In this document: piece by piece, positions 1-64,000 of the stretch | Position numbering within the stretch: the stretch's first letter is position 1 | Layout: each line of letters opens with the position of its first letter | DNA from: a virus | Length of the DNA: 64,000 nucleotides | Reading direction: 5' to 3' (one strand) | Virus record (IMG/VR): IMGVR_UViG_3300032241_003323 | Coordinates: 6,042 to 70,041 of that record | Program-made: the position numbers and the translations under genes | The notes under the pieces: model-generated | Told to the model about the DNA's origin: nothing | Database searches by the model: none | Seen by the model: only the letters and a program-made list of their open reading frames with translations

Positions 1-39
1 TCTCTTGATTCAACTCTACAAGCCATTTCTTTTTAATCC

Positions 40-1191
40 TTAATCTCTAGTGATTTTTAAAAATCTAGTGCCAAATTTCTTTTTTTTATTCTTTCGAACA
101 AAAATTTTATAAGGTGTAACCTCGGTAGATTCACCCGTTGAAGGCCATTCTTCTCTATTCAATTCCGGTAAAAATTTATCTAATTTTTTTAATATGGATT
201 GAAAAATATCTTGACCCCAATTGTATGCATTTCCATCAGATATTATAGTAGAAAATGAAAAAATATAATTTTTTGGTATTCTATTACCACATATATCATC
301 TATTTCATATTCTTTAAGATTAAAATATCTAGATCGTTCATCAACAGCCAAAAAAGGACATCTAGCTAATATAGCCAATCTTGACAAACCGTTGAATGCA
401 TCTAAAACGCATCCTGTTGCACGCATTGCTGCCAAAACACGAGTTATATCATTCTCTTGTAAAAACACACATCTTCCAGCGAATTCTTGAGAAATATCAT
501 ATGATAAATAATTCTGCCAAATGACAGGGCTATAATTATTCGCAATAAGTTTTTCAACCAATTCGACCCAAAATTCTTTTTTTGCCCTAACATTCTGGCT
601 TTTTCCAACATTCCATTGTTTTATAAAAATAGACGGATGTAAGAAAATTTTATATCCAGGTTTTGTAGAAAGATCACGATTAAAATCTTTTCCTAAAACC
701 ATAGATGATGGAACAAATGGTAAAAATCTTTTAGTTGTATTAAATTCTTCAAAAAATTTATTTGTCAAACCATTTTGATAGAATGGAACAATTTGATTGT
801 AATCTATTACATCTCTAAAGAATTCATTTAAATTTCTTTTATAAATAGTTGTTAAATTAGATTGGTTTCTAAAGCCTTCTGCCTTCTCATAAAAACTTCT
901 ATAATGTGCTTCATCTGTTATAGACCAATATTCATCAACATAAGGAAAAATTCCCTGATATCCTGGCCAAGATGCCAAAATAAAATATTTAGAATTTTTA
1001 ACTTCTTGACGATATCTTTGAAGAAGCAGAGAAGACAATACAACCATGCTTCTCACATCTCCAAAAAATGGCAAAATAATTAAATTACTATAATCAGTTG
1101 GAATCTTACGCTCTTCAAAACGCTCACGAACAAAACCATTACGCTCAGAAGATCGTTTTAAAAAATCTACAACAGAATCCACTTTTACCAA
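40..1191 (-). CDS. GT-B fold (GT9/heptosyltransferase-like) glycosyltransferase, divergent
   Basis: FGD near the N-terminus, 'FPYVDEYW', 'EFWVELVEKL' and 'GLSRLAILARCP' resemble GT9 motifs. Confidence 0.5.
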   Translation of the reverse strand: MVKVDSVVDFLKRSSERNGFVRERFEERKIPTDYSNLIILPFFGDVRSMVVLSSLLLQRYRQEVKNSKYFILASWPGYQGIFPYVDEYWSITDEAHYRSFYEKAEGFRNQSNLTTIYKRNLNEFFRDVIDYNQIVPFYQNGLTNKFFEEFNTTKRFLPFVPSSMVLGKDFNRDLSTKPGYKIFLHPSIFIKQWNVGKSQNVRAKKEFWVELVEKLIANNYSPVIWQNYLSYDISQEFAGRCVFLQENDITRVLAAMRATGCVLDAFNGLSRLAILARCPFLAVDERSRYFNLKEYEIDDICGNRIPKNYIFSFSTIISDGNAYNWGQDIFQSILKKLDKFLPELNREEWPSTGESTEVTPYKIFVRKNKKKKFGTRFLKITRD

Positions 1192-1221
1192 CCTTTTAAA
1201 ATAGAACTATATTAAAATAGT

Positions 1222-2388
1222 TCATTTCCAACAATTTTGTCTTAAAAGCATTGATTTTATAAAATCTGGGGAATCTACCAAACCAATGATATCTTCCCAA
1301 TTATCTTCATTCATTTCTTTAATCGCACGATTTACCAAATCAATAGCTAAATTTTCATTTTCCATAACTGCTCGATACTGAGATAATACCAATTTTCTTT
1401 TATTGTTATCCGTTGTTAGTGCGATTCTTTTTCCCTCTTGTCCCATGCCAACAATTTGATCTGGAGATTCAAAAAGAATCCAAGGAACTCCCATCATAGA
1501 AGAAAGACGTGTGCTTGCAGTCCAGAATTGAACGGTAAATCTTAATTGGCAAATAATTGCCAATGTAAGCTCTAAATTCCTTGCTTCTGGCAAACGGCTA
1601 AAATCTATAACATCATCCACAGGACAAGGTAAAACACTTTGTTTTTCGCCCAACCAAATTGGGGTGTATCCTTTTTCTCTAAGATTTTCAATAAGTTTTA
1701 TATAAAATTCTGACGTTAAATTTCGCCCATAACAAACACGACCACGAGCAAAAATTCCAACTGGATTCGTGCCCAAATATTTTTTTGCAATTGTTTGCAT
1801 TTTAATGCTAGGACGTGGAATTTGCACAGCAAACTTTTTATGATAAGGTATATTTGCCAAAAGAGAGCGATCTATATTGCTAGAATTACACTTTTCACAT
1901 TTTGCATTTTCATCTTCATTGCCCCAAAAATGCCCACAATCAAAACATGTGTTTCCAAGACAAATATGACCCATAAGCAAACCTCTATAAACTTGACCAT
2001 AATCTTGTAGAGATTCTTCAAGGCTAAATAAATTTTTAGAAGTATTGTGAAACGCTTGAGAATATTCACGCAACCATTGAAATTGCTCTTCCATTTCCCA
2101 ATATTCGTCTACTAAATGACGATATAAATATTCTCTTCCATACCACCCAACACAGATAACATATGCTCCTGGATTTTTTTGAATAATTTTAGGAATACAA
2201 TACATTATTGCTAATGATTCACATCCAAACTCACTAAAACAAGTGATAATTAATATTTTCCTCTTATCTTGAGGACATTCCCTATTGTTAAACTTATGCT
2301 TATAAAATTTAATTTGATTAAAAGATTGTTCTTTTGGAACTATCCTTCCATCTCCAGGATTTCTGCGATATACCTTAATAAATTTCAT
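1222..2388 (-). CDS. GT9-like glycosyltransferase with a Zn-ribbon insertion
   Basis: 'SEFG', 'LVDEYW', 'IDFS..NLELTLAIICQL', 'TRLSSMMGVP'; CxxC..CxxC insert. Confidence 0.55.
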   Translation of the reverse strand: MKFIKVYRRNPGDGRIVPKEQSFNQIKFYKHKFNNRECPQDKRKILIITCFSEFGCESLAIMYCIPKIIQKNPGAYVICVGWYGREYLYRHLVDEYWEMEEQFQWLREYSQAFHNTSKNLFSLEESLQDYGQVYRGLLMGHICLGNTCFDCGHFWGNEDENAKCEKCNSSNIDRSLLANIPYHKKFAVQIPRPSIKMQTIAKKYLGTNPVGIFARGRVCYGRNLTSEFYIKLIENLREKGYTPIWLGEKQSVLPCPVDDVIDFSRLPEARNLELTLAIICQLRFTVQFWTASTRLSSMMGVPWILFESPDQIVGMGQEGKRIALTTDNNKRKLVLSQYRAVMENENLAIDLVNRAIKEMNEDNWEDIIGLVDSPDFIKSMLLRQNCWK

Positions 2389-2585
2389 GACGATTGACTG
2401 CTACTATTATTTTTTACTCTAATCTGCTTCGCTATTTGTCCACATTTGGGACATTTAAAAGTCCTCGGTTTACCACAATTTGAACAAGTTTGAATTTCCA
2501 CAAGATCTTTAAGATCTTCAGAAATACCTGTAGACATTCTGGCCCATCGACATTTTGCACAACGAATAATAAAATTATTTTCCAT
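2385..2585 (-). CDS. small zinc-ribbon protein
   Basis: three CxxC motifs in 66 aa; overlaps the next gene. Confidence 0.55.
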   Translation of the reverse strand: MENNFIIRCAKCRWARMSTGISEDLKDLVEIQTCSNCGKPRTFKCPKCGQIAKQIRVKNNSSSQSS

Positions 2586-2601
2586 AAAATATCATAGTTA
2601 A

Positions 2602-3690
2602 TTACGTTCTAATTACTCGCAAAATTCTCTTTGTTTCTTTTGCATTTAAAACTTTCCAAATTTCACATCTAGTCGCATCATCTTCTTCCTCATCAAATGC
2701 GGCACCACCTAAACTGTAAGAATAGGCACCTTTTCCTAATTTTCCACCACCACTTCCATGTTTTGTTGCTAATTCTTTACAAAGCTGAGGAACCATAACA
2801 GAAGCGTTTCTGCTTCTTACACAACCTTCAATCCTGTCACCATCAACAATCGCAAAAGCAACCGCTGTATTTATATCTTCCCATGAAACCATTCCATCAA
2901 CCATATCTGCAATCATATCTCTATGTTTAGATGGAATCACTCCCAATCCTACGATGCCAACACCTTCTTGAACAATTGCTTTTTCCACAGCAGAAGCTTT
3001 ATGCTCAATCCAAAATTTCGGTCTTTCAAAATGCACTATTTTCTTCAAAACAACTGAATTTCTATAATCAAATAATTCAGACCACGCTTCAAATTCATAA
3101 TTGGATGTATCATCAGACATCAAAGATTCTGTATCTGTACTAATTCCAACCAACATGGCAGTTGCCATTTTTATATCATTGTCAACATCATCGTTAAGTT
3201 CTAATCTAAAGTTTTTTATAAGATGATATACAGTTGCACAACAACTTCCTGCTTTTAAATTAATGAATAATCCAGAAAAACCACCATTTGGAACCTCTTT
3301 GTGGTGATCTATAACCAAATCAAAATTTATTTCTTGTTTGCAGACTCCAGCGTTTGCGGGAACCGTGTCAACCAAAATTCTTAAATCCCAATCTTTAGAA
3401 TTATATTCCGAAATTGATCTTATGTTCGGATCTAAAAGATTGACCATTGCTATATTTTGAGGATGGGAAATAACTCCATCAAAAAAACCCATTGTTTCCA
3501 CAGATGGGTTTAATTTTTTACAAAGCCATTCCATACCAACAATTGAAGCAATCGCATCCGGGTCCAAATAAGCATGGCTAAATATAGCCACTCTTTTTGC
3601 AGATTTAACCAACTTCAAAACAGATTCTGACAAATCAGAACTGCTTTCAACCTCTTCTTCGTTTTTTCTTTTTTCAGCAATCTTGCTCAT
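2602..3690 (-). CDS. DHH/DHHA1 phosphoesterase (NrnA/GdpP-like)
   Basis: H..LDPDA, VDT, IDHH, STDT and C-terminal GGG motifs. Confidence 0.88.
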   Translation of the reverse strand: MSKIAEKRKNEEEVESSSDLSESVLKLVKSAKRVAIFSHAYLDPDAIASIVGMEWLCKKLNPSVETMGFFDGVISHPQNIAMVNLLDPNIRSISEYNSKDWDLRILVDTVPANAGVCKQEINFDLVIDHHKEVPNGGFSGLFINLKAGSCCATVYHLIKNFRLELNDDVDNDIKMATAMLVGISTDTESLMSDDTSNYEFEAWSELFDYRNSVVLKKIVHFERPKFWIEHKASAVEKAIVQEGVGIVGLGVIPSKHRDMIADMVDGMVSWEDINTAVAFAIVDGDRIEGCVRSRNASVMVPQLCKELATKHGSGGGKLGKGAYSYSLGGAAFDEEEDDATRCEIWKVLNAKETKRILRVIRT

Positions 3691-4124
3691 TTATACACCA
3701 AATTGTTGGAATTTAACCATTTGAGCAAATTAATTTCTTCTTTTTGATTTTGAATTGTTAAATCAACAATCCACCTTCCGTCCGACTGTTTTTCATACAG
3801 AAGAACTTTTGGATTTGTACTATGATTTAACAAATCATAGACCTTTTTTTTGGCTTCATCTGTAGCCACAACAGCTAATTTGCCCAAAATTCGAGTATCA
3901 TCTTTATCGTTCAACGTTAAATCAAATGTGTCGCCACGTAAAACAATTACTCTTTTTAAATCAAATTTCTTTCCTTTGCTAGAATCTGAAATAGAAGGAA
4001 CATTAAAAGCGTCAGGAAGCGGAGGAATAAACTTATTTGATTTATTGTAATAAACAAAAAGGATTAATGCTATGATTAGCCATAATCCTAAAATTAAAAT
4101 TTCAATTGCATTTTTACGATTCAT
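3687..4124 (-). CDS. membrane-anchored thermonuclease(SNase)-like protein
   Basis: N-terminal hydrophobic helix; 'RVIVLRGDTF', 'DGRWIVD' and 'INLLKWL' resemble the SNase OB fold; GGAG precedes the ATG at 4124. Confidence 0.45.
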   Translation of the reverse strand: MNRKNAIEILILGLWLIIALILFVYYNKSNKFIPPLPDAFNVPSISDSSKGKKFDLKRVIVLRGDTFDLTLNDKDDTRILGKLAVVATDEAKKKVYDLLNHSTNPKVLLYEKQSDGRWIVDLTIQNQKEEINLLKWLNSNNLVYK

Positions 4125-4707
4125 CAGCATCTCCAGCCTGTGAAGCGGCAATGGCATCTTTCAATTCCATTAAACTGTCGCTCCACAATCCATATCTACG
4201 AACATTTTCTGCAAAAACCTCAAGATCTAAAGGTGCCACTTTCCACTTAACATTGCCATCATCATCTGTTTTGAATTCTTGTGTGTATTGAGTGCGGCCC
4301 CATTCATCTTTAATTTTCTTTTTTTTGCCATTCTCTTCAACCACTTCTGGCATATATTCCGCAGAACATCGTGTTAACTGCAAATCCAAAAAGGCTTCTC
4401 TTTCATCGCCTTTTAAAATTGAGTGCCAGAGATCCATAGGAATGGAAATACAAAAATCGTGTTTTTCACGATGCCATAATTTAGCCAAAGCACTAAATTT
4501 GCTAACTTTACCTAGATTCAACTTATTATTGATAAAAGGCTTGCTCTCATCAAAACAACACACTATTGATGCGTTGGCAAGCCTTTTAGAATGGTGCTTT
4601 TCCTTAACATAATTCAGAATTTCAGTGACTTCGTTCGGTGCTTTCCAAGGATTCGTGGACATTGAGAATTGCTCCTTAACAGAATTATATGGATTATAAA
4701 CTGTCAA
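4114..4707 (-). CDS. phage metallopeptidase-like protein with a degenerate HExxH
   Basis: 'LGKVSK', 'DFCISI..W..L...REAFLD' and 'DLEVFAENVRRYGLW' are typical of this phage family; HELxH is replaced by LQLTR. Confidence 0.6.
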   Translation of the reverse strand: MTVYNPYNSVKEQFSMSTNPWKAPNEVTEILNYVKEKHHSKRLANASIVCCFDESKPFINNKLNLGKVSKFSALAKLWHREKHDFCISIPMDLWHSILKGDEREAFLDLQLTRCSAEYMPEVVEENGKKKKIKDEWGRTQYTQEFKTDDDGNVKWKVAPLDLEVFAENVRRYGLWSDSLMELKDAIAASQAGDADES

Positions 4708-5309
4708 CCGTCCTTAGTCCACCTGTTTCCGCTCAAAGAATCACTCAATTTATCAATTTCTTTTTTAATATTATCAATTTTTGATTGGACATCCTTGGTC
4801 GAACTTCCTTTTGTGTCCATAGAATTAAGCTTACTTTCTAACTTCTCCAATCCAACCTTTAATTCTTCTAATTGAAAATGTTCTTTGCCGCCAACTGCCC
4901 AATTCTGTGTAGGATCAACGTTTTGATCTTTTCCATATGTGTTAGGATAAACAGGATTATGAGCATTGCCAATTTTGTCAGCAACCTTTTTTATATCTTT
5001 TTTTGATTCATTTTTTACATCTTTTTTTGATTCATTTTTTACATCTTTTTTTGATTCATTTAAAAATTTAGAGTAGTGATAAGAATTGCCAGCCATGCGT
5101 GCAACTTCTGACCAATAATCAGTCTGAGACTCATTTAAAGGTTCGTCCATATCATATTCTGACGAAAGATTTTGTCCAAAAAAATCAGAACCAAAAAAAG
5201 AATCTTCAGAATTTTTTACTTTTTTAGGAGCGTCTTTAAAAATTCCCTTTTCTAAAGCACTATCCCAAATTTTTGCATACTTGTTAATATCGTCCATCAT
5301 GTCGCCCAT
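4704..5309 (-). CDS. hypothetical protein with NESKKDVK tandem repeats and a C-terminal coiled coil
   Basis: ORF preceded by a GAGGA RBS. Confidence 0.6.
   Translation of the reverse strand: MGDMMDDINKYAKIWDSALEKGIFKDAPKKVKNSEDSFFGSDFFGQNLSSEYDMDEPLNESQTDYWSEVARMAGNSYHYSKFLNESKKDVKNESKKDVKNESKKDIKKVADKIGNAHNPVYPNTYGKDQNVDPTQNWAVGGKEHFQLEELKVGLEKLESKLNSMDTKGSSTKDVQSKIDNIKKEIDKLSDSLSGNRWTKDG
4990..5062. repeat. 24-nt tandem repeat x3 (encodes NESKKDV/IK)
   Basis: ttttttgattcattttttacatc units. Confidence 0.85.
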
Positions 5310-5363
5310 ATTTTATCCTCTCTGACTAGATCAATAATTTATATATTATACTTATTACATTAT

Positions 5364-5924
5364 TTAATAAGGAGGAACCAACAAAGAGTCAATTTCTTCC
5401 TTGGTTGGCCTATTTTCATAAAATTGTTTATACCATCCATATTTTTTACCAATATAAATGGTATTTCCATCTAAAAATCTATTTACCGCATATTTTGTTG
5501 ACATTGTGTAGGGATCACTAAATAAAGCTTCATCAAAATTATCTTTTTCTGGAGAATATTCAGACCCTGCTCTCAGCAAAATTGTAAAAAGAGATCGTCT
5601 CATGGCTTTTGCAGTCCACCAACGGGATGGTTCAACCCACATAATTGTTTTTCTTTGTGTTGGACCAAAATCCGATCTCGGTTGCACATCTAAAAGATCT
5701 TCAACCCTTTGCATAAAAGCTGCAATACAACAGCCTTTTTCAGAGTCATGCGAAAAGAAAAATAAATTTAAATTACGCAATTGTCTATGAAATAATTCAC
5801 GACAATAATACCATTCTCCTGCTCTATATTTATCATCTCGAATTCCATTCGGTTTACAAAAACTTCCAGGCTCGGGACGATATGGGCTGCTAACATACAA
5901 AACGTCTCCGAATTTATGCGACAT
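5364..5924 (-). CDS. hypothetical protein
   Basis: 186 aa ORF coupled to the upstream gene. Confidence 0.6.
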   Translation of the reverse strand: MSHKFGDVLYVSSPYRPEPGSFCKPNGIRDDKYRAGEWYYCRELFHRQLRNLNLFFFSHDSEKGCCIAAFMQRVEDLLDVQPRSDFGPTQRKTIMWVEPSRWWTAKAMRRSLFTILLRAGSEYSPEKDNFDEALFSDPYTMSTKYAVNRFLDGNTIYIGKKYGWYKQFYENRPTKEEIDSLLVPPY

Positions 5925-6394
5925 TAACCCTCTTTTTCTGGCTCCTTCCCAATTACTCTAGAATGAATTTTGAGCCTTTGATTTGATTTATCTAAAAATT
6001 CATCTAGATTCATAATTCCAATAATTGACCAATGGTGATCATCTATTGGCACAAATTCCTTTTTTGTGTAATAAAAAAACTCGACATTATATTTATACGG
6101 TTTCTTTTCTACTTCTTCTAAATTCATACCAAAAATCAAATCTTTGCAAATTTCTTTACAAATTTTTATCGCATCAACCTGTGTTGCCCCACCTAATTTT
6201 CTCATTACCTGTATAGCAGCAAGTGCTTTGTCATGATTCACCAATAAATCAATAACATCACGCTTCATGTTTCCTTCTACAAATTCTGCACTTGCCGTAT
6301 AGCACGCAATAATATCATCACGTTCTGGGCGAGATACACGACAATCACGAAAATACTCAGAAAAATTAGATTCATTAATTATAAGTTCACTCAT
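5924..6394 (-). CDS. hypothetical protein
   Basis: ORF with a GGAG RBS directly after dnaE-C. Confidence 0.6.
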   Translation of the reverse strand: MSELIINESNFSEYFRDCRVSRPERDDIIACYTASAEFVEGNMKRDVIDLLVNHDKALAAIQVMRKLGGATQVDAIKICKEICKDLIFGMNLEEVEKKPYKYNVEFFYYTKKEFVPIDDHHWSIIGIMNLDEFLDKSNQRLKIHSRVIGKEPEKEG

Positions 6395-6396
6395 AT

Positions 6397-9165
6397 TCAC
6401 TCCATGACGCAATTAGAAAAATATTCCAAAACTTCATCGTCAGATAACGCTTTTTCCTTTTGTTTTTTACCAGGAGCAAGCACATAAACTCTAATATCCT
6501 CATGTTTATGACGATATTTCTTCTGACCTCTCCACTTTCCAGCTTGATTGCTTTCCAAAAGGAAAGTCTTAAAACCGCCCGATGGAGGCTGAAGTCTTAC
6601 TCTAAGTAAGTTACCTGGAACAAATTTATTTGTTTTTTCATCCCAACCAAACTCTTTTGACCACCACTCCCAGTCATCTGGCCAAATGTTTATTGTCGCT
6701 TGCTGACCTGTAACATCCTCAGCAACAATCTTCCAATAAGCATTGCCATTCTTGCTTTCGCATCTTTTTCCATCTTTTATTTTGATTTCAACTGGAGATG
6801 TAGACCCCGATAGATCACTATTTAAAGCATCAAACGTCAAATTGCCATGATAATCAGGGCTTAATTCCAATTCATGAATCCACGCAAATCCATAATATTT
6901 TTCCTCACACCCAACAGGATCAGAAAATTCTTTGACCAATTTCGGATCAATATCATATTCGTGAGGATTAAATTCAGAAAATTTTGGAAGAATTGACCTA
7001 TCAAAGTTTTGGTATTTTTTGATAGTTTTCTTTCTTTTTTGCCAAAGTTTTCGCAACTCTTTCCAAGCATTCCAAGTCTTTTTCACATTTTTAGAACGAT
7101 AAAATACTATAGTTTCTTGTTGAACATACAATCCTGTATCTTCAACTTCAATTTCTTCAATTTCAATCCGTTCAATCGCACCTTCATCGTCTTTGCTGCA
7201 AACAACATTTTTTGATGCGTCTATTTCTTGATCAATGTCATATTTAGATTTCCACTCTTCGGAGTCGAATGGATTTTCAACATCCGACTCTAAATCAGCT
7301 AACGTGCAGCTTTCTGTTAGTGCTAATTCTTTAAATTCTTGCTCATATCTTTCCAGGGAAGCATGGTAACGAGCATGAGATGATTCTATCTTTTTAAAAC
7401 AATTTTTATAATGTTCGGAAAATTTCCAAAGCGTAACAGGATCAGCATCTTTAAAACAACGAAGTCCCAACAAAGGCTTTAAAACGTTGGCTTCAGTGCC
7501 AAATTTGTACAAAAATTCCTCAAATGAAGAATATGGCTGAGAGGCTACAATTTTTTTAGCAACTTCTTCTCCAATTCCCTTTATCTTGCTGAATCCAAAA
7601 TAAATATCGTCTCCGATAAGTTCAAAGTTATCAGAAGCTTTATTTACATCAAGAGATTTTATGCCAACACCATGAATTTTCGCCTCCATTTTATATTCTT
7701 TAATTTTGTCGCTTAAAGTCTCACAGCTTAAAATAGAATTATAAAATTCATGACGATAATGAGCTTTCAAATACAGAAGCCGCATTGAAATATATGTGTA
7801 GCTAACCGCATGGGATTTATTAAAGCCGTATTCACTAAATGATTCAACTTGATTATAAAAATCATTAATTTCTTTATCGGTACATCCTAAATTTTTTCTT
7901 CCGTTGCACAAAAACATTTCTTTATATTTGGCAATCATATCAATTTTCTTCTTTGAAATTGCCTTACGTACAATTTCACAGTCCCGAAGAGGAATTTCAC
8001 CAACAACATTTAAAATTTGCATAATTTGTTCTTGAAAAACCATAACTCCATAAGTTTTTTCAAGAATCGGTCGAATCAAAGGATGTAAATCAAATTTCTC
8101 ACGACCACGCTTTCTTTCGATATATCGCTCATGCATGCGACAATTCAAAGGACCAGGACGAAACAAACTGGCATAAACAACTAAATCCTCAAATCTATCA
8201 ACACCACCAGCCCTAACTAAATTACGAATTCCTTCAGAATCAAATTGGAATATACACTTTAAATCTCCACTGTTGGCCATTTTTAAAGAATCAGGATCAT
8301 TTCTCCACTTTGCAACATCAGTCCAATCAGAGCCTCCAGGTCTATTGCAAATTCCATCAATTCCATGACGCTTTTTGATTAATTCACAACATCTTGCAAT
8401 TTGCAAAAGGTTGGAAATAACCAACAAGTCAAATTTAATCAAACCCACGGGTTGCAAGTCTTGTCCGTGTAATCCTTCCACCCAAGCACTTGCTTGTGGA
8501 CTGTCTTTTCTTTTAACTAAAGGAACAAGATCGTGTATGGGCATTTTAGATATGATTAAACCACCAGCATGTAGCCCCATGCCACGATTACGATTCAATA
8601 ATTTTTTAGCGGCAACTGCAACATCTGGATGTTCTTCACAATATTTATTCAGTTCAGGATACTGCTTCATAGCAGCATCCCAAGTCATAGCATTTCCATC
8701 TTCATCTTTATTATCAACATTTTTTGTTAAAGCCAAAACTTCATCACGGCTTAAATCATGAACACGAGCCATATCAATCAAAGCAGATTTCAAACCAAAT
8801 GTTGTATAATTGCTAATATTACAAACATAATCCTCTCCAAATGTTTGAGGAGCCCAAACATTTTTCAAAATATCTCTAATGTCTGCAATATAATCCACAT
8901 CAACGTCTGGCAAATCTCCATCAAATCTAGAATTAGGCTCTTTTTCTATAGAATAATCAGGAGCAATTCCCAAAAGCCAACAAACAATTAAATTGTTCTC
9001 ATTATAAGCAACTTTTAATCCCTTTTGATATAAATCTGCAAAATAACCAACCTTGTTTTTGGCAATTATTTCTTCTTTTTCCCATTTAAGCCTTTTTTGA
9101 TACCTAACATCTTTGTCTAGATTTAAATCAACCAATTTTTTCTGGCAAATATCAAAAATGTCCAT
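6397..9165 (-). CDS. dnaE: DNA polymerase III alpha, C-terminal part (palm/fingers/HhH/OB)
   Basis: LPDVDVDY, HAGG, LIKFDLL, IFQF, RPGP, FQEQIM, YGFNKSHA and IKGIG motifs; no PHP domain. Confidence 0.93.
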   Translation of the reverse strand: MDIFDICQKKLVDLNLDKDVRYQKRLKWEKEEIIAKNKVGYFADLYQKGLKVAYNENNLIVCWLLGIAPDYSIEKEPNSRFDGDLPDVDVDYIADIRDILKNVWAPQTFGEDYVCNISNYTTFGLKSALIDMARVHDLSRDEVLALTKNVDNKDEDGNAMTWDAAMKQYPELNKYCEEHPDVAVAAKKLLNRNRGMGLHAGGLIISKMPIHDLVPLVKRKDSPQASAWVEGLHGQDLQPVGLIKFDLLVISNLLQIARCCELIKKRHGIDGICNRPGGSDWTDVAKWRNDPDSLKMANSGDLKCIFQFDSEGIRNLVRAGGVDRFEDLVVYASLFRPGPLNCRMHERYIERKRGREKFDLHPLIRPILEKTYGVMVFQEQIMQILNVVGEIPLRDCEIVRKAISKKKIDMIAKYKEMFLCNGRKNLGCTDKEINDFYNQVESFSEYGFNKSHAVSYTYISMRLLYLKAHYRHEFYNSILSCETLSDKIKEYKMEAKIHGVGIKSLDVNKASDNFELIGDDIYFGFSKIKGIGEEVAKKIVASQPYSSFEEFLYKFGTEANVLKPLLGLRCFKDADPVTLWKFSEHYKNCFKKIESSHARYHASLERYEQEFKELALTESCTLADLESDVENPFDSEEWKSKYDIDQEIDASKNVVCSKDDEGAIERIEIEEIEVEDTGLYVQQETIVFYRSKNVKKTWNAWKELRKLWQKRKKTIKKYQNFDRSILPKFSEFNPHEYDIDPKLVKEFSDPVGCEEKYYGFAWIHELELSPDYHGNLTFDALNSDLSGSTSPVEIKIKDGKRCESKNGNAYWKIVAEDVTGQQATINIWPDDWEWWSKEFGWDEKTNKFVPGNLLRVRLQPPSGGFKTFLLESNQAGKWRGQKKYRHKHEDIRVYVLAPGKKQKEKALSDDEVLEYFSNCVME

Positions 9166-9175
9166 AGCAAAAACC

Positions 9176-9724
9176 TCAAAGATCTATTTCGTGTCCATAT
9201 TTTGTATGAACAATTAAACGAAATCCTTCAACTTCAATCGTTTTTTTGTCTGGGCAAATTTTTGACCATATTTGATCAAAAAATTTAACGGACCTTTCTT
9301 TTATTGTTTCGATGTGCCAATCTTCTGGCTCTACATCAAAAAATATACCAACACTCAAAGGAGCAGGAAAATTATAATCATTATAATTTTCTTCAGTCAA
9401 AAATGCATATTCTCCACGAGCATTGTAACCATATTTTTTATTTAACCAAACACAACAAGGAGAGTAATCTTGATTTTCATCAATTCTCTGAGCAATAAAA
9501 CCATAAAAAGGATTTTTTTGCTCAGAAACTTGACCTTTGGGGAATTCATCGTCTGCTATTCCCTGATCTAAGTAAAAAAGATCAGCAAATTTCTCCCCTT
9601 TATCAGATTCATCAATAAATCCTGTGCAGTAAGCACACAATTCTTTTGCAAATCTCTCAGAAAAAGAATTAGTATCAATGACTAATATGTATTCTGTAGA
9701 AATAAGAACCTGATTGCTCATCAT
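9176..9724 (-). CDS. hypothetical protein
   Basis: 182 aa ORF within the operon. Confidence 0.6.
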   Translation of the reverse strand: MMSNQVLISTEYILVIDTNSFSERFAKELCAYCTGFIDESDKGEKFADLFYLDQGIADDEFPKGQVSEQKNPFYGFIAQRIDENQDYSPCCVWLNKKYGYNARGEYAFLTEENYNDYNFPAPLSVGIFFDVEPEDWHIETIKERSVKFFDQIWSKICPDKKTIEVEGFRLIVHTKYGHEIDL

Positions 9725-10776
9725 CGTCTCTTTTTTGTTTGGGTTCGAGAAGAAAATCCAAAATCCTTACGATCAACATCTTGGAAAGAATCTGGAGCTT
9801 CTTCTTTCATAAGATTCAAACACTCTAGAGAATCCTCGTAATTATCTCCCAAGATGACAACAGCGGTAAAAAGCTCCTTCAAATGAGCCAAGCTAAATTC
9901 ATGAGTATCAACAACCCATTTTTGCAAGTCAATATTCAAAGAATCAATGTTATCTTTTCCAATAAGATGTTCAAGATAAATGCGACGACTTTCTTCATTG
10001 GGATATCCAATTTTAAATCTCTTATCAAAACGACTAGGACGATTAATAATTCTTGGTCCTAGTTTTTCTGGGTAATTGGTTGTTGCCAAGAAAACAACTT
10101 TTTCAATTTGATTAATTCCATCCAAAATATTAAGAACTTCACTCTCGGAATAATTCTCCAATATGCTATCAATATCTTCCATTAAAACAACAATTGGAGT
10201 AATTGGCTGAATTTCTCTAAATTTACGAACGCCTTCAATAAACAAACTCGGCACAGTAAATTTGATAACAATCCCGCCACGATCCACCACATCTCGCATA
10301 ATCAATTGGATCGTGCAACTTTTGCCAGATCCCGGTGGACCCCAAAGAATAATTCCTCTTTTATACACCAAATTATATTGGCGAAAGATTTTCTCTTTCT
10401 TCCAAAACTTTTGAATTTCTGTAACGACTTTTTCAGAATTTGTTTCTGGAAATCTTATCAATCCAGTATCTAAAACAGGAATTTGCTCAAAATAAATACC
10501 AGTTGTATTGCTAACTCTAATATCATAAGCACCAGGAGTTATCTTCTTTACGCTTTTTCCAGAAGGTATAAATCTTTTTCCATCCGATGTGGCCCACTGA
10601 GAATATCCGCCCATTAAATCTTCCTCTTTTTCTGAATCCTCTAAATAATTTTCATTTTCTTTTATTTGTTCGCCATAAGATGGCAATGCCGCTAGCTCTC
10701 TCATAAACACAGCATCTGAAATTAAATGCTTTTTAAAAAAGTCATCCTCTTTAGACATTTCAAGCTCCGAAAACAA
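9721..10776 (-). CDS. AAA+ ATPase
   Basis: Walker A GPPGSGKS, Walker B VLMEDID, ATTN, RPSRFD. Confidence 0.9.
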   Translation of the reverse strand: MFSELEMSKEDDFFKKHLISDAVFMRELAALPSYGEQIKENENYLEDSEKEEDLMGGYSQWATSDGKRFIPSGKSVKKITPGAYDIRVSNTTGIYFEQIPVLDTGLIRFPETNSEKVVTEIQKFWKKEKIFRQYNLVYKRGIILWGPPGSGKSCTIQLIMRDVVDRGGIVIKFTVPSLFIEGVRKFREIQPITPIVVLMEDIDSILENYSESEVLNILDGINQIEKVVFLATTNYPEKLGPRIINRPSRFDKRFKIGYPNEESRRIYLEHLIGKDNIDSLNIDLQKWVVDTHEFSLAHLKELFTAVVILGDNYEDSLECLNLMKEEAPDSFQDVDRKDFGFSSRTQTKKRR

Positions 10777-10849
10777 TGTAGATTGAACGAGATGATTATA
10801 AACAAAAAAACCTAAAAATAAAGATAAAACTATAATTTTTTATTTACAA

Positions 10850-12052
10850 TCAAATTTGAAAGCCGCCAGGAGTGCGACCGGAAAATTTTAACAAATCGGC
10901 CTTTGTATAAACAATGTTATGACATTTGTGCCAATCAGTAGGAAAGAAATTTTTTATTCTATTCAACTGAAATTTTACAGGAGTTCCTATACTCTTTGCC
11001 TGATCTGCATAGGCGTAGTACCAAAAACTATTACTATTCCAAAAAGAAATATTTCTAGGATCTTGAAAAGCCCCACGACCGTCAGTTGATGGAGTTTGTG
11101 TTAAAAACCAACCATTTGGAGCCAAACACCTATAAACCTCTGTCATTGTGTGAATAGGCTTTAAATATTGCAAAGCATCATGAGCACGAAACAAACCAAT
11201 TGTTCCATCTTCAAATGGCCATTTTTCATTAAAACCTTTTGTAATATCAAAAAATTCATATCCGTTTGTTTTATTTTCATCACTACAAATATCCACTTTT
11301 CTCAGACCATTAATATCACACCATTTTTCCACCAAAGAATAAATATACTTATCATGAATATCCAAAGTCATTTCTTGAATTTTTAAATTCTTTTCGCCAT
11401 AACACGTATTTTCAGCATGAATATGATACAAATAAAGAGGTTTATCTATATGTTTCATTGCTCCATTAATATAAGTCCTACATAAAATATCCTGATCATC
11501 CAGGATGTCCATTTCAATGTCGTGACCACCAATTTTTTTATAAAAACTAGATTTCCAAGCACGAAAATGATTGGGGGCATACCATATTTTACTAATTGAA
11601 GCTGGACTTGGAGAAAAAGAAAGCATCTCTTTTAAATCATAACTTTTATATTTACAAGGTCTAAACAACCAACCATATTCAGAATCAAAAATTCTTGGCT
11701 TATAATTTTCCTCAACACTACAGCAATTAGAATACACAAAATCAATCAAAGGATCTTGAAAAGCATTAAAACACTCCTCAAACGCTTCTGGAAACAATTC
11801 ATCATCATGATCTACTTCTATTAAAATATCGCCAGTTGCCATGTTCGCTGCATAGTTTTTTAAAAACCCAATATTTTTAGATTTATCACAAGGACAAATT
11901 TTAATTCTTTCATCGGGAATTGGTTCAATCATCACTCCATTATTTGGAACAATAATCCATTCCCAATTTTTATAAGTTTGCTCTAAAAAAGAAGAATACA
12001 AACGATTAATAAATTTAGGATTATGTGTTGGAGTAAATGCTGAAATTTTCAT
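10850..12052 (-). CDS. GT2 glycosyltransferase fused to a SAM-methyltransferase-like domain
   Basis: TPTHN, QTYKNWEWIIV, VDHDD; C-terminal 'EVYRCLAPNG..TPSTDGRGAFQDP'. Confidence 0.85.
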   Translation of the reverse strand: MKISAFTPTHNPKFINRLYSSFLEQTYKNWEWIIVPNNGVMIEPIPDERIKICPCDKSKNIGFLKNYAANMATGDILIEVDHDDELFPEAFEECFNAFQDPLIDFVYSNCCSVEENYKPRIFDSEYGWLFRPCKYKSYDLKEMLSFSPSPASISKIWYAPNHFRAWKSSFYKKIGGHDIEMDILDDQDILCRTYINGAMKHIDKPLYLYHIHAENTCYGEKNLKIQEMTLDIHDKYIYSLVEKWCDINGLRKVDICSDENKTNGYEFFDITKGFNEKWPFEDGTIGLFRAHDALQYLKPIHTMTEVYRCLAPNGWFLTQTPSTDGRGAFQDPRNISFWNSNSFWYYAYADQAKSIGTPVKFQLNRIKNFFPTDWHKCHNIVYTKADLLKFSGRTPGGFQI

Positions 12053-12144
12053 AAAAGTACAATAGTTATTGGATTTTAAAACATATATAAAATAATTATA
12101 AAAAAACAAAAAGGCAACTAAATAATAAAAATGGAGATAATTTT

Positions 12145-13215
12145 ATGTCATATATCAAATTTCAAGAATATCTAGAACGAAAGAAAAAAGTTCCAGTAGA
12201 AAAGGTTCCAGAATATAAAGGCAAAGTGGTATCTTCCCCAGACAATGAAGATATGCATAAAAATGCTGGCGGCAAAGGCCAAAAAGGAAAGCAAAATCCA
12301 TATAAATCAGGACAAGACGCAAAAGACCCAAACAAAGGCAAATTGAGTGATGGATTTGCAACAAAGGGTGATAAAAAATTAAAATATGAGCCAAGCGATG
12401 CCCTATACGGAGGAACTGGCAACGTGAGTAAAAGCGAACAAGGAGTTCCTGGGGGAAAAAAGGTTGCTGACTGGCCTAAAACAAAAACACAAGAATGGGT
12501 AGATAGAACTAAGAGTTTATCTTTAGCAGAATTTACAAAAAAAATTCGTGAGGAAAATTTGAAAGGTGTAGAAGACTTTGAAGATACTCCACATGATTCT
12601 ATTCAAAAAACAGTTTCAATTTGCAATCGAAACAAAAAATATATTTCTGATTTAGTTCGTGAAATGAAAAGAAATAGACTTTTCGGAAAACTAATGAAAG
12701 AAATGATGAATCACCCAGAAACATTTGAAAATTTGACAGAACTTATGCAAAATGAATCATACAGCCACAAATTTTCAAAATTAATCCATGAAATGGTAGG
12801 ACCACCAATTGGTGGGGAAGACGACAAAGAAATGAACAAATCTCCAAAATCTTTACCATCTCCAAGCATGGGACACGATGATATGGATCATGATGAAGAC
12901 CATGAAGACATGGATCATGACGATCACGATGATATGGGACACGATGATATGGATCATGATGATCACGATGACATGGGACATGACGACATGGATCATGATG
13001 ATCATGATGATGAAGACCATGACGACATGGGCCACGATGATGAAGACCATGACGACATGGATCATGATGATCACGATGACATGGGACATGACGACATGGA
13101 CCACGATGATCATGATATAGACCTAGATCATGATCATCCTTCTTCACAAAAGATTTCTCCTCACCAAAAATTAATGAATGCTATGAAAAACCATCCTGCA
13201 TTCCATGGAAAATAA
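12145..13215 (+). CDS. putative virion/internal protein with a His/Asp/Met-rich repeat tail
   Basis: GGAG RBS, N-terminal KFQEYLE, downstream terminator. Confidence 0.7.
   Translation: MSYIKFQEYLERKKKVPVEKVPEYKGKVVSSPDNEDMHKNAGGKGQKGKQNPYKSGQDAKDPNKGKLSDGFATKGDKKLKYEPSDALYGGTGNVSKSEQGVPGGKKVADWPKTKTQEWVDRTKSLSLAEFTKKIREENLKGVEDFEDTPHDSIQKTVSICNRNKKYISDLVREMKRNRLFGKLMKEMMNHPETFENLTELMQNESYSHKFSKLIHEMVGPPIGGEDDKEMNKSPKSLPSPSMGHDDMDHDEDHEDMDHDDHDDMGHDDMDHDDHDDMGHDDMDHDDHDDEDHDDMGHDDEDHDDMDHDDHDDMGHDDMDHDDHDIDLDHDHPSSQKISPHQKLMNAMKNHPAFHGK
12868..13137 (+). repeat. low-complexity tandem repeat (MGHDD/MDHDDHDD)n
   Basis: about 90 codons of repeated gat/gac/cat/cac/atg. Confidence 0.9.
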
Positions 13216-13222
13216 TTAAAAT

Positions 13223-13256
13223 AAAAAAGACCACATAAATTATGTGGTCTTTTTTT
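13223..13256. terminator. bidirectional intrinsic terminator
   Basis: AAAAAAGACCACATA-AAT-TATGTGGTCTTTTTT between convergent genes. Confidence 0.85.
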
Positions 13257-13263
13257 ATAAAAA

Positions 13264-14641
13264 TCACGCAGGAATTGCGTCTTTAAATTCAAGAATTAAA
13301 GACCTACCACCACGAGCTTCACTCATAAATCTACTAAACAAAAGATCTTCATAAATTGGGTCCACATTAGTTACACCCAAAAGATAAAGAGTCAATGATC
13401 CTGCACCACTTCCTCTTCCTGGACCAACTGCCTGAGATCCATCTCCATAACCAAGAATTTCTTTACATATGCGACGAGCTTCATCAGTCATCATTTTTTG
13501 AATCAAAAAATAACTAGAAAATCCTTTTCGGGTAATAAGACTGTACTCTTCTTTAATTCGCTCAATATATTCTCTAGTTTGCGATAATCCACGCATTTTA
13601 ATGCCTTTAATTATTTCTTCTTTAAGAATTTCATCGGCATCTGGAATTTCTGGAAGTTTTAACGACCTGTCTAATTTTACACCTTTAGCCTTATTACATA
13701 TTTCAACTGTATTCATCTTCGCTTGACAAAATAATTCATAAGGAATTACATCAGAATAATCCTTTAACCACTTTTCATTTATTTCTTCTTCGGATTTCAT
13801 CCAAAGATTCGCATCCTGTAATTCAAAAAAATCTTGCATCTGATCTTGAGCCATCGCATTCTTAATGTCCATTATTGTTCTATTGGTTTGAACCATAAGC
13901 ATTAATCTTTGAAAATGACTATCCTCCTGATTGCAATAATGACAGTCGTTTGAAATTATAATTTTTAATCCATATTTTTCGTGAGCTTTAACAATAAATG
14001 CGTCATATGGTTTTTGCTTGTGAAAATCAAGAAGCATCATTTCTAAGAAATAATGATCTTTTCCAAACATGTCAACATAACGCTCTATTACATCAAACGC
14101 TGCATCTTCTCCGTGTTGATCAAACGCTCTTCCAACTTCGCTGTTGTAGCAACACGATGTAAAAAACAACCCTTCTTTATGTTTTAAAAGCTGATCATAA
14201 TTAACTCTTGGGCGACGATAAAATCCTTTAACCCATGCCCAAGAAGACAATCTGACCAAATTTTTATATCCAACTTCATTATATGCAATTGCCAACAAGT
14301 GAGGACTTGATCTGCATTCCTTCTTTTCATCCTCATTTAAATCATCCATGTACTTTTGCATATAATCCAATCCAGTAGATTCTGGCTGGAGATTGTTTAC
14401 ATATAACTCGACTGCAAAAATAGGAGAAAGAGTATCTTTCCCCATTTTATCGTTTATTTTATCGCACGCTTTAATTTGACGTGGAACGGCACTCATCATG
14501 CCGTGATCGCTTATTGTCAAAAATTTTTGATTAATTTTAGGAGCACGTTGTGAATATTCTTCTACAGTTCCAAAACCATCTAATAAAGACATATCGGTAT
14601 AGCTAGTGCAAGTGAAGATGTTCAAAACCGACAATCTTCAC
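13264..14641 (-). CDS. dnaE: DNA polymerase III alpha, N-terminal part (PHP domain); frame interrupted after codon 12
   Basis: SLLDG, SDHG, VELY, NDCHY, GPGRGSGAGSL and RFM motifs; AGGAGG plus GTG at 14641 gives MKIVGFEHLHLH-TAG in a different frame. Confidence 0.9.
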
Positions 14642-14763
14642 TTGCGACTGGCCTCCTTTCAAAATAATCTGAGTCATCTGACTCTCCTCGGTGTGATATT
14701 TTTTGAAATGAGCCAACTCTCAAATTGAGTTGGATCGTATTTGCCGCCTTTTGAGATGTTCTC

Positions 14764-14792
14764 GTTATACATCATGGGTTGAAGATTGTCAA
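14764..14792 (-). promoter_or_regulatory. sigma70-type promoter for dnaE-N
   Basis: TTGACA-17 nt-TATAAC, with TG before the -10 box. Confidence 0.75.
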
Positions 14793-14839
14793 GGCTATTG
14801 ATCGCTTTAATGTCAGTGACGCCATAATCAATAAAGGCT

Positions 14840-15538
14840 TTAATTGGATGATTTTTTATAATAATAAACAAGCATTGTTTTTTCAGAACTCATCATTCCA
14901 CGATTTTCATTTCCAACATAATACAATTTTTGATCAAAAGGCAGCGATGCTTCGTTGGAAAATAATTTCATGAACCAATTACCAATTTTTAAAATTAAAT
15001 AAATTGGCGAAGAAACAATATCCTTAATATATTCAGGATCTACCAAAGGATATCCAACGTTTTTATAAATTGTAGCAACACATTCTGTACAATAAAATTT
15101 ATTAGGATCAGAAAACGTAAAATCATAGTCTGGATCTAAATCCAGAACATTTTGAATTTGTTGTGAAATTTTATCTCTTAAATCTTGATCAATATTTTTC
15201 AATCTATAAATTGAAAAATCATCCCCATAAGAAGTATCCAACCAATCAACCAATCTATAAAGAACAGTTCCTTGATCATTTATTTCTAATACAAATTGAG
15301 AATCTTCTTTTATAAATGCAATTGCGGAATGAGAATATTTTCCTTTAGATAGCAAAGAAACCAATCGGCTAAAAGGAAGTCCTAAAGGACCAATTGCATT
15401 GCTAGATCGGTAAAGAATATCTCCAGTTTCAAGAGGTATTTTTTTTAATTGATCTTCAATTTGATATCGGACCTCATGAAGAGGTCCGAATTTGAACATC
15501 AATTCTTTAACTTTTTCATCGGTAGTCTTTTGCACCAT
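14840..15538 (-). CDS. permuted papain-like amidase (YiiX/YebB, NlpC/P60 clan)
   Basis: ETGDILY, YSHSAI, YDFTF...FYCTECV. Confidence 0.8.
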   Translation of the reverse strand: MVQKTTDEKVKELMFKFGPLHEVRYQIEDQLKKIPLETGDILYRSSNAIGPLGLPFSRLVSLLSKGKYSHSAIAFIKEDSQFVLEINDQGTVLYRLVDWLDTSYGDDFSIYRLKNIDQDLRDKISQQIQNVLDLDPDYDFTFSDPNKFYCTECVATIYKNVGYPLVDPEYIKDIVSSPIYLILKIGNWFMKLFSNEASLPFDQKLYYVGNENRGMMSSEKTMLVYYYKKSSN

Positions 15539-17867
15539 AATATCCACCAGGATTTTTGTCAATTGCTGGAATGTTTGTAGGTGTGTACTGAGCCACATAA
15601 TCATTATATGTATAATACGCATTATACATTCCAGACCAACTTCCCACAGCCCTACTCTTAAAATAATTAAATAAACCCATGACATAGTTTACATCAGGAA
15701 GATTTTTTGAAGCAAAGGTTGGATCAGCAGTTAGAACAACAGAATTAACGTCTAATCCAATAGATTGCCATGGATTTATATCGGCAGAATATTGATTTCC
15801 AAATTTAAAACTTGTCTTACAATTATTTTTCTGATATGCATTATAATTCCATGACAATTTATTAACAGGGACTGGATTTTCTATAATGGCAGCCGACATA
15901 AGAGGATTATTCTTATAATCAACTCCAGTCGCAATCCTATTAATAACTAGATTATGATCAATAATTGCTTTTTTGGTTGGTGAATGATTATTCATACCAA
16001 TTCCACCAGCATCAATTGTTGTTTCGTGACGAACAGCAATATAAGCAGGATAATTAGGACCACCACTATCATGAAGGAAAGCATAAATTCCATCAAAATT
16101 AGCAACTTGCTTCCTGGTTTGATCTATTCCAGAGTTACCAATAGTGAAATTAAAGTCGTGAATTCCAACATATCCATAACTTGGTCCTGGTGACACAATA
16201 TGATTATAAAGACCCACATTAAAGAATAAGTTCTTATAACACATGTGAGTGTCATCAGAATTATAATTAGATGGGTTTCCTGCAAATACATTATATGCAG
16301 CAACACCACCACCTCTCATTTGCATTCCACTCAAACCGCCATCAAAGAAATAACATCCATGAGCCACAACCTGCCTAGACATAGCAGAAAGATAAACATT
16401 ATGATTAAATATATCATTATATTGTGGATCTTTTAAATCTTTCCATCCATTTTTAACAAATTGAGATTGACTAAACAACCAATCTCCACAATGAGCAGCA
16501 AAAAATCCTTGAACGTGTGCAGGAAAAGTTGGAGAACTCAAAGAAGAGTGAACTAAAGTTCTATGAAACATACAACCAATAGGAGCAATATGTTGAGCAC
16601 TTCCATAACTTCCAACTAAACAGAAATTTTGAAAAATACAATCGCTTAACACAACAAAATCATTTGGAGTGTTAGTAACCCAATAAGTATTGGCAACTAA
16701 ACTTGTATCTCTTCTAAATTCCAATCCTCTAAAATATTGATAAGGCCAACCACCATATAAAGCCCTGCCGCCACAAGTTGTATCGCCTTGACCAAATAAA
16801 GTGAATCCATTTTTGTATGAATCAGGATCTGATGAATCTTGCAATACAGGACGAGCATGAGGGTCATTTCCATAAGCAGGATTCCAATAACTTTCATAAA
16901 GAGTTGGAGTTGAAATTCCTGTTCCCCAATGCGCAGTAATCCATGGATCTGCTGGCCAAACGTATCCACGAAGCCAAGCAAAACGAACATTTTTCTGATC
17001 GCTTTTAATAATAGTATCGGCATATTTCTTAGTTTTAAAAGGCTTATCCATAGTTCCAGCATCTGGACTATCAACACCATGAGAATAAGAAATATAAACA
17101 GAACGTGTGAAAGTAAACCTATCTGTTGCTAAAAATCCAATATTATTTACTACAGACAAATTAACAGCATTATAATTTACGACTTGTTCTGTTCCTAAAC
17201 CATTTTCATCAACAACAATATTAGCAGGAGCATTAATTGAAACCTGATTTCCGCAAACAATTGATGTTGCAAGCAAACATGTTACTGTTACTGTTACCGA
17301 CTTGCTTGACCAAGGCTTGGTAACATCTGAGCTTCCATTATCTAAAATATAACTAGTTGGGCTATTTAAATTCGCAAATGGAACATTAGCAACCAAAGCA
17401 AGATTTTTTACAATTGGAACTGATGTGCATGCGTAAATATTTACAGATTGATCCGGTTGAACTGGAACCCTCCAATTCAACAATACTTTATTTTTATTGT
17501 CAAGACAAAAACCACTTTGTTCACCATAAGCATAAATCGGAGGACCAGTAAATATTTCATTGCCGTTTTGATCTGCAATTGCGATCAAAAAATAATAATT
17601 TCCAGCAACGAAATTTCCTCCAGAATATGGTGGATCTGCCCATGGCAAAGGCATATTCCAGTCCTCTGCCTGAACGCCGATTACCTCTGCTTGTTGTCCA
17701 TTAACGGATACAGATAATCCGCTATTTTTTCCAGGAAGATAATCAAAAAATCCACAATCATTAATTCGATTTAAAGGCTGTTGTCCAACTGAAACTCCAG
17801 CCTCAAACTGCATTCTAACCGTCAATCCATCACCAAGAACCTTAGCCGACGTTAATTTAAAACTCAT
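15516..17867 (-). CDS. right-handed beta-helix (pectin lyase-like) protein, putative virion depolymerase
   Basis: 'GTMDKPFKT', 'FNHNVYL' and 'GMQMRGGG' motifs, Asn/Gly-rich beta repeats. Confidence 0.6.
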   Translation of the reverse strand: MSFKLTSAKVLGDGLTVRMQFEAGVSVGQQPLNRINDCGFFDYLPGKNSGLSVSVNGQQAEVIGVQAEDWNMPLPWADPPYSGGNFVAGNYYFLIAIADQNGNEIFTGPPIYAYGEQSGFCLDNKNKVLLNWRVPVQPDQSVNIYACTSVPIVKNLALVANVPFANLNSPTSYILDNGSSDVTKPWSSKSVTVTVTCLLATSIVCGNQVSINAPANIVVDENGLGTEQVVNYNAVNLSVVNNIGFLATDRFTFTRSVYISYSHGVDSPDAGTMDKPFKTKKYADTIIKSDQKNVRFAWLRGYVWPADPWITAHWGTGISTPTLYESYWNPAYGNDPHARPVLQDSSDPDSYKNGFTLFGQGDTTCGGRALYGGWPYQYFRGLEFRRDTSLVANTYWVTNTPNDFVVLSDCIFQNFCLVGSYGSAQHIAPIGCMFHRTLVHSSLSSPTFPAHVQGFFAAHCGDWLFSQSQFVKNGWKDLKDPQYNDIFNHNVYLSAMSRQVVAHGCYFFDGGLSGMQMRGGGVAAYNVFAGNPSNYNSDDTHMCYKNLFFNVGLYNHIVSPGPSYGYVGIHDFNFTIGNSGIDQTRKQVANFDGIYAFLHDSGGPNYPAYIAVRHETTIDAGGIGMNNHSPTKKAIIDHNLVINRIATGVDYKNNPLMSAAIIENPVPVNKLSWNYNAYQKNNCKTSFKFGNQYSADINPWQSIGLDVNSVVLTADPTFASKNLPDVNYVMGLFNYFKSRAVGSWSGMYNAYYTYNDYVAQYTPTNIPAIDKNPGGYYGAKDYR

Positions 17868-17891
17868 AGTAAATAATTCCTTAAATAAATC

Positions 17892-18101
17892 TCAAGAACC
17901 TTGTTTAGAATTTTTCCAACTTTGGAAATCTTCTTCTAATTTTTTAGCTTGATCTTCTAAATCTTTAATTTCTGACTGAACTTTTTCGTAATAAGATTTT
18001 AATTCAGCAAGTTTAGATTTTTTCTTTTCAAGAATATCTTTAACTTTATTAGAAAAATCTATAAATTCATCAGTCAACAACCAATTTTGTTCCTCGGGCA
18101 T
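17892..18101 (-). CDS. small coiled-coil protein
   Basis: GAGG RBS before the ATG; heptad pattern. Confidence 0.5.
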   Translation of the reverse strand: MPEEQNWLLTDEFIDFSNKVKDILEKKKSKLAELKSYYEKVQSEIKDLEDQAKKLEEDFQSWKNSKQGS

Positions 18102-18105
18102 TCTA

Positions 18106-18705
18106 TTATTCCTCAATAAATTTATGAAATTTAATTTCTTTTCCTTCAATTAAAACTTTAGGATCAATAAATGATAAAAGTTTTGGCTTTCTAGATTTAG
18201 CATCATAATGAAGCCAAATCTGACATTTTTTATAAATTTTAGAACTCAAAACTAGTTTTGCACCATAACCAAAAGGCTTTATATTCGTCAAAATATTTGA
18301 TTCTAAAAATTCGTTCCACATCGCATTGTTGATTTTATGCACCGTCTTCCCATTGACCACTCTAATCATACCTTTAATAACTGATACATACATAAAATAC
18401 TCATATTTCATGTCTCTTCCTACAATATTGTCAGGACTATCAAAACCATAAAAAGGATCAAATAAAGAAGATAAAATATCTGTTTTAGAAGATTCTAACT
18501 CTTCTTTTGAGTTTAATCTTACTTTAATTGCACATCGCAAAGGCTTACCCGATTTCGCCACTGTCCAACAATCAGTTTTCTCACGACAGTCTTCATAAAA
18601 TGTGCTTTCATGTAAATTATATCCATTATTATTTAAATAAATACGAATGCGGTCTTCCCAACTTTTCCCAATTTTAACACGCTCTGAAATGCTCAAACTA
18701 TTCAT
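18106..18705 (-). CDS. possible PD-(D/E)xK nuclease-like protein
   Basis: 'GKSWEDRI...KTDCW...AIKVR' pattern; GAGG RBS. Confidence 0.35.
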   Translation of the reverse strand: MNSLSISERVKIGKSWEDRIRIYLNNNGYNLHESTFYEDCREKTDCWTVAKSGKPLRCAIKVRLNSKEELESSKTDILSSLFDPFYGFDSPDNIVGRDMKYEYFMYVSVIKGMIRVVNGKTVHKINNAMWNEFLESNILTNIKPFGYGAKLVLSSKIYKKCQIWLHYDAKSRKPKLLSFIDPKVLIEGKEIKFHKFIEE

Positions 18706-18779
18706 ATAGCGAACCTCAAAAAGTTGGATTTCAAATCAATTTAAATTATATAAAAAATTTTTATCTCAAACAATCAAAT

Positions 18780-19463
18780 TTAAAAACATTCTTTTATTTT
18801 TTCTAAACTATCGAAATCATTTTGACCAAAAACACCATCGGAAAAACCATAATAAACTGACTCTTCTGCGTTTAAATTCCAATCTCCCAATCTTCTAATT
18901 TTTTTATCAATAAATTTCATGACCGCTTCATGATTCATTTTCTTTTGAACAAAATAAGAACCATTTACAGCTCTGTTCGCATATATTTGCAGCATTCTAA
19001 TATCCATTTTTTTATTCCACGCTGCATTAGACTGAACTGTAGTTGTAACACCTTCCAAGCTAAGAAACCCACGATGAATCATAAATTCACAGGATGGCAT
19101 CATAATTCTTTTACATGCCGATTGAAGCAATATACTGCTCATTGAAGACACTTCGCCATAAGCCAATATCGTGACTGGAGAAATGGCTGCTTTTATAGCG
19201 TCAAACATTGCCATACCATGAGACCAATCTCCACCCGGACTCTGTAAGTGAACCAATATGTTTTGCTTGGTATTATCTCGATCTAATAAGTGTAAATTTT
19301 TAACAAATTGAGTGGCCATTCGATATTCAATTCCATTTTCTTCCTCATGACCAGAATAATGACTGTGTAAATAAATTTCACGACTTAAAAAATTCAAATC
19401 ATAATTATGAATTTGATTTGTTAATTCTATAAAATTATCTGAAAAATTTTTCTTTTTAGACAT
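18780..19463 (-). CDS. clpP: ClpP-family peptidase
   Basis: SPGG, SSMSS (catalytic Ser), FMIH, DWNLNAEESVYYGFSD. Confidence 0.85.
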   Translation of the reverse strand: MSKKKNFSDNFIELTNQIHNYDLNFLSREIYLHSHYSGHEEENGIEYRMATQFVKNLHLLDRDNTKQNILVHLQSPGGDWSHGMAMFDAIKAAISPVTILAYGEVSSMSSILLQSACKRIMMPSCEFMIHRGFLSLEGVTTTVQSNAAWNKKMDIRMLQIYANRAVNGSYFVQKKMNHEAVMKFIDKKIRRLGDWNLNAEESVYYGFSDGVFGQNDFDSLEKIKECF

Positions 19464-21052
19464 TATTCTCTCTCAAACTCCTTACGAGTAACAACTTGAA
19501 CATCTCTATCGCTGTTTAATCCATAGCAACAAAAAACTTTTTCAGTACCATCTTCATCTTTTGTGGCCAAGAAAACATCTTCATTCCAAATTGCTCTCAG
19601 TGAAGTCAAAACATCTGCAATATAAGGCTCATAAATATTTCTACCATCATAGTAATGCTGAAGAAACATCGAGCCTTGTCCTCGATAATTAGGCTCAGTA
19701 ATTCGAATGTCGGGAAGACCTCCATTCAAATGCCGTCTCATTAAAAGATGTTTGATTTCTTTATAATCTCTGTTTTCAATTTTAAATTCTCCATTTGGAT
19801 AATGCTTCCAGTGGAAATATTCCTGTTCTCTACAAAAATCTTCAGTAAAAAATTCATGAATGAATGTAAAATCATCATAATATTTTCGAACTTCAAAAAT
19901 CTTTTCTTTGCCAAGATTTGCACCTGTATCCCAGCTTTCCTTTGTTTTAATGTTAGAACAATTGTCCCATTCTGTTCCAAATCTTCCCTTGTCCCATCTT
20001 TCACGAATATCTTTTAATAAATAATATCCAAGTTTATAAGGATTCATTGAATATTTTCCACCTAAAACTCCCATCTTATGATTGGCGTATTCAACAATCC
20101 CGCAATCATGCGATTTTTGACCCAAAGCAACAAATCCCTGTTCTGCCATAATCACAGAATCAGTCATTGAAGCCCAACCCTCATTAAGAGTTTTAGTTTG
20201 TCTTTGTGGAAAAAAGTACATAGCCTCTTCATACAACATCGAAATAATGTCAGCCTGCCAAGGTTTGAGAGGGGCATTATCTCTCAAAAATGCAAGCACA
20301 TTTTTAGTTGGTTCTTTAAAAACACCAATTTCGTCCGCAGCATCTTTTTCAATAATTTCATTATTTTGTTTTTCTTTAAAATCGTTTGTATTTAGGAATG
20401 GCTCCATATACAAACGATTTTTATCAACAGTCAATCTTCTGGGTTGATGGTAGACTCTTGCATCACGAATATTTTTTTCTTTAATAATTCGATCAGTCCA
20501 CGCTTCAGCCCCATCAATTAAAGTCTCTAATCGCATCACATAATCAAGAAACTCAGTTACTCTTTCTTTGCCCCATCTGGCCATATATTTTCTAATACGT
20601 GTTCCATGATTTGCCATTTTGTTCATCATGTTAGTGTCTGTAGCACTAAAGTGAATATTATTCTTAAAAAAATCATTATGTCCAGTAGCGTGTGCAACTA
20701 CAGTCAAATGATCAAGCAACGTATTAGAACTTAAATTGTATATATAGCATGGATTGGTATTCACGACCATTTCATATATTTTATGCATACCAAATTCATA
20801 TCCACGCTGTAATTCTTCATATTCCATACCAAATGACCAGTGTGGAAACCTAACAGGAAAGCCACCATAAGAGGCAATTTCGCTAATTTCATCATAAGTC
20901 AGTAATTGAACTACAGTAGGATAAAAATCCAAACCCCAGTCCCTACATGCCTGAAGAATTTTAGGGATTAAATCTTTTAACTCTTTTGAAAGTTGAACTC
21001 CAGGAACAGTATTATCACCAAGAAGAATTGGAGCACCATGCATAAATCCCAT
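19463..21052 (-). CDS. spoVR: SpoVR/YcgB family protein
   Basis: GFPVRFPHWSFG, IYEMVVNTNPC, AHATGHNDFFKNN, TKTLNEGWAS, NPYKLG. Confidence 0.93.
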   Translation of the reverse strand: MGFMHGAPILLGDNTVPGVQLSKELKDLIPKILQACRDWGLDFYPTVVQLLTYDEISEIASYGGFPVRFPHWSFGMEYEELQRGYEFGMHKIYEMVVNTNPCYIYNLSSNTLLDHLTVVAHATGHNDFFKNNIHFSATDTNMMNKMANHGTRIRKYMARWGKERVTEFLDYVMRLETLIDGAEAWTDRIIKEKNIRDARVYHQPRRLTVDKNRLYMEPFLNTNDFKEKQNNEIIEKDAADEIGVFKEPTKNVLAFLRDNAPLKPWQADIISMLYEEAMYFFPQRQTKTLNEGWASMTDSVIMAEQGFVALGQKSHDCGIVEYANHKMGVLGGKYSMNPYKLGYYLLKDIRERWDKGRFGTEWDNCSNIKTKESWDTGANLGKEKIFEVRKYYDDFTFIHEFFTEDFCREQEYFHWKHYPNGEFKIENRDYKEIKHLLMRRHLNGGLPDIRITEPNYRGQGSMFLQHYYDGRNIYEPYIADVLTSLRAIWNEDVFLATKDEDGTEKVFCCYGLNSDRDVQVVTRKEFERE

Positions 21053-21106
21053 GTTTTTTCCCTCAGTTAAATTTAAAAAAAATTATATAGAAAAATGTTC
21101 AACCGT

Positions 21107-22318
21107 TCAATCAGATTCTTTTGAAATTTTAGAAGGATTTCCAAGCAATTTCTTAATTGCATTCATAATTTGATTGTTTCGATCTTCTTCACTTAAAATC
21201 GACATTCCATGTCTATTGGGCTGATCGGGTCCAATTGAAACAGTGCGAACACATTCAGAATCCAACCGACCTTCTACAATGGCTCTATCAACATTATCTT
21301 TAACACTGTCTTGGTAACTATAAGCTAGAATTTGAGTGATACCAGTAAAATTAACAACATCTGGAGTAAATTCTTCCTCTAAAGTTTTTATGAAAACTTC
21401 ATTGTCATCATGCCAATTATCACCATCTGTAAAATAAAACACATAAACATTCCACTTTTCGGGAGGATAACGATTTTCAAATTGTTTTGAAATAAATTTA
21501 AGTGCAGAAGAACATGTTGTTCCTCCACCAAACCTATATTTATAAAATTTATCTTCGTCAACTTCCATTGCAATCGAATCATGCCAAACATAAAGACGAT
21601 CTACACGATCATAGAATCTACGAATCCATGTATCAATCCACCACGACATATCTGAAACGATATCGCACTTGGCATCGTCCATTGATCCTGATCCATCTCT
21701 TGCAAAAACGATTAACGCATTGCTAGATGGAATTTTTATTTCATTATATTGTCTATATCTCTTATCATCATTAATAGGTTGTAAAACACGCACAGGATCT
21801 TTTAGTCCAGGCACATGCTTCAACTTATCCAGAGTTCCCTCTAATGCCTGTCTCTTTAGTGTTTGCATTAGAGTTCTGCGATTGTGTCTAAGAGATTCTG
21901 GACCAATTAAAGAAATATTATTATATTTTATTTTGACCTCATCATAAACTTCGTTAGGCTTCTTTTTTAAATTAGGAAGTTGAAGTTCATCTTGCATAAA
22001 TTTAAGGACTTCCTCCAAGTCCAAATTTATTACAATGCCTTCTGACTCATCTTGACCAGCACCCTTACCTTTACCCTTGCCTGGATCTTTTCCAATTACA
22101 TCTCCATCTTTTCCTTCGCCACGACCAACTCCCTCGTTGCCACTTCCATATACAATGTGAGGAATATCGACTTTGGGAATAGTGAAAGAAATCTTTCCGT
22201 TCTTTCCCCTTTTTCTAATAATATTTCCACTCTTTATAAACTTTTTCAAAGCTCTTCGAATACGACCAGAAACAACATCTCTAAAATCTTTATGATCTTC
22301 TTCTATGCGTCTTGGCAT
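21107..22318 (-). CDS. yeaH: YeaH/YhbH (DUF444) vWA-like protein
   Basis: DHKDFRD, Gly-rich segment, DGSGSM (MIDAS), GGTTCSSA, TDGDNW. Confidence 0.92.
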   Translation of the reverse strand: MPRRIEEDHKDFRDVVSGRIRRALKKFIKSGNIIRKRGKNGKISFTIPKVDIPHIVYGSGNEGVGRGEGKDGDVIGKDPGKGKGKGAGQDESEGIVINLDLEEVLKFMQDELQLPNLKKKPNEVYDEVKIKYNNISLIGPESLRHNRRTLMQTLKRQALEGTLDKLKHVPGLKDPVRVLQPINDDKRYRQYNEIKIPSSNALIVFARDGSGSMDDAKCDIVSDMSWWIDTWIRRFYDRVDRLYVWHDSIAMEVDEDKFYKYRFGGGTTCSSALKFISKQFENRYPPEKWNVYVFYFTDGDNWHDDNEVFIKTLEEEFTPDVVNFTGITQILAYSYQDSVKDNVDRAIVEGRLDSECVRTVSIGPDQPNRHGMSILSEEDRNNQIMNAIKKLLGNPSKISKESD

Positions 22319-22329
22319 GTTTACCTCTT

Positions 22330-22686
22330 TTATAACTTTACAATAAATTTAAAAGAATTTTCTTCAGTATTACAATGAAATTGTAATACTTCCATTTCGC
22401 ACATAAACCAATCATAAAGTTTATTTTCAGAATTATCCATAAATCTTTCAAATAAAAGATCTTTAAAAGTATCTTTTCCATCATTGCTGAAGGAAAGATC
22501 AAACGATCCATGACCATCCTGGTTTCCATCAGCACCAGAAATATGCATAGATTCCAATAAATCTATTTGATCCTCTGACAAAGAAAAATAAATATCATTA
22601 AAATATTTACAATCTTTGATTATTTCAGAAATGACAGAACCTAAATCTTCAAACTTGTTTGTTTTGCTTAACCAATAGTTTTTCAT
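22330..22686 (-). CDS. hypothetical protein inserted between prkA and yeaH
   Basis: 118 aa ORF with a GGAG RBS. Confidence 0.6.
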   Translation of the reverse strand: MKNYWLSKTNKFEDLGSVISEIIKDCKYFNDIYFSLSEDQIDLLESMHISGADGNQDGHGSFDLSFSNDGKDTFKDLLFERFMDNSENKLYDWFMCEMEVLQFHCNTEENSFKFIVKL

Positions 22687-22717
22687 CGCAATCTCCAGTG
22701 TTTTAAAATTATATGAT

Positions 22718-22749
22718 TGAGAGGGGAGCCATACAAGCTTCCCCTCTCA
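22718..22749 (-). terminator. hairpin downstream of prkA (terminator or processing site)
   Basis: TGAGAGGGGA..TCCCCTCTCA stem; weak U-tract. Confidence 0.5.
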
Positions 22750-22761
22750 TAAATGGAAAAA

Positions 22762-24840
22762 TCAATCATCTTCTGCAAGATCGCCACGAGCAAAAATTCC
22801 ACCCACAAAATCTAACACATCCGTTGCACTTCTTTCGTTATATCCATACTGTTTGATCAAACGAGTTTTAATCGCATCAATCTTTTCTTGAATGTCCTTG
22901 TCCACAACAGTGGCACCACTGACATTCAGGGCACTTAATTTAATCGTATCCTTGACATCTTCGAAAAGCTTCATTTCTAAGGCTTTTCTAAGTTTTGGAT
23001 TGCTGTCCCAACGGAACGACTTGCCCTTATGAGCCAAGTCACCAATAAATGCTGCAATTTGCCGACGAAAATCTTCACATCCAGTATCAGGAATTTGAAT
23101 CTTCTCTTCGATCTGTCTCATCAATCTTTCGTCAGGCTTGCGGTCTTGACCTGTGATTGGATCTTTAATCTTGGACTTATTGATAAATGCCATAACATTA
23201 TCAATATAATTAGAACACAGTCTAATAATCGCATCTTCGTCTCCAACCAAAGCCTTTTGAACCTCATTCTTCAAAATGTCAGTTAGCTTTTTAAGAGACA
23301 AGTCAATACAAGTAATGTAACGTCCGACTTGCTCTCTATTAGTCAAGAGAGAAGAGTGCTCAAGACCATCTCGAAGTTCGTTTAACACCATGAACATGTT
23401 TACATAATCATGGTTATTAGCCAAACAATTTGAAATTTTATCCTGAAGATATCGAACGCTAACCCCGCCATTCATACCTTCATCTGGATACTTGTCTTTC
23501 ATTTCCTTAACAGAATCTTCTGTCCATCCAGGAAGAAGCCTGTTATCATAAAGCTCTGCTTTTTCAACCAGACTAATTTTCCCATCTTTATCATCTTGAA
23601 GACGGGTCAATACACTCCATAAAGCAGCAATTTCCAATGTATGTGGAGCAATATGCTGTTTCACCTTGCCTGGACCGTAGTCCTTCTCAAGAATTTGTAG
23701 TTCCTCAGACCACTTCAAAGTATAAGGAACATCAATCTTTGTAGTGCGATCCCGAAATGCTTCCATATACTGATTGCTTCTAAGCTTTTGGAATTCAGGA
23801 TCGTTTGTGTGAGCTATAATAGCTTCATCAATTGAAACCTGAGAAAACTTCTTCGGCTTAATGCACTGCTCTTGAGAAGCACCCAAAAGATCATAAAGGA
23901 ATGCAGTATCGAGCTTCAAAGCCTCGATAAATTCTACAATTCCACGATTGCCAACGCAAAATTCACCATCAAAAGAGAACGCTCTTGGATCAGAATCAGA
24001 TCCAAAATTGCCAATTTGACGGAAATTAATGTCACCAGTAAGTTCTGTGCTATCCTGATTCTTCTCATCTTTAGGTTGAAATGTTGCAATGCCACAACGA
24101 TCAGATTCACTATAAACTTTACGAATTACTCTAACGTGATTTTCAAGAACCTTTTCAAGATCACCATCGTACTTCTTCAACAAAACATTCATGAATTTGT
24201 TGCAAAGAGGATCTAATTCAGTGTTACACTTTAACGTGTAAAGATCTTGCTTTCTTTCCTCTGAAGCGTTCTCTTCATGAATTCTATTTAATTCCTCCAT
24301 AAGAGAAATTCTGGACTCTAAAGGAAGAAGTTTAAGTGGCTGCTCATGCATTGGGCATAAACATTCATTGTCCGTGTAAATTCCATCAATTCCTGTGGGC
24401 AAGTTTACCCATTTAAATGAATACCAAGACCCAGGTTCTGTCCTAGAATATCGTTCTAGCCCACGCTTAATCAATCTACAAATCGTAGATTTGGCACTTC
24501 CAACAGGCCCATGTAACAAAAGAATTCTTCGCTCAGTTCCATAACCACCAGCAGCACCTTTAATGAATTTGACCAAGGAATCCTTCATTGGGGTCAAACC
24601 CACAATTGGAATTTCCTCATCATCAAAAAAATTATAATGAATATAAGTTTTGCGGTATTCCTCAACAGGAAAACATCCTTTTTCCATGATCATATCATAA
24701 ATTGTTTGCCATGCGTTTCTTAACAAGAAGGGCTTCTCATAGCAAAGCTCTAAATATTCTGAAAAACTCATTTCAGAATTAATTGTACGAAACTGATTTC
24801 TATTAAAATTGCCTATGACTTTCTTTAAAGCTGTTGTCAT
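22762..24840 (-). CDS. prkA: PrkA/YeaG AAA+ serine protein kinase family
   Basis: RILLLHGPVGSAKST, CPMHEQPL, PKDEKNQD, SDPRAFSFDG, NRGIVEFIE, APHTLE. Confidence 0.95.
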   Translation of the reverse strand: MTTALKKVIGNFNRNQFRTINSEMSFSEYLELCYEKPFLLRNAWQTIYDMIMEKGCFPVEEYRKTYIHYNFFDDEEIPIVGLTPMKDSLVKFIKGAAGGYGTERRILLLHGPVGSAKSTICRLIKRGLERYSRTEPGSWYSFKWVNLPTGIDGIYTDNECLCPMHEQPLKLLPLESRISLMEELNRIHEENASEERKQDLYTLKCNTELDPLCNKFMNVLLKKYDGDLEKVLENHVRVIRKVYSESDRCGIATFQPKDEKNQDSTELTGDINFRQIGNFGSDSDPRAFSFDGEFCVGNRGIVEFIEALKLDTAFLYDLLGASQEQCIKPKKFSQVSIDEAIIAHTNDPEFQKLRSNQYMEAFRDRTTKIDVPYTLKWSEELQILEKDYGPGKVKQHIAPHTLEIAALWSVLTRLQDDKDGKISLVEKAELYDNRLLPGWTEDSVKEMKDKYPDEGMNGGVSVRYLQDKISNCLANNHDYVNMFMVLNELRDGLEHSSLLTNREQVGRYITCIDLSLKKLTDILKNEVQKALVGDEDAIIRLCSNYIDNVMAFINKSKIKDPITGQDRKPDERLMRQIEEKIQIPDTGCEDFRRQIAAFIGDLAHKGKSFRWDSNPKLRKALEMKLFEDVKDTIKLSALNVSGATVVDKDIQEKIDAIKTRLIKQYGYNERSATDVLDFVGGIFARGDLAEDD

Positions 24841-24929
24841 TTTTCCTCCAAGGAATGGATATATTCAGACAGAACAAATAAAATATAACAATTTATAATT
24901 TGTCGTTCAACAATCTAAAATAAAAAAAT

Positions 24930-24963
24930 AAAAAAATCCAGTATTTTATTCCTGGATTTTTTT
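24930..24963. terminator. intrinsic terminator
   Basis: AAAAAATCCAG..CTGGATTTTTT. Confidence 0.6.
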
Positions 24964-24980
24964 AAAATTTACAAATATCA

Positions 24981-25319
24981 TCAAACAATGTCATCATCAT
25001 CATCATCATCAATCATCCAATCATATTCATAAAATTTAGCTTTTCTTCTTGGCAGTTTATCTAAATTTTTAAAATCTATTTCAAAAAGTATTGGTTGCAG
25101 CATACTGATTGGTGAATTATAGACAAACTCTATAATCTTACCAAAAACATCGACCATCAGTTTTCTATTTTCTTCTGTCAATTCTTTCCAAGGTTTGTTT
25201 AATTCTACTTGACATTTGTGTTGTATAGCAGAATCAGCATAAATTTCATAAAATTTCTCGGCAAGTTTTTCACCAGTAAGCGGCATTAAAAATTCTTTCT
25301 TAATTCCTGTGTAAATCAT
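24981..25319 (-). CDS. hypothetical protein with an acidic tail
   Basis: 112 aa ORF. Confidence 0.5.
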   Translation of the reverse strand: MIYTGIKKEFLMPLTGEKLAEKFYEIYADSAIQHKCQVELNKPWKELTEENRKLMVDVFGKIIEFVYNSPISMLQPILFEIDFKNLDKLPRRKAKFYEYDWMIDDDDDDDIV

Positions 25320-25330
25320 GATATTTAAAA

Positions 25331-25392
25331 TAAATTTCGATTAAAAATTTTTAATTAAATTTTTTTTGATTTAATTTTTTAATCGAAATTTA
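25331..25392. repeat. 17-bp perfect inverted repeat in an AT-rich spacer
   Basis: TAAATTTCGATTAAAAA / TTTTTAATCGAAATTTA. Confidence 0.8.
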
Positions 25393-25428
25393 CATAATAA
25401 TATATTTTTTATTTACTATTTTTTAATT

Positions 25429-25767
25429 TTATTTGACTTCGCCCCAAGCATTGTCATTATCTAAATCATTTATGGGATTATAAACATCTGTTCCCATGTG
25501 AGATTTTTCTTCGGCGTTTCTCCGCTCCTCAATAACCCTCGGAAGATTATGATGAAAACGATAATCGTGGCCAGAAGTTTCACTGTTCCAACGATCAGTG
25601 CCTTCAGGATTAGAAAACATAAAACCACAAACAGAAAGCAATTTTTCTTTACTTTTTGATCCACAATCGGGACATTTTACAGTTTTATATTTCCCAGTTG
25701 AGTCACATGATGTCAACTCTTCATAAACTTTAAAACATTTTCTACATTTAAATTCATATAAGGGCAA
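25429..25767 (-). CDS. FmdB-family zinc ribbon protein
   Basis: (M)PLYEFKCRKC...CPDCGS; TTG start after GAGG. Confidence 0.8.
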   Translation of the reverse strand: MPLYEFKCRKCFKVYEELTSCDSTGKYKTVKCPDCGSKSKEKLLSVCGFMFSNPEGTDRWNSETSGHDYRFHHNLPRVIEERRNAEEKSHMGTDVYNPINDLDNDNAWGEVK

Positions 25768-25777
25768 AATAAACCTC

Positions 25778-26062
25778 TCATTCATCTTCTAATTGAATAA
25801 ATTGACTGTATGTAGTGCTAATCATCTTTAATCGAGTATTGTGAGAATAAAATGCCCAAAAAAATGATTTTTCACAAGCTCTTATGGCTGCACGAAGAGT
25901 TCTATGATTCAAGTCTCTATGCAAAAAACCCATTTGAATTTCTTGCATCATCTTTTCCTCTTCTAAAATTTCTTTATATTCAGAAGAATCCGAATCTTCG
26001 CCAAAGAACTTGTCTACTTCATCTCTAAAATTTTCATTGTCATCGTAATTAAATCTTCTCAT
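25778..26062 (-). CDS. hypothetical protein
   Basis: 94 aa ORF within the operon. Confidence 0.55.
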   Translation of the reverse strand: MRRFNYDDNENFRDEVDKFFGEDSDSSEYKEILEEEKMMQEIQMGFLHRDLNHRTLRAAIRACEKSFFWAFYSHNTRLKMISTTYSQFIQLEDE

Positions 26063-26063
26063 T

Positions 26064-26642
26064 TTATCCCCTTGATACGATTTGAAACAAAGGAGTTGCC
26101 GAAATCCATAATTTTTCTATCCGATTTTCATTCACAGTCAAATTACCTTGAGCATGCTTGATATCAGATATAAAAGGACAACCCATTTTATTTATCCAGG
26201 AAGCTGTAACAAAGTTGCCCCATCCTTTTGAATATGTCACAAAAACACACGAACGATCCTGCTTACAATCGCAAGACAAATCGTCATCCAACATCTTGAC
26301 TCCAGAAAAATCTGAATTAATTCCAGATTCTTCAAAGTCTCTTATACAAATAACTTCTGGTCCAATTACAAGAATTGGCTCTTTAACGCCATGGTTAATC
26401 GCACAATCAATTTGACCCTGAGTATCTGTAGACTTATGAAGAAATAAAGGAACTTTGCATCTTCTTGTCCAGTTAAACAAATCATAATTCATAACATTTC
26501 GATTAGATGTAACAAAAACATTAGCATCTGGTAAATTTTTTGATATCGAATACCAACAAATAAAAGACATCCAATCATGATGTGTAAGATAATCACAAAC
26601 AATCAAAATATTTAAACCATCTCCAGTCGAAGATATTTTCAT
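26064..26642 (-). CDS. hypothetical protein
   Basis: 192 aa ORF. Confidence 0.55.
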   Translation of the reverse strand: MKISSTGDGLNILIVCDYLTHHDWMSFICWYSISKNLPDANVFVTSNRNVMNYDLFNWTRRCKVPLFLHKSTDTQGQIDCAINHGVKEPILVIGPEVICIRDFEESGINSDFSGVKMLDDDLSCDCKQDRSCVFVTYSKGWGNFVTASWINKMGCPFISDIKHAQGNLTVNENRIEKLWISATPLFQIVSRG

Positions 26643-26654
26643 ATTATAAAATAG

Positions 26655-26831
26655 TTACTTCCCCACAACTCCACTCACTCGTTTCCCAAAATTTAAACTT
26701 CTATAGCCAATTTTTGCCGGATTTGCTGGTTTGATTGCTTTAAAAGCCATCCCAGGAGAATGGCCAGTTCCAATTCCGTAAACTTTTGTAATTTTTTGCT
26801 TCTCATCCAGAAATTGTAAAAAAGTAATCAT
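26655..26831 (-). CDS. 58-aa ORF below the track cutoff, MITFLQFLDEK...; putative internal head protein
   Basis: read manually; TATAAATA lies 4 nt upstream of the ATG. Confidence 0.55.
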   Translation of the reverse strand: MITFLQFLDEKQKITKVYGIGTGHSPGMAFKAIKPANPAKIGYRSLNFGKRVSGVVGK

Positions 26832-26835
26832 ATTA

Positions 26836-26859
26836 TATTTATATCAATAAGGATAAATA
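26836..26859. promoter_or_regulatory. back-to-back T4-like late promoters
   Basis: TATAAATA (-, 26836-26843) and GATAAATA (+, 26852-26859), each 4 nt before an ATG. Confidence 0.55.
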
Positions 26860-26863
26860 TAAT

Positions 26864-27127
26864 ATGAAAACATTTAAACATTTTTTAGAAGATCGTGGTT
26901 GGTTTGAAGATGTTGCCACAACAATATCTAATCAAAGAAAAGCACAACAAACCGCATCAGATATTGTTTTAGCAAATAAATCTGATAAAACAATAAAAAT
27001 TGGTGCAACTCCACCCAATAAGGTCGCTCAAATCCTCAAAAAAACAACAGTAAAACCAACAATTGCGGCAAATGTCGCACAAATTTTACAAAAACCAAGC
27101 GATAATGATGATAATGTGCCGCAATAA
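26864..27127 (+). CDS. putative internal head protein (MKTFKHFLE N-terminus)
   Basis: N-terminus resembles the T4 internal-protein capsid-targeting sequence. Confidence 0.55.
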   Translation: MKTFKHFLEDRGWFEDVATTISNQRKAQQTASDIVLANKSDKTIKIGATPPNKVAQILKKTTVKPTIAANVAQILQKPSDNDDNVPQ

Positions 27128-27131
27128 AATT

Positions 27132-27404
27132 TTAATTCCATTTTTCTTCACCATCTATCCAATAATGTAAAATATATCGACCCGCTGTAGACATATATTT
27201 TCTATCTATAATAATCATTTTTGCGTGTATTTTTCGATGACACGTAGCACAAACTGTCAAGCTATTAAATTCAGAATATTTTCCACCTTCTGATCCTTCG
27301 ACAATTCTATGAACATCTAAAAGTTCATACTTGTCACAATCACAAAAATAACATTTTTTATCAAATTTCTTTTTTGCTATTTTATTTATAAGTTTTCTTG
27401 ACAC
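27132..27404 (-). CDS. small HNH endonuclease
   Basis: CYFC..DVHRI..GG.Y...N...VCATCHRKIH; GTG start after AAGGAGG. Confidence 0.8.
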   Translation of the reverse strand: MSRKLINKIAKKKFDKKCYFCDCDKYELLDVHRIVEGSEGGKYSEFNSLTVCATCHRKIHAKMIIIDRKYMSTAGRYILHYWIDGEEKWN

Positions 27405-27571
27405 ATATCCCTCCTTAGAATAATATCTAAAAGGGACAAACAAAAAAATAATTTTATGGAAAAAATTTATAATTGGTCAAACAAATGCATGGTCTACCAC
27501 GAAGAAACAAAAACAGATGATCGTCCAGGGTGTGCCAGAGAATTCGGAGTCTATGGAGCCAATAGAATAAA

Positions 27572-27823
27572 ATGCTCACAGAATCTCAAATCAAAAAACT
27601 AATTGTTTTAAAACTATACCGATTACAAGGATGCAAAGACAGAGAAACCATTATTAAACACATTCATCTTTTTAGAGGAATGTTAATGGTCATGCTGGAA
27701 AGAGATCCAGGCGATCTAGACAATGTTCCAGATATTTTAGATTTAATAAATATTCCATATAAAAATGAATATAATGAATATTATATTGATGAAAATTGGC
27801 TAGAAGAAAATGGAATTAAATAG
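27572..27823 (+). CDS. hypothetical protein
   Basis: 83 aa ORF. Confidence 0.5.
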   Translation: MLTESQIKKLIVLKLYRLQGCKDRETIIKHIHLFRGMLMVMLERDPGDLDNVPDILDLINIPYKNEYNEYYIDENWLEENGIK

Positions 27824-29183
27824 ATTTAATTTTATTTATAATATCTGTTGTAGACAAATTATTCACCATTGGTGCCAATACAATTTTTGGAACAATATCA
27901 TATCCAGCTATACTCTCTACTTTATATTCTGATCCTTTTACCAAAACATCTGGCATTATTTCTTTAATCAGATTTAATGGCGTATCTTCATTAAAAGGCA
28001 CAACAAAATCAACAAATTCTAAAGATTCCAATAATTTCATGCGATTTTCAAGCGATACAATTGGCCTTCCTGACTTTATCCTTGAAACACTTTCATCAGA
28101 ATTTACTGCAACAATCAATTTGTCGCCTAAAGATTTTGCAAATTTTAACGTCTCTATATGACCGACATGCAATATATCAAAACAACCATTTGTAAAAACC
28201 AATTTATAATCTCGTGAAGAAAAATCAAAATTTCTCAAAATCTTAGGAGAAAAGTCATTTTTGCATAAAGGTTTATTATGTTTACTTTTCACATAAATCA
28301 CTCCAGCATTCCAAGCAAGCAGAGCAGATTCCCTAATTGACATACCACGAGCCATTGCCATTGCCAAAAATGCAGAAAAGCAATCTCCAGCACCAATTAC
28401 AGACTCTGCGGGATTTAACTTGTTTTCTGGCTTAAATTCAACAAATCCCGATTCATCAAATACAGTGACTCCATCTCCAGCCTGTGTAATAACAACTGCT
28501 TTACATTTGATCTTATCAAGCAAGTAAATGCCAGCATCTTTTACAGTAGAACATCCCGATAATGTCAACGCTTCTTGTTTGTTTGGCTTAAAAATTGTGC
28601 ATCCCTTCCAACGCTCTAAATCTCCAGATTTAGGATCAACAATACTTATTTTTGCTTTAGAAATTAATTTATAAAGATGATTAGAAAAAATTCCTTTGCT
28701 ATAATCCGAAAAAATTAAAACATCAAAATTAGAAATATAATTTTCAGCCTTATCATAAAGATCACAACAAAATTTTTCTAAATCTTTGCCTAAACCGTAA
28801 TTTTCCTGTTCTAAATCCCATCTATAAACAGGAAAATCTTCACTATAAAACCTTCTTTTTCTAGGAATTTTATTTTTAATTACAGAACATAAAGATGTGT
28901 CTATTCCTTTGCAAATTAAAACAGATTGTGACTCTCTATCCAAAAAGGAAATAAGTTTTACATCACAATTAAAGTGCTTAAATTGATAGGCGACATTAGA
29001 CGCACCTCCAGGAAAATTTTCAGATTTATCATTATCTGAATGCATTATCGGTATTGGAAATTCAGGCGATATCCTCTTTACATGAACATTAAAATATTGA
29101 TCTATCATAGAATCGCCAACAACACCAATAGAAATCCTCCTATTGGTGTTGTTTAAATTTAAAAATTTTTCCAAAATATTCAT
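27816..29183 (-). CDS. hldE: bifunctional heptose-7-P kinase / heptose-1-P adenylyltransferase
   Basis: GDSMID, RISPE, GGASNVA, SDYSKG, GAGD; FTNGCFDILHVGH, NSDESV, KGSEY. Confidence 0.93.
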   Translation of the reverse strand: MNILEKFLNLNNTNRRISIGVVGDSMIDQYFNVHVKRISPEFPIPIMHSDNDKSENFPGGASNVAYQFKHFNCDVKLISFLDRESQSVLICKGIDTSLCSVIKNKIPRKRRFYSEDFPVYRWDLEQENYGLGKDLEKFCCDLYDKAENYISNFDVLIFSDYSKGIFSNHLYKLISKAKISIVDPKSGDLERWKGCTIFKPNKQEALTLSGCSTVKDAGIYLLDKIKCKAVVITQAGDGVTVFDESGFVEFKPENKLNPAESVIGAGDCFSAFLAMAMARGMSIRESALLAWNAGVIYVKSKHNKPLCKNDFSPKILRNFDFSSRDYKLVFTNGCFDILHVGHIETLKFAKSLGDKLIVAVNSDESVSRIKSGRPIVSLENRMKLLESLEFVDFVVPFNEDTPLNLIKEIMPDVLVKGSEYKVESIAGYDIVPKIVLAPMVNNLSTTDIINKIKSI

Positions 29184-30082
29184 TCTGTCCCCTTAAAATC
29201 TATACCAAGAAAAGCTGCCTTTTCTCTCCATTCTAATTCTTCTCTATTATTTCCAGAATTTAAACTAGGAAACTCTGACAAACCTTCATTCAATTTCACT
29301 GAATTTAAGTAATTTCTCAAAGCATCGACTTCTAGTCTGGTAAACTTAATAGCTCCACGCATTGGATGATAATCATTCCATGCTTCAATAGCAATCGGAA
29401 CAATCGGAGTGATTAATTTAAGCATTGCATCTGCAAAAACCCTAATTTCATATTGAGCGTGAGAATCACATCTCAACGCTAAAAAATGAAAAAGATTATG
29501 AAGATCAATCTTCCAATACCATTCAGTATAGTTGTTAACTGGCAAAATCATCCGTGATTGCTCTCTGGCAAATCTTTTTGAATTAAAATCTTCATAAATT
29601 TTATATAATTTATCACACGTTTCATTCAAAATTTCCAAAAATTCTTGAGCATCTACCAAAGATGCCTGTTGGTCGCCACCCTGTTTATTGTTTTTGGATT
29701 GCTGACGAATGTGATCAATATCTGGTATATAAAATTCATCCTTCATTACCGAATAACGGCCACTATATTCATTTATATTTGCAGTTCTATGCCGTATCCA
29801 TTGTCTGGCAATAAATATTGGCATTTTACAATGAAATTTAAATTCACACATTTCAAAAGGAGTTGTGTGAGAATGTCGCAAAAGATATCGAATTAACCCT
29901 CGATCTTCGTTGACTGTTTTAGTTCCATCTCCATAAGAAACCCTAGCAGCTTGAACAATTGCAAAATCTGAAGTTTTCCGATCATCTGGAACAAGTCTTG
30001 GCATAACATCAACAAGCGAAACAAAACCTTTGTCAAGACATTTAATGTTCAGTTCTGGAACATTTTGCATTACGTCGTACAT
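29180..30082 (-). CDS. thyX: flavin-dependent thymidylate synthase
   Basis: AARVSY, HTTPFE, RQWIRHR..NEYSGRY, LRCDSHAQYEIR. Confidence 0.96.
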   Translation of the reverse strand: MYDVMQNVPELNIKCLDKGFVSLVDVMPRLVPDDRKTSDFAIVQAARVSYGDGTKTVNEDRGLIRYLLRHSHTTPFEMCEFKFHCKMPIFIARQWIRHRTANINEYSGRYSVMKDEFYIPDIDHIRQQSKNNKQGGDQQASLVDAQEFLEILNETCDKLYKIYEDFNSKRFAREQSRMILPVNNYTEWYWKIDLHNLFHFLALRCDSHAQYEIRVFADAMLKLITPIVPIAIEAWNDYHPMRGAIKFTRLEVDALRNYLNSVKLNEGLSEFPSLNSGNNREELEWREKAAFLGIDFKGTE

Positions 30083-30145
30083 TGCTCATCCTCAAAACAA
30101 AGAATTGGGCCAACCAATATAAAATAATAAAAAATTTAAAAAAAA

Positions 30146-30475
30146 TCAATCATTATTTTCCAAACAAGCCAAAAATGCCAAACAAATTATTTCAACATTT
30201 TCTCTGGCTGTAAAATCTCCCTCTATGCATCCAGTGCTACAAACAATTCTTCCTTCAGAAAGAATATCTTGATAAATCAATTTAGAAACACCATTATCAA
30301 TCCAAACAATATTTATATGTGCATAAACACCATTTGGATAAGAGACCCGACAACATGTTAAAACAAGTTGCTTATTATTTTCAGTTGCTATGAAAACTTC
30401 TTTATTCTGTTTTTCATTTTTATAATGATCGACGTTAGCGGAAGCAATCCATTTGGCCAAAAATTCAGCTTTCAT
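30146..30475 (-). CDS. hypothetical protein
   Basis: 109 aa ORF. Confidence 0.5.
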   Translation of the reverse strand: MKAEFLAKWIASANVDHYKNEKQNKEVFIATENNKQLVLTCCRVSYPNGVYAHINIVWIDNGVSKLIYQDILSEGRIVCSTGCIEGDFTARENVEIICLAFLACLENND

Positions 30476-30917
30476 TTAATAGTTCTTCAATCTTTTTACA
30501 AACGCTTATATCATCTAAAATAGAAGTTCCTTGATAAATTTTAGGTTTAAATTTATCAAGGAATTCTAAAAATAATATCGCATTATCTGTTTTTAAATTA
30601 TAAGAAAAATCATCACTCGACAATATTATATTTTCATATAAATTTTTCGATTCTCCAAAAAAAATAAAACTAGAAAATGAAGAACATAGAATTGATTTAA
30701 CTTCTGGAGCATTAGAACCAAAACTTAAAACATATCTCTCACCCAAACCAGAAAGCATAGGATTGAAACGAAAAATAAAACAATGATTTTTTATCCAATC
30801 TCCTTTTCTAAATTCAGCACCTTTTTCTTCTACAATTTTTTTATTTTTATCTGAAATCTTTTGCTGAATTAAATGCATTTGCTCTTGCAATTCTTTTAGC
30901 GATTCATTTTCTGACAT
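30465..30917 (-). CDS. hypothetical protein
   Basis: AGGAG RBS before MSENES. Confidence 0.55.
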   Translation of the reverse strand: MSENESLKELQEQMHLIQQKISDKNKKIVEEKGAEFRKGDWIKNHCFIFRFNPMLSGLGERYVLSFGSNAPEVKSILCSSFSSFIFFGESKNLYENIILSSDDFSYNLKTDNAILFLEFLDKFKPKIYQGTSILDDISVCKKIEELLNES

Positions 30918-30961
30918 TTTATTTCTCCTAAAATAAAATATATCAAAAATAAAAAAATGAA

Positions 30962-32062
30962 TCAATGAGTTCTTAAATAATTCAATAGATTAGAAACATC
31001 TGGTGTTCCTAAGCCAGTGCAAGCATCCCATCCTCTTACAGCCGAATAGGCTCCATTATTTCCACTTGTAATATCGTGAAATGGTTTGATATTTCCATTA
31101 TAATTAAGAATAGGATATAAAACAGGATTAATAAATCCCAATTTTCTATTCAAAGCTTGGTTTAAAACAGCTACAACACCAGCCCAAAAAGGAGCCGAAG
31201 CACTGGTGCCACCAACAACTAAATTTTGACCATCAGTAATAACTCGAATTCCTGTGGCTGGATCTGCGTCAGACGCAACATCGGGAACACCTCTTTGATT
31301 TCTATAAATATTATTTTGAGGTTGATAAGATGGTTTTGCAAAAAAAGAACTTACTCCACCACCCGTTGCTCCATAAGCGTCATTCCATACCGTCTCGTTT
31401 AAAATAACACCATTTGATGCAACACATGTTGTACCTCCGCAACAGAGAACATAAGGAGAACTTCCAGGAAAATCCACATTATTTCCTGATCCTCCATCAG
31501 AAGACCCATTATCGCCCGAAGCACAACAAACTGTAATGCCTTGATTGGATGCATTTAACAACGTGGAATTCATTAAATTTCGTTGCGATGTCGTCCAAGA
31601 CCTCTCAGATGCACCCCAAGATATACTGATGACGTTGACTTTATCAACTATAGCTCTTGCAACAGCATCAACAAACCCTTTAAAAGAATTTGGGGCCATA
31701 TAAACTTTAGGAGTTATTCCATTTGCAACTCCTATTGCAACGCAAAGGTCCAACATTACCTCTACATCATCTGAATTTGCATTGGTAGGATGATTAATTC
31801 CACCATCAACCGAAACAAATTGTACGGGGTTTGAGTTTAAACCCAAAGAACTAAAATAATTGTCTAAATCTCTTTGAACAAAACCACCACCTAATTCAAT
31901 AAATGCAACAGTCTGTCCAGATCCATTATAATTTGCAGGAAAATTATATATTCTTTTTAAATCGACAGGAGTATAAACCGGATTAACAACATTTGAATTA
32001 AAAGAATATTCTTTAAGAACACGATAATAAGGTTTGAACATCTTCCTCCTTGTTTGTTTCAA
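30962..32062 (-). CDS. S53 (sedolisin/kumamolisin) peptidase, catalytic domain only
   Basis: EVMLD, SISWG, ASGDNG, RGVPDV, GGTSASAP, GWDACTGLGTP. Confidence 0.93.
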   Translation of the reverse strand: MKQTRRKMFKPYYRVLKEYSFNSNVVNPVYTPVDLKRIYNFPANYNGSGQTVAFIELGGGFVQRDLDNYFSSLGLNSNPVQFVSVDGGINHPTNANSDDVEVMLDLCVAIGVANGITPKVYMAPNSFKGFVDAVARAIVDKVNVISISWGASERSWTTSQRNLMNSTLLNASNQGITVCCASGDNGSSDGGSGNNVDFPGSSPYVLCCGGTTCVASNGVILNETVWNDAYGATGGGVSSFFAKPSYQPQNNIYRNQRGVPDVASDADPATGIRVITDGQNLVVGGTSASAPFWAGVVAVLNQALNRKLGFINPVLYPILNYNGNIKPFHDITSGNNGAYSAVRGWDACTGLGTPDVSNLLNYLRTH

Positions 32063-32075
32063 ACTCTATATTTAT

Positions 32076-32687
32076 TTATATATCGGCCACCGGATCTTTA
32101 GGAAATTCTTTTGGATTTTTTAAAATGTAATTAATATAATCTTTTCTCATTTGTTGATTTCTAGTTCCTGAGATTTTTTCATAATCCTCTGGATCTACAA
32201 GATTATAAGCACCTAAAACAAAAATTACTCTGCTTAATTTATCAGAGTTTCTTAAAAAATAATGTATTTCTTCCTGAGTGTAAGTTCTTTCTTTTCTATC
32301 CTCTAAAATATTATCTGGAATAAAGAATATAATATTTTTATCATCATTTGTAATATGATCCAAAAATTTATCTGTAATTCTAGGATCATTAATCTGATTT
32401 GACCATTTACGACCAAACGCTTTAGCATATGCACTTGGCCAATCAATTAAATTTAAAGCACTAGCAAGATGAAAATATATACCTTTTATTCCACTTTGAC
32501 CGTGACTTGTCAATCCAAGAGCGTAAGATCCCCTTGCATCAGGTGGAGGATTTTCTAAAAAATCATTTACTGTCATAACAGCTTTAGCACGAGAGAATAC
32601 CTGTGATGGTATTCCAGACTCTCTTTTTAAAGATTCTAAATTTGTTTTCTTTAAAAAAAAGTTCATTATAAAAACTAAGATATTCAA
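32076..32687 (-). CDS. hypothetical protein
   Basis: about 200 aa ORF. Confidence 0.55.
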   Translation of the reverse strand: MNILVFIMNFFLKKTNLESLKRESGIPSQVFSRAKAVMTVNDFLENPPPDARGSYALGLTSHGQSGIKGIYFHLASALNLIDWPSAYAKAFGRKWSNQINDPRITDKFLDHITNDDKNIIFFIPDNILEDRKERTYTQEEIHYFLRNSDKLSRVIFVLGAYNLVDPEDYEKISGTRNQQMRKDYINYILKNPKEFPKDPVADI

Positions 32688-32741
32688 AAAATGTTATCAT
32701 AAATCTATTTATAATAACATTTTTCAAAATATCTCAATTTA

Positions 32742-33179
32742 TCAAGACAATTCATCCATAATTGCCTGAAGTTCAAGTTCAACACGCAATTCTGGGCTTA
32801 TGATGGCATTAAGGCGAGATTCCAAAGATTCCAATTTAGTGCGTTTTTTACCAATTTGAATCTTATCAATTCTAGACTTAATATCATCAAGCCAGTCTTG
32901 CTTGGAAAATCCATTCCAGAGAAATTCAGGAGCTTCAACATTCAATTCTTTGCATGCGATATCGTAGAATCTCTCTTTTTCTATAATAAAAGATGCCATT
33001 TTAATCAAGTTTCTAACATCAGACTCAACATGAATATTGATCGCATCGTTTAAACGACCTTCTACATAAACAAAAGCACAATTTGTTTTCCAATTGGGCT
33101 TTTCAATTTTACTAATTTCAGCCTTTTTTCTTTGTACGTCTTTGATCAAATCAAGAGTCTTTTTGTCTGTTTCTGCCAC
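32742..33179 (-). CDS. phage hypothetical protein (coiled coil)
   Basis: GTG start after AGGAG. Confidence 0.6.
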   Translation of the reverse strand: MAETDKKTLDLIKDVQRKKAEISKIEKPNWKTNCAFVYVEGRLNDAINIHVESDVRNLIKMASFIIEKERFYDIACKELNVEAPEFLWNGFSKQDWLDDIKSRIDKIQIGKKRTKLESLESRLNAIISPELRVELELQAIMDELS

Positions 33180-33215
33180 TTTGAATTCTCCTATGGTAAA
33201 GTGTAAAGAGTAAAA

Positions 33216-34418
33216 TTAGTCTAAAGATGTCGAACATTGCCATGCCTCAGCAAGCGAACCATCACTTAAAAATATTTGATTGCCAAGCCTAAAATTAGAA
33301 CCACTTTCAAGCTCTACCCACAATTCACAATCTTCGACTGGCAACTCTTCAAAATGAAATTTTTCATAATACGGTAAATACGGGAATCTAAAATCTTTTG
33401 AATTATATTTTTTTGAACACTGATAATAGATATCTGATTTTTCCCAAATCAGGCAATCATTTTCAATAGAATAAAAACACTTATTCACAATTGTTGGAAC
33501 TTTTTCATAAACTCTAGTTGATTGATTAAAAACCTCATTTTCCTTGCGACTATAAACAACAAATGATTTTTTTAAATCATCATAAAAAGAAAAATCAGAA
33601 AGCCCATAGCGAGCATCTTCTTTAGAATAATCTTCAAAAGGTTTCAAAAACAAATTAATTGGTTTGCTCCCATAGCAAGATTTTTTATATAAATCTAAAA
33701 TTTCTGCATAGTTTTCAACAACAGTATCCGAATATTGTTTTGAAAGTTGCTTCAAACTATTAGGAAATATAAATTTTTTGCCATCATAAAAAACATGAAA
33801 AAACCCACTTTTCCCGTAATTATTATACTTGTAATCATTATCATTAAATAAACATTTCATTGCATGCTTGTAAAGCCTTCCAACATACGTAACAATATTT
33901 TGTTTCTTTGTCTGATATTTCATTCCAGGAATTAAACTCTTGGCATTTACACTAGAATTTTGTAAACTTGTAAAGTTTTGAGATTGAATATAATCTTGTG
34001 ATGTTGCTGGCAGCAGGACAAGGCTTGTATATTCCCAAGAATATACAAATTTGCCCTCTAGTCCCTTGCCTTTGCTACAATCACATTCTCTGAGAATAAA
34101 CAGCAAATTTTCAACGCTAATTTCAAACTCAAAACCTCTTGGATCATAAACTCTAATATATTCATTACGACTATTCCAACCATAAGAATTTCGAACTCCA
34201 CCTACCCCTTTATTGAGCACAAATCCTTCTGTTGGCACATTATCAAAAATTAATGGATCAATACGTTTATCTCGCCAAGATTCCCACGATTTCTCTTTTC
34301 TCAAAACACCTTTTTGATCAAAATATATAACATAAGCTAATTTTTTTGTATAGGTATCATTTCTATTTTGAAAGCCGACTTTAATGGTTTTAGGAATAAA
34401 AAGCTGATTGTTTGACAT
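33216..34418 (-). CDS. conserved large-phage hypothetical protein
   Basis: 'KLAYVIYFD.KG.LRKE.SW..W' and 'VYDPRGFEFEISVENL' motifs recalled from large phages. Confidence 0.6.
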   Translation of the reverse strand: MSNNQLFIPKTIKVGFQNRNDTYTKKLAYVIYFDQKGVLRKEKSWESWRDKRIDPLIFDNVPTEGFVLNKGVGGVRNSYGWNSRNEYIRVYDPRGFEFEISVENLLFILRECDCSKGKGLEGKFVYSWEYTSLVLLPATSQDYIQSQNFTSLQNSSVNAKSLIPGMKYQTKKQNIVTYVGRLYKHAMKCLFNDNDYKYNNYGKSGFFHVFYDGKKFIFPNSLKQLSKQYSDTVVENYAEILDLYKKSCYGSKPINLFLKPFEDYSKEDARYGLSDFSFYDDLKKSFVVYSRKENEVFNQSTRVYEKVPTIVNKCFYSIENDCLIWEKSDIYYQCSKKYNSKDFRFPYLPYYEKFHFEELPVEDCELWVELESGSNFRLGNQIFLSDGSLAEAWQCSTSLD

Positions 34419-34529
34419 GATTAATTTGACTCCATTTGTTGTATCGGCAGGTTTTGAAAAAAATCATTAAAGACAATCAAAAAATCTGTTCAATTTTTAT
34501 CATAATGTAAAATTTCAATTCTATCAATA

Positions 34530-34862
34530 CTAATCTTGATAGAAACGCTCATCTACAATTAAAGACCCATATTTTTCTAAATCCTCCAACTCTTTCTGAA
34601 GAGTGTTTATTCCAGCAACAAAATCACAATTTTTCTTAACAAAACTTCCCTGATACAATACACTCCAAATTTTTGCAGCCAAAGCTCGATGTTTGCTGTC
34701 CCGTAAAGTGCTGATAGGCTCAGATAATTTTGGAATTTTATTCAATTTTTCATTACAAGATTCACAAATTTCATCTTGTTTCAATCCTCCTACTAAATTT
34801 TTAATTTTATCAAAAGTATCATTAACATTCTTTAATTCATCATAAATTTCTTTGGTTTCCAT
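34530..34862 (-). CDS. hypothetical protein
   Basis: 110 aa ORF. Confidence 0.5.
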   Translation of the reverse strand: METKEIYDELKNVNDTFDKIKNLVGGLKQDEICESCNEKLNKIPKLSEPISTLRDSKHRALAAKIWSVLYQGSFVKKNCDFVAGINTLQKELEDLEKYGSLIVDERFYQD

Positions 34863-34913
34863 TAAAGTTCTTTCTAGATTATTTGTGATTCTTGATTACA
34901 TTAGAAAATAAAT

Positions 34914-35588
34914 TCACTTCTTTGATTTTTCTTTACGAAAACTATACTTTTTATCAAATCCATGAGATTCCAATCGTACCTCATCGGATACTTCTGGAAT
35001 GGGATTTGTCTTAGAAAGTAAAACTCCCCCCACATACATTGAAACCTCCTGCCATGCAGTATATGCGTCAAAAACTCTATAAAATTCATATCCATAAAGA
35101 ATAGGATTTATATAAAGATGTTTGTTGTCATAAACAAAGATCGGACAATTGTATTCTGTAAATTTTTCCTTAAAATCTTTATAAATTGTCTCAAATTGAT
35201 TAAAATAATCAACCAAATCACACCTATTAAAATTCTCTAACCTACTATAGCCTCCAAAAAACTTTCTTTTCCCGTGGTAATTGTTCTCATAGAATTCCAT
35301 TTTTTGAGAATCATAATTGTTTTGTGCAAATTTATCAGCTTCTTCCAAACTATAACAAAAAGCACTGGTGGTTTTTGTTGTATTGTAATCCCACTTGGTG
35401 TGAAAAAGCCTAACTGCTGGATATAGCTTTCCACAAAATCCAACAACCAAAGGATCATAATGTTTATCGCTCATTTTATTATTGAAATGATAAATTTCTT
35501 TAAAACTTCTTAGGTAAATGAGAGACGCATCATAACCCAAACCCATCCCAATGTCATAATAATCGTTTCTGTTGTCAATAATTCTCAT
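34914..35588 (-). CDS. conserved phage hypothetical protein
   Basis: MRII...DYYD, GFCGKLYP and C-terminal HGFDKKYSFR motifs. Confidence 0.6.
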   Translation of the reverse strand: MRIIDNRNDYYDIGMGLGYDASLIYLRSFKEIYHFNNKMSDKHYDPLVVGFCGKLYPAVRLFHTKWDYNTTKTTSAFCYSLEEADKFAQNNYDSQKMEFYENNYHGKRKFFGGYSRLENFNRCDLVDYFNQFETIYKDFKEKFTEYNCPIFVYDNKHLYINPILYGYEFYRVFDAYTAWQEVSMYVGGVLLSKTNPIPEVSDEVRLESHGFDKKYSFRKEKSKK

Positions 35589-35656
35589 TTCAAAACTCCA
35601 TGCTAAAAATAAAAATCTTAATCTCGATCACAAAGTTACAAATACACTAATCTGTT

Positions 35657-36379
35657 TCAAAAAAGCTTTTCAATCGACCATAGTTCTGGTAAATATTTTG
35701 GATTCATTGTCTCAACAAAATGTCTTCGCCAACGCTCGACAAAAATTTGAATGTTATCAATATTTTCAACAACAAATTTTCCATATTCTTTATAACCTTC
35801 AGAAATTTTCCACATATAATGTCCTGCAACTTCATTTATATCATCATCGGTAATTTGATCTTTTTTAAGATATTCTTTAATTACACTCAACAAAAAAAGA
35901 TAACGAGATTCAGGAATTTTTTTGCCAAAATTACACAATGCACGAGCGGCATTAACAGCTTTTCCAACATCAGGCATATACACTTGATTTGATCCAAATT
36001 TAAGATCATAGCCTAATTCTTTGCAAATAAATTTTTTAAATTTATTTGCTTCTAATTCATATTTTTCATGACATGAAAGACATAAAAGAAGAATATCATG
36101 ATAATTGTGTTCTTTGACAAATTCAGGCATATGACGACGAAATACATGAGGAACAACATGATGTCGATTTAAATTTTCGGCATCCCCACAAACAACACAT
36201 TGATTTAATTTTTTGGCAAAATAATAAGAATCTTTACCCCATCCTAAACCACCCGGATTAAAATTAAATCGTAAAATAGGAGGACAATCAGAAACTATAT
36301 CTACAGCACTACGATTTAAATACCACAAAGCTTTACGATAATCACAATAAAACATAAAATCTCCATCTGGAGATTGCAC
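35657..36379 (-). CDS. HNH protein resembling the EXD2 C-terminal HNH-like region; probably fused to the upstream ORF by a -1 frameshift
   Basis: SPDG..CDYRKALWY, CVVCG...HHVVP...HNYHDILLLCLSCH, RWRRHFVETMNPKYLP..W. Confidence 0.75.
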   Translation of the reverse strand: MQSPDGDFMFYCDYRKALWYLNRSAVDIVSDCPPILRFNFNPGGLGWGKDSYYFAKKLNQCVVCGDAENLNRHHVVPHVFRRHMPEFVKEHNYHDILLLCLSCHEKYELEANKFKKFICKELGYDLKFGSNQVYMPDVGKAVNAARALCNFGKKIPESRYLFLLSVIKEYLKKDQITDDDINEVAGHYMWKISEGYKEYGKFVVENIDNIQIFVERWRRHFVETMNPKYLPELWSIEKLF

Positions 36380-36636
36380 ACAAATATTTCCATAAAGTGT
36401 TTTTTCAATGCAATACGTGATCCTTTTTTTGAATTATCCTTCATAAATTTCACATCGTCCCATTCTTTTGCATCTAATTCAAATTGAATCGTTGTTGGTT
36501 TAATAAAAAGTAATTTACAAAATCCACAATCCAACAAATGGCCAGCATCGTTTTGGCTAACCATACGAATAAAATTGTTTGATTTATCAATCAATTTTAT
36601 TCTCGGATCTTTGTTATAATTATTCAAATCTTTCAC
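36316..36636 (-). CDS. PLMP/RRXRR-like small domain; probable N-terminus of the downstream HNH protein
   Basis: 'IKLIDKSNNFIRMV...AGHLL..G..KLL..KPTTIQF'; AAGGA RBS; A-runs at the junction. Confidence 0.45.
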   Translation of the reverse strand: MKDLNNYNKDPRIKLIDKSNNFIRMVSQNDAGHLLDCGFCKLLFIKPTTIQFELDAKEWDDVKFMKDNSKKGSRIALKKHFMEIFVCNLQMEILCFIVIIVKLCGI

Positions 36637-36686
36637 TTTAAAAATCCTTCAATTTGATTTGACGGGTGTATGTAACTATTTTTTAG

Positions 36687-36857
36687 CTATTCATCTCTTA
36701 GATTTTCAACAATTGAACAAAACAGTTCTTTTTGTTTTGTGGTCATTTGATTGTAGCCACATTTTGGATAGCCAGAATGAATATAGCAATGTTTGATTAA
36801 ATCGCAAAGATCTTTACGACACAGACTACTCCACCAATGACACAATTTTTCAAACAT
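36687..36857 (-). CDS. small Cys/His-containing hypothetical protein
   Basis: 56 aa ORF (MFEKLCHWW...) at the array trailer. Confidence 0.35.
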   Translation of the reverse strand: MFEKLCHWWSSLCRKDLCDLIKHCYIHSGYPKCGYNQMTTKQKELFCSIVENLRDE

Positions 36858-36892
36858 TAAAAATACTTTAAAAAATTTAATTGTGGCAGGTT

Positions 36893-37923
36893 GTGTCAAC
36901 GAAGGACACAATTTTTGGTGATTGCAAGAGGATTTTGGCGGAACACAAGGCTGTCGCAAGAAGGTGTCAACGAAGGACACAATTGTTGGCGATTTAAAAT
37001 TACATTGCAAGAGAAGTCCATTGAACATCCCGTTTTGAGGTACATCGTGTCAACGAAGGACACAATTGTTGGTGCAAGCTCTTCGAGGCCAACCAATGAA
37101 GTGTCAACGAAGGACACAATTTTTGGTGATTGCAAGATAATTCCAGTCAAAGAATCGTAGACGGCCAGCGAAGTGTCAACGAAGGACACAATTGTTGGTG
37201 ATTACAAGATGAGGATGCTTGCAAGAGCCTGCAATTGAAGGTAGTGTCAACGAAGGACACAATTGTGTGTCAACGAAGGACACAATTGTTGGTGATTGCA
37301 AGTTGATTATGAAGACAAAAAAAATGGATGTTTTCAGATCGTGTCAACGAATGACACAATTGCTGGTGATTGCAAGCAGTAGACGATTCCCATTAGGTGT
37401 CAACGAAGGACACAATTATTGGTGATTGCAAGGAATTTAAAGGGAAAAAGTAAGAAAGAGAGAATTTAGGTGTCAACGAAGGACACAATTTTTGGTGATT
37501 GCAAACCAGTGCATTTTCGATTCTGGTCCCCGCTCGAAAGGCGTGTCAACGAAGGACACAATTTTTGGTGATTGCAAAAATTTAAAATCAATTGGTGTGT
37601 GTCAACGAAGGACACAATTTTTGGTGATTGCAAAATATTTCTGATCCTGAAACCGGATCAACTCTAGCCCGTGTCAACGAAGGACACAATTTTTGGTGAT
37701 TGCAAATTGTAAAGCTAATTCATCAGTACCAATTTCATTCATGTGTCAACGAAGGACACAATTTTTGGTGATTGCAAAGATGGAGTTAATCTATAAAACA
37801 TATTACAGGAGAATGTGTCAACGAAGGACACAATTTTTGGTGATTGCAAAGGAGTAACTAGGGATATGTGCATTATTCCCCCTTCTTGTGTCAACGAAGG
37901 ACACAATTTTTGGTGATTGCAAA
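36893..37923 (-). CRISPR. type V-I CRISPR array with 16 repeat units (one truncated, several degenerate)
   Basis: 36-nt repeat (C/T)TTGCAATCACCAAAAATTGTGTCCTTCGTTGACAC with a 3' GTGTC/GACAC hairpin; spacers mostly 35-38 nt, three about 20-22 nt. Confidence 0.97.
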
Positions 37924-38110
37924 GGCACCCCTTGAAAACACCTTACATTAAGGATCATAACATGAACCTTGCGAGCGGTCAAGATTTTTATTGCAAATTT
38001 CTTCAATAAACAAAGATTTATGATTCACAAATCTTTACCACAAAACAGCTTATCATTTGCGAGCGACCAAGCGGTTTTTGAGACCACCTAATCGCTCGCA
38101 AATGATTCAA
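37924..38110 (-). promoter_or_regulatory. CRISPR leader
   Basis: non-coding, next to the uniform repeats; 15-bp inverted repeat at 38052-38066/38092-38106 and a third TTGCGAGCG copy at 37969. Confidence 0.7.
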
Positions 38111-41100
38111 TCAACTATTTTGCTGAGGAAAGATTGTCAATCCAACATTGATAGCCGCCACTTCATCAGCATCGGATAAATAACAGGAGCCACCAAATGA
38201 GAAAGGAACTGCCCCTGTAACAACATTCTTAGAAGCAAGATAATATCTTCCACCCCTAAGAGGCATCACAATATTCACATTGCCAAAATTCTTAATTAAA
38301 ATATCTTTAAATTTAGAAAGTGACAATTTGTTTTTAGTAATTTTTTCTTCATGCTCGACCAAACCATAATGATCCAAAAATTGTTTGGTCGCAGAGTTGT
38401 AATAATAAGCAGTTCCGTTCTTATTGTTTTTCAAATAAGACGAAAGCTTTTTAAGATGCCATTCTTCCACATCATCAACTGAAAGATAAGCAAATCTTGC
38501 TTTCATATGATCCACAGATTCCACTTTCAACAAAGTATTATTGTAAACGAATGGATCTTGATGACTGGTGTAATGAGGTGGAGCATCTTTAAAATGTATA
38601 TTGTGAAGTAGACACATTTCTTTAATCTTCTTCTCAACACCTCGTGCCAACCAATCCATATTTTTATTGTTTTGCTTTTTCGTATTGTTTTTACTTCCAG
38701 TAGAAGAAAGTCCAAATTCTCCACAAATAATATTGCAACCTTCCATATTGGCGATTGTCACAATGGTATTGGAAATTTTGTTAATTTTTTCTCGACATTT
38801 GTTTTTACGACTTCGCTCAAGATCCTTACGGATCTCAAAAATCTCAGGATCATTATCCTGTTTTTGCTCATCGGTACTGATGTTCAAACCAGTGCTTGCT
38901 GCAAAATAAGCACTAATCAAACTCTTTGCCGACCTAAAAGCCGAAAAAGAATGGTGATTCAAAGAGGAAACGTTTCGGATTGAAGCTTGCTCTTTAGCAA
39001 GAAAAGAAATAATTTCTTTGCGACATTCATCCAATTTCACACCAGAAGTTCCTCTAACAATCTTCCTTAAAATTGCAGAGTATTTGTAATTATACTCATA
39101 AAGACTTGGCTTCCGACTCTCAATCTTCTCCAATTCTTCCAACATATCACAATTTTCATTATTTTTTCCAATAATGAAACGATATTTTGAAACGAAATTT
39201 TTACGTTGATTTCTCCAATTTTCATATTTCTCAAAAGATAGACCAGAATAACTCAATGGATCATAATTATTTTGGCCAACTTGAATATTGGAACGAATCT
39301 TTCCTGTTTCATTCACTTGAACATAATGACCCCTGAAAGGGATTGCACCAGAATCAAATGAATTACAAACGTTCATAACAGCATAAGCATGAGATTGAGT
39401 CTGATTCTGATCATAACTCATAATCTTATCTCCCACCTTCAAACCTTCAAACTTTTTATGATTAACTTTAATTTTAAAGTTAATTGTTGCTTTGAAATTA
39501 TTATGATCAAATCTAACACCAATAGAAGCAATTTTCTCGTTCCAATTGATGTTTGGCAAAGAGTTGTTTTTGATTGATTCCTGAAGACGTAGCAACCTTT
39601 TCTTGGTTTTACGGTACTTTTGAGGATTTTCACGCAAAGATTGCAAGCTAGACTCACAAATCTTTTTGCCAATGCCACCAAAACGACCTCCACGAATAGC
39701 TACAGGATCTCCCTTGAATTCAGGATTGTGTGCATAAACCTCTTCTAAAAACCTCACATTGTGAATGTAATAATGATGATCTTCCCATTTTTTGCCATTC
39801 AAGACCCTGAGAATCATCCAAATTCTAGAATCTGGAGATCCTGGACGATCTGTTTTTTTAGCCTTATTAGGGGGAATCAAACAACCATACATTGCCGAAC
39901 CCGTAGAAAATGTATAATTGTTATTTCCGTCTTTGGTAGGATGAACTTTGTGATCTTTATATCTTTGAATCAATTGATTGTACGAAGCCGCACCAATAAT
40001 TTGTTTGCAACTTAGATCTCGTAGAGTCAAAACATACTCACACAAAGATGGAATCGGATCTTTGACAGAACCCCTTAATTCGGAACAATATTCTTTAACT
40101 GCTTCAGTTGAATCCCCAATATTTTTATAAATTTTGAATAACTGAGAAAGATTCTCGCCACCCAAATGGTAAGGACAAATCACAAAATTGTTAGAACCTT
40201 GGAAATAATGGCTATCAAAATAATTGTTAAGCATCGCAGAATTCTGCATAGCTTGAACATTTGATTCTAAATCTTTCTTGTTTTGCAACCTTTTTACAGC
40301 GAAATTATAATTTACAGTGTTTTTAGGTTGAATTTCAGCCAAAGCTGCCTTGAAACATTCGCTATATGCTTTCGGATCATAAGAAAGATCAGATTGAATT
40401 TCAATATATTTAAGAAGACCCTGATTGTTTTTCCAAATCAATTTAGAGCTTTTTTCACAAACAATTTCATCGCATTTTTCCAATACTGATTGAATTGTGT
40501 TGGCTCCTAATTTTTTATTACTGTTTTCCAACAAAATATTCTGAATTTTTCCTCGCCGTCCTGCCGCTTTTCCAACATAAGTCTTGCTAAATTCTTTCAT
40601 ATCTTTTGCACCAGCAGCAGACAAAATAATCTGTTGCAAAACAGAATAATCATCTCCTAAATCTGAATTTAGAATAAGTTCTTTGATCTTTTTAACCACG
40701 CCAACTTTGAATTCCCTATCTTCTTTTTTACCATTGCCAAAAATTCTAGAAATAGATGCCGATGCTTCTATATTTGGAAAATTATAAATTGGCAAAATGT
40801 TTTCACGAACCATGACTTTCAAATCATAATCAAAATCACCAATCTGTGATTTAAGATCTTCATAAGCCCGAAGACCATCAATCCAAACATAATCTTCACC
40901 AATCGGAGAATTCAAAAATTCAGCAGCCAATTCACTGGCTTCGTGGCCAACAACAGATTCAAATTTGCCTCGCATAACAGGTTGAGGAATTTGATATTTC
41001 GCCAAATCAGAATTAGAACGAACAGGTCTAAAGCGATTAATGGCGTAAATCAAATCCATGTCCAAACTTTTTTCTTTTTTGATAATTTTAATATTTTCCC

Positions 41101-41266
41101 GAGCAATTTCAGGAGTTATTCCACCATAAAAAGCAACAAGAAGACCCCGAAAAACATTTGTGGTGTTTTTTAGAGCAACACCTGTATCTCGAAGATACTT
41201 AATGTTCTTCTCACTGTTTGCAAAAAGATTAGAATTATAGGTCTTAATGGCAGTAATCTCAGACAT
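38111..41266 (-). CDS. cas12i: type V-I CRISPR effector Cas12i (about 1051 aa)
   Basis: motifs shared with Cas12i1/i2: FYGGIT, RFLEEVY, RKTKKR, SYDQN (RuvC-I D), CGE (RuvC-II E), MDWLARGV, TSHQDPFV, RGGRYYLA, ADEVAAINVG (RuvC-III D); AAGGA RBS. Confidence 0.93.
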   Translation of the reverse strand: MSEITAIKTYNSNLFANSEKNIKYLRDTGVALKNTTNVFRGLLVAFYGGITPEIARENIKIIKKEKSLDMDLIYAINRFRPVRSNSDLAKYQIPQPVMRGKFESVVGHEASELAAEFLNSPIGEDYVWIDGLRAYEDLKSQIGDFDYDLKVMVRENILPIYNFPNIEASASISRIFGNGKKEDREFKVGVVKKIKELILNSDLGDDYSVLQQIILSAAGAKDMKEFSKTYVGKAAGRRGKIQNILLENSNKKLGANTIQSVLEKCDEIVCEKSSKLIWKNNQGLLKYIEIQSDLSYDPKAYSECFKAALAEIQPKNTVNYNFAVKRLQNKKDLESNVQAMQNSAMLNNYFDSHYFQGSNNFVICPYHLGGENLSQLFKIYKNIGDSTEAVKEYCSELRGSVKDPIPSLCEYVLTLRDLSCKQIIGAASYNQLIQRYKDHKVHPTKDGNNNYTFSTGSAMYGCLIPPNKAKKTDRPGSPDSRIWMILRVLNGKKWEDHHYYIHNVRFLEEVYAHNPEFKGDPVAIRGGRFGGIGKKICESSLQSLRENPQKYRKTKKRLLRLQESIKNNSLPNINWNEKIASIGVRFDHNNFKATINFKIKVNHKKFEGLKVGDKIMSYDQNQTQSHAYAVMNVCNSFDSGAIPFRGHYVQVNETGKIRSNIQVGQNNYDPLSYSGLSFEKYENWRNQRKNFVSKYRFIIGKNNENCDMLEELEKIESRKPSLYEYNYKYSAILRKIVRGTSGVKLDECRKEIISFLAKEQASIRNVSSLNHHSFSAFRSAKSLISAYFAASTGLNISTDEQKQDNDPEIFEIRKDLERSRKNKCREKINKISNTIVTIANMEGCNIICGEFGLSSTGSKNNTKKQNNKNMDWLARGVEKKIKEMCLLHNIHFKDAPPHYTSHQDPFVYNNTLLKVESVDHMKARFAYLSVDDVEEWHLKKLSSYLKNNKNGTAYYYNSATKQFLDHYGLVEHEEKITKNKLSLSKFKDILIKNFGNVNIVMPLRGGRYYLASKNVVTGAVPFSFGGSCYLSDADEVAAINVGLTIFPQQNS

Positions 41267-41295
41267 TTTGAATTCCTTTTTGAAAATGGGAAAAA

Positions 41296-41321
41296 GAGTC
41301 AACGAAGGACGAGCTTGCAAG
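41296..41321 (-). repeat. solitary, internally deleted CRISPR repeat in the cas12i 5' UTR
   Basis: CTTGCAA-GCTC-GTCCTTCGTTGAC-TC: 7-nt and 13-nt blocks identical to the array repeat, in the same orientation. Confidence 0.75.
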
Positions 41322-41345
41322 GTACAAATACGCTAAAATCACTAT

Positions 41346-41873
41346 TCACTTGTTCATAAAATCCATTCGGAAGAATTCAATTGATTTTCCTTTAAATCTT
41401 GAATCATTTTTGTTTTGATTGTAATGATCACGAATCTTTTTAATCTCTTCGGGAGTTAAATTAGAAGATCCTTTTAAATTGTTACAAATAGAACACATGG
41501 TTTGATAGTTTGAGACATAATCTTTGCCACCAAGAGACTTAGGAACAATATGATCCTTAGTCATCAAAATCAATTCGCCATCTTCTTCTGCATAAAGATT
41601 GAAATGCGGACTTTCATCCGAACGAAAACGCTCTAAAAAAAATTTAGTTCCAGCTATGCCACAAGAAACACAATTCATACTTTTTTGAAATGTAAAATAT
41701 CTTTGTGAATTCATCTTTACAAGATACTTCACACCATTAACTTCATATTCTCTTTTCGGATCAAATTCAAAAGAATTTTCGATAAATGGCATTACGTCTT
41801 CAATTTTGAATTCACCGAGCCTAATAAGATTCTTTGTATTTTTTTGTTGGTTTTTTTGGCGACAACCAGACAT
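41346..41873 (-). CDS. HNH endonuclease
   Basis: CVSCG...MTKDHIVPKSLGG.D..SNYQTMCSICNNLKG. Confidence 0.85.
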   Translation of the reverse strand: MSGCRQKNQQKNTKNLIRLGEFKIEDVMPFIENSFEFDPKREYEVNGVKYLVKMNSQRYFTFQKSMNCVSCGIAGTKFFLERFRSDESPHFNLYAEEDGELILMTKDHIVPKSLGGKDYVSNYQTMCSICNNLKGSSNLTPEEIKKIRDHYNQNKNDSRFKGKSIEFFRMDFMNK

Positions 41874-41963
41874 GAACAAAACTCCAGTTTTTAGAAAAAT
41901 TTTTCAATACCCAATAAACTAATACCATGAATTCTAAATAAGTCAATATTTTTCTTAACAACC

Positions 41964-42120
41964 AAAAAAAATAAAAAGCCAGCCTGAAAAGGATGGCTGT
42001 GTATCTCTGACATCTCTTTAAGGAGGAAAATACTATTCCATCCAATATCGGCGTGCCAGAAGCCGCTGGCATTGTTTGGCCAAGTTTTTGCCATTTTCGG
42101 TCAACGCAACCGAACAAAAA
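41964..42120 (-). ncRNA. candidate structured RNA / attenuator ending in an intrinsic terminator
   Basis: GC-enriched intergenic region with several hairpins; GCCATCCT-TTTC-AGGCTGGC followed by a U-tract. Confidence 0.4.
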
Positions 42121-42126
42121 GCATAT

Positions 42127-42306
42127 TCAAATACAGCCCAAAGCCTTTTTACCTTTTTTCTTGCATGCCTCTGGACCATGAAACCCAATAGTATCAAGAG
42201 GCTTTCTTCTGACCATTTCTCCAGCCCCTATAGGCAAAGAATATACCGCAATTGAATTGGTTCCTGTGCCAGATTCCTTTAACTCAAGCCACTCTTTAAA
42301 TCCCAT
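42127..42306 (-). CDS. 59-aa ORF MGFKEWLELKE...; putative internal head protein
   Basis: read manually; AGGAG RBS. Confidence 0.55.
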   Translation of the reverse strand: MGFKEWLELKESGTGTNSIAVYSLPIGAGEMVRRKPLDTIGFHGPEACKKKGKKALGCI

Positions 42307-42318
42307 AAATAGCTCCTA

Positions 42319-42786
42319 TTAAGACATAGCTGGAGGACCAGATTGACCTTGCAATGCTGGAGTCCATCCAGTAGTGATAAATTTTTCCAATTCCTCTCGA
42401 CCCAAATGATATTCTTTCGTGTCTTTATAACTGGACTTATTCAATCTATTGCCATGCAAATAACTTCTATCACGTTTTTGTGGTTTAAGTCGAATAGAAG
42501 CACCTCCTTGTGGAGTCATAGAACCAGGAACGATTTCCCAAGCTGAAAGTTTGTACATAACATCTGGATCTTTTCCAATACCAAAGTGAGCAGAAACTTG
42601 TGGTTCTTTTAGTGCTTTAACAATGTCTTTCCATTCAATTCCCATTTCATCGCCAAGAACAGCAAAATAATCTTCTTTATCTGAAGATTTATCTGAATTA
42701 TCACCCATAGACGAATCACGAGATTTTTCTGGAGTTGGGTCCATATCTTCTATAAATTTCTTAAAACCATATAAAGTGAATTTCAT
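42319..42786 (-). CDS. hypothetical protein (MKFTLYGFKKFIE start)
   Basis: true start is probably 42786; the upstream extension overlaps the divergent gene. Confidence 0.6.
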   Translation of the reverse strand: MKFTLYGFKKFIEDMDPTPEKSRDSSMGDNSDKSSDKEDYFAVLGDEMGIEWKDIVKALKEPQVSAHFGIGKDPDVMYKLSAWEIVPGSMTPQGGASIRLKPQKRDRSYLHGNRLNKSSYKDTKEYHLGREELEKFITTGWTPALQGQSGPPAMS

Positions 42787-42814
42787 AATTGTATATATAA
42801 TAGTCGGAGGAATT

Positions 42815-43255
42815 ATGAATAATAACAAATATTTTAACACACCATCTCCAGGATTTTCTAAATTCCGTGAACTTATGGATTGCTGGGATAAACACTGTTT
42901 TTTTGAACAACAAGAAAAATCTATTAATGATCTAATGGATCGCCACGGAATGATACTATTTTTCAAAAAAGATAACGATTTGTTTGGATCACCTGAAGAT
43001 AGCCGATTAATATTTGCAAAATTAAAAAATGATGAAGAAGACGATCCAATGCAACCTGGATTTAAAGATGAAGCTAAATTTTTAGGAATTAATATTCTAA
43101 AAGCTATGTTTGGATCTTCTGAAGATTCTGTAGAAAATTTATTTGGCAACAATGATATTCCGCATATTCATGTCTGTGATAGAGAAGATGTCATTAAAAC
43201 AATCATGAGTCATAAACCAAAAAAAGAAAAATCCAAAAAGAAGAAAAAGAAATAA
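42815..43255 (+). CDS. hypothetical protein
   Basis: GGAGG RBS before MNNNKY. Confidence 0.6.
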   Translation: MNNNKYFNTPSPGFSKFRELMDCWDKHCFFEQQEKSINDLMDRHGMILFFKKDNDLFGSPEDSRLIFAKLKNDEEDDPMQPGFKDEAKFLGINILKAMFGSSEDSVENLFGNNDIPHIHVCDREDVIKTIMSHKPKKEKSKKKKKK

Positions 43256-43262
43256 GGTTTAA

Positions 43263-43931
43263 ATGTTACCATTCCCTTCAGATAACGGCAAAAGAAAGTA
43301 TCAATGCTTTGTTTGTGGAATAACTTTTGAAGAATATGAAAATTATAAAAATCACATTCTTGAAAGCCACGAAGAGGGCAGAGAATTTGTAATTTGTCCT
43401 CTTAATCGTTGCGGAGCACCAGTTAGAGATTTAAGATCCCATTATAAATCACGCCATCCGTATGAAAAGTCCGTTCCGAAAACAGGGCAAATGAAAGCTA
43501 TTATCTGGAAAGATCAAAGCTCCAAAAAAGATGGAAAACTAAAACAAAGAAAACCCAAATTTAGAGAAGGTTATTTAATATCAACTAAAAATGGTGGAAA
43601 AGAAATGCATTATAGATCAGGAATGGAATGCAATGTCTATGAATGCCTAGAAGCAATGACAGAATGTATTGGATATGAAGTCGAACCTTTTAAAGTTCAA
43701 TATTCATTTATGGGAGAAATTCACGAATATAATCCAGACTTAAAAGTATGTTTTGCAGATGGAAGAATTGAAATTTGGGAAATTAAACCATCAAACCAAA
43801 CACATCTGCCCAAAAATTCAGCTAAATGGGCAGCGTGCAATCAATATTGTGAAGCAAGAGGGTATGGATTTATGGTTTTAACAGAAATTGGAATGAATAA
43901 ATTAAAACAATCACTGACCAAGAATCTTTAA
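43263..43931 (+). CDS. C2H2 zinc fingers fused to a TnsA/gp4-like PD-(D/E)xK endonuclease
   Basis: CFVC..F..Y..H...H; CPLNRC...H....H; YRSGME, YNPD, EIKP, KWAAC. Confidence 0.75.
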   Translation: MLPFPSDNGKRKYQCFVCGITFEEYENYKNHILESHEEGREFVICPLNRCGAPVRDLRSHYKSRHPYEKSVPKTGQMKAIIWKDQSSKKDGKLKQRKPKFREGYLISTKNGGKEMHYRSGMECNVYECLEAMTECIGYEVEPFKVQYSFMGEIHEYNPDLKVCFADGRIEIWEIKPSNQTHLPKNSAKWAACNQYCEARGYGFMVLTEIGMNKLKQSLTKNL

Positions 43932-44513
43932 ATCCATCAAAATGTTTTTCCCTTTTTCATACAACTCTTCTTTTGTACCATCGTTTGAAATAATGTTTTC
44001 AAAATCAGAAGAAAATAGAGAATTTTCACTGGCATGATTGGATGAATACTGAACATTTGATCTAACAATATACAAACAATAAGCATTCATTTCTTTTAGA
44101 ACGCTCAGTTCATTTGGAAATCTTAAATCATCGCAAACAAACAAACCTTCAGAAAACCTTCGTTTGAATTCTTTTATGTGAAAATCTACATCATGATCAC
44201 GCAAAACATCTGTTCCAATATATTCTAAAGCCTCTCTTCTTGTTTTAAATTGTTTTTCTGATTTAAATACAATATTTTGTCCGATAATTTTCGATAAATG
44301 GTCACATGCAATCTCATCCCATAAAACAGGATTATATAGTAAAGATTCTTTTCCTTCTGGGCTATTTAATTCGTCTTGATTCCAGTTATATAATTTACCA
44401 ACATACTCTTTTAAACCAGTTGCAAAACTTGCTTTTTCATAGCCATGCTCAATAAATACTTGAGCTAAAGTTGTTTTGCCACTAAGCTTCTTGCCAGCAA
44501 TACCAATAATCAT
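43911..44513 (-). CDS. deoxynucleoside monophosphate kinase
   Basis: IIGIAGKKLSGKTT, SFATGLK, R..LEYIGTD, DDLRFPNE, HASE. Confidence 0.88.
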   Translation of the reverse strand: MIIGIAGKKLSGKTTLAQVFIEHGYEKASFATGLKEYVGKLYNWNQDELNSPEGKESLLYNPVLWDEIACDHLSKIIGQNIVFKSEKQFKTRREALEYIGTDVLRDHDVDFHIKEFKRRFSEGLFVCDDLRFPNELSVLKEMNAYCLYIVRSNVQYSSNHASENSLFSSDFENIISNDGTKEELYEKGKNILMDLKILGQ

Positions 44514-44587
44514 GTTTAGATTCCTTTATTGTTGCCAAAGTCAGCATTTATTTTAATTCAAACAGTCTTTTTATTCAATTGATAATC

Positions 44588-44872
44588 ATGATCTTTAAGA
44601 AAATATTTAAGAAAAAGAAAAAATTAAAAAAAGTTTGTGGCAATTGTTTGCTTTACAACAACAAGAAAAAAGAATGTAAGGTTGCAATTATATTAGAAGG
44701 CGAAGAATATCACATGCCAGTTCACCACGACGACAAATGTCACATGGACGAATTAAATATTCCAGTAGAACAAGTCAGATGGTGGGTTGAAGATGAAAAT
44801 GGAAAACCAACAGAAGGAAAAGGAAAAGTTAAAATGGAATACCCAATTGGATTTTTTGGACAGGAGCAATAA
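44588..44872 (+). CDS. hypothetical protein with a Cys motif
   Basis: CGNC...C...C. Confidence 0.55.
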   Translation: MIFKKIFKKKKKLKKVCGNCLLYNNKKKECKVAIILEGEEYHMPVHHDDKCHMDELNIPVEQVRWWVEDENGKPTEGKGKVKMEYPIGFFGQEQ

Positions 44873-45522
44873 TGTCATGTAGCCCACCATATTGCAAAGG
44901 ATCTGGAGGATTTTGTAACTGTAATTGCAACTGCTGTCCCCCTTCACCTTGTTATACAAGCTGGGTGTATTCTTATGATTGTGGAAGCCCATCATCACAA
45001 TGGAACCCAAGTATCGTGCCGAACTTAGGATGCAATTGCACTCAAATTTATTTCACTAAATACAAACCTACTCAAGCTGAAAATGATGGCTATGTATTTA
45101 TACAAGGCACTGGTGGTGGAGGTAGTGGAGGTCCATGTTCTACTCCTTGCACAAAAGCGACCGCAACACTTACATCGAATGCATGCTGTCTTAATGGGAC
45201 CGGAAATTCTTTTGTTGTAATTGGAACAAAAGGTCAATACTACACTGCAACATTAACCTTAAACAATCCCACATGTGCTACATCCATGGAAGTATCTTTA
45301 GGTTCAACATCAGGAGGAACTTTTCATTCCGGGACTTCAGTAACAATAACAGTTCCAGCATGCACAACAATTAATGCAGGAGTTTTAGTGCCACAAGCAG
45401 TTGACTGTTGTGTATGCTGCAAACCGGGCACTAGCAATCCTGGAAATCAAATTGCATTTAGATCAAAGAAGATAACACCTATAAAAACTAAGTTTATTTC
45501 AAAAACAAAAAAATCAAGTTAA
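44872..45522 (+). CDS. Cys/Gly/Thr-rich protein, possibly a virion fibre or decoration protein
   Basis: many Cys residues and GGGGSGG linkers. Confidence 0.5.
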   Translation: MSCSPPYCKGSGGFCNCNCNCCPPSPCYTSWVYSYDCGSPSSQWNPSIVPNLGCNCTQIYFTKYKPTQAENDGYVFIQGTGGGGSGGPCSTPCTKATATLTSNACCLNGTGNSFVVIGTKGQYYTATLTLNNPTCATSMEVSLGSTSGGTFHSGTSVTITVPACTTINAGVLVPQAVDCCVCCKPGTSNPGNQIAFRSKKITPIKTKFISKTKKSS

Positions 45523-47541
45523 AGAAATCTTTTTAAAATGTTTCATTGCCTCTTCGGCAGATTCTTTTTTCATGTTAATTAGTGTCTTAAATTTTTCAAA
45601 GTTCATGCTGGCAACATCATCAACCGTTTTAAATCCAGCATCATATAACTTTTGAGCCCTTACCTTGCCAATGTTAGGAACTCGACACAAATCAACAAGA
45701 TAAGATGGAACACCGTTTATAACCCTGCTCTCCAAATTAGTAAAAAATCCATCTTTTTGCCAATTGCCCCCAAAAGCATCCAAAGCACGAAGAACTTGGG
45801 ACATTCTTCCAAAATCAAATTGAAGTGTTCTTTGTGTGGTAGCACATGCTTGTGTGTTTTTGCCAGTCAACAAACTGTAGTAACAAAATCCAGCCTTTAA
45901 AGAACTATCGTTAAGGTATTTATCCGGCATCATAGCCTTAACTTTTGCTGCATACATACTCATCTCTTCTTTTTCTAATCTAGAAACGATAGCCAATCTT
46001 TGACTATCAATGTCGCCCAAAGCAATCGACAAATAATAATCATTATTTTCTCGATTATCAGCGAAAAGTTCTTTAAAGTTAAAATAAAGACCCGAGACAT
46101 CAAATGGACTAAAATAAAACATACTAGAAACTTTGCCAATTGGACGACAAGACCACTGACCATCTTCTTGGAAAATTGCACCAAGTTTAGATAAAAGAGT
46201 CAGTGTTGCATCTACAACTGTTTGATCTAACGTCTTATTTTGAAAATAAGCCAAAGATCGACCATACCAATGATGCACATCATCGGTAGTTTTTATATCT
46301 CCATGATAAATTTCGCTGACAAGATGAAATGCCAATGTTTTATGATGATTTCCATTTTTTTCTAAAAGTTGAGATTCAATTCTATTCGGTTTGCTAAATT
46401 TTTGACGATACATAGATTCTTTAGATTCTGGGACAAGAATATAAGCATCTCCCATTGGATCAATTCCAAGCCTACCGCTTCTTCCAATCATCTGAAGAAT
46501 ATCATGAGTTTCTACTTCATTAATTCCTCGATGAACTCCTAAAATAATAACCCTTCGAGCAGGAAGATTTAACCCCCAAGCTAGGGTTGAAGTGGCAACA
46601 ATGACACGAAGTTTAGGGTCATTTTTAAAGCGATCTTCTACTTTAGCTCTTTCTCCAGCTTCCAAATCGGCATTATGAAACTGAGCTTCTACTCCAATAG
46701 AGCGAAGCTGTTGTTTCATTAAATCCCCGGTTCTTTTTGTATGAGCAAATATCAAAAATTTATCGTCAGGATACCACTCAACAATTTCCAATGCTTTGTT
46801 TACTTTTTCTTCTTCAACTTGATCATATCGACCAACATCATAATAAGACTCATAATGAACAGTTAAAGGAACTGGTCGATATTTTGACTTCAACATGAAT
46901 GTATCACGTTTTGTCAATGAGTAAGAAATCCAATCGGCAATTTCTTCAACATTAGGCATTGTGGCAGAAAGCAATACCAATCTTGCATTGGGATTAATTT
47001 CTGTAAATTTCATCAATCCAACTTCTAAATGATCTCCACGACCAGCAACAGTTAAAAGATGGCTTTCATCAATGACCAAAGTTCCAATTTCTTTTAGAAA
47101 TTCTGAATTTTCTGTTTTATAATTACGACACCTACTGTTTAACATTTCAGATGTCATAATAATAATATTTGCATCATTCAATTCTTTTACACGTTCTTTA
47201 GTTAATCGAAAATCTCCAGTACAAATAGAAATTTTCTGATCATGGAAGTGATAGTTTTTATTTTCCCAATCATTAATTTTTTCACGAGCTAACGCACGAA
47301 GTGGGGCCAAATACATTCCTTTTCCGCCCCTTTTACGGATTTCTTGACTGATAAATTGTTCTGCAATTACAGTTTTTCCTGCACTTGTGGCGGCAGCAAT
47401 TAAACCATTTGTATCTTTATCGTAAAATTCCATAATCCGGCTTTGAACCGGATTGAACTTTTCAAATTTCCATTTTGCATAAGGATATTCGGTTGTGGCA
47501 ACTAAAATCGGCTGATCTTCGACTTTGACAACTGGCGGCAT
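45514..47541 (-). CDS. Ski2-like (Hel308-type) SF2 helicase
   Basis: TSAGKT, PLRALA, DESH, LSAT, TSTLAWGLNLPA, QMIGRSGR, C-terminal HhH (IGKVRA). Confidence 0.9.
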   Translation of the reverse strand: MPPVVKVEDQPILVATTEYPYAKWKFEKFNPVQSRIMEFYDKDTNGLIAAATSAGKTVIAEQFISQEIRKRGGKGMYLAPLRALAREKINDWENKNYHFHDQKISICTGDFRLTKERVKELNDANIIIMTSEMLNSRCRNYKTENSEFLKEIGTLVIDESHLLTVAGRGDHLEVGLMKFTEINPNARLVLLSATMPNVEEIADWISYSLTKRDTFMLKSKYRPVPLTVHYESYYDVGRYDQVEEEKVNKALEIVEWYPDDKFLIFAHTKRTGDLMKQQLRSIGVEAQFHNADLEAGERAKVEDRFKNDPKLRVIVATSTLAWGLNLPARRVIILGVHRGINEVETHDILQMIGRSGRLGIDPMGDAYILVPESKESMYRQKFSKPNRIESQLLEKNGNHHKTLAFHLVSEIYHGDIKTTDDVHHWYGRSLAYFQNKTLDQTVVDATLTLLSKLGAIFQEDGQWSCRPIGKVSSMFYFSPFDVSGLYFNFKELFADNRENNDYYLSIALGDIDSQRLAIVSRLEKEEMSMYAAKVKAMMPDKYLNDSSLKAGFCYYSLLTGKNTQACATTQRTLQFDFGRMSQVLRALDAFGGNWQKDGFFTNLESRVINGVPSYLVDLCRVPNIGKVRAQKLYDAGFKTVDDVASMNFEKFKTLINMKKESAEEAMKHFKKISLT

Positions 47542-47610
47542 TTGATTCTCCTGAATTTGATGAAATCAAACTAAACCACAACACAAGAAAAAATGCAATG
47601 TCAAAAAAAA

Positions 47611-47640
47611 TAAAGGGGAGAGTTTTACCTCTCCCCTTTA
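47611..47640 (-). terminator. intrinsic terminator
   Basis: TAAAGGGGAGAG..CTCTCCCCTTTA stem with a U-tract on the - strand. Confidence 0.7.
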
Positions 47641-47644
47641 TTCG

Positions 47645-47902
47645 TCAAGATTCTACCATGCTAAATCTTTTATCATTTTCTTTTGTAACAACAGATTCAA
47701 TTAGATCTATCATATCATAAAGTTCATTGCTCGTTTGTGCAGATGAAAGCCAACGATCAATTTCTTTAACATTCGCCAAAAAATCTACAACTTCCGCTAA
47801 ATCACCAGATAACTTTTGATTCAACCTTGGTGCCAAAAACTTTAAATTTTCATCCGAAAGTCTCTGACAATACTCTTTTAAATACACATCTGGCTTTTTC
47901 AT
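47645..47902 (-). CDS. hypothetical protein
   Basis: 85 aa ORF. Confidence 0.55.
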   Translation of the reverse strand: MKKPDVYLKEYCQRLSDENLKFLAPRLNQKLSGDLAEVVDFLANVKEIDRWLSSAQTSNELYDMIDLIESVVTKENDKRFSMVES

Positions 47903-47920
47903 TAGAAATGAACTCCGAAC

Positions 47921-48259
47921 ATGAAATTAGAAAACGTCTTCAAAGAAGACAAACTCGAAGAAATATTAGTTGCAAACTGGACACAGTTTTTGGATAGCTC
48001 AAAATTATTGGGTTTCGTTTTAAAAAATGTAAAAGAAAACATCAACAATTTAGCCGTAATTAACTCAAAAGAATTAAAACGCAAAGGCCCATCCATTACG
48101 TTATCCCGTTTTTACCGGATAAACACAGGGTTCAGCCTGTGGGTTGAGTTCCACGTTCCTATAGATGAAAATAAAACATCCGAAGGAACAATGGAACTTT
48201 ATTTATCCAGCAACGGAATTATAACGTATGTGACCATGACAGGGAATATTTATTTTTAA
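47921..48259 (+). CDS. hypothetical protein
   Basis: 112 aa ORF. Confidence 0.5.
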   Translation: MKLENVFKEDKLEEILVANWTQFLDSSKLLGFVLKNVKENINNLAVINSKELKRKGPSITLSRFYRINTGFSLWVEFHVPIDENKTSEGTMELYLSSNGIITYVTMTGNIYF

Positions 48260-48274
48260 TAAAATAAATATTTT

Positions 48275-48574
48275 TTATACAACGTCTACACGCCTCACCT
48301 GTTCTCCATTTTTATCTACAAATTTGTCCTCTAAAATCATAATTTTTTCATCGTCAGCAAAACGAAGCCCCATATTATAGGAATCAAGACTCATGACACG
48401 ATTACCTTGCGATGCAATTACCCAGCAATAATCATTTTTAATTGTCAACTTCCCATCTTGATTTTCTTGTGTAAGACCAATCTCAAGAGTTACACCATCA
48501 GGAAGAGCGATCTCAATCTGTCCATGCTTGAGAAGATGTTCAACAATCAGCGATTGAATTTTGTTTTGTTTCAT
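48275..48574 (-). CDS. hypothetical protein
   Basis: GAGG RBS before MKQNK. Confidence 0.55.
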   Translation of the reverse strand: MKQNKIQSLIVEHLLKHGQIEIALPDGVTLEIGLTQENQDGKLTIKNDYCWVIASQGNRVMSLDSYNMGLRFADDEKIMILEDKFVDKNGEQVRRVDVV

Positions 48575-48652
48575 TTTATGGACCCTCGTTAAAAGGTTGC
48601 TTGCATATAAATATGCATTGATAATATATATCCACAAAGGAAGGAATATACA

Positions 48653-49972
48653 TTGATTTACAGCCAACAAAAAAGATGTTATGATGAAAAAAATTTAAAA
48701 TTCAAAGAGTTTTTAGAACACATGGAAGAACGATACGAAAGCATTAAAGCCGACATTCCAATGCCCCCCGCAGTAAAAACCCTCAGTGAACTTTTTTCAA
48801 ACCAAGGTGCATCCCTATTCGCTGTCGGTGGGGTAATCCGAGATTATCTTTTTTCAAAACATCATGGTGGTAAATTTTCACCGAAAGACGTTGATCTGGC
48901 CACAGAAATTCCACCAAATGAAGTTTTAAACATTTTAAATAGCCCCGAGGCTTTGGCTAAAGGAGTTAAAAGCTTTCCTAAAGGAGAGGCTTTTGGTGTA
49001 ATTTCAGCCATCATCAACAAAGAAGAATATGAAATTGCGACATTTAGAGAAGATGGGCAATATACTGATGGTCGTCGTCCTGATTCTGTCATTTTTAGCA
49101 CCCCAGCAAAAGATGCTCAACGCAGGGATTTAACCTATAACGCATTATTTTACGACATCAACAACAAAGAAATTAGAGATTATAATTTAGATGGAAATGG
49201 TGATGGGCAAGGATTCCAAGACATTAAAAATTTAGTTGCCAGACCAGTTGGCAATGCTCGTGACAGATTCAAGGAAGATAAACTCAGAATCCCAAGATTA
49301 ATACGATTCTTTTCAAGATTTAATCCTGGCGAAATTATGCACCATTTAGATAAAAACACATTAGATGCGATACAAGAATTTAAAAATCTTGCCGGTGTTT
49401 CTCCAGAAAGAATTTCAGCAGAATTTATTTCTGGACTACAAAAATCGGCCAAACCAACAAATTATATCAAAAACTATGAAGTTACTGGTTTGCTTCCAGC
49501 AGTATTTCCAGGGCTATCTCCAAACTTAAAAGATATAGAAAATATAGGAAATACAAAAAATATAAAAGCTGTTTTAGCATGGATTTTCAGAGATGGTGAT
49601 CCTCAAAAAATAAGATCAGCATTAAATAGAATGAAATATCCAAATAACATTTCTGATGGTGTTGGCTTTTTAATTCGAGTCCATCAGATGGATGAGTCCC
49701 AAATTTATCAAATTTTAAAACAGAGAGACATTTACAAACAATTAAAAGATCCATTGCTACAAACAGAGGCAAAAAAAGATATGGAAAAAGATATAATGGA
49801 TTTTGCACACATTGCAGGAACTCAAAGTGCTCTCCAGCATTTTTTAAATTATCAATCTCAAATTAAATCACAAGATTTCATGCATTTAAAAGGAAAAGAA
49901 ATCAGCGATGCCATGTCAAATGCAGAAAAAATTTCATATCTTAATTCTAGAAACGCAAATCTACAAAAATGA
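48653..49972 (+). CDS. cca: class II tRNA nucleotidyltransferase (CCA-adding / poly(A) polymerase family)
   Basis: VGGVIRD, KDVDLAT, EIATFR, DGRRP, RRDLTYNALFY, EDKLRI.R.IRF, SPERI; TATAAATA at 48606. Confidence 0.88.
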   Translation: MIYSQQKRCYDEKNLKFKEFLEHMEERYESIKADIPMPPAVKTLSELFSNQGASLFAVGGVIRDYLFSKHHGGKFSPKDVDLATEIPPNEVLNILNSPEALAKGVKSFPKGEAFGVISAIINKEEYEIATFREDGQYTDGRRPDSVIFSTPAKDAQRRDLTYNALFYDINNKEIRDYNLDGNGDGQGFQDIKNLVARPVGNARDRFKEDKLRIPRLIRFFSRFNPGEIMHHLDKNTLDAIQEFKNLAGVSPERISAEFISGLQKSAKPTNYIKNYEVTGLLPAVFPGLSPNLKDIENIGNTKNIKAVLAWIFRDGDPQKIRSALNRMKYPNNISDGVGFLIRVHQMDESQIYQILKQRDIYKQLKDPLLQTEAKKDMEKDIMDFAHIAGTQSALQHFLNYQSQIKSQDFMHLKGKEISDAMSNAEKISYLNSRNANLQK

Positions 49973-50376
49973 AACCAACCATTTTCAAAAGCCAAGGAAT
50001 TCTTCGTTATTCCAATTATAACGAAGAATTTAAATTAATTCTTGAAGTAGACCAAGGAATTGTTCTTTTTTATCGAAGTTTAATTCCAAAATATATTTCA
50101 ATAAATAAACAGAAATATGATCCACACATTTCTGTAGTTCGCAAAGAAATCCCCATAAACAAAAATTTTTGGGGATTATATGAAGGAAAAGAAATTGAAT
50201 TTGAATATTCCAATCAAATTTATCATGGAAAAGTGTATTGGTGGCTTAATGCATTCAGCAAAGAGCTAGAAAATATTCGAACAGAATTAGGATTACCAGT
50301 TTCCAGCGAATTTACACGGCCACCAAGTGAAAAATATATAAAATGCTTCCACATAACCATAGGAAATATGAAATAA
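49969..50376 (+). CDS. 2H phosphoesterase
   Basis: two Hx(S/T)x motifs, HISV and HITI. Confidence 0.7.
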   Translation: MKPTIFKSQGILRYSNYNEEFKLILEVDQGIVLFYRSLIPKYISINKQKYDPHISVVRKEIPINKNFWGLYEGKEIEFEYSNQIYHGKVYWWLNAFSKELENIRTELGLPVSSEFTRPPSEKYIKCFHITIGNMK

Positions 50377-50394
50377 TTATTTCATATATAATTT

Positions 50395-50883
50395 ATGTTA
50401 AAATTTATAGAGTGGTCTTTACTTAAAGAAGGATTGTCAATAATTGACATAAACCCAGAAGATGATTGGGAATACGGAGAACAAGCATATAGAATTGCCA
50501 AAGAAGTAGGAATTAGACCTTCTTCTGATAAATCTCCAACAATTATTGCATTAAACGACAAAGATGAAGTAATCGGTGCTGTTTTTACATCTTGGTCAGA
50601 TGATCATGAAATGAGCCAAGAGGCTGGAGAACGTGTAGCACAATGGAACTTTGATGTAGTTGTCGATAAAAAATGGCAAGGATATAAAATGATAGGAATG
50701 CAACTAATTCGTCGTGCCGAAGAAGAAAAAAAGAATTTAGAAAGTATGTTTGACCAAAAAGCACAAACCAAATTATGGGTAGTAAATCCCAAATTAGCAA
50801 AAGTTCTACAACATCCAAAATATGGATACAATGTAGACGCAGAACATGGCGATGGATCTGCACATTTGAGCAAATGGGATTAA
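50395..50883 (+). CDS. GNAT-fold acetyltransferase-like protein
   Basis: 'VVVDKKWQGYKMIGMQLI' acetyl-CoA motif, VNP. Confidence 0.65.
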   Translation: MLKFIEWSLLKEGLSIIDINPEDDWEYGEQAYRIAKEVGIRPSSDKSPTIIALNDKDEVIGAVFTSWSDDHEMSQEAGERVAQWNFDVVVDKKWQGYKMIGMQLIRRAEEEKKNLESMFDQKAQTKLWVVNPKLAKVLQHPKYGYNVDAEHGDGSAHLSKWD

Positions 50884-51348
50884 TCAATAAAAATTTACTT
50901 GATTTGGCTGCATATAAAGATAATTGAATCCTTCAAATTCGCACTCTTCGGATTCTGTTTCATGGGGAATAGGTATTGAATTTCCATCTTGATCCACACA
51001 AACAGTCCAAATGTATATTTTTCTGTTATCTTTAAATATTTCAATAAGCGATAAATTGCCGTCTCCCAAAAATCTTTTGCCAAGTTTACAAATCAAATTA
51101 AATGGCAAAAAAGGGCTGTTTTTATTATAAATCTGAAGAATTTCTGTAAAATACTCATCATAATCAGACTTTTGATAATTTAAAACAATCTGGTAGCCAT
51201 CAACAACTGCCTCTCTTTGTTTTAAAACAGACAAATCATCCTCCATCATTGTTGGCATCATTTTGGGAAAATTATAGGGAACTAAAACATTTCCCAACGA
51301 CTTCATCCTTTTAATGATATCGTCTAATTTCAATTCCTTGTAAAACAT
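50884..51348 (-). CDS. hypothetical protein
   Basis: 154 aa ORF with an AGGTG RBS. Confidence 0.55.
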   Translation of the reverse strand: MFYKELKLDDIIKRMKSLGNVLVPYNFPKMMPTMMEDDLSVLKQREAVVDGYQIVLNYQKSDYDEYFTEILQIYNKNSPFLPFNLICKLGKRFLGDGNLSLIEIFKDNRKIYIWTVCVDQDGNSIPIPHETESEECEFEGFNYLYMQPNQVNFY

Positions 51349-51359
51349 AAATCACCTTT

Positions 51360-52388
51360 TTATATACGAAACTTATCACTATAAATATCATCGTCTGAAA
51401 TATTAAATTCATAAGGAAAATATTCACAAAGACGATCTATTTGCTCACGAGATATTCTACGTCCCAAACTACTCATGATCCCAGAAAAATTATTATTTTT
51501 CGTGTTAACATCCAATCTTGAGACAAACCAAGATCGCACCTGTTCCAATCCTGGAGAAAGATCACACTGATCTGGCATAAATCCTAAAATTTCAAAAACA
51601 TCAAAGGGATCAAGCCAACAATAGCTTGACCATTTATTTCCACGCTCATAAGGCAATGGAGTTCCTTTAAATGCTATCGTTTCAACAAAATGTAAAATCA
51701 ATCTAACCCAATTTTTAGCCATCCAAGGAAATAAACAACATTTATTGTCCATAATCCTAAATTCTATTGTTTTTCTTCTTTTGTTATAATAATGATAAGT
51801 ATTTACAGTATAATATTTACAAATTCCTAATTTTTTAATTAATTGATCTGGAGGTATTAATCCTTCCTCCACATCACTAAACATATCTGTCATCCCAATA
51901 AATTGACAATATTGATTCTTTTTTCTACATTCGGGAACAGAATCCATAAAGACAGGCTCACATTTAATCCACCATGATAAAACATTAGCAATTTGAACAT
52001 CTGTTAAATCAGAAACATCTATATGCACATGAAATGAACACCGTTGATCTGCAAGTATTTTATAATCTTTTTTAAAACTATCAATTACACGACAAAGACT
52101 TAAAAGTCCAGTCCAACCTTTTAAAACTGGGGTGCAAACCTCCATTCCGCAACTTCCATCCGGTTTTACAATCCAAAAATCATTATAATGATCATTCCTC
52201 CATTTGTGAATTACAACCTTTTCTTGAGTAATTTTTTGAACAATATTGCCTATATAATGTATTCCTTCGGGCAATTTTCCCACCTCATAGCCAACCGGCC
52301 TACTTTTCAAATCAAAAGAATTTAATTCAATTTCAACACCAAATCTACGATAATAATTTAAATTCAATTTCTTTTTATCACAGTCCAT
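51360..52388 (-). CDS. amidoligase (COOH-NH2 ligase type 2)
   Basis: FGVEIE, DGSCGMEVCTPVL, CSFHVH, TIEFR. Confidence 0.88.
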   Translation of the reverse strand: MDCDKKKLNLNYYRRFGVEIELNSFDLKSRPVGYEVGKLPEGIHYIGNIVQKITQEKVVIHKWRNDHYNDFWIVKPDGSCGMEVCTPVLKGWTGLLSLCRVIDSFKKDYKILADQRCSFHVHIDVSDLTDVQIANVLSWWIKCEPVFMDSVPECRKKNQYCQFIGMTDMFSDVEEGLIPPDQLIKKLGICKYYTVNTYHYYNKRRKTIEFRIMDNKCCLFPWMAKNWVRLILHFVETIAFKGTPLPYERGNKWSSYCWLDPFDVFEILGFMPDQCDLSPGLEQVRSWFVSRLDVNTKNNNFSGIMSSLGRRISREQIDRLCEYFPYEFNISDDDIYSDKFRI

Positions 52389-52488
52389 AGTAATTTTCCA
52401 AAAAATTATAATTAAGCAAAATATTATACAAAATTACTACCAATTCATCAATCCCTACCATATAATTTGATTGCACAGGAGAAAAATT

Positions 52489-52950
52489 ATGAAATGTCTG
52501 CTTATAGAAACCAAAGACAATCGAAAATTTGTCACACATGAAAAAAATTTCATACAACTTATTGAATTCTCAAAAGCATTTAATGCTCAAATTTCTACAG
52601 TAAAGCTAGAAGAAGGAACAGTTTTAGAATTAGAAGAACTGGCTCCTGCAATTTGTGATCCAAATTACAAAAAAACCAAATTACAATATGAAATTATTGA
52701 AACAAAAGTATTATCAGCCATCAAATCAAGAAATGAAATGTTGGAAGTTGCAAATAAAATAAAAAAATATATCTCTGATGAATTTTCAAACAAAAAATCT
52801 GTTAGTCTTAAAAATCTAAAAAAAGAATTTAAAAGCTATAAACTTAGTGATGCTGCACTGTGTAATCATATTCGACGTGTAAAAATGGAAATGGAAAGAA
52901 ATGGATATAAATTCCACAAAATCGGAGTTGGAGAATACCAAACACAATAA
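52489..52950 (+). CDS. hypothetical protein with a possible C-terminal winged helix
   Basis: AGGAG RBS; basic helical C-terminus. Confidence 0.5.
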   Translation: MKCLLIETKDNRKFVTHEKNFIQLIEFSKAFNAQISTVKLEEGTVLELEELAPAICDPNYKKTKLQYEIIETKVLSAIKSRNEMLEVANKIKKYISDEFSNKKSVSLKNLKKEFKSYKLSDAALCNHIRRVKMEMERNGYKFHKIGVGEYQTQ

Positions 52951-53066
52951 TTTTAAATCTTTAAAATAAAAATTATTGATACAATTCAAAAAATTTTCAA
53001 TTAGAAAAGATTTAATAGAATATATATATAAGAAAGGAATCCTTTTAATTCTAACAGGAGAGAACT

Positions 53067-53291
53067 ATGGCGAATTATCAAGTTAACTTGACCCCAAGCT
53101 TAATCAATCTAGGAACCGAAGGTAGCCTAGACACCTCAATTGTAAACGGTGCTTCAATTCAACGCACCTATGTTGACCTAGATGTCGTTACAAACTCTGG
53201 TCGTAAAAAAGTTGGTCGTCTTAAAGATGGCGAAACATTCAACGATACAATTGTTGGACTCGGTGGTTACGAAGACATTACAGCTCTTTGA
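53067..53291 (+). CDS. small hypothetical protein (possibly structural)
   Basis: AGGAG RBS and its own terminator. Confidence 0.6.
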   Translation: MANYQVNLTPSLINLGTEGSLDTSIVNGASIQRTYVDLDVVTNSGRKKVGRLKDGETFNDTIVGLGGYEDITAL

Positions 53292-53309
53292 TTTTAATGC
53301 AACCCAAAC

Positions 53310-53343
53310 AAAAAAAGCCCCAGAGCAATCTGGGGCTTTTTTT
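53310..53343. terminator. bidirectional intrinsic terminator
   Basis: AAAAAAGCCCCAGA-GCAA-TCTGGGGCTTTTTTT. Confidence 0.88.
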
Positions 53344-53347
53344 GTTT

Positions 53348-54586
53348 TTATCCTTCTAATTCTTCATCAATATCATCATCATCGTCTTCATCAACAACAT
53401 CATTAACTTCAATATTAGAATCATCTTCTGGTCTAAAATTTATAGCCTCCTGATAAGGCTCTAAATAATCAACCACTTGTTCTGATGAAGTTGCATCAAT
53501 CAATGCTGGACATTTAAGAAGAATATCCATAGGAACATCATTGCGATCCATGCTGGCTTTGAACTTAATTTCAGATCCACCAGCCCAAGGTTCCTTAACA
53601 GCAAAATTTCCAGAACCTTTTATTTCAATCCGATCTGCATCCAAAAGACAGCTTAGAAGGCCGCTAATTGGATTAATCCCCTTATCAAACAACAATTGAA
53701 TGTTATCTGATTCTACAAATGGCCTATGAGTTTTGTTTTTAACATTTTTCAACTTAACATTAATTCCAAGAATTTTCTTTTTCTTGGCTGTTACCTTTTT
53801 TTCAATCTTCATTTGCGTCTTCGTTTCGAGTCTGCATGAAGCATAGAAAGGCAAAGCGTTGCCGCCACCAGCAGTCGTTTTGGCTTGCATTCCCATAGGA
53901 GCAAAGCCACCAATCTTATCACGAGTTTGATTAAGAATGATTACTGTTGCATTCTTTTGTTCCATTACTGTATTTAGCTTACGAAACTCCCTAGAACAGA
54001 TCTTTGCACGTTCTCCTGGTTGTTCGTTACCACCTACAATTTTCTTAAATTCTGCTGCTGTATAATTTTCTGGAAGTTTAACTTCTCTAAGTTCTCTTTC
54101 AGATGGAGAAACACCAATCGAATCATAAACAATTACAATTGGTGTTTCCATTGGAACTTTTTCTCTTGCAACCTCAATAACCTTATACATTTTAGAAAAA
54201 ACTTGTTCAAGCGATTGAGGAGTATGCCTTACAATTCTCTTCAAATTACAATGCGAAGCTTTTTGAATAAACTCTTTATTTGCACTATTTTCACAATCCA
54301 TTAAAACTGCAATACCTTTTGCACGTTGTGTTCCAAATAAAATATTCGCCCCAATCAAAGATTTAGAAGAGGAGTTTGGACCATAAATCTCTGTAAGCTT
54401 TCCTCCTGGAATGCCTCCAGTAATAAATTGACCAGAGCAAATATAGTTAAGTGCCAGACTACCTGTATCAACAAAATATTTAATAGAATCAATATTATCT
54501 AGAACATCACCACCAGTTGTCTCTGCCAGTTCTTCAAAAAAATTATCACTAACGTGAGAATCAGCCGCTGCTTTCTTCTTAGCCAT
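53348..54586 (-). CDS. recA: RecA/UvsX-like recombinase
   Basis: DTGSLALN, GGIPGG..TEIYGPNSSSKS, YDS, LNQTR, GGNALPFYASCR, KNK. Confidence 0.9.
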   Translation of the reverse strand: MAKKKAAADSHVSDNFFEELAETTGGDVLDNIDSIKYFVDTGSLALNYICSGQFITGGIPGGKLTEIYGPNSSSKSLIGANILFGTQRAKGIAVLMDCENSANKEFIQKASHCNLKRIVRHTPQSLEQVFSKMYKVIEVAREKVPMETPIVIVYDSIGVSPSERELREVKLPENYTAAEFKKIVGGNEQPGERAKICSREFRKLNTVMEQKNATVIILNQTRDKIGGFAPMGMQAKTTAGGGNALPFYASCRLETKTQMKIEKKVTAKKKKILGINVKLKNVKNKTHRPFVESDNIQLLFDKGINPISGLLSCLLDADRIEIKGSGNFAVKEPWAGGSEIKFKASMDRNDVPMDILLKCPALIDATSSEQVVDYLEPYQEAINFRPEDDSNIEVNDVVDEDDDDDIDEELEG

Positions 54587-54663
54587 TTTAATAAACCTCT
54601 ATAAATTTTTACAAAAAAAATTAGAGAGGGAAACATTAAATTCCCCTCTCTATAACCAGTTAA

Positions 54664-55650
54664 TCAAAGACCAGCAAGCTCACTCATAAAGTCTTCGTCA
54701 GCCAACTGCTCTTCTTCCTTGTAATAAGAATTTGTAGAAGAAGTAGTAACTGCTAATTCTTCACGAACAGTATTAGAAACTGTTGACGATGGCTCTTCAC
54801 GTTTAGCAGAACGGAATTCACTCAAATCATCATCTTCTTCTGAATCTCCTTCTTTTACCATGCCCAAATGAACACGAAGAGCATGTTTAAGTTCATCAGG
54901 AGTTTTAATGCTCCTGAGAGCTTGGAGATCATGAAGGTTTTCAATCCAAGTTTTAAGGTTTTCTGGAGATCCGGCAGGAGAAACACCTTCAAACTTTGAT
55001 TGATCATAGTTTGGATATTCACTTCCACCGCCACCCTTAACAACCTTCTTAATGAGCTTGAAATCACGCCCATTAATTGGATGTGTGATGTCTCCCAATG
55101 CTTCTTCGCCAGTGGATTCATCACCTAACATCGCACGAAGAATTCTTGCATGCGTTGTTTTTCCGCAAGAAAAGATCTTAGGACCAACGTTTTTATGAAT
55201 TTCGTTAGTCTTGAAATCTTTCTCCGAACGAACTATTACATTGTAGTAATATCGCTCAACAGGTTTAATTTCACGAGCCTGATTTTGCAAATCATCTTTG
55301 GCCTTTCCATTCAAGGCTTCAGATTTTTGCCATGTATCAGAATAATACTTACAGATAATACAATCGCCCTGCCATCGTGGGCCTTTATCTGTATGAACAA
55401 GAACCTTTGGGCAGTGATAGGCTCTCTTCTTATTAGTTGTCGGGTTGTTTAAGGTGTGTGTTCGAGTAGCACAATAATGCTTTCCTCCCTTTTTGCGGGG
55501 AAGAATTCTCATCAACACAAAACCATCTCGATCAGGCATTCTGACAAATTTTTGCAAATAATCGTCAGAGTTATTAGCGTTGGACTGAGATGAAACTCTT
55601 TGATATTCCTGTTGCATCTCATTTAGGTCTAGTGATTCGTAGTCTGCCAA
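54664..55650 (-). CDS. gp32-like single-stranded DNA-binding protein
   Basis: RILP, H..C..CxxC Zn site, RYYYNV, PNYDQSKF, acidic tail; upstream of recA; TTG start after GGAG. Confidence 0.8.
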   Translation of the reverse strand: MADYESLDLNEMQQEYQRVSSQSNANNSDDYLQKFVRMPDRDGFVLMRILPRKKGGKHYCATRTHTLNNPTTNKKRAYHCPKVLVHTDKGPRWQGDCIICKYYSDTWQKSEALNGKAKDDLQNQAREIKPVERYYYNVIVRSEKDFKTNEIHKNVGPKIFSCGKTTHARILRAMLGDESTGEEALGDITHPINGRDFKLIKKVVKGGGGSEYPNYDQSKFEGVSPAGSPENLKTWIENLHDLQALRSIKTPDELKHALRVHLGMVKEGDSEEDDDLSEFRSAKREEPSSTVSNTVREELAVTTSSTNSYYKEEEQLADEDFMSELAGL

Positions 55651-55821
55651 GTTAATCTCCAGTCGTTTGAAAGTTATAGAACGCAAACAAAAAGTCAAAG
55701 TAACATTCTTTTGCGTTCGTGGGTTTATTTATAGTTTATATCGGCAGGTGAATCAATAGTTTCCAAATTATTTTTATTTTTTTATATTTACATCAAAATA
55801 TTTTTATTTACATCAAAACTT

Positions 55822-56226
55822 TTAAACTTCTGACCCTTGGGTATCTAATGCTTTTTTGTGAAGAGCATCCATTTTTTCTTTAATTGTCAAGTGCCCTTCA
55901 GACTCTAATTCTTGATTAGCTTTTTCACGACTGGCTTGTTCCATTTCATATTCCTGCTCAAGTGCCTCTAGAATCTCCATATTCTTTTTTAACTTTTCTG
56001 TAATAGCTTGAGATCTAGCCTCATCTCTCTTCAAAGCAAGTTCTGGATTATTGATAATTGGAACCGGCTTTCCATATACCATTTCTTGTAATTCTTTTTC
56101 TTTTTTCTGTTCTTCGATGGCCATTTTTCTTTCCTTTCTCATCTTTTCTTTTTGGAAAAGACTTTTTGCACGAACGTTTCTTTCTCTTTCTTTTTTCTTT
56201 TGCTGCTTCTTTTGTTGACTTGCCAT
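55822..56226 (-). CDS. charged coiled-coil hypothetical protein
   Basis: 134 aa ORF. Confidence 0.55.
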   Translation of the reverse strand: MASQQKKQQKKKERERNVRAKSLFQKEKMRKERKMAIEEQKKEKELQEMVYGKPVPIINNPELALKRDEARSQAITEKLKKNMEILEALEQEYEMEQASREKANQELESEGHLTIKEKMDALHKKALDTQGSEV

Positions 56227-56318
56227 TTTTATTCCTATTTTTTACGAAGGGTCAAATTTTATTATATAATAAAAAATAACCTACCACAAAGAAAATTAAT
56301 TTTAAAATATAATTTTTA

Positions 56319-57113
56319 TTACCGTCTTCTAATGTCTGGCATGTCTGGCTCCATATTGGCCCCTCCCCAATAAAGTTTCCCACCGTCTCTTTGTTGTTGA
56401 TTTTGAGAAAATCCCAACTCTTTATCGCCAAACAAATTAGTATTAGGAACAAAATATTTATCAGAAACCAATTGATCTCTGCCATTGTCGTCAAGAACCA
56501 AATATGCCTCTCCACCCATTGGAAGACTTCTCTTTTCAAAAATTGGATATTTTTTGTCAGGAGTTAAACGTAAATTCTTCTGTTTGATTTCTTGCATGTG
56601 ATGTAATTCAGGACAAAATATCATCAAATCTACAGGGCGACGTGGACGATTTTGTTCATGAGGATGAATTGAAACAGATTGTTGTGTATTGGTATTTTGA
56701 TTAACAACCGAATACTTTTCCACAAAATCACGCATAGGATCAGGAACAGGATGCTGGAAAGGAGCAGGATGATGCGTTTGTGCAGGAGAAATTGTCACAT
56801 TTTGAAATATGTCTTGAACAATAACTGAAGAAGAATCTTCACCACCTCCATCAAATAAAAACTTTTTATTTTTAAGTATTATTCCACCTTTGGCCTCTTT
56901 AAAGCTTATTGGCTTACGTGACAATTCAAAAACTTCGACATCAACAATCCAAACATCTCGACGAGCAAGTTGTGCCATAATAGCACCTGCCAACTTTTCT
57001 AAAGAAACATCATCAAAAGGGTCTCCAACCTTCTTTTTGAAAACTTTTACTTCGTCTCGGTTGTAACCATCTTCTGTTCGCTCATAAAATTGATAAGAAA
57101 CTTCGTAACCCAT
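56319..57113 (-). CDS. hypothetical protein
   Basis: 264 aa ORF coupled to the upstream gene. Confidence 0.6.
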   Translation of the reverse strand: MGYEVSYQFYERTEDGYNRDEVKVFKKKVGDPFDDVSLEKLAGAIMAQLARRDVWIVDVEVFELSRKPISFKEAKGGIILKNKKFLFDGGGEDSSSVIVQDIFQNVTISPAQTHHPAPFQHPVPDPMRDFVEKYSVVNQNTNTQQSVSIHPHEQNRPRRPVDLMIFCPELHHMQEIKQKNLRLTPDKKYPIFEKRSLPMGGEAYLVLDDNGRDQLVSDKYFVPNTNLFGDKELGFSQNQQQRDGGKLYWGGANMEPDMPDIRRR

Positions 57114-58186
57114 TATTCCTCACTTTCTTGCAATTCTTTTTCTGTATCTTCTAATGGAGTTAAATCTGGCAAGTTTTCCATTTTAATTGTTCCATAAAAA
57201 TTTGAATTTATAAGTTTTTTGCCATAAGTCATAAAAACTTCAGATGGTTCAGAATCCTCTGAAATAACCGGACAATCTAAAACAAATGGAGAATATATAT
57301 ATCCACTTAAATAATTGTTATGTAAATCTTTAAGACCTAACAATATATTTCCAGATGGTGCCAAACAATCTTCAAAAATAAATAATTTTTTATTTAATTT
57401 GCCAATGTAATTAACGCCATCATCCAAATAATCAAAATTATCTTCTTTTTTTTCTATATATTTATCTAAAATTTTTACAATCAAAGAACTTGTGACCACC
57501 CAAGTGGCCTCTTTTCCAAAACATTTAGCCGCAATATAAGCACCCATTCCTTCAATAAGAGAAAGCAAATGATCTTCATCTTTGTAGTCATAAACTACAG
57601 ATTTATCAGCATTTGCTGAAATATCTCTAATTATTTCTCGTGTTATTTCATTTCTAACATTATTTACAAAATATTCTATCGCTGCACATTCAGCATCAAG
57701 CCCCAGAACAAAACTTTCACCCATAAATTTAAAATTTCTATCATTGTAATCGGGCTTTTCCCAAAAAGTAGCGAATCTTCTGCGATTGCTGGAAACAATA
57801 TGAGAATTCATTCTTCCATCAAAACCAAAAGAATAAACATTCTGTTGAACTTCACTTAACGGCTGAACAGATACAAGATCATTTCCTATAAAATTATTTG
57901 AAAATAACCTGCGAATTATTGGAACAGAAACTCTTATCCATTGCTTAAAATAATATTTTTCTACATAATTTTTACTTTTATTTAAATTATATTGATTTTC
58001 ACAAAGAGTTGAAATATTTCGACATATGTAGGGCTCTTTCAAATCATTCAAAAGACCTGATTTTGCCCATTTTAATGCAATATCAGTAACAGAATTCACA
58101 TAAGATTCACTAAAATTTAACGATCTAAGTTTTATTTTATCTTTGTTTAAAATATTTACAACATTATCAGATTTTATATTTTTCAT
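57113..58186 (-). CDS. divergent T4 gp23-like major capsid protein paralog
   Basis: KW..SGLL, ENQ, PIIRR, DLVSVQPL, GLDAE, EITREII, WVVTS, GYIYSPF, TYGK. Confidence 0.75.
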   Translation of the reverse strand: MKNIKSDNVVNILNKDKIKLRSLNFSESYVNSVTDIALKWAKSGLLNDLKEPYICRNISTLCENQYNLNKSKNYVEKYYFKQWIRVSVPIIRRLFSNNFIGNDLVSVQPLSEVQQNVYSFGFDGRMNSHIVSSNRRRFATFWEKPDYNDRNFKFMGESFVLGLDAECAAIEYFVNNVRNEITREIIRDISANADKSVVYDYKDEDHLLSLIEGMGAYIAAKCFGKEATWVVTSSLIVKILDKYIEKKEDNFDYLDDGVNYIGKLNKKLFIFEDCLAPSGNILLGLKDLHNNYLSGYIYSPFVLDCPVISEDSEPSEVFMTYGKKLINSNFYGTIKMENLPDLTPLEDTEKELQESEE

Positions 58187-58812
58187 TTTTGTAGTAAACC
58201 TGTTCCATATCTTGTTTTAAAAACTACTGGCTTTCTGTTCTTACTTTCACAAAAAGCAAAAAAAGCATCTTTGGCTGGCTTATGTCTTTCAATGTAGTCT
58301 GCAACAATAATGCCATATTCACCAACGTAAGTCCAAACAGAATCCAAATAAGTCAAGTGTTTGTCATAGGTTGTTTCTTCGTTCACAAATATCAAATCCC
58401 AATTAACTGAAGAAATAATTTCAGAAAATTCTCGATCATAGACATTACCTGCATAAAAATCAGATTTACCTTTAAACTTCCTTTTAATGTTTGAACTTCC
58501 TATGCGAAATGAATTAAACTCTTGAAACTTTTCTTTAAATCCAAAAAAAAGTTTTGCTGTTTTACAAGAACAAAAAAAACTCGAACTAAGTAATCCCAAA
58601 TTAAATCCAATTTCCATTACATTTTCAGGTTTTATGTGTTTTCCCAAATGATAATAAAATGGAGCATATCTATGATCCAGATATGCCGCTGTCTTTCTTG
58701 AATCTTCATCAATTACAAGAAATTGGTCCAATAAAACTCTACCACTTATAGTTTGAGAATTTAATTCCGAATTCAAAATAGATTCAAAAGAATAAATATC
58801 AAATTTTTCCAT
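58183..58812 (-). CDS. class I SAM-dependent methyltransferase-like protein
   Basis: VMEIGFNLG, WDLIFV, GIIVADY. Confidence 0.6.
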   Translation of the reverse strand: MEKFDIYSFESILNSELNSQTISGRVLLDQFLVIDEDSRKTAAYLDHRYAPFYYHLGKHIKPENVMEIGFNLGLLSSSFFCSCKTAKLFFGFKEKFQEFNSFRIGSSNIKRKFKGKSDFYAGNVYDREFSEIISSVNWDLIFVNEETTYDKHLTYLDSVWTYVGEYGIIVADYIERHKPAKDAFFAFCESKNRKPVVFKTRYGTGLLQK

Positions 58813-58828
58813 TATCTAATAGAGTAAC

Positions 58829-59614
58829 ATGAATTTACATATATTTGCAGAATCTGGTGCAATTGGTGATCAAGCATTAAACCTGTGTCGAATCAATGCG
58901 GCTTTGGTCAAAGGAGGATACCAAAAAGCAATAATACACACCTCATCCATACTTCATGCAAATGGCATAGATATTCCAATAAATCCCGATGTACTTAAAA
59001 TATGGGAAAGAACTAAATTTATAAAAGAAGTTATTATAGACAATAATTGTGGAAGTCCAAAAGAAGATTTTAAAATTCAAGAACCAATGGATTTTTTAGA
59101 AATAAACGACATAAGAGAATGGGTAGATCTAAAAGATTTTATTCCTGATTTTACAGGAGAAAAAATTGCATTATTTCAACCAATAAGTTTAAAACTTAAA
59201 CCGAAAGATCATATCAATGATTATATCCCCGTTTGGAATCTCTGTCTTAAAACATTGATAAGAAAAGGATATGAAATTTTCATGGTTGGATCAGAAAATG
59301 ATCCAATTGATCTTTGTGTGGATAAAGAATTTTTACCTTACATAAACAACAAATGCGGCAAATGGTCGGTTTTAGAATCTATTGCTTTTACAATTTATTG
59401 TTCCGATTTTGTTTTATCCTGTGATAGTTGGGCCGGTTTATGGGGAATTGCATCACAGAAAAAAACAGCTATCGCTTGGGGACACCGAATGGAAAACAAT
59501 ATTGACTTCTGGGTATCTAATTTTTTAGGAAATAAAAACTATTATAAATATGGATGGTCTTCTCAAAAAGATTATTGTGATGCATTTTTAGCTGAATATA
59601 TAGAATCACTATGA
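58829..59614 (+). CDS. GT9-like glycosyltransferase
   Basis: GAIGD, MVGSEND, NKCGKWSVLES, SCDS. Confidence 0.6.
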   Translation: MNLHIFAESGAIGDQALNLCRINAALVKGGYQKAIIHTSSILHANGIDIPINPDVLKIWERTKFIKEVIIDNNCGSPKEDFKIQEPMDFLEINDIREWVDLKDFIPDFTGEKIALFQPISLKLKPKDHINDYIPVWNLCLKTLIRKGYEIFMVGSENDPIDLCVDKEFLPYINNKCGKWSVLESIAFTIYCSDFVLSCDSWAGLWGIASQKKTAIAWGHRMENNIDFWVSNFLGNKNYYKYGWSSQKDYCDAFLAEYIESL

Positions 59615-60303
59615 AAATTAAATTCTTGATTACAGGGATGCCACGAAGTGGAACAGTTTACATGGCAAGACTATTAACCAGTCTTGAAATAATGTGTGGT
59701 CACGAATCCATATTCACGCCAGAAGGAATAGAAGGAGCAATCAATAGATTGAACGAAGAAAAAGAAATTATAACAAGTGCGGTTTCTTCCGATGTCAAAG
59801 AAATATGGTTTGACCATAAAAATCAAATTGCAGAATCAAGCTATTTATCTGTTCCATATCTAGATCATGAGTGTTTAAACTCTTGTAAAATTATTCACTT
59901 GGTTAGGAACCCTATTAAAGTAATAATCTCTATATATTACGATGCAAATTTTTGGCGATCAGAAGGACAATTGCCTTACAAAAATTTTGTTTACAGCCAT
60001 TTTCCAGAACTTAAAGAAATAGAAAATGAAATTGAAAGAACTGTTGCTTTTTATGTTTTGTGGAATGAAAAAGCAGAAAGAAAGTCTGATATAAGAATTT
60101 GTGTAGAAAATTGCCATGAAAACAAAAAGCTTTTTAATTTTATTGAAATAAAAATTAAAAAAAATTATTTTAAAGACCAAAAAATAAATTCATGGAATTT
60201 TAGAAAAAAAGATTTATCTCTAGAAGAAATTCCAAATGGAAAATATAAACATGAATTTTTAAAAAAAATATTCAATTACGGATACAACAAACTTTACTTA
60301 TGA
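59611..60303 (+). CDS. sulfotransferase-family protein
   Basis: ITGMPRSGT (5'-PSB loop), HLVRNP...S (3'-PB). Confidence 0.75.
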   Translation: MKIKFLITGMPRSGTVYMARLLTSLEIMCGHESIFTPEGIEGAINRLNEEKEIITSAVSSDVKEIWFDHKNQIAESSYLSVPYLDHECLNSCKIIHLVRNPIKVIISIYYDANFWRSEGQLPYKNFVYSHFPELKEIENEIERTVAFYVLWNEKAERKSDIRICVENCHENKKLFNFIEIKIKKNYFKDQKINSWNFRKKDLSLEEIPNGKYKHEFLKKIFNYGYNKLYL

Positions 60304-60310
60304 GAAAATA

Positions 60311-61396
60311 ATGTACGATTATCTAATAGTTGGTGCAGGGTTATTTGGATCTGTTTTTGCACGAGAACTAGCCGAAAAAAACAAAAAAATTCTTTTAATC
60401 GAAAAAAACAATCATGTGGCTGGAATGTGTTATTCAGAAAAGATTGATGGAATTGAAGTGCATAAATTTGGAGCACACATATTCCACACCAATAATGAAA
60501 AAATATGGAATTATGTTAACCGCTTCGCAGAATTTAACAACTATCAACATAGGGTAAAAGTAAACCACAAAAATACAATTTATTCTTTTCCAATCAACCT
60601 GATGACTTTACAACAGGTTTGGGGAATAACAACGCCACAAGAAGCAATAGAACAATTAAATCAAAAAAAAGAAAATATAAAAAATCCTAATAACCTAGAA
60701 GATTGGTGTATATCACAAATAGGAAAAGAACTATATGAAATTTTCATAAAAGAATACACTGCAAAACAATGGGGAAGAGACCCTTCCTGCCTTCCTTCAT
60801 CCATTGTAAAAAGATTGCCCATTAGAACAAATTATGATGATAGATACTTTTCAGATAAATACCAAGGCATTCCAATCAATGGATACACCAATTTAGTAGA
60901 AAACATACTCGACCATAAAAACATAAAAATTGATACAAATTGCAATTTCTTTGAAAACAAAGAAATTGTGAAAAGCAGTAAAAAAATAGTTTTTACTGGC
61001 AAGATTGATGAATTTTTTGATTACAAATATGGACAATTAGATTATAGATCTCTCAAATTTGAAATAGAAAGTTTAACTGGGGACTATCAAGGAACTACTG
61101 TTGTAAACCACTCAAGTTCATCCACTCCCTATACGAGAATAATTGAACACAAACACTTTGCATTTCAAAATTGTGAAAAAACCGTTATAACAAAAGAATA
61201 TCCAGATAATTACGACTTAAATAAAGTACCTTTTTATCCAGTGTGCGATGAATCAAACAACGCAACATACAACAAATACAAAAAAGAATCAGACAATCAA
61301 AATATTATTCTTGGTGGCAGATTGGCCACCTACCAATATTTAGACATGCATCAAATAATAGGCCAAGCACTCGAAACCTCTAAAAAGGAACTATAA
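60311..61396 (+). CDS. glf: UDP-galactopyranose mutase
   Basis: VGAGLFG, HKFGAHIFHT, YTAKQWG, YQGIP, RIIEHKHF, GRLATYQYLDM. Confidence 0.96.
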   Translation: MYDYLIVGAGLFGSVFARELAEKNKKILLIEKNNHVAGMCYSEKIDGIEVHKFGAHIFHTNNEKIWNYVNRFAEFNNYQHRVKVNHKNTIYSFPINLMTLQQVWGITTPQEAIEQLNQKKENIKNPNNLEDWCISQIGKELYEIFIKEYTAKQWGRDPSCLPSSIVKRLPIRTNYDDRYFSDKYQGIPINGYTNLVENILDHKNIKIDTNCNFFENKEIVKSSKKIVFTGKIDEFFDYKYGQLDYRSLKFEIESLTGDYQGTTVVNHSSSSTPYTRIIEHKHFAFQNCEKTVITKEYPDNYDLNKVPFYPVCDESNNATYNKYKKESDNQNIILGGRLATYQYLDMHQIIGQALETSKKEL

Positions 61397-62460
61397 TGTA
61401 CGATATTGAATTTATGCTTATTATTTCTTCAAAAGAAACAAGCGATGCAAACTATAAAAATAGATTTTTAGATTTTAAAAAATACGGATTACTTAATATT
61501 AAAGACCACAAAGTAAATTTAAAATTACTTGTTTTTAAATATGACAATTTCTCACAATATGAACTACTTAATGATTGGCCAAAAGGAATAGATGTAGAAG
61601 TAATAAATCAAGAGTCAGAGCATCCAGCGTGCAAAATTTATGATTACTATTTAAATTTTAGCAATGCAGATACCGCCAAGTGGTTTGCAAAAGTAGACGA
61701 TGATTCAATTACAGATGTCGATAGATTAATGGCAAATTTAGAATTGCATTTTGAATATACAAAAGAATACTACTTAGCAACAGAAATAGTTAAATGTAAC
61801 ACAGAAATTGAAAAAGATATACTTATCTCTATGGGATTAAACCATTTGGCAGAAGATAAATTTGTATCTCATGAGTGGGAGATGTCTATATTATCACAAG
61901 AAGCTTTACGAAGAATTTTGAATACCCCAAATTCAAAAAAAGTAATGGAGCTTAGATCAAAAATTGCAGAAGGATGGGGCGATCACGCCTTAGCTGTAGC
62001 AGCAAGATTGGCAAAAGTATATCCTTGTGAGGCTTATTTTTTAACACAATGGCCCATACTAGAAAATTTTTCTATTTTTGGCGGATATCTTAATCATATT
62101 CATTTTATCTCACGAGACAAAAACGAAAATCTATTAAAACTATTAATTAGGTATTCTGAAAATAAAATTTGTCCAATGGAAATTTGGGAAAAAATTAAAA
62201 ATAAAAAATTTTTATTTACAAGACAAGATCTAATTCCAATTTTTATATTTGAATTTAACATAAGCGGAAAATTAAACACATTTCATTTAAATCCTATAAA
62301 CGAAACTTTTTGGTTTTATGAAAACGGAAGAATATACATTTGTGACAAAGAATGCCAACCAACAACAATATTAGATATAATAAATGATGACTATATGGAA
62401 GGAAAATTTTTACACGACCGACAAGTCACACACAAAGTTACAAAATTAAACTTACAATAA
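61396..62460 (+). CDS. GT-A fold glycosyltransferase (GT31/fringe-like)
   Basis: WFAKVDDDS DxD motif, SILSQEAL, GD. Confidence 0.55.
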   Translation: MYDIEFMLIISSKETSDANYKNRFLDFKKYGLLNIKDHKVNLKLLVFKYDNFSQYELLNDWPKGIDVEVINQESEHPACKIYDYYLNFSNADTAKWFAKVDDDSITDVDRLMANLELHFEYTKEYYLATEIVKCNTEIEKDILISMGLNHLAEDKFVSHEWEMSILSQEALRRILNTPNSKKVMELRSKIAEGWGDHALAVAARLAKVYPCEAYFLTQWPILENFSIFGGYLNHIHFISRDKNENLLKLLIRYSENKICPMEIWEKIKNKKFLFTRQDLIPIFIFEFNISGKLNTFHLNPINETFWFYENGRIYICDKECQPTTILDIINDDYMEGKFLHDRQVTHKVTKLNLQ

Positions 62461-62461
62461 A

Positions 62462-63475
62462 ATGTTAAAACTCATAAAAAAGAAATCTAAAACTCCAATA
62501 TCTTTAAAAAATTACCACGAAAGAAGAAACAAAATTCTTATAAAAAGAAGAGCAGGAGGATTTGGAGACATCCTCATGCAAAGAATGATGTTTGAAGATT
62601 TTTCCAAAATTTTTCCAGGAATTGAATTAACATTCTCCTGCCCATTTCAGTACATAGAAATGGCAAAAAACCACCCATTTGTTAACGCAATAAGTTTAGA
62701 TTCTATAAATGAAGATGAATATGGTGCTGTATACGACATAACAACTGCATGTCGAGTTCATGAAGCAAGATATGGATCAAGGAATCCATATCATCGTAGT
62801 GATATTTGGGCCGCACATTGTGGAATAATTCTACAAAATCATAATATGCACCTTAAATCAAATGAAGAAATGAAACAAAGATGCAAAGAAATATTGAATT
62901 ATTATAATCCAGATAAAAAACCAACAGTTATTTTGGCAACAAAATCTACAAACGATGATTTTGGAATGAATAAAAGTCTAACTGAAAATCAAATAGAAGA
63001 ATTGGCAGCATCTTTAAAAAATCAAGGATATTTTGTATACACAATTCACAAAGAACATCAAACAATTTATGAAAATTTAGGAATAAATCAATTCGTATCA
63101 ATAGATCTTCAAGCCTGGATTGCTTTTGTAGATATTTCTGATTACATAATTTCTATTGATAGTGCAACATTTCATATTGCAGGAGGTCTTAAAAAACCAT
63201 TAGTTGGAATATTTACATTTACTGATGGAAAAGTCTATGGAAAATACTATGACTTTATATTAGTGCAAAAACATCGTGACAATGGAAATTGGCCATGTGG
63301 ACCATGCTTTAACATCGGGTTTTGCCCAAAAACAAAAGATTTTTTCAAGCCCTGCCTAACAGAGCTAACTTCCTCGGATATTTTGAAGGGCTTTGCTGAG
63401 GCAACAACGAGGTGGATTGTCGCAAAAAATGATCAAAAAAATCAGCAAAGCATTTTTTTTGATCATAAAGCATAA
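62462..63475 (+). CDS. GT9 family glycosyltransferase
   Basis: GGFGDIL, HPFV, ISIDSATFHIAGGLKKPLVGIF, CGPC. Confidence 0.85.
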   Translation: MLKLIKKKSKTPISLKNYHERRNKILIKRRAGGFGDILMQRMMFEDFSKIFPGIELTFSCPFQYIEMAKNHPFVNAISLDSINEDEYGAVYDITTACRVHEARYGSRNPYHRSDIWAAHCGIILQNHNMHLKSNEEMKQRCKEILNYYNPDKKPTVILATKSTNDDFGMNKSLTENQIEELAASLKNQGYFVYTIHKEHQTIYENLGINQFVSIDLQAWIAFVDISDYIISIDSATFHIAGGLKKPLVGIFTFTDGKVYGKYYDFILVQKHRDNGNWPCGPCFNIGFCPKTKDFFKPCLTELTSSDILKGFAEATTRWIVAKNDQKNQQSIFFDHKA

Positions 63476-64000
63476 AAATATTATTTTTTCTGTACAAAAG
63501 CTTCACATATTTATCATGGCCAGATGGGGCATAAATATTATGTAACAACAATCCTCCAGGACCAATGCAAAAAGAAGGAATGTTATAAACCCATGCAGCA
63601 CATTGCATTGAACTGTGACTTCCCACAAAAAATGAAGCACCTTCAACTACCTTACAAGAAAATCTTGTGCTTCCAACTATTTTTTTTACATTTTTAGAAC
63701 TATAATTATAATCTTCTTGTCCCAATACAAAAATTTGAATTCCTGATGTATCTGCAATCCATTGCGCCAAATGAAAAATATCAAACTCACAAGAAAGATT
63801 TCTCTCTCCTTTAGAAGCAAATGGATGAAAAACACCATAAGGTTTTTTCAAATTACAATAATCAAATTCTTCTTCTTCACTCAACCAAAGAGATGGTATC
63901 AATTTTGGAAAATCTATTATATTTGAAATAAATTCAATATCATCATTTTTTCTATTATCCAAATAGAATTGCTCTTCATAAAAAACAGGATTTGAAAAAA
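63345..64000 (-). CDS. GT9-like glycosyltransferase, 5' end beyond the window
   Basis: VFHPFAS..RN, FVGSHSSM..AAW..NIP; frame stays open to the window edge. Confidence 0.55.
   Translation of the reverse strand, partial: FSNPVFYEEQFYLDNRKNDDIEFISNIIDFPKLIPSLWLSEEEEFDYCNLKKPYGVFHPFASKGERNLSCEFDIFHLAQWIADTSGIQIFVLGQEDYNYSSKNVKKIVGSTRFSCKVVEGASFFVGSHSSMQCAAWVYNIPSFCIGPGGLLLHNIYAPSGHDKYVKLLYRKNNIFMLYDQKKCFADFFDHFLRQSTSLLPQQSPSKYPRKLALLGRA

Follow-up and report, generated by a model that had tools for sequence, protein, structure and literature searches.

The cas12i gene of a giant phage that also carries a CRISPR array is preceded, in the leader of its mRNA, by a solitary repeat-derived element, here termed psiR, and we suggest, with a probability of roughly two in five, that psiR is a leader operator mimicking the crRNA handle, by which crRNA-free Cas12i would hide the ribosome-binding site of its own message. 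Well-preserved copies of the handle precede cas12i in two of four other loci, one of them the native locus of Cas12i2, and psiR is the weakest and most eroded of the three leader copies. The window, that is, the whole 64,000-nt stretch of viral DNA analysed here, is part of a 70,041-nt record, and the coordinates of its features are collected in Table 1.

The cas12i locus and the element psiR

Judged by sequence, the locus is of type V-I, combining a full-length Cas12i, an adjacent array with the handle hairpin, and the self-processing residues. The match of the protein to 6ltp_A runs over residues 5-1045, and there are 45 Cas12i cluster representatives at E<=1e-10. Residues K20, H497 and H498 occupy the positions of K18, H485 and H486, the pre-crRNA processing residues of Cas12i2 (PMC7567891); H497 and H498 are invariant across 36 aligned Cas12i sequences, and K20 lies in an SEKN motif aligned with ERKN of Cas12i2. 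In the handle register described for Cas12i2 (PMC7567891), the array repeat ends in a hairpin with a 6-nt tail, a 6-bp stem, a 2-nt bulge and a 3-nt loop. At its old end, the array shows a duplicated half-repeat and a truncated repeat, and one spacer there includes CTTGCAAGC. An Rfam search of positions 36500-42500 gave no relevant match.

Table 1 Features of the cas12i region in the window
Feature	Position	Strand	Details
CRISPR array	36893..37923	(-)	16 hairpins, 36-nt repeat TTTGCAATCACCAAAAATTGTGTCCTTCGTTGACAC; older end rearranged
Promoter-like site, array leader	37954..37982	(-)	TTGACC, 17 nt, TATGAT; TG before -10 box
cas12i	38111..41266	(-)	1051 aa; Cas12i2 chain 6ltp_A, E=2.9e-162
cas12i start codon	41266-41264	(-)	ATG
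Spacer-position segment	41267..41295	(-)	29 nt, TTTTTCCCATTTTCAAAAAGGAATTCAAA; between psiR and cas12i ATG
Shine-Dalgarno	41278-41274	(-)	AAGGA; within the 29-nt segment 3' of psiR
psiR	41296..41321	(-)	CTTGCAAGCTCGTCCTTCGTTGACTC; solitary repeat-derived element, 26 nt
psiR make-up			CTTGCAA (repeat 5' end) + GCTC + 13-nt hairpin core + TC
psiR core	41298..41310	(-)	GTCCTTCGTTGAC; identical to array repeat; handle positions -15 to -3
HNH endonuclease gene	41346..41873	(-)	directly upstream of psiR
Nearest upstream promoter-like site, cas12i strand	41931..41958	(-)	TTAAGA, 16 nt, TAGAAT

The initial annotation had described a solitary repeat-derived element 5' of cas12i, and our searches bear this out. 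With up to three mismatches allowed, the 17-nt hairpin matches the window at 17 places, 16 in the array and one in psiR, where 0.02 matches are expected (100 shuffles), while the whole record has 16 exact copies of the 13-nt core, 15 of them within the array and, again, one in psiR, making psiR the sole copy of the handle hairpin outside the array in both searches. The array has the same orientation as cas12i, both lying on the minus strand, and psiR is therefore in crRNA sense, as had been proposed; the coordinates likewise agree with the observation that 29 nt with the Shine-Dalgarno sequence, followed by the cas12i ATG, stand where a spacer would be. psiR lies inside the 80-nt intergenic gap adjoining cas12i and is intercistronic, because the stop codon of the HNH gene is only 24 nt upstream. 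Unlike in two of the other loci (L010 and L011, below), no promoter-like site was found between this stop codon and psiR, the nearest one upstream being located 5' of the HNH gene, after a terminator-like hairpin.

In psiR, CTTGCAA is the sequence with which the older repeat variants of the array begin, and GCTC stands in for 14 nt of the array repeat. The core accounts for four stem pairs as well as for the loop (UUC) and the bulge (UU), so that in the structural register of Cas12i2 psiR retains both of these, 3 and 2 nt long, together with 4/6 stem pairs; the loop is exact and the outer stem mismatched, as first noticed, with the outer two pairs broken (U.C and C.U). Over the 23-nt handle, 16 nt are identical and seven positions differ. 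Seven of the nine invariant positions of the five array handles compared are present, including G(-15), the loop and the bulge, and psiR has both G(-15) and U(-14), the bases contacted by Lys537 (PMC7567891). At position -23 all five array handles have A; psiR has G there, and the L010 copy has likewise lost the A. Position -22 of psiR is changed from A to C. The 16/23 identity is equalled by one unrelated site among 125,654 positions. A covariance model built from five Cas12i handles gave psiR 12.7 bits (E=1.9) over model positions 9-21, matching exactly the core, and this score is level with unrelated background matches, which reach 12.6 and 12.4 bits. The psiR hairpin has a folding energy of -0.8 kcal/mol vs -3.7 for the array repeat, and the minimum-energy structure computed for the 81-nt leader (z=+1.06) does not contain it.

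Contigs from four DNA runs of one study were placed on positions 36500-43300 for a strain comparison. One contig of run X3 spans 41162-41337 with three differences, and among the differences listed one is at 41240; within the compared stretch, no contig of the four runs joins across the HNH gene. Separately, we note that seven of the eight matches to the motif TTGCRAGC in the window fall within 37217-41320, two of them deriving from the repeat 5' end or a spacer.

Handle copies in other cas12i loci

Narrower Cas12i alignments (A2, A3 and A4) recovered the loci L009-L014. Merging of duplicates (L014 is the same contig as L009, and L013 is identical to L012 in the compared region) gave a comparison set of four distinct cas12i loci besides the window, five in total. 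Relatives were found neither in a single-protein scan of viral contigs nor among 40 and 23 candidate stretches of genome contigs (185,579 species genomes); tblastn gave no match in the phage collection and none in plasmids, and the only match of a word-based protein search was a fragment of the query itself.

The expectation that repeat-like sequence would precede other cas12i genes held in part. Well-preserved copies are present in two of the four loci, namely L010, which is the native Cas12i2 locus (2427.8 bits vs 6ltp_A over residues 1-1054), and L011, which encodes a Cas12i1-like protein (685 bits). Both copies match 21/23 of the handle in crRNA sense; the L010 copy has 6/6 pairs intact and a model score of 25.5 bits (E=0.0012), and that of L011 reaches 22.3 bits (E=0.0065). 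The gap between copy and start codon measures 32 nt in L010 (ATG), 20 nt in L011 (GTG) and 29 nt in the window. As in the window, the hairpin of the L011 leader is missing from the minimum-energy fold. The leader of L012 has only AGAAATCCG, a 9-nt handle start made up of the 6-nt tail and three stem bases, and no hairpin, and L009, the native Cas12i1 locus, has no handle copy near the cas12i start.

In L010 and L011 the leader copy is the best match outside the array, the runners-up reaching 15/23 and 14/23. Each copy also fits the handle of its own locus better than the best foreign handle (21 vs 18 in L010, 21 vs 17 in L011 and 16 vs 15 in the window). Across the five loci the handle itself covaries, with 30/30 cells paired, compensatory changes in 4/6 pairs and none of 500 shuffles reaching the score. 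A sigma-70-type promoter ends 9 nt before the leader copy in L010 (10/12, with TG) and 3 nt before it in L011 (12/12), and in both loci this is the cas12i promoter itself; in L012 a promoter (9/12) lies 8 nt before AGAAATCCG. The superior match to the own repeat, together with the -10 box 9 and 3 nt upstream, argues for the leader copies of L010 and L011 being a selected element rather than a random remnant.

A pattern of TTGCAA, 3-6 nt and the core was also found at five places in viral contigs (L019-L023), which we rejected as chance matches because they are single matches in coding-like sequence with no array. psiR was likewise considered and rejected as a promoter, with no -10 box 16-18 nt after TTGCAA or TTGACT (by eye; the promoter listing shows none), and as a terminator, the U-run after the hairpin not being conserved in L010 or L011.

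A possible translational operator and its alternatives

In our model, psiR would be the phage's version of a leader element common to several Cas12i loci, a handle mimic placed 20-32 nt before the start codon. Cas12i without crRNA would bind the handle mimic in its own mRNA via its repeat-gripping surface, and the Shine-Dalgarno sequence and start codon, both within the ~30 nt downstream that take the position of a spacer, would be shielded from the ribosome. Abundant crRNAs with intact handles would capture Cas12i and lift the block, and Cas12i synthesis would thereby track crRNA supply. Autogenous translational operators that mimic the main RNA ligand of a protein exist in ribosomal-protein operons, E. 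coli thrS, and phage T4 regA and gene 32; the logic is shared in that the free protein binds a ligand look-alike beside its own ribosome-binding site. For a CRISPR effector, no description of a ligand-mimic autogenous operator was found in the literature searched. In mammalian cells, a synthetic system has achieved translational repression by Cas proteins through Cas-binding motifs placed in the 5' UTR (PMC10115826).

We infer binding of Cas12i to the leader, occlusion of the ribosome-binding site and feedback from the anatomy of psiR, the other loci and the own-repeat match. The placement is operator-like, with psiR and the L010 and L011 copies adjoining the ribosome-binding site, and since the mature Cas12i2 crRNA consists of a 23-nt handle and a 31-nt spacer (PMC7567891), the spacer footprint of bound Cas12i would cover the 29-, 32- and 20-nt stretches in the three leaders. 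Likeness to the normal RNA ligand is clear in L010 and L011; psiR keeps the core, the loop, the bulge and 4/6 pairs, with a model score at background. The feedback proposed in the initial annotation is partly supported by the well-preserved copies and promoters of L010 and L011 and by the own-repeat match, whereas its suggestion that Cas12i might cleave the message is doubtful. Mutation of A(-23) abolished processing by Cas12i2, and mutation of position -22, a G in Cas12i2, reduced it (PMC7567891); with A(-23) replaced by G and -22 changed from A to C, cleavage at psiR is unlikely. If active, psiR would be a weak operator because it is eroded and lies between the HNH gene and cas12i, not at a transcript start, and we take the window copy to be either a low-affinity operator or decaying.

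On the decay reading, psiR would descend from a handle in the leader of an ancestor, or from the terminal repeat in a former upstream array, and would by now be neutral sequence; its function could have been lost after the arrival of the HNH gene between promoter and psiR. This is possible, if in our view doubtful. The array lies upstream of the gene in the Cas12i1 locus, and an upstream repeat could therefore be a leftover; moreover, the half-repeat duplication, the truncated repeat and the spacer-embedded CTTGCAAGC at the old end of the window array show that repeat fragments form readily. A model score of 12.7 bits at background level, the lack of a stable hairpin (-0.8 kcal/mol), the 7/23 differing positions with the broken outer stem, and the intercistronic location 24 nt past the HNH stop with no adjoining promoter all fit a relic. 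On the other hand, all seven differences are outside the core, and a random spread would leave a given block of 13 nt untouched with a probability of C(10,7)/C(23,7) ~5e-4, a value biased by how psiR was found; the distance of 29 nt to the start codon is in line with the 32 and 20 nt in L010 and L011; and a relic leaves the family-level presence of the leader element unexplained.

Other roles for psiR appear less plausible than the proposed operator. We consider it unlikely that psiR works like an RNA anti-CRISPR or a solitary repeat unit, by loading or titrating Cas12i, or that it is a cleavage signal at which the HNH and cas12i cistrons are split and the 5' end and stability of the mRNA are set. 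Viral solitary repeat units are known as decoys (PMC10651486), solitary repeats upstream of cas12a occur in a large share of V-A loci and have been suggested to inhibit Cas (bioRxiv 10.1101/2023.03.03.530964), psiR is situated between two cistrons, and the processing residues are conserved in the window Cas12i; yet the processing-critical A(-23) is G in psiR and -22 is changed, making cleavage unlikely, a single weak psiR would be a poor decoy next to 16 array repeats, and a decoy has no need for a fixed distance to the start codon. It would surprise us greatly if psiR and the downstream sequence gave rise to a crRNA-like RNA guiding Cas12i to a partly complementary site with a PAM at the cas12i promoter so as to repress transcription, a mechanism demonstrated for types I-B, I-E and V-A and used, in the case of Cas12a, by degenerate repeats upstream of cas genes (bioRxiv 10.1101/2023.03.10.532045). 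The location upstream of the effector gene and the crRNA sense would suit such a guide, but no TTN-flanked site with a good seed match was found, the best sites in window positions 40000-43200 having no TTN PAM. In the region between ~600 nt upstream of the start codon and 200 nt beyond it, seed matches reached at most 7/10 in the window and in L011 and 6/10 in L010, and over the whole window the best match was 14/20 vs 14-16 for 30 shuffled queries. The DNA of the would-be spacer is preceded by CTC, CGG or CAC instead of TTN; the handle is near-intact in L010 and L011 (21/23) but not in psiR (16/23, 12.7 bits), which also has no promoter of its own between the HNH stop and the element. A chance resemblance, with no origin shared between psiR and the repeat, is very unlikely, to the point of being hardly conceivable: one unrelated window site does equal the 16/23 identity and the model score is at background, but a 13-nt exact match and a 7-nt repeat start occur together in the right sense in the 80-nt gap beside cas12i, the expected number of 17-mer matches across the whole window is 0.02, and handle copies occupy the same place in L010 and L011.

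Related systems and implications

psiR shares features with several repeat-derived elements. CreR elements are degenerate mini-CRISPRs through which effectors of types I-B, I-E and V-A are autorepressed (bioRxiv 10.1101/2023.03.10.532045), and they resemble psiR in being repeat-derived, in lying upstream of the effector gene and in the proposed negative feedback that competes with canonical crRNAs. As described there, CreR acts in trans on promoter DNA via a PAM-flanked partial target, of which none was found in the window, L010 or L011, whereas psiR belongs to the mRNA leader of the effector gene itself, where it would affect translation in cis; the subtypes reported in that preprint do not include V-I. 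The solitary repeat units before cas12a (Shmakov et al., bioRxiv 10.1101/2023.03.03.530964) are also single repeat-like sequences beside a type V effector, clade-conserved and without a mini-array or conserved target, and effector binding or inhibition has been suggested for them, with no known role. The main text of Shmakov et al. mentions neither Cas12i nor V-I, and the paper reports no fixed start-codon distance and no transcript-start placement for the V-A solitary repeats.

Similarly, the viral solitary repeat units called Racrs (PMC10651486) are lone repeat copies carried by a virus, with the potential to occupy a Cas protein, and psiR, in a virus record, fits their description in that a mobile element has one copy of the repeat away from any array. 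Racrs, as portrayed in that article, mimic host repeats and disarm host immunity, whereas psiR copies the phage's own repeat in the leader of the phage's own effector. Finally, tracr-L (Workman et al. 2021) is a natural non-canonical guide-like RNA leading to autorepression of Cas9, with the difference that it acts on promoter DNA and belongs to the tracrRNA-using type II. In agreement with the view that regulation of the psiR kind had not been described for type V-I, our literature searches found no such description and the relevant texts are without Cas12i or V-I, although supplementary tables may differ.

The repeat-derived RNAs so far tied to effectors are tracr-L (Cas9) and CreR (I-B, I-E and V-A), both working via DNA targeting, and the lone cas12a repeats, whose role is not known. 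A handle mimic in the effector's own mRNA leader would, if true, differ from these as a classical ligand-mimicry circuit working purely at the RNA level, and it would bear on the balance between effector and guide in phages that have CRISPR but lack adaptation genes. For the window alone the gain is smaller, as the most eroded of the three copies may no longer work. Autoregulation is readily testable because one of the two well-preserved copies belongs to Cas12i2, a protein that has been purified, whose structure has been solved, and for which processing positions and several base contacts have been mapped; Cas12i2 is also a genome-editing enzyme, and it is its native locus that has the well-preserved leader copy.

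It is tempting to speculate, though we hold this wider reading only tentatively and think it somewhat doubtful, that Cas12i proteins including native Cas12i2 autoregulate their translation via a handle mimic at the start of the mRNA, as an RNA feedback in cis on crRNA supply, and that, through lone handles in the leaders of other genes, Cas12i would regulate huge-phage genes post-transcriptionally. The operator model, if true, would bear on such lone Cas12i handles before other phage genes: the phages of L012 and L013 have four non-array handles scoring 22.2-26.9 bits, and an ORF start lies 11-62 nt downstream of three of the four.

A repeat-derived element in the cas12i leader

The window belongs to a 70,041-nt virus record whose estimated completeness of 15% marks it as a piece of a very large phage genome. 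Its Cas12i matches the PDB Cas12i2 chain 6ltp_A over residues 5-1045 (E = 2.9e-162). The lone repeat-derived element 5' of cas12i, psiR, lies 24 nt from the preceding HNH gene and is separated from the cas12i ATG by 29 nt that include the Shine-Dalgarno sequence AAGGA. The initial annotation described this element as repeat-derived and solitary, and both descriptions hold: psiR begins with the 7 nt that open the repeat, reading CTTGCAA as in the older array repeats, and has an exact 13-nt core in common with it; of the 16 occurrences of this core in the entire record, 15 belong to the array and one to psiR. GCTC stands for 14 nt of the repeat, and the penultimate base also differs. By plain identity to the 23-nt handle, the repeat-derived 5' part of the crRNA, psiR (16/23) ties with one unrelated site (2 of 125,654 positions); chance resemblance is nevertheless excluded for practical purposes, as a search for the 17-nt hairpin allowing at most 3 mismatches gives 17 matches in the window (16 in the array plus psiR) against 0.02 expected by chance.

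In the handle register of the Cas12i2 structure as described in PMC7567891 (6-nt tail, 6-bp stem, 2-nt bulge and 3-nt loop), psiR is unchanged at positions -15 to -3, so that loop, bulge and four of six pairs are kept. Changes fall at -23, -22, -19, -18, -17, -16 and -2, and the two outer pairs are therefore broken, in agreement with the annotated intact loop and mismatched outer stem. The hairpin alone is predicted at -0.8 kcal/mol versus -3.7 for the array repeat and is absent from the minimum-energy fold of the window leader, the mRNA stretch before the start codon. We built a covariance model from the array handles of five cas12i loci, which show pairing in 30/30 cells and compensatory changes in 4/6 pairs, a covariation score reached by 0/500 shuffles. 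In this model, psiR obtains 12.7 bits (E = 1.9) from a match confined to model positions 9-21, level with background matches at 12.6 and 12.4 bits, and the array repeats obtain 19.4-34.1 bits. The nearest promoter-like site on the same strand (41958-41931) precedes the HNH gene, making psiR intercistronic.

Features of the window and of the compared loci
Feature	Position	Strand	Remarks
HNH endonuclease gene	41873-41346	minus	Pfam HNH_5, E = 1.4e-09; first in order, upstream of psiR
psiR, 26 nt, CTTGCAAGCTCGTCCTTCGTTGACTC	41321-41296	minus	
cas12i, 1051 aa	ATG at 41266	minus	
Promoter-like site in array leader	37982-37954	minus	
Array, 16 hairpins, repeat TTTGCAATCACCAAAAATTGTGTCCTTCGTTGACAC	37923-36893	minus	cas12i orientation; downstream of cas12i
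L010 lone handle copy	2436-2462		ends 32 nt before ATG
L011 nearly full-length repeat copy	2433-2468		ends 20 nt before GTG
Lone Cas12i handles L015-L018	G002:C1:40662, 49401; G001:C1:123599, 145199		far from array

Leader copies in other cas12i loci

Huge phages are reported to carry type V-I systems (PMC7162821). A HMMER search with the window Cas12i returned 50 cluster representatives, of which 45 reached E <= 1e-10; barring a fragment of the query itself, none is more than 40% identical to it. No relative was found in 185,579 bacterial and archaeal species (one genome each), 50,697 phage records or 72,556 plasmids. The leader comparison took in the window and four other distinct loci: the native loci of Cas12i2 (L010; 2427.8 bits to 6ltp_A, residues 1-1054) and Cas12i1 (L009; 2499.3 bits, residues 1-1093), a Cas12i1-like locus (L011; 685 bits) and a locus encoding a distant relative of Cas12i2 (L012; 339 bits), which is identical in the cas12i region to L013 in a second huge-phage record and was counted once.

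The suggested check for repeat-like sequence upstream of other cas12i genes came out positive at two of these loci. The L010 copy matches its local handle at 21/23 positions with 6/6 pairs intact (25.5 bits, E = 0.0012), and the L011 copy does so at 21/23 with one pair broken (22.3 bits, E = 0.0065), where we took as start the GTG after the Shine-Dalgarno-like AAGGGA (an in-frame GTG 5 nt past the copy may be used instead). Both stand far above the other non-array matches (runners-up 15/23 and 14/23). In the L012 leader the copy is reduced to AGAAATCCG, which covers the 6-nt tail and 3 stem bases and lacks a hairpin (12/23). At L009, where the array lies upstream of cas12i and its last repeat ends some 438 nt from the ATG, the leader contains no handle-like match. 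A hairpin-bearing leader copy is thus present in three of five distinct loci, two copies being well preserved and that of the window, the weakest member of the set, eroded. Each copy is closest to the handle of its own locus: own versus best foreign handle matches are 16 versus 15 in the window, 21 versus 18 in L010 and 21 versus 17 in L011. The window and L010 copies have a common short build, in which 9-10 nt from the middle of the repeat are missing and its opening 7 nt join directly onto its final ~20 nt.

Unlike in the window, where no promoter-like site adjoins psiR, a site with TTTACA, 17 nt and TAAAAT with TG (10/12) ends 9 nt before the L010 copy, and a site matching the consensus throughout (TTGACA, 18 nt, TATAAT; 12/12) ends 3 nt before the L011 copy; the L012 leader has a 9/12 site that stops 8 nt short of AGAAATCCG. 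Because transcripts usually start about 7 nt past the -10 box, mRNAs with promoter-adjacent copies would have their 5' end at the start of the copy or a few bases into it. The order promoter, handle, short gap and start codon also occurs at other genes of the phages holding L012 and L013, which contain four non-array handle copies (22.2-26.9 bits), three with an ORF start 11-62 nt downstream. One of these lone handles follows the promoter TTGACT, 17 nt, TAGAAT, and a second handle-like hairpin comes after.

A proposed model of autogenous repression

Cas12i2 is reported to cut pre-crRNA between -24 and -23, a cut abolished by mutation of A(-23), and its mature crRNA to carry a 31-nt spacer (PMC7567891). 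Leader-bound Cas12i would hold the next ~30 nt in the spacer position, and, as noted for the Shine-Dalgarno sequence in the window, the ribosome-binding region falls within this stretch in all three leaders with a hairpin-bearing copy (gaps of 29, 32 and 20 nt). Because bound Cas12i would cover this region, the simplest reading of the leader sequences is autogenous translational repression by ligand mimicry, whereby free Cas12i would block the mRNA that encodes it and would be drawn off by crRNAs with better handles. A(-23) is invariant in the five array handles and lost in the window and L010 copies (2/3), a pattern that fits leader copies being bound but not cut. Cas proteins are reported to repress translation from a cognate motif in the 5' UTR in a synthetic setting in mammalian cells (PMC10115826).

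A processing or decoy role for psiR is possible but a poorer fit: psiR has lost the cleavage determinant, and a decoy would be a single weak copy beside 16 repeats. A DNA-level circuit like that of CreR, a crRNA-like RNA repressing a cas promoter, is not supported: neither in the window nor near the three leaders does any TTN-flanked match to the would-be spacer beat shuffled controls, and the DNA encoding the would-be spacer is preceded by CTC, CGG or CAC. The copy in the window could act as a weak operator or could be an operator in decay, two readings of similar weight. The originally proposed Cas12i autoregulation gains partial support from the comparison, chiefly from the Cas12i2 and L011 loci, with the window as its poorest example.

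Relatives in function of the proposed element are tracr-L, CreR in types I-B, I-E and V-A (bioRxiv 10.1101/2023.03.10.532045), the lone repeats of unknown role before cas12a (Shmakov, bioRxiv 10.1101/2023.03.03.530964) and viral RNA anti-CRISPRs, or Racrs (PMC10651486). The main texts on these systems do not mention Cas12i or V-I, and a literature search over the full text of main articles found nothing on Cas12i autoregulation, a solitary repeat or repression of its own mRNA. For this reason we class the element as a putative repeat-derived cas-gene regulator, the novel part being action in cis, at the RNA level and in type V-I.

Additional features of the loci

In the L011 leader (2464-2478), the 3' arm of the hairpin (GCAC) can pair with GUGC just before the Shine-Dalgarno sequence; the minimum-energy fold uses this pairing, which could be an alternative structure shifted by protein binding. 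L009 has a 33-aa hydrophobic ORF between array and cas12i1 (2133-2234), a run of tRNA-like T-arm repeats just downstream of cas12i1 (5940-6250) and a degenerate handle-like hairpin of 13 bits (6467-6489).

In the window, HNH endonuclease genes at 35657-36379 (a weak match, E = 0.002) and 41346-41873 flank the cas12i-CRISPR unit on the same (minus) strand, and contigs from other runs carry part of the upstream gene a second time, in diverged form (joint 41507/41659). A long imperfect tandem repeat of GAT, CAT and GAC codons with periods of 15-69 (12874-13116) has the appearance of a coding repeat rich in Asp and His.

Rearrangements mark the old end of the array (36780-37310, minus strand): a tandem duplication of a half-repeat (37289-37244), a 5'-truncated repeat (37082-37047), spacer lengths of 18-20 and 47 nt where 35-38 nt is usual, CTTGCAAGC within a spacer (37224-37217) and, near 36840, a terminal repeat that is degenerate. 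TTGCRAGC has 7/8 of its window matches within 37217-41320. The interval from the cas12i stop codon to the array contains three copies of TTGCGAGC (37965-38101), a possible regulator site. Two of them make up an inverted repeat with a 27-nt loop (38101-38049), and the third (37976-37969) sits within the array promoter-like site, between its -35 and -10 boxes. The array leader stretch 37977-38000 (minus), TTTGCAAT-AAAAAT-C-TTGACC, resembles the repeat with two internal deletions; its TTGACC is the -35 box of that site, and the 3' end of the intact repeat contains the consensus -35 hexamer TTGACA.
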